Assembly (NCBI RefSeq): GCF_001194135.2
Contig: NC_068991.1
Coordinates: 61,710,954 to 61,744,427 of the forward strand
Direction: 5' to 3'
Source: Octopus bimaculoides
Taxonomy: Eukaryota
DNA: 33,474 bases
Made by a program: the position numbers and the translations under genes. Below the pieces are notes generated by a model. That model was not told where the DNA came from. It did not search any database and saw nothing but the letters and a program-made list of their open reading frames with translations. Shown one piece after another: positions 1 through 33,474 of this stretch. Positions within the stretch are counted from its first letter, which is position 1; every line of letters starts with the position of its first letter.

Positions 1-192
1 AGCAGCAGCACCACCACCACCAACAACAACACCACCACCACCACCACCACCACCACTATGGCATCATCGGTGAGCAGCTCTCCATTCACTTTATACACTA
101 AATCTCACATTTGTAACCCCTATTAACCCGTTTAGAACAGTTAGATTTTGTTACGATGGGCATTTTCTATTGAACTCAACCAGAGTATTTTC

Positions 193-276
193 GTGACTAG
201 GTGGACGTGACTAGGTGGATGTGACTAGATGGATGTGACTAGGTGGATGTGACTAGGTGGATGTGACTAGGTGGAT
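193..276. repeat. Minisatellite: 6 x 14-bp GTGACTAGGTGGAT
   Basis: Units start at 193, 207, 221, 235, 249, 263; only two substitutions in total. Confidence 0.97.
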
Positions 277-288
277 AGTTGAGCTCTG

Positions 289-305
289 ATTGGCTGTATG
301 CAAAT
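289..305. promoter_or_regulatory. Inverted CCAAT box (ATTGG 289-293) plus perfect octamer ATGCAAAT (298-305)
   Basis: ctgATTGGctgtATGCAAATgag; motif matches are direct, function is not shown. Confidence 0.35.
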
Positions 306-1533
306 GAGTTCATAACTACTGGGGTCTGGAACTGTTGTGGGAAAAAATTTCGCCTCCAGTACCACCACAACCATGAACACAACCACCACCACAACCACTA
401 CCACAGCCACTACAACCACCACCACAATCAGTTCAACAACGCTACTACCACATCCATTACAACAGTTATTAATGATGACTACTACCACAATGGCCACTAC
501 AATGGTGACCACCACCACCACCACCACCATCACAATCAACACTTCTGCCACTACCACCACCACCACCACCACCACCACCGCTACTACCACCACCCTCACC
601 ACCACCACAGCCACCNNNNNNNNNNNNNNNNNNNNNNNNNNNNNNNNNNNNNNNNNNNNNNNNNNNNNNNNNNNNNNNNNNNNNNNNNNNNNNNNNNNNN
701 NNNNNNNNNNNNNNNNNNNNNNNNNNNNNNNNNNNNNNNNNNNNNNNNNNNNNNNNNNNNNNNNNNNNNNNNNNNNNNNNNNNNNNNNNNNNNNNNNNNN
801 NNNNNNNNNNNNNNNNNNNNNNNNNNNNNNNNNNNNNNNNNNNNNNNNNNNNNNNNNNNNNNNNNNNNNNNNNNNNNNNNNNNNNNNNNNNNNNNNNNNN
901 NNNNNNNNNNNNNNNNNNNNNNNNNNNNNNNNNNNNNNNNNNNNNNNNNNNNNNNNNNNNNNNNNNNNNNNNNNNNNNNNNNNNNNNNNNNNNNNNNNNN
1001 NNNNNNNNNNNNNNNNNNNNNNNNNNNNNNNNNNNNNNNNNNNNNNNNNNNNNNNNNNNNNNNNNNNNNNNNNNNNNNNNNNNNNNNNNNNNNNNNNNNN
1101 NNNNNNNNNNNNNNNNNNNNNNNNNNNNNNNNNNNNNNNNNNNNNNNNNNNNNNNNNNNNNNNNNNNNNNNNNNNNNNNNNNNNNNNNNNNNNNNNNNNN
1201 NNNNNNNNNNNNNNNNNNNNNNNNNNNNNNNNNNNNNNNNNNNNNNNNNNNNNNNNNNNNNNNNNNNNNNNNNNNNNNNNNNNNNNNNNNNNNNNNNNNN
1301 NNNNNNNNNNNNNNNNNNNNNNNNNNNNNNNNNNNNNNNNNNNNNNNNNNNNNNNNNNNNNNNNNNNNNNNNNNNNNNNNNNNNNNNNNNNNNNNNNNNN
1401 NNNNNNNNNNNNNNNNNNNNNNNNNNNNNNNNNNNNNNNNNNNNNNNNNNNNNNNNNNNNNNNNNNNNNNNNNNNNNNNNNNNNNNNNNNNNNNNNNNNN
1501 NNNNNNNNNNNNNNNNNNNNNNNNNNNNNNNNN

Positions 1534-2110
1534 AAGGGGTTAATAACTTCCTTGAAGGTTCCAAGAAGGAGATAAATATTTCCTGGAAAGTTCCGAGGGG
1601 GTTTATTACTTCCTGGAAAGCTCCGGGGAGCAATTACTTCTTGGAAAGTTCCGAGGAGGGAGAGGAGAGGGGTGAATTACTAGCTGGAAAGTTCCAAGAG
1701 GATTAATTACTTCCTGGGAAGTTCCAAGGAGGGGAGGATGTGGAGGAATTACTTCCTGGAAAGTTCCGAGGGGAAGGGGAGGAATTACTTCCTGGAAACT
1801 TCAAAGGGGGTTAATTACTTCCTGGAAAGTTCCGAGGAGGGGAGGGGTGGGTGGAATTATTTCATAGAAAGTTTCGAGGGGGATTAATTACTTGCTGGAA
1901 GGTTGCGAGCACAGGTGCATGAAGGGGAGGAATTACTTTCTGGAAAGTTCCGAGGATGGGGAGGTGAGGAATTACTTCCTGGAAAGTTCCAATGGGGATT
2001 AATTACTTCCCGGAAAGTTCCGAGGAGCGTGAGGAAGGGGAGGAATTACTTCCTGGAAAGTTCCGAGGTGGGGATGTAAGTACTTCTGGAAAGTTCTGAG
2101 GAGCTGATTA
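1534..2110. repeat. Complex minisatellite: 16 copies of ~21-bp core AATTACTTCCTGGAAAGTTCC separated by G/A-rich spacers; left end hidden in gap
   Basis: GGAAAGTTCC-equivalent starts at 1553, 1585, 1615, 1643, 1686, 1716, 1758, 1794, 1824, 1866, 1897, 1942, 1981, 2012, 2055, 2088. Confidence 0.95.
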
Positions 2111-2129
2111 ATTACATCGTATGTATGTA

Positions 2130-2409
2130 TACATAATCTGATAAATAAGTATCCAGACTGTTGCCATAGTAACGAGTCTAAATCACACAAAGTGAAGCTA
2201 CTTAGCAGAGATTGACCTTAAACTCTGCTGTGTATGCACACTAAGTTTTAAAGTTCTAGCTCACTTTTGCTGTTTACAGCAGTGCTTGGAAGGAAGGTGA
2301 GTAGCGTGTGATCGTCGGATTGACCATGACACAAAAAGTTGAGCAGAGAATCTGTATCAAATTTTGCCAAAAGCTTGACGATACTTGCTCAGAAGCCTAT
2401 GCAAAGTTT
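2130..2409 (+). mobile_element. Mariner (Tc1/mariner) 5' end with start of transposase
   Basis: TA followed by a TIR-like start; ATG at 2326 reads MTQKVEQRICIKFCQKLDDTCSEAYAK, the typical mariner N-terminal EQRxxIKFC HTH motif. Confidence 0.85.
2160..2173. promoter_or_regulatory. RFX X-box motif GTTGCCATAGTAAC inside the mariner terminus
   Basis: 14-bp match to the X-box consensus GTYNCYATRGYAAC. Confidence 0.4.
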
Positions 2410-2608
2410 TCTAAAAGTTTTCATTGTTCTCAAGACAATCAAAGAGATCTTGTGCAACTGAAACCCAAGTTTCTTTTTGGTTAGCTGGAAGCAATTTTGG
2501 CAAAAACTTGGCAGACACATGTCACATACCCAAATCTTCAGTGATAATGGACTGAACTGAACCATAACTAATCTGCACATCCTCTGATAACTCACAGATG
2601 GTGATTCA
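2400..2608 (-). mobile_element. Mariner transposase internal fragment (second HTH/linker), pseudogenised, inverted relative to the 5' piece
   Basis: Minus frame ITICELSEDVQISYGSVQSIITEDLGM*HVSAKFLPKLLPANQKETWVSVAQDLFDCLENNENF*KTL matches the mariner region just before the first catalytic D. Confidence 0.88.
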
Positions 2609-2973
2609 ACAACTATCTATGCATGTACTATCCTCTCCAATTATGAAGAAAAGAGAGGATGAAACCAATAAACTGTCCACAGTCTGTCTACCCTATGCGA
2701 AAGGCCTCTCCGAAAAGGTACAAAAGATATGCGGCCCATATGACATCAGGACAATATTCAAGAGTAATACAACACTTCATAAATATCTCCTTCGAGTAAA
2801 ACCACCAATAGAAGAGAATATGACCAAAAACTGTGTGTACTCCATCCCATGCAGCTGTGGTAGGTTATGCAAAGGCGTAACATGTCACCCCCTCAAAATA
2901 AGGGTAGACGAACATTGCAAAGCTGTGACATGAGGAGATATGGATAAATCGGGTATAGCTGATCATGTATGGA
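2609..2973 (+). mobile_element. Penelope-like retroelement fragment (RT C-terminus plus GIY-YIG endonuclease), decayed
   Basis: LPYAKGLSEKVQKIC..RTIFKSNTTLHKYL..KNCVYSIPCSCGRLCKGVTCHPLKIRVDEH..*GDMDKSGIADHVW fits the PLE motifs VYxIPCxCG.Y.GET.R.L..R..EH and S.IA.H. Confidence 0.88.
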
Positions 2974-3199
2974 CTGAACCCAGACTGACCCCAGAATCAT
3001 GTGGTTGAGAAGCAAGTATAGATATTTCTTTTTTTTTTTGTTTCTATTTTTCTTGAACCCTAAAACTCTTAAGGTCAGTTACTAAGTTTTCGGGGCCTAT
3101 AGGTGACCAAGATCACAGCTCTTACTCCTTAATGAGGTACTGGTCCATTGTAGGATTCAAGCCCAGCACTTTTTTGAGATGAAGGCGCAAGTCATGTCA

Positions 3200-3376
3200 T
3201 TTACTTTGATCCCAGTATATGACTGGTCCATTCTTATATCAACCCCAAAGTTCAACTGGTACTTTATTCTATTAACCCTGAAAGTATAAAAGGCACAGTT
3301 GAGCTCAGTGTAGTTTGAACTCAGAACTGTTGCTAAACATTTTTGTCCAATGTACTAATGATTCTGCCAGCTTGCT
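3200..3376 (-). mobile_element. tRNA-derived SINE family A, diverged copy
   Basis: Reverse complement carries gctggcagaatc-ttag...gagttcaaac head and aagtaccagt tail shared with ~10 other copies here. Confidence 0.7.
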
Positions 3377-3665
3377 ATCCTGAATAAAGCAAATATTCTG
3401 AATTAGGATATTTTATTTGAAAATATATAAAAAATACAAACATTATTATTATTTTTGCCTGGTTAGTATTTTTTATATTTTTTATTTATTAGATGATGTA
3501 CAATTTTCTTTTGTATATCTTCATTTATCTTTTATGTGCACTTTGTAATTAAATATTCAATTATACATCCTCTTTTTCTTTTGACGAAACTATATTATTA
3601 GACTACATTATTGTACTGGGCAGATAAACAAATTGAGTTTTAATAATGAAAAAATATCGTTTAAT

Positions 3666-3667
<2 letters not shown>

Positions 3668-3718
<51 letters not shown>

Positions 3719-4161
3719 NNNNNNNNNNNNNNNNNNNNNNNNNNNNNNNNNNNNNNNNNNNNNNNNNNNNNNNNNNNNNNNNNNNNNNNNNNNNNNNNNN
3801 NNNNNNNNNNNNNNNNNNNNNNNNNNNNNNNNNNNNNNNNNNNNNNNNNNNNNNNNNNNNNNNNNNNNNNNNNNNNNNNNNNNNNNNNNNNNNNNNNNNN
3901 NNNNNNNNNNNNNNNNNNNNNNNNNNNNNNNNNNNNNNNNNNNNNNNNNNNNNNNNNNNNNNNNNNTATGTACATACATACACACATACAAATATACATA
4001 CATACATACATACATACATGCATACATAATTCAAACATACATGCATACATACATTCAAACATACATGCATACATACATTCAAACATACATACATACATGC
4101 ATACATACATGCATACATACATTCAAACATACATACATACATGCATACAGACATGCATGCA

Positions 4162-4192
<31 letters not shown>

Positions 4193-4195
4193 GTA
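3668..4195. repeat. (TA)n and (TACA)n microsatellites flanking gap 3719-3966
   Basis: Directly visible. Confidence 0.95.
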
Positions 4196-4429
4196 CATAA
4201 GTGCCTCTATAAATAGCTTCATTAATACATTTAACTATATATATACATCCGTTACCTTTATGGTTAGTTGGATCATTAAATTCTATTGATATTTCATGAT
4301 GAAAAAACATCCTACTAATTCCATTTAAATGTAAAACAAACATTATATTCTATTATCTAATTTGGTTTTAAATTCTAGCTGAAATACATAATTATCTTCA
4401 CTATTATAAGCACATTAATTTCACCATTA

Positions 4430-4600
4430 TCATAAGAATCTTTAGCAATGCCGGACAAAATGCTTAGCAGCATTGCATCCATTTTTTACATTCTAAGTTC
4501 AAATTTCTCTGAAGTCAACTTTACCTTTCATCCTCTCAGCATCAATAAAATAATTACCAGGGAAGTACTGGGTTTAATATAATCAACAGCACCCCACTCA
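4430..4600 (+). mobile_element. SINE family A, diverged copy
   Basis: aatgcttagcag...ttctaagttcaaat...caactttacctttcatcct matches family A. Confidence 0.7.
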
Positions 4601-4614
4601 ATTATTATTATTAT

Positions 4615-4743
4615 TTTTTCTACTCTTGGCACAAGGCCCTAAATTTTGGGGAGGGGGCCAGTTGATTAGATCAACCCCAGTACACAACTGGTATTTAATT
4701 TATTGACCCCCAAAAGGATGACAGGCATAGTTGACCTTGGCGG
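4615..4743 (-). mobile_element. SINE family A, 3' half, inverted relative to 4430-4600
   Basis: Reverse complement: ccgccaaggtcaactatgcctgtcatcc...taccagttgtgtactggggttgatc. Confidence 0.7.
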
Positions 4744-4850
4744 TCAATTACACAGGTGTTTAGGAAATAGACATTGTTCCTACACAAAATCGGTCTCTTG
4801 AATCTAAATATAACCTTTTTTTTTTTACCTATTCTAGTTTTTAAGTTTTT

Positions 4851-5855
4851 GAGCCCTATAATCACGTGGACGACTGCTACTTTTGTAACCTAAATTTGAA
4901 GGGTATTAACCAGAAAAATCGACAAACACTTGTCTATCCTAATCTTGCCTCTGCTATTAGACCGGTTCCACACAGTGGAGAGCTTCCTGTTTCTGTCTTC
5001 AATGTCTTGCCACAGATAACTTTACCCTCAACCAAAGAAAAATCATCACCTGAAGATGACACTAGAGATCAAGACTTTTCAGTTGAGACTTTACCTCAGC
5101 TATTCTCTCAGGTAGAAGTGAATGATCTAGTTTGTGACTTGAACCTCCAAAAAATTGTGCAGAACTGTTGGTTTCCCAACTGAAAGAGAAGAATCTTCTA
5201 GAGAATGGTGTCCGTATAACCTTTTATCAGATTTGGTATGAAGAGTTCCTTTCTTTCTTCACAAAAGAGGAAGAGCTGGTTTACTACAGAGATGTCAGTG
5301 GGCTTCTTAAAGTTGGCATTGAGGAAAACAAACCAGAGGAATGGCGTCTTTTCATAGACAGCACTAAGCGTAGTTTAAAATGTGTATTGATGCTTAATGG
5401 AAATGTGTATGGCTCTGTCCCGCTCAGCCATTCAACAACTCTGAAGGAAAGATATGAAGAAATTAAGTTGGTTTTAGAGAAGATGCTGTATCACGATCGT
5501 AAATGGGTCATCTGTGTTGACTTAAAGATGGTGAATTTTCTCATGGGACAGTAATCTGGTTATACCAAATACCCATGCTCTCTTTGCATGTGGGGCAGTA
5601 GAGACCGAGTAAACCACTATGTTAAGAAAGATTGGCTGCCTTGAACAAATATGGCTCCATGTAGAGCTGCCAATATATTGGAAGAACCTTTAGTTGAGCG
5701 AGATAAAATCATTTTCTCCCTTTGCATATCAGACTTAGATTGGTCAAGCAATTCGTCAAAACTCTTGATGAAAATGGAGAGTGCTTCAAGTATATCTGCA
5801 GATTATTTCCAGACTTGACAATTGAAAAACTTAAAGCAGGGATTTTTGATGGACA
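4851..5855 (+). mobile_element. Fossil DDE DNA transposase, probably CMC superfamily (Chapaev/Chapaev3-like); frameshifts and stops
   Basis: EPYNHVDDCYFC (end of Chapa-type Zn finger), SAIRPVPHS, WRLFIDSTKRSLKCVL, WVICVDLKMVNFLMGQ*SGYTKYPC..C.W, LHIRLRLVKQFVK, EKLKAGIFDG; stops at 5552 and 5641. Superfamily label is from recall. Confidence 0.8.
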
Positions 5856-6102
5856 AATGCCACCAATACAACAGAGTATGCTAATGAGTCTGCTACCGCG
5901 CCACCCATAGGGGTGATAATAACAATAACACTGTTTCAATCCCATCATTGCAGTACCAGCACTTTGGGTCTACTCCCTTTTTCATCACATTGGTTTGGTA
6001 GTTACAGATCAATAAGCTCTGATCTTGAGCAGCTAAGATAAAGCCTTCACTTTCTGCCTTTAGCCCTGAGCTCCGTAGCCACTGATGAGTATGCTTCTGG
6101 TA

Positions 6103-6103
<1 letters not shown>

Positions 6104-6160
<57 letters not shown>
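6104..6160. repeat. (TAT)n microsatellite at the 3' end of an RLE-LINE
   Basis: Directly visible. Confidence 0.97.
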
Positions 6161-6638
6161 GTTCAGTAGTTTTATTTTTATAACGTGCTTTCACTTCACT
6201 ACCGAGCGCAGCTCTGTGCGCCTTGGGTATATGCTGTGGTTTGCTGTGATGCTCTTATGGTTACTGTATTGAAAGTGTTTTGCGTAGGATGTGTGCAGTG
6301 CCCAGTAGTGCAATTTTCTGTATGTTATATATATTTGTAAGTCCTGGTGTTTTTGTTATGTATTTGTCTGAATATTTTTTTATTATACCTAAGGCACCTA
6401 CTATGATAGGAATTGCTTCTGTTTTTAGATTCCACATTCGAGTTACCTCTATTTCCAGGTCTTTGTATTTTGAAAGTTTTTCCATTTCTTTTAGGGAAAC
6501 ATTGTCATCTGCTGGTATTGATACATCAATTAGAAAGCATTTTTTTTCTTCATGATCTTTGACAACTATATCTGGTCTATTTTCCTTAATTTCTCTATCT
6601 GTGTGTATTGGCATATCCCAGAGTATGGTTGCTTTCTC
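6161..6638 (-). mobile_element. R4/Dong-like non-LTR retrotransposon 3' end (restriction-like endonuclease domain plus 3' UTR), 5'-truncated
   Basis: EKATILWDMPIHTDREIKENRPDIVVKD..CFLIDVSIP..KEMEKLSKYKDL..IIVGALG..IQKIALLGTAHILRK is a PD-(D/E)xK RLE; open to stop at 6261; TAA tracts on both sides. Confidence 0.88.
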
Positions 6639-6676
6639 TTATTATTATTATTATCATCATTATTATTATTATTATT

Positions 6677-6990
6677 AATTTGGTTCAACTCAGGTCCGAT
6701 CTTATTCCTGGTAGGATTTATGGGGATAGCGGGTTACTACCTGTAACATTAAGTATCTACAAGATTTCAGCTGTCTTTCAAGTGCTTAGAATCCTCATAA
6801 TAATTCTTGTTGTCCCTAAGAGACGAACTTTGTGTAGGAGCTCTACAGGGAATTCTATTCCAATCTCTTTCAGCCATTTGTCTATATAATTGCTTACTGT
6901 TTCCAATGCACCAATTATTATCAGCATGATCTTTGCTGTTCTCATGCTCTAAATTCTTCCTATTTCAAATTTTAAGGGATTGTATTTATT
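6677..6990 (-). mobile_element. Second R4/Dong-like 3' end, different subfamily and older
   Basis: KYNPLKFEIGRI*SMRTAKIMLIIIGALETVS..KEIGIEFPVELLHKVRLLGTTRII..* (stop at 6778-6780); its 3' UTR ends at a TAA tract. Confidence 0.8.
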
Positions 6991-7074
6991 ATTTTTTTTT
7001 GTTTTGTTTTTCGTCCTCTTTCTTTACAATCCTGGAATCAAATGGGCATGATGGTTCAATTAGTAAGTAATTAT

Positions 7075-7387
7075 CACCACCACCACCACCACCACCACTA
7101 CCACATCACCATCACCATCACCATCACCATCATCATCATCATCATCGTCATCATCATCATGCCACCAAACTGGCAGAATCGTTAGCACACTGGGAAAAAT
7201 ACTTAGCAGTATTTGGTCCGTTTTTGCGTTCTCAGTTCAAACTCTGCCAAAGTTGACTTTGCCTTCCATCCTTGCAGGGCCAATTAAATAAAGTACCAGT
7301 TACGTACTGGAGTCGATGTAATCGACTTAATCCCTTCCCCAAATTTGAAGCCTTGTGCTTCCAGTAGAAAGGATTATTTTAATTTTT

Positions 7388-7438
<51 letters not shown>

Positions 7439-7488
7439 AATTATTAGTATTATTATTGTTATTATTATCATTATCATCATTATTAATA

Positions 7489-7555
<67 letters not shown>
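7075..7555. repeat. (CAC)n/(CAT)n (7075-7160) and long (TAT)n (7385-7555) microsatellites around a SINE
   Basis: Directly visible. Confidence 0.9.
7167..7375 (+). mobile_element. SINE family A, full-length
   Basis: actggcagaatcgttagc head, gttcaaactc B-box-like motif, aagtaccagttacgtactgg..gatgtaatcgac tail, ends gaaaggatt. Confidence 0.85.
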
Positions 7556-8147
7556 ATATTTTCGATTTCTTCTGTCCAAATATCAAATCATGATTTTTGT
7601 TGAAGGATTTGGTAATAAGCCTTGGTTGATTTGTCAAAGTTTGTTTTGCATTAAATGATTTTAAATATTTTCTCTCTAGACTCTAAGGGTTTTACTATAT
7701 ATATTTAATAAACTAATCGCCCTAGACCTTTTATTTAATTACTTTTGTTTTACACATCAGAAGTTAAATTCTTTTTATGCTTTAGAAGTATTTTGGCTAT
7801 TTTCCAAATAAAGAGAAAGCGTGAGTTCCAGAATAATAAAGTGCAAATGAATGATAAGGGTTTCGCTTAATTCAAATGAAAATCTGTAAGTGAAATTTTG
7901 TGGAACGATGCCAGGACCAAAAGATGATTTAGAAGTTAGAAATTGTTATCTGACCACTAATTAGTTCAGGTTCAAAAGAACAGCATTTCAGTTTTAGTAG
8001 AATAATATTTAATACTTGGAGATTTTTATCTAAAATTTAGATATAGTGTAATGTAATAAGAATTCAAATAAAAATATTTTGCACCAAATGACTGAGAAAG
8101 GAAAAGCTTCTGTTTGAATTAATATTTGCTTTATAATTAACAGAAAC

Positions 8148-8393
8148 TATGAGAGGGTGCTGGAAAGTTCCAAGGGTACTGAAAATTTTCTTAGGGTGCT
8201 GAAAAGTTCCTTTGTGAAAGGCTTGATTGGAAGCCCAACCTTCTGAGTTCTTTTACAGGGCTTAGAAAAACTGAAGGACTGCTGCAATAAGTGTTTGAAT
8301 CTGTGAGGGAAACATGTTGAATAAAATCATAATTAACCGATCCTCCTGTATTTTCTTTTACACAAAGTCAGGGATCCTGCAGCAACCCTCATA
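8148..8393 (+). mobile_element. Internally deleted mariner (MITE-like) inserted at TA
   Basis: Starts tatgagagggtgctggaaagttcc, ends gcagcaaccctcata (degenerate TIR); contains QGLEKLKDCCNKCLNL*GKHVE*, a mariner C-terminus; absent from the sibling tandem units. Confidence 0.75.
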
Positions 8394-8849
8394 ATATAAC
8401 AAATACAAGAACCAGTCCTTATTGTGGTGTGGTGCCCCTGTGGCCTCAATGAACCTGAGAGTTATGTCAGAGGAGCACAAACTCTAGGTAAGGCCTCCCA
8501 TGCTAAACTCATCAAAGGAAAGAGGCCAGATGAATATCGTGACCACAACATGGGCTACTCCTTGTTACAGTATGGATGTTTGTGTACCTCAATAACCCTG
8601 AAAGCAATGCAGGTATAGTATAAGCTCCCACCTGGTAGGTCTTCCTATGCTGGACAGGTCAAAGGATAGAAATCAGACTAATATTGACCAATTCCTCCCA
8701 GAGGTAAAAATGGGGTTGTACAGAGCCAGCACCTCTATTTAGCAAGGAACAAAGGTACAGAAATATAAATGACAATTTAAAATGTTCAAAGTCTGGGAGA
8801 GGAAAGACAGTCCAGAGAAAGCAAAGAAATATACACATTTAACCTAATG

Positions 8850-9030
8850 TGGAACCCACAAGAGTGATGGAAGAGAGGATGTTCTGAAAAAATGTTGGAG
8901 GTAGGATTCAGAGGCAGAGATGAAAAAACAGGGATCCAATTGGAGACAAGTGGAAAAGACAGCCCAGAGTTAAACACAGTGGGGGAAAACTTGTTGATGG
9001 TTCACACTCCACAGAGAACAAAGGGCTTGA
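8850..9030 (+). mobile_element. RTE-LINE 3'-end relic (paralogous relics at ~9490-9640 and 17725-17785)
   Basis: LMWNPQE*WKRG and KLVDGSHSTENKGLE; the 17725 copy reads QCRKVVDGLCSIGSKELE; RTE C-terminal WNPxGKRxRGRP / WRxxVDGLCS motifs. Confidence 0.55.
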
Positions 9031-31204: not shown

Positions 31205-31490
31205 GAGGTGGACAGGTCTTCTCAAGAACCTCATATCGCCAGGCATCTCAGTCTCTTGTCATCTTGTGAAGCTCAACATCCTGAGATTGGTTCTCACTAC
31301 TTCATCCCATGTCTTCCTAGGTCTTCCACTTCCACAGGTGCCATCCACTTTCAGCAGGTGCCACTTAAAAAACTGTAAAAATCCTACCAAAACAGTCACA
31401 AAAGCCTGGTGCAGGCTTCTGCCTGGCCAGCTCTTGTGAAACTGTCCCACCTATGCTAGCATGGAAGGTGGATGTTAAACAATGATGATG
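31205..31490. mobile_element. RTE LINE 3' end with inversion: coding end on minus (31205-31355), tail on plus (31358-31490)
   Basis: Minus: KVDGTCGSGRPRKTWDEVVRTNLRMLSFT..D*DAWRYEVLEKT; plus: gcctggtgcagg..cccacctatgctagcatggaaggtggatgttaaacaatgatgatg. Confidence 0.78.
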
Positions 31491-31491
31491 A

Positions 31492-31535
<44 letters not shown>

Positions 31536-32421
31536 GCACTATTTTAAAGCCTAGCCAGGCTCATGGGCTCAGTTTCCTGGTTTCAATGGCGTACGTTTTA
31601 CCCCAGCTGGATGGGACNNNNNNNNNNNNNNNNNNNNNNNNNNNNNNNNNNNNNNNNNNNNNNNNNNNNNNNNNNNNNNNNNNNNNNNNNNNNNNNNNNN
31701 NNNNNNNNNNNNNNNNNNNNNNNNNNNNNNNNNNNNNNNNNNNNNNNNNNNNNNNNNNNNNNNNNNNNNNNNNNNNNNNNNNNNNNNNNNNNNNNNNNNN
31801 NNNNNNNNNNNNNNNNNNNNNNNNNNNNNNNNNNNNNNNNNNNNNNNNNNNNNNNNNNNNNNNNNNNNNNNNNNNNNNNNNNNNNNNNNNNNNNNNNNNN
31901 NNNNNNNNNNNNNNNNNNNNNNNNNNNNNNNNNNNNNNNNNNNNNNNNNNNNNNNNNNNNNNNNNNNNNNNNNNNNNNNNNNNNNNNNNNNNNNNNNNNN
32001 NNNNNNNNNNNNNNNNNNNNNNNNNNNNNNNNNNNNNNNNNNNNNNNNNNNNNNNNNNNNNNNNNNNNNNNNNNNNNNNNNNNNNNNNNNNNNNNNNNNN
32101 NNNNNNNNNNNNNNNNNNNNNNNNNNNNNNNNNNNNNNNNNNNNNNNNNNNNNNNNNNNNNNNNNNNNNNNNNNNNNNNNNNNNNNNNNNNNNNNNNNNN
32201 NNNNNNNNNNNNNNNNNNNNNNNNNNNNNNNNNNNNNNNNNNNNNNNNNNNNNNNNNNNNNNNNNNNNNNNNNNNNNNNNNNNNNNNNNNNNNNNNNNNN
32301 NNNNNNNNNNNNNNNNNNNNNNNNNNNNNNNNNNNNNNNNNNNNNNNNNNNNNNNNNNNNNNNNNNNNNNNNNNNNNNNNNNNNNNNNNNNNNNNNNNNN
32401 NNNNNNNNNNNNNNNNNNNNN

Positions 32422-32650
32422 GTGTGTTTTTGTGTGCACGTGTGTGTTTGTGTGCTTGTGTATGTGTGTGTGTTTGTGTGTGTGTTTGTGTGTGGATGTG
32501 TGTGTGTGTGCATGTGTGTGTGTGTGTGTGTGTTTTTGTGTGCACGTGTGTGTTTGTGTGCTTGTGTATGTGTGTGTGTTTGTGTGTGTGTTTGTGTGTG
32601 GATGTGTGTGTGTGTGCATGTGTGTGTGTGTGTGTGTGTCTTTGTGTGTT
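32422..32650. repeat. (GT)-rich compound microsatellite with a ~106-bp duplicated block
   Basis: tgcacg anchor at 32435 and 32541, followed by near-identical sequence. Confidence 0.9.
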
Positions 32651-32855
32651 TGTGTTTGTGAGCCACTACTGCTTGACAACCAGTGTCAGTTGTGTTTACA
32701 TCCCTGTGACTTAGCGGTTCAGCAAAAGACTGATGGAGTAAGAACTTGGCTTTAAAAACTGTAATAAGTACTGGGGTCGATTCCTTTGACTAAAAATTCT
32801 TTGAGGCAGTGCCCCAGTATGGCCAAAATCTAATGACTGAAACAACTAAAAGATA
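32640..32855 (+). mobile_element. SINE family B, 3' half
   Basis: gcttgacaaccagtgtcagttgtgtttacatccctgtgacttagcggttcagcaaaagac..gactgaaacaac. Confidence 0.82.
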
Positions 32856-33094
32856 AAAGATAGATAAACCAATAAATAAAAGAGAAGACTAAAAAAAAAC
32901 TAAAAAATACCATGGACCAAAAATCTAATTGGTGTCAGTAGTGGAATTTGAACCCTCACTCTGCTGGTTTGGATACCAACATAACAGAAACTAAATGAAT
33001 GTCAGTGAAGCAGAGAACAAATGGAATAAAATAATAATGGTGATATTTTAGAAATAGGTTTTGATGACATTTACAAACATGTTGTTTATTTTGT

Positions 33095-33474
33095 CAGCAT
33101 GTGTGTGTGTGTGTTTGTTCGTGTGTGTGTGTGTGTGTGCGTGTGTGTTATGTGTGTATGTTTGAATGACTGTATGTCTGTCTCTATGAATGTATGTATA
33201 TGTGTATGTATGTGTATGCATGTGCATGTAATGTATGTATGTATGTGTGCATGCACATGTGTGTGCATGTATGTGTAATGTAATGTATGTATAAATGAAT
33301 GAATGCGTGTATGTATGAATGTATGTGTATGTGTATGTTATGTATAAATATTTCTTTACAGTGTATATGTATATGTGTGTGTATTAATGTGTACGTATGT
33401 GCATGTTATGTATGTATGTATGTGTGCACAGATGTGTGCATGTATGTGTAATATATGTATGTATGTATATATGT
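33095..33474. repeat. (TG)/(TATG)n compound microsatellite to window end
   Basis: Directly visible. Confidence 0.95.

What the first reader, a model, noticed from the sequence alone, without database searches (positions are those of the whole stretch)
1534..2110. Repeat-spacer array whose core stacks STAT, ETS and Rel-type motifs, with a ~180-190 bp higher-order period
Seen: 16 copies of AATTACTTCCTGGAAAGTTCC. Centre-to-centre distances are 32,30,28,43,30,42,36,30,42,31,45,39,31,43,33. Short spacers (GAGGGGG(A)TT) and long spacers (GAGGAGGGGAGG..GAGG) follow S-L-L-S-L twice, giving 5-unit blocks of 180 bp (1686-1866) and 189 bp (1866-2055). The core is conserved while the spacers vary. Established: TTCCTGGAA is a canonical STAT GAS site, CAGGAAGT (minus strand) is the ETS consensus, and GGAAAGTTCC is one change from a kB site and also reads nGAAnnTTCn (two HSE units). 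Inference: this could be a homotypic immune/stress super-site or a TF sink at nucleosome-scale spacing; the GGGG-rich spacers could form G-quadruplexes. It could equally be a neutral minisatellite or a TE subterminal array.
Basis: partly seen in the sequence, partly recalled or inferred. Interest (0 to 1): 0.72.

Follow-up and report, generated by a model that had tools for sequence, protein, structure and literature searches.

The report
Ordinary minisatellite beside a mariner transposon
A 580-bp run of 16 imperfect 28-45-bp repeats, in a transposon-rich and gap-ridden stretch of an animal-type draft genome, is best read as an ordinary non-coding minisatellite; it does spell out immune transcription-factor motifs, but nothing measurable sets it apart from neutral repeat DNA.

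Summary
The array is real. None is expected by chance. The array starts at the edge of a 918-N assembly gap, so its true length and left flank are unknown.

The "180-190 bp higher-order period" is two blocks only. They are 79% identical, no better than the best 2-unit (84%) and 3-unit (82%) blocks. Autocorrelation peaks at 108, 31 and 73 nt. TRF reports periods of 28-115, not 180-190.

The core is not clearly more constrained than the spacer. Spacers differ mainly in length, as expected from polypurine slippage. The most variable site is the single CpG at the core/spacer junction. The motif strings are present but overlap on one TTCC/GGAA/TTCC palindrome, and motif positions are no better kept than AATTAC. 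No canonical G4 motif is present.

A mariner-like element starts about 10 nt after the array. Its relatives elsewhere lack the array. A two-unit relative lies at 17258-17345 on the minus strand, so the unit is at least locally dispersed.

Verdict: a neutral minisatellite, possibly seeded by a transposon. Low interest.

The parts
1534..2115 (+). Minisatellite array. 16 units of 28-45 nt (core starts 1542, 1574, 1604, 1632, 1675, 1705, 1747, 1783, 1813, 1855, 1886, 1931, 1970, 2001, 2044, 2077) plus a truncated 17th unit (AATTAC, 2110-2115). Each unit is a 21-nt core (AATTACTTCCTGGAAAGTTCC) followed by a G/A-rich spacer of 7-24 nt. Short spacers end in (A)TT and long spacers end in GAGG.
   Evidence: The + strand is 62% purine. 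GC skew is +0.44 over 1001-2000. Every frame has stops.
616..1533 (.). Assembly gap of 918 N that cuts off the left end of the array. Imperfect (ACC)n lies on its far side (361-615).
2126..2408 (+). 5' end (terminal repeat region, leader and first ~28 codons) of a mariner-like transposon. It is not part of the array and begins about 10 nt after the truncated 17th unit.
   Evidence: Its translation hits proteins carrying Pfam PF17906 (HTH_48), one of them named SETMAR by its source, with E down to 9e-25. It aligns at DNA level (74-86% identity) with contigs L008, L009, L010 and L011. The upstream flanks of L008 and L011 are unrelated to each other and hold no array unit.
2406..2610 (-). The next piece of the same mariner-like element. 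It is inverted relative to the external copies, and about 170 nt are missing between the two pieces.
   Evidence: L008 702-906, L009/L010 312-522 and L011 710-913 all map to the window in reverse. Translation.
17258..17345 (-). Second locus of the same repeat type, with two degenerate units: GGATTAATTGTAAAAATTCC-AGGAGGGGAAGGAAGG-ACTTCCTGGAAAAGTCC-AAGGGTGGGAGGAGGG. Its flanks are different from those of the main array. It lies about 140 nt from a SINE-like repeat.
   Evidence: BLAST hits. Sequence. nhmmer E = 1.6e-3 with the unit model and 1e-3 with the dimer model. No hit this good in 200 locally shuffled windows. Alignment A2. The flanks are not homologous.
8154..8210 (+). Mini-array of 3 x 20 nt (AGGGTGCTGGAAAGTTCCA...) that shares CTGGAAAGTTCCAAGGG with the array units. 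It sits in the internal part of another repeated, transposon-like element.
   Evidence: TRF.. nhmmer E = 9e-4, with no such score in 200 shuffles. Element structure. The similarity covers only about 19 nt, so common origin is not shown.

Best explanation
This is a non-coding, purine-rich minisatellite in an intergenic stretch full of transposon debris, in a eukaryotic (animal-type) draft assembly. It most likely has no sequence-specific function.

The unit is a 21-nt core followed by a polypurine (GAGG/GGGA-like) spacer. The array grew by repeated local duplication of one-, two- and three-unit blocks, through replication slippage or unequal exchange. The low-complexity spacers changed length by slippage, and point mutations accumulated everywhere.

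The STAT-, ETS- and Rel-like strings are a by-product of one short TTCC/GGAA/TTCC inverted-repeat arrangement that was copied along with the unit. A mariner-like transposon later landed, or already lay, about 10 nt beyond the array's right end.

Shown: the anatomy, the lack of an ORF, the block duplications, the absence of extra constraint on the motifs, and the independence from the neighbouring mariner-like element. Inferred: the growth mechanism and the neutrality. The seed of the unit may have come from a dispersed or transposon sequence, because two more short loci in the same 33 kb share the motif.
For: - Tandem anatomy and exact spacings.
- Nested periodicities of 28-31, 42-43, 73-74, 108 and 115 nt at 80-83% identity: (families D3, D6).
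- Stops in all six frames. No protein relatives for either strand's translations.
- Core substitutions (22 in 315 positions, 11 transitions and 11 transversions) are spread over all positions.
- Core versus spacer mismatches between the two 5-unit blocks are 12/103 against 17/75, Fisher p = 0.064, with gaps 2 against 7.
- Among the five typical short units the core differs by 18% and the spacer by 16.5% (11% without the CpG site). Among the long units the figures are 9% and 17%.
- The single CpG of the unit (TTCC|GAGG) has changed to CA in 5 units and to TG in one more (unit 2077). The window is CpG-depleted (observed/expected 0.34).
- No unusual single-strand folding (z = -0.7 and -0.4). No Rfam family.
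- The surroundings are transposon debris and simple repeats: mariner-like pieces, SINE-like copies, microsatellites and 11 gaps.
- Transposons are a documented source of minisatellites (23% of human minisatellites/satellites): PMC3389668.
Against: - Neutrality is inferred from a single copy in a single genome. No orthologous locus, population data or chromatin data could be examined.
- In the long units the core is about twice as well kept as the spacer, and the block comparison leans the same way (p = 0.064). Mild constraint on the core cannot be excluded.
- The left flank is missing, so membership of a larger element is not excluded.
- Two further loci with the motif in 33 kb show the unit is not unique to this locus. 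A purely locus-specific origin does not explain that.
Confidence: 0.72

Rival explanations
1. The array is an integral internal or subterminal repeat region of a mobile element, either a DNA transposon with subterminal arrays or a composite retroelement with a VNTR-like region. It would be carried around the genome with that element.
For: - The same unit type occurs at a second locus 15 kb away in the opposite orientation.
- A 19-nt piece occurs in a 3 x 20-nt mini-array inside another repeated element.
- The region is packed with transposons.
- The left flank is hidden in the gap.
Against: - The only element whose end touches the array, the mariner-like one at 2126, has relatives (L008, L011) with unrelated upstream flanks and no array units.
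- The flanks of the array and of the 17258-17345 locus are not homologous: Smith-Waterman score 20 against a shuffle mean of 18.
- No terminal inverted repeat or transposon coding sequence is contiguous with the array.
- No related array was found through predicted proteins or in viral and metagenome contigs.
Confidence: 0.18
2. The array is a functional homotypic cluster of composite STAT/ETS/Rel (or HSF) binding sites. It would act as an inducible enhancer, or as a sink that titrates such factors.
For: - The consensus core holds TTCCTGGAA, ACTTCCTG and GGAAAGTTCC.
- None of 200,000 shuffles of the core carries all three motif classes. That test is post hoc, because the motifs were chosen after reading the sequence.
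- The core is somewhat better kept than the spacer in the long units.
Against: - The motifs overlap within 17 nt, so they cannot be bound independently.
- Only 7-12 of 16 units keep any given motif, and 1 of 16 fits the true kB consensus.
- Motif positions are no better conserved than the non-motif AATTAC.
- The spacing is irregular (28-45 nt), and the 180-190 nt period is not privileged.
- The junction CpG decays as in unprotected, methylated DNA.
- No recognised host gene (no ORF with a protein-family match) lies in the 33-kb window. The ORFs seen are simple-repeat or transposon-like, and the few ORFs scanned against Pfam gave no hit.
Confidence: 0.04
3. The array acts through DNA structure: G-quadruplexes or triplex DNA in the G/A-rich spacers, or hairpins at the TTCC/GGAA palindromes. 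The effect would be on replication or recombination.
For: - The + strand is 62% purine with G-runs.
- Five long spacers fit a weak two-tetrad pattern, G2+ with loops of 1-7 nt.
- Structures of this kind could help slippage.
Against: - There is no G3+ quadruplex motif with loops up to 12 nt on either strand.
- Single-strand folding energy is no better than shuffles.
- The palindromes have 4-bp stems with 1-2-nt loops, too small to form hairpins.
Confidence: 0.04
4. The array is an assembly artefact, made of collapsed or mis-joined reads next to a gap.
For: - It abuts a 918-N gap.
- Elsewhere in the window, exact duplicates sit next to gaps (32422-32648).
Against: - The units differ from one another by 0-4 substitutions and in spacer length. 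An artefact of duplication would give identical copies.
- The array reads continuously into unique sequence on the right.
Confidence: 0.02

Closest known systems
Classical G-rich minisatellites (VNTR loci)
   Same: The units are tens of nt long and lie head to tail over at least 0.58 kb. One strand is purine/G-rich. Unit variants are interspersed and differ in length. The array lies in non-coding, repeat-rich DNA, and the units nearest each end include several of the more degenerate ones.
   Different: Length polymorphism between individuals, which is the practical hallmark, could not be examined. The unit has an unusually clear two-part build, with a 21-nt mixed-sequence core and a polypurine spacer.
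Transposon-derived tandem repeats (for example the VNTR region of composite SVA elements, or the TE-derived minisatellites catalogued in PMC3389668)
   Same: Unit length is similar at 30-50 nt. The array has transposon neighbours. The same unit recurs at a second locus, and part of it recurs inside another repeated element.
   Different: No parent element was identified. The adjacent mariner-like element does not carry the array in its other copies, and the flanks of the two loci are unrelated.
Higher-order-repeat satellites (alpha-satellite type)
   Same: A 5-unit pattern (S-L-L-S-L) occurs twice. The two blocks are more alike (79%) than neighbouring units are (about 67%).
   Different: There are only two blocks, with no continuation. 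The 2- and 3-unit periodicities are as good or better. Units are 10 times shorter than in such satellites, and there is no evidence of megabase arrays.
Homotypic clusters of transcription-factor sites and tandemly repeated enhancers (for example the 72-75-bp enhancer repeats of some viral LTRs and promoters)
   Same: A short sequence with GAS-like, ETS-like and kB-like strings is repeated many times.
   Different: No target gene is evident. Motifs are not kept preferentially. Nothing was tested for binding, and copy number and spacing vary as in neutral repeats.
CRISPR repeat-spacer arrays (prompted by the finding's title)
   Same: A conserved repeat alternates with variable spacers.
   Different: The context is eukaryotic. 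The repeats are 21 nt. The spacers are only 7-24 nt, are all variants of one G/A-rich sequence rather than unique, and there are no cas genes.

Membership tests
Minisatellite (VNTR-type tandem repeat) | Head-to-tail copies of a 10-100-nt unit, far above chance | tested here: met
   16 units of 28-45 nt, with 0 matches expected by chance.
Minisatellite (VNTR-type tandem repeat) | Non-coding, with no reading frame maintained through the units | tested here: met
   Unit lengths are not multiples of 3 and every frame has stops. Translations of either strand have no protein relatives.
Minisatellite (VNTR-type tandem repeat) | Interspersed unit variants, and growth by duplication of unit blocks | tested here: met
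   There are two spacer classes. Block repeats of 73-74, 108 and 115 nt are 80-83% identical.
Minisatellite (VNTR-type tandem repeat) | Length polymorphism between individuals | not testable with these tools
   Only one assembly of the locus is available. Exact-protein look-ups for ORFs in and near the array found no other assembly.
Internal or subterminal array of a mobile element | The array is contiguous with the element's termini or coding part, and other copies of the element carry it | tested here: not met
   This was tested for the adjacent mariner-like element. Its relatives L008 and L011 have unrelated upstream flanks and no units. The feature remains untestable for any element hidden in the gap 616-1533.
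Internal or subterminal array of a mobile element | Many dispersed copies sharing the same flanks | tested here: inconclusive
   One further 2-unit locus lies in the window but has non-homologous flanks. The source genome could not be searched. Scans of viral and metagenome contigs gave only single chance matches.
Higher-order-repeat satellite | Multi-unit blocks repeated several times and more alike than any shorter period | tested here: not met
   Only two blocks exist, at 79% identity. The best 2-unit block gives 84% and the best 3-unit block 82%. TRF reports no 180-190 period. Autocorrelation is highest at 108.
Functional cluster of STAT/ETS/Rel sites | Motif matches present | tested here: met
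   TTCN3GAA is kept in 12/16 units, the exact GAS string in 7, the ETS octamer in 7, GGAAAGTTCC in 9, and the true kB consensus in 1.
Functional cluster of STAT/ETS/Rel sites | Motif positions kept better than neighbouring positions or the spacer | tested here: not met
   Changes per position are 5/90 for AATTAC, 10/135 for TTCCTGGAA and 7/90 for AGTTCC. The core-versus-spacer difference is inconsistent.
Functional cluster of STAT/ETS/Rel sites | Factor binding, open chromatin, effect on a target gene | not testable with these tools
   This needs experiments. No recognised host gene is evident in the window.
G-quadruplex-forming repeat | Four G3+ runs with short loops | tested here: not met
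   There are 0 matches with loops up to 12 nt. Five two-tetrad (G2+) candidates exist.
CRISPR array | Repeats of 23-47 nt separated by unique spacers of similar length, in a prokaryotic context | tested here: not met
   The core is 21 nt. The spacers are 7-24 nt and all variants of one G/A-rich sequence. The window carries SINE-like and mariner-like repeats and microsatellites.

The most novel reading that the evidence does not exclude
The 21-nt core is a composite STAT/ETS/Rel-type response element, and its amplification created a homotypic enhancer or factor sink. This could be one member of a dispersed family, since a two-unit relative lies 15 kb away. Such a family would wire nearby genes to immune or stress signalling in this animal.
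Probability: 0.04. Interest if true: 0.55.

Novelty: new member of a known kind. Interest (0 to 1): 0.1.

Why it matters
As it stands, it matters little. It is one more minisatellite in a repeat-rich draft genome.

It is useful mainly as a warning on two points. Short palindromic GGAA/TTCC cores will always read as STAT, ETS, Rel and HSF sites. Arrays next to assembly gaps are incomplete.

If the unit proved to be a dispersed family bound by such factors, it would be an example of repeat-driven regulatory wiring in an invertebrate-type genome. Nothing measured here points that way.

Tried and rejected
- **External copies by DNA.** An exact 19-mer scan found 0 matches in viral contigs. In metagenome contigs it found 7 single matches with no second unit nearby, which I take as chance.
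- **External copies through predicted proteins.** Plus-strand frames, minus-strand frames and an exhaustive phmmer of a 64-aa stop-free stretch found no relatives. The two hits, P0008 and P0009, are unrelated repeat proteins that share 'PLGTF'-like words.
- **Independent assemblies of the locus.** Exact look-up of four window ORFs found none on record.
- **Literature.** Searches for the core sequence, for the SINE-like sequence and for the sample accessions gave no papers.
- **Array as part of the neighbouring mariner-like element.** Rejected.
- **Array derived from the 8154-8210 mini-array.** Only about 19 nt are shared. My recollection that this stretch is a mariner C-terminal remnant was not confirmed by Pfam or PDB searches, so it stays open.
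- **RNA gene or structured RNA.** No Rfam hit reached threshold. The best was E = 0.09, far below the gathering score. No tRNA was found.
- **Hairpin or cruciform potential.** Folding z-scores are -0.7 and -0.4.
- **Penelope-like reading of ORF 2598-2933.** This GIY-YIG idea came from memory and is unconfirmed.
- **Source organism.** It could not be identified with the tools. The SINE-like repeats, AT-rich microsatellites and 37.6% GC remind me of cephalopod assemblies, but that is memory only and untested.

Full report
**1. What is there**

The 21-mer AATTACTTCCTGGAAAGTTCC occurs 14 times within 3 mismatches, all on the + strand between 1542 and 2064. No match is expected in shuffled sequence. 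A copy with 4 mismatches (1855) and one with a 1-nt deletion (2077) complete 16 units. Only four copies are exact.

Each unit is the core plus a G/A-rich spacer of 7-24 nt. Short spacers read GAGGGGG(A)TT and long ones GAGGAGGGGAGG...GAGG. After the 16th unit come GAGGAGCTGATT and a truncated 17th core (AATTAC, 2110-2115).

The array begins at the first base after a 918-N run (616-1533). Sixteen units is therefore a minimum, and the left flank is unknown. The + strand of the array is 62% purine. All six frames contain stops, and unit lengths are not multiples of three.

**2. The higher-order period**

The spacer lengths from unit 1675 onward are 9, 21, 15, 9, 21 and then 10, 24, 18, 10, 22. 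S-L-L-S-L does occur twice, as blocks of 180 and 189 nt. The evidence stops there.

- The three units to the left are all short, so the pattern does not continue.
- The two blocks are 79% identical (83% without gap columns). The best 2-unit blocks reach 84% and the best 3-unit blocks 82%.
- Mean unit identity is 0.751 at lag 5, against 0.742 at lag 3 and 0.755 at lag 8. The permutation p of 0.017 is not corrected for the lags examined.
- TRF reports periods 28, 42, 73, 74, 108 and 115, and none near 180-190.
- Base-by-base autocorrelation is highest at 108 nt (0.416), then at 254, 223, 209 and 31 nt (0.39-0.40), with 73 nt at 0.385. Offsets 181 and 188 reach 0.366 and 0.370.

The simplest description is an array built from short-long dimers (about 73 nt) and short-long-long trimers (about 108-115 nt). 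One dimer plus one trimer adds up to 180-189 nt. Nothing points to a nucleosome-scale design.

**3. Core versus spacer**

The 15 full-length cores differ from their consensus at 22 of 315 positions (7%), with 11 transitions and 11 transversions. The changes are spread evenly: AATTAC 5/90, TTCCTGGAA 10/135, AGTTCC 7/90. The positions that make the transcription-factor motifs are no better kept than the positions that do not.

- Between the two 5-unit blocks, the core has 12 mismatches in 103 aligned positions and the spacer 17 in 75 (Fisher p = 0.064). Gap columns number 2 in the core and 7 in the spacer.
- Among the five typical short units, cores differ pairwise by 18% and spacers by 16.5%, or 11% once the CpG position is left out.
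- Among the long units the figures are 9% for cores and 17% for spacers, with many gaps.

So 'core conserved, spacers vary' is mostly a statement about length. A GAGG/GGGA-type polypurine tract is prone to slippage, which would produce that pattern.

The single most variable site is the only CpG of the unit, at the core/spacer junction (TTCC|GAGG). It reads CA in five units and TG in one more (unit 2077). The window as a whole is strongly CpG-depleted (observed/expected 0.34, TpG+CpA 1.35). That is the signature of unprotected, methylation-prone DNA rather than of a guarded regulatory site. This last step is an inference.

**4. The motif reading**

The strings are there: TTCCTGGAA (GAS type), ACTTCCTG (the ETS octamer on the other strand) and GGAAAGTTCC (one change from GGGRNNYYCC; it also reads GAAnnTTC). 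They overlap within 17 nt because they are all readings of one arrangement, TTCC-T-GGAA-AG-TTCC. They are not three independent sites, and three factors could not occupy them at once (inference from the overlap).

Across the 16 units, 12 keep TTCN3GAA, 7 the exact GAS string, 7 the ETS octamer, 9 GGAAAGTTCC, and 1 fits the true kB consensus. A contiguous three-unit HSE occurs only in the last unit, which carries the deletion. No shuffle of the core carries all three motif classes (0 of 200,000). That test is post hoc, because the motif list was chosen after reading the sequence.

The G-quadruplex idea fails on the usual definition. No run of four G3+ tracts with loops up to 12 nt exists on either strand, and only five weak two-tetrad candidates are present. 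Single-strand folding of a three-unit stretch is no better than shuffles on either strand.

**5. Surroundings**

The window is a gap-rich (11 N runs), microsatellite-rich, 37.6% GC eukaryotic draft.

About 10 nt after the truncated 17th unit, a mariner-like transposon begins. The translation of 2326-2409 (+) together with 2410-2610 (-) hits proteins carrying Pfam PF17906 (HTH_48), one of them named SETMAR by its source, with E down to 9e-25. Four short public contigs that encode the closest hits (L008-L011) align to the window at DNA level, 74-86% identical, over 2126-2408 (+) and 2406-2610 (reversed).

The multiple alignment places the start of shared sequence at about 2126 (TGTATACATAATCTGATAAATAAGTATCCAGACTG). 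Upstream of that point L008, L011 and the window are unrelated to one another. A profile of the array unit finds nothing in those contigs. The array is therefore not part of this transposon. It lies next to an insertion.

Further right come an ORF that I recall as GIY-YIG/Penelope-like (unconfirmed) and a copy of a SINE-like repeat that is present at least ten times in the window. No recognised host gene is evident in the 33 kb.

**6. Relatives of the unit**

Within the window, a profile of the unit finds two places outside the array.

- **17270-17296 on the minus strand** (E = 1.6e-3 for one unit, 1e-3 for a dimer model). This is a clear relative. Over 17258-17345 it reads GGATTAATT-(degenerate core)-AGGAGGGGAAGGAAGG-ACTTCCTGGAAAAGTCC-AAGGGTGGGAGGAGGG, that is two units with junction, core and spacer. 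Its flanks are not homologous to those of the array.
- **8158-8176 on the plus strand** (E = 9e-4). This lies in a 3 x 20-nt mini-array inside another repeated, transposon-like element. It shares only about 19 nt (CTGGAAAGTTCCAAGGG), so common origin is not shown.

In 200 locally shuffled windows, no hit reaches the scores of either place.

Outside the window nothing was found.

- The 19-mer has no match in viral contigs and only seven isolated single matches in metagenome contigs.
- Translations of both strands have no relatives among predicted proteins.
- An exhaustive search found only two unrelated repeat proteins.
- No other assembly of the locus is on record.
- No paper holds the sequence.

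The source genome itself could not be searched, so the genome-wide copy number, which is the key number, remains unknown.

**7. Explanation**

The best-supported reading is an ordinary minisatellite (confidence about 0.7). A short sequence with a slippage-prone polypurine tail was amplified locally by slippage or unequal exchange of one- to three-unit blocks, and it is now decaying by point mutation, fastest at its CpG. The transcription-factor look is a by-product of the amplified palindrome.

Because the unit recurs nearby, the seed may well have come from a dispersed or transposon sequence. Transposons are known to account for about a quarter of human minisatellites and satellites (PMC3389668).

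The main rival (about 0.18) is that the array is an integral part of a mobile element whose other end is hidden in the gap. The regulatory reading (about 0.04) and the structural reading (about 0.04) are not excluded, but none of the tests that could be run supports them. An assembly artefact is unlikely, because the units differ from one another.

**8. Comparison, novelty and score**

By unit size, strand asymmetry, variant interspersion and context, this fits the minisatellite class. Polymorphism is the only defining feature that could not be tested. It does not meet the tests for a higher-order-repeat satellite, a G4 repeat, a CRISPR-like array, or a subterminal array of the neighbouring transposon. 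It is a new member of a known kind.

Interest is 0.1. The most novel reading still open is a dispersed family of composite STAT/ETS/Rel elements. It has a probability of roughly 0.04 and would be moderately interesting if true.

Noticed in passing
window 2126-2610: The two pieces of the mariner-like element are in opposite orientations (2126-2408 +, 2406-2610 -). All four external relatives are collinear, and about 170 nt present between the two pieces in L008 are missing here. This is either a real inversion and deletion or a misassembly.
   Followed up: partly
window 17162-17251 and 17452-17541: These 90 nt are 100% identical, 290 nt apart, and the first copy starts right after the gap 16714-17161. 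It could be an unmerged contig overlap (assembly artefact) or a very young tandem duplication. The two array-like units lie between the two copies.
   Followed up: partly
window 8154-8210 within 7958-8536: A 3 x 20-nt mini-array (AGGGTGCTGGAAAGTTCCA) sits in the internal part of a repeated element. The 5' part of that element (7958-8149) recurs at 9047-9238 and 9657-9853. The segment 8150-8444 is absent from the 9047-9356 copy, as in a deletion derivative of a DNA transposon. My guess that it is a mariner C-terminal remnant was not confirmed.
   Followed up: partly
window 2598-2933 (+): This 111-aa ORF contains NCVYSIPCSCG...LKIRVDEH, which I recall as typical of the GIY-YIG endonuclease domain of Penelope-like retroelements. 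Pfam and PDB sequence searches gave no hit.
   Followed up: partly
window 3234-3387, 4435-4741, 7168-7336, 9978-10141, 12453-12625, 13494-13588, 14174-14537, 17487-17662, 24547-24725: A SINE-like dispersed repeat of about 170 nt is present at least ten times on both strands, at 67-84% identity. ARAGORN and Rfam do not call a tRNA in it.
   Followed up: partly
window 193-276: A separate 14-nt tandem repeat, GTGACTAGGTGGAT x 6 with 95% matches, lies on the far side of the gap from the array.
   Followed up: no
window 26768-27365: A 248-nt tandem repeat of 2.4 copies with 77% matches. Its unit contains a stretch that looks like the reverse complement of a tRNA-derived SINE head (from memory).
   Followed up: no
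window 32422-32648: A 106-nt period at 99% identity, 2.1 copies, inside a GT-rich tract that starts right after the gap 31618-32421. It is suspiciously perfect and may be an assembly effect.
   Followed up: no
whole window: CpG observed/expected is 0.34, TpG+CpA is 1.35 and GC is 37.6%. CpG depletion is therefore strong. There are 11 N runs, most of them flanked by microsatellites.
   Followed up: partly
window 4866-5554 (+) and 6261-6614 (-): ORFs of 105, 128 and 117 aa with no Pfam match, probably remnants of mobile elements. The 117-aa ORF resembles, from memory, the C-terminal region of uncharacterised retroelement proteins common in invertebrates.
   Followed up: no
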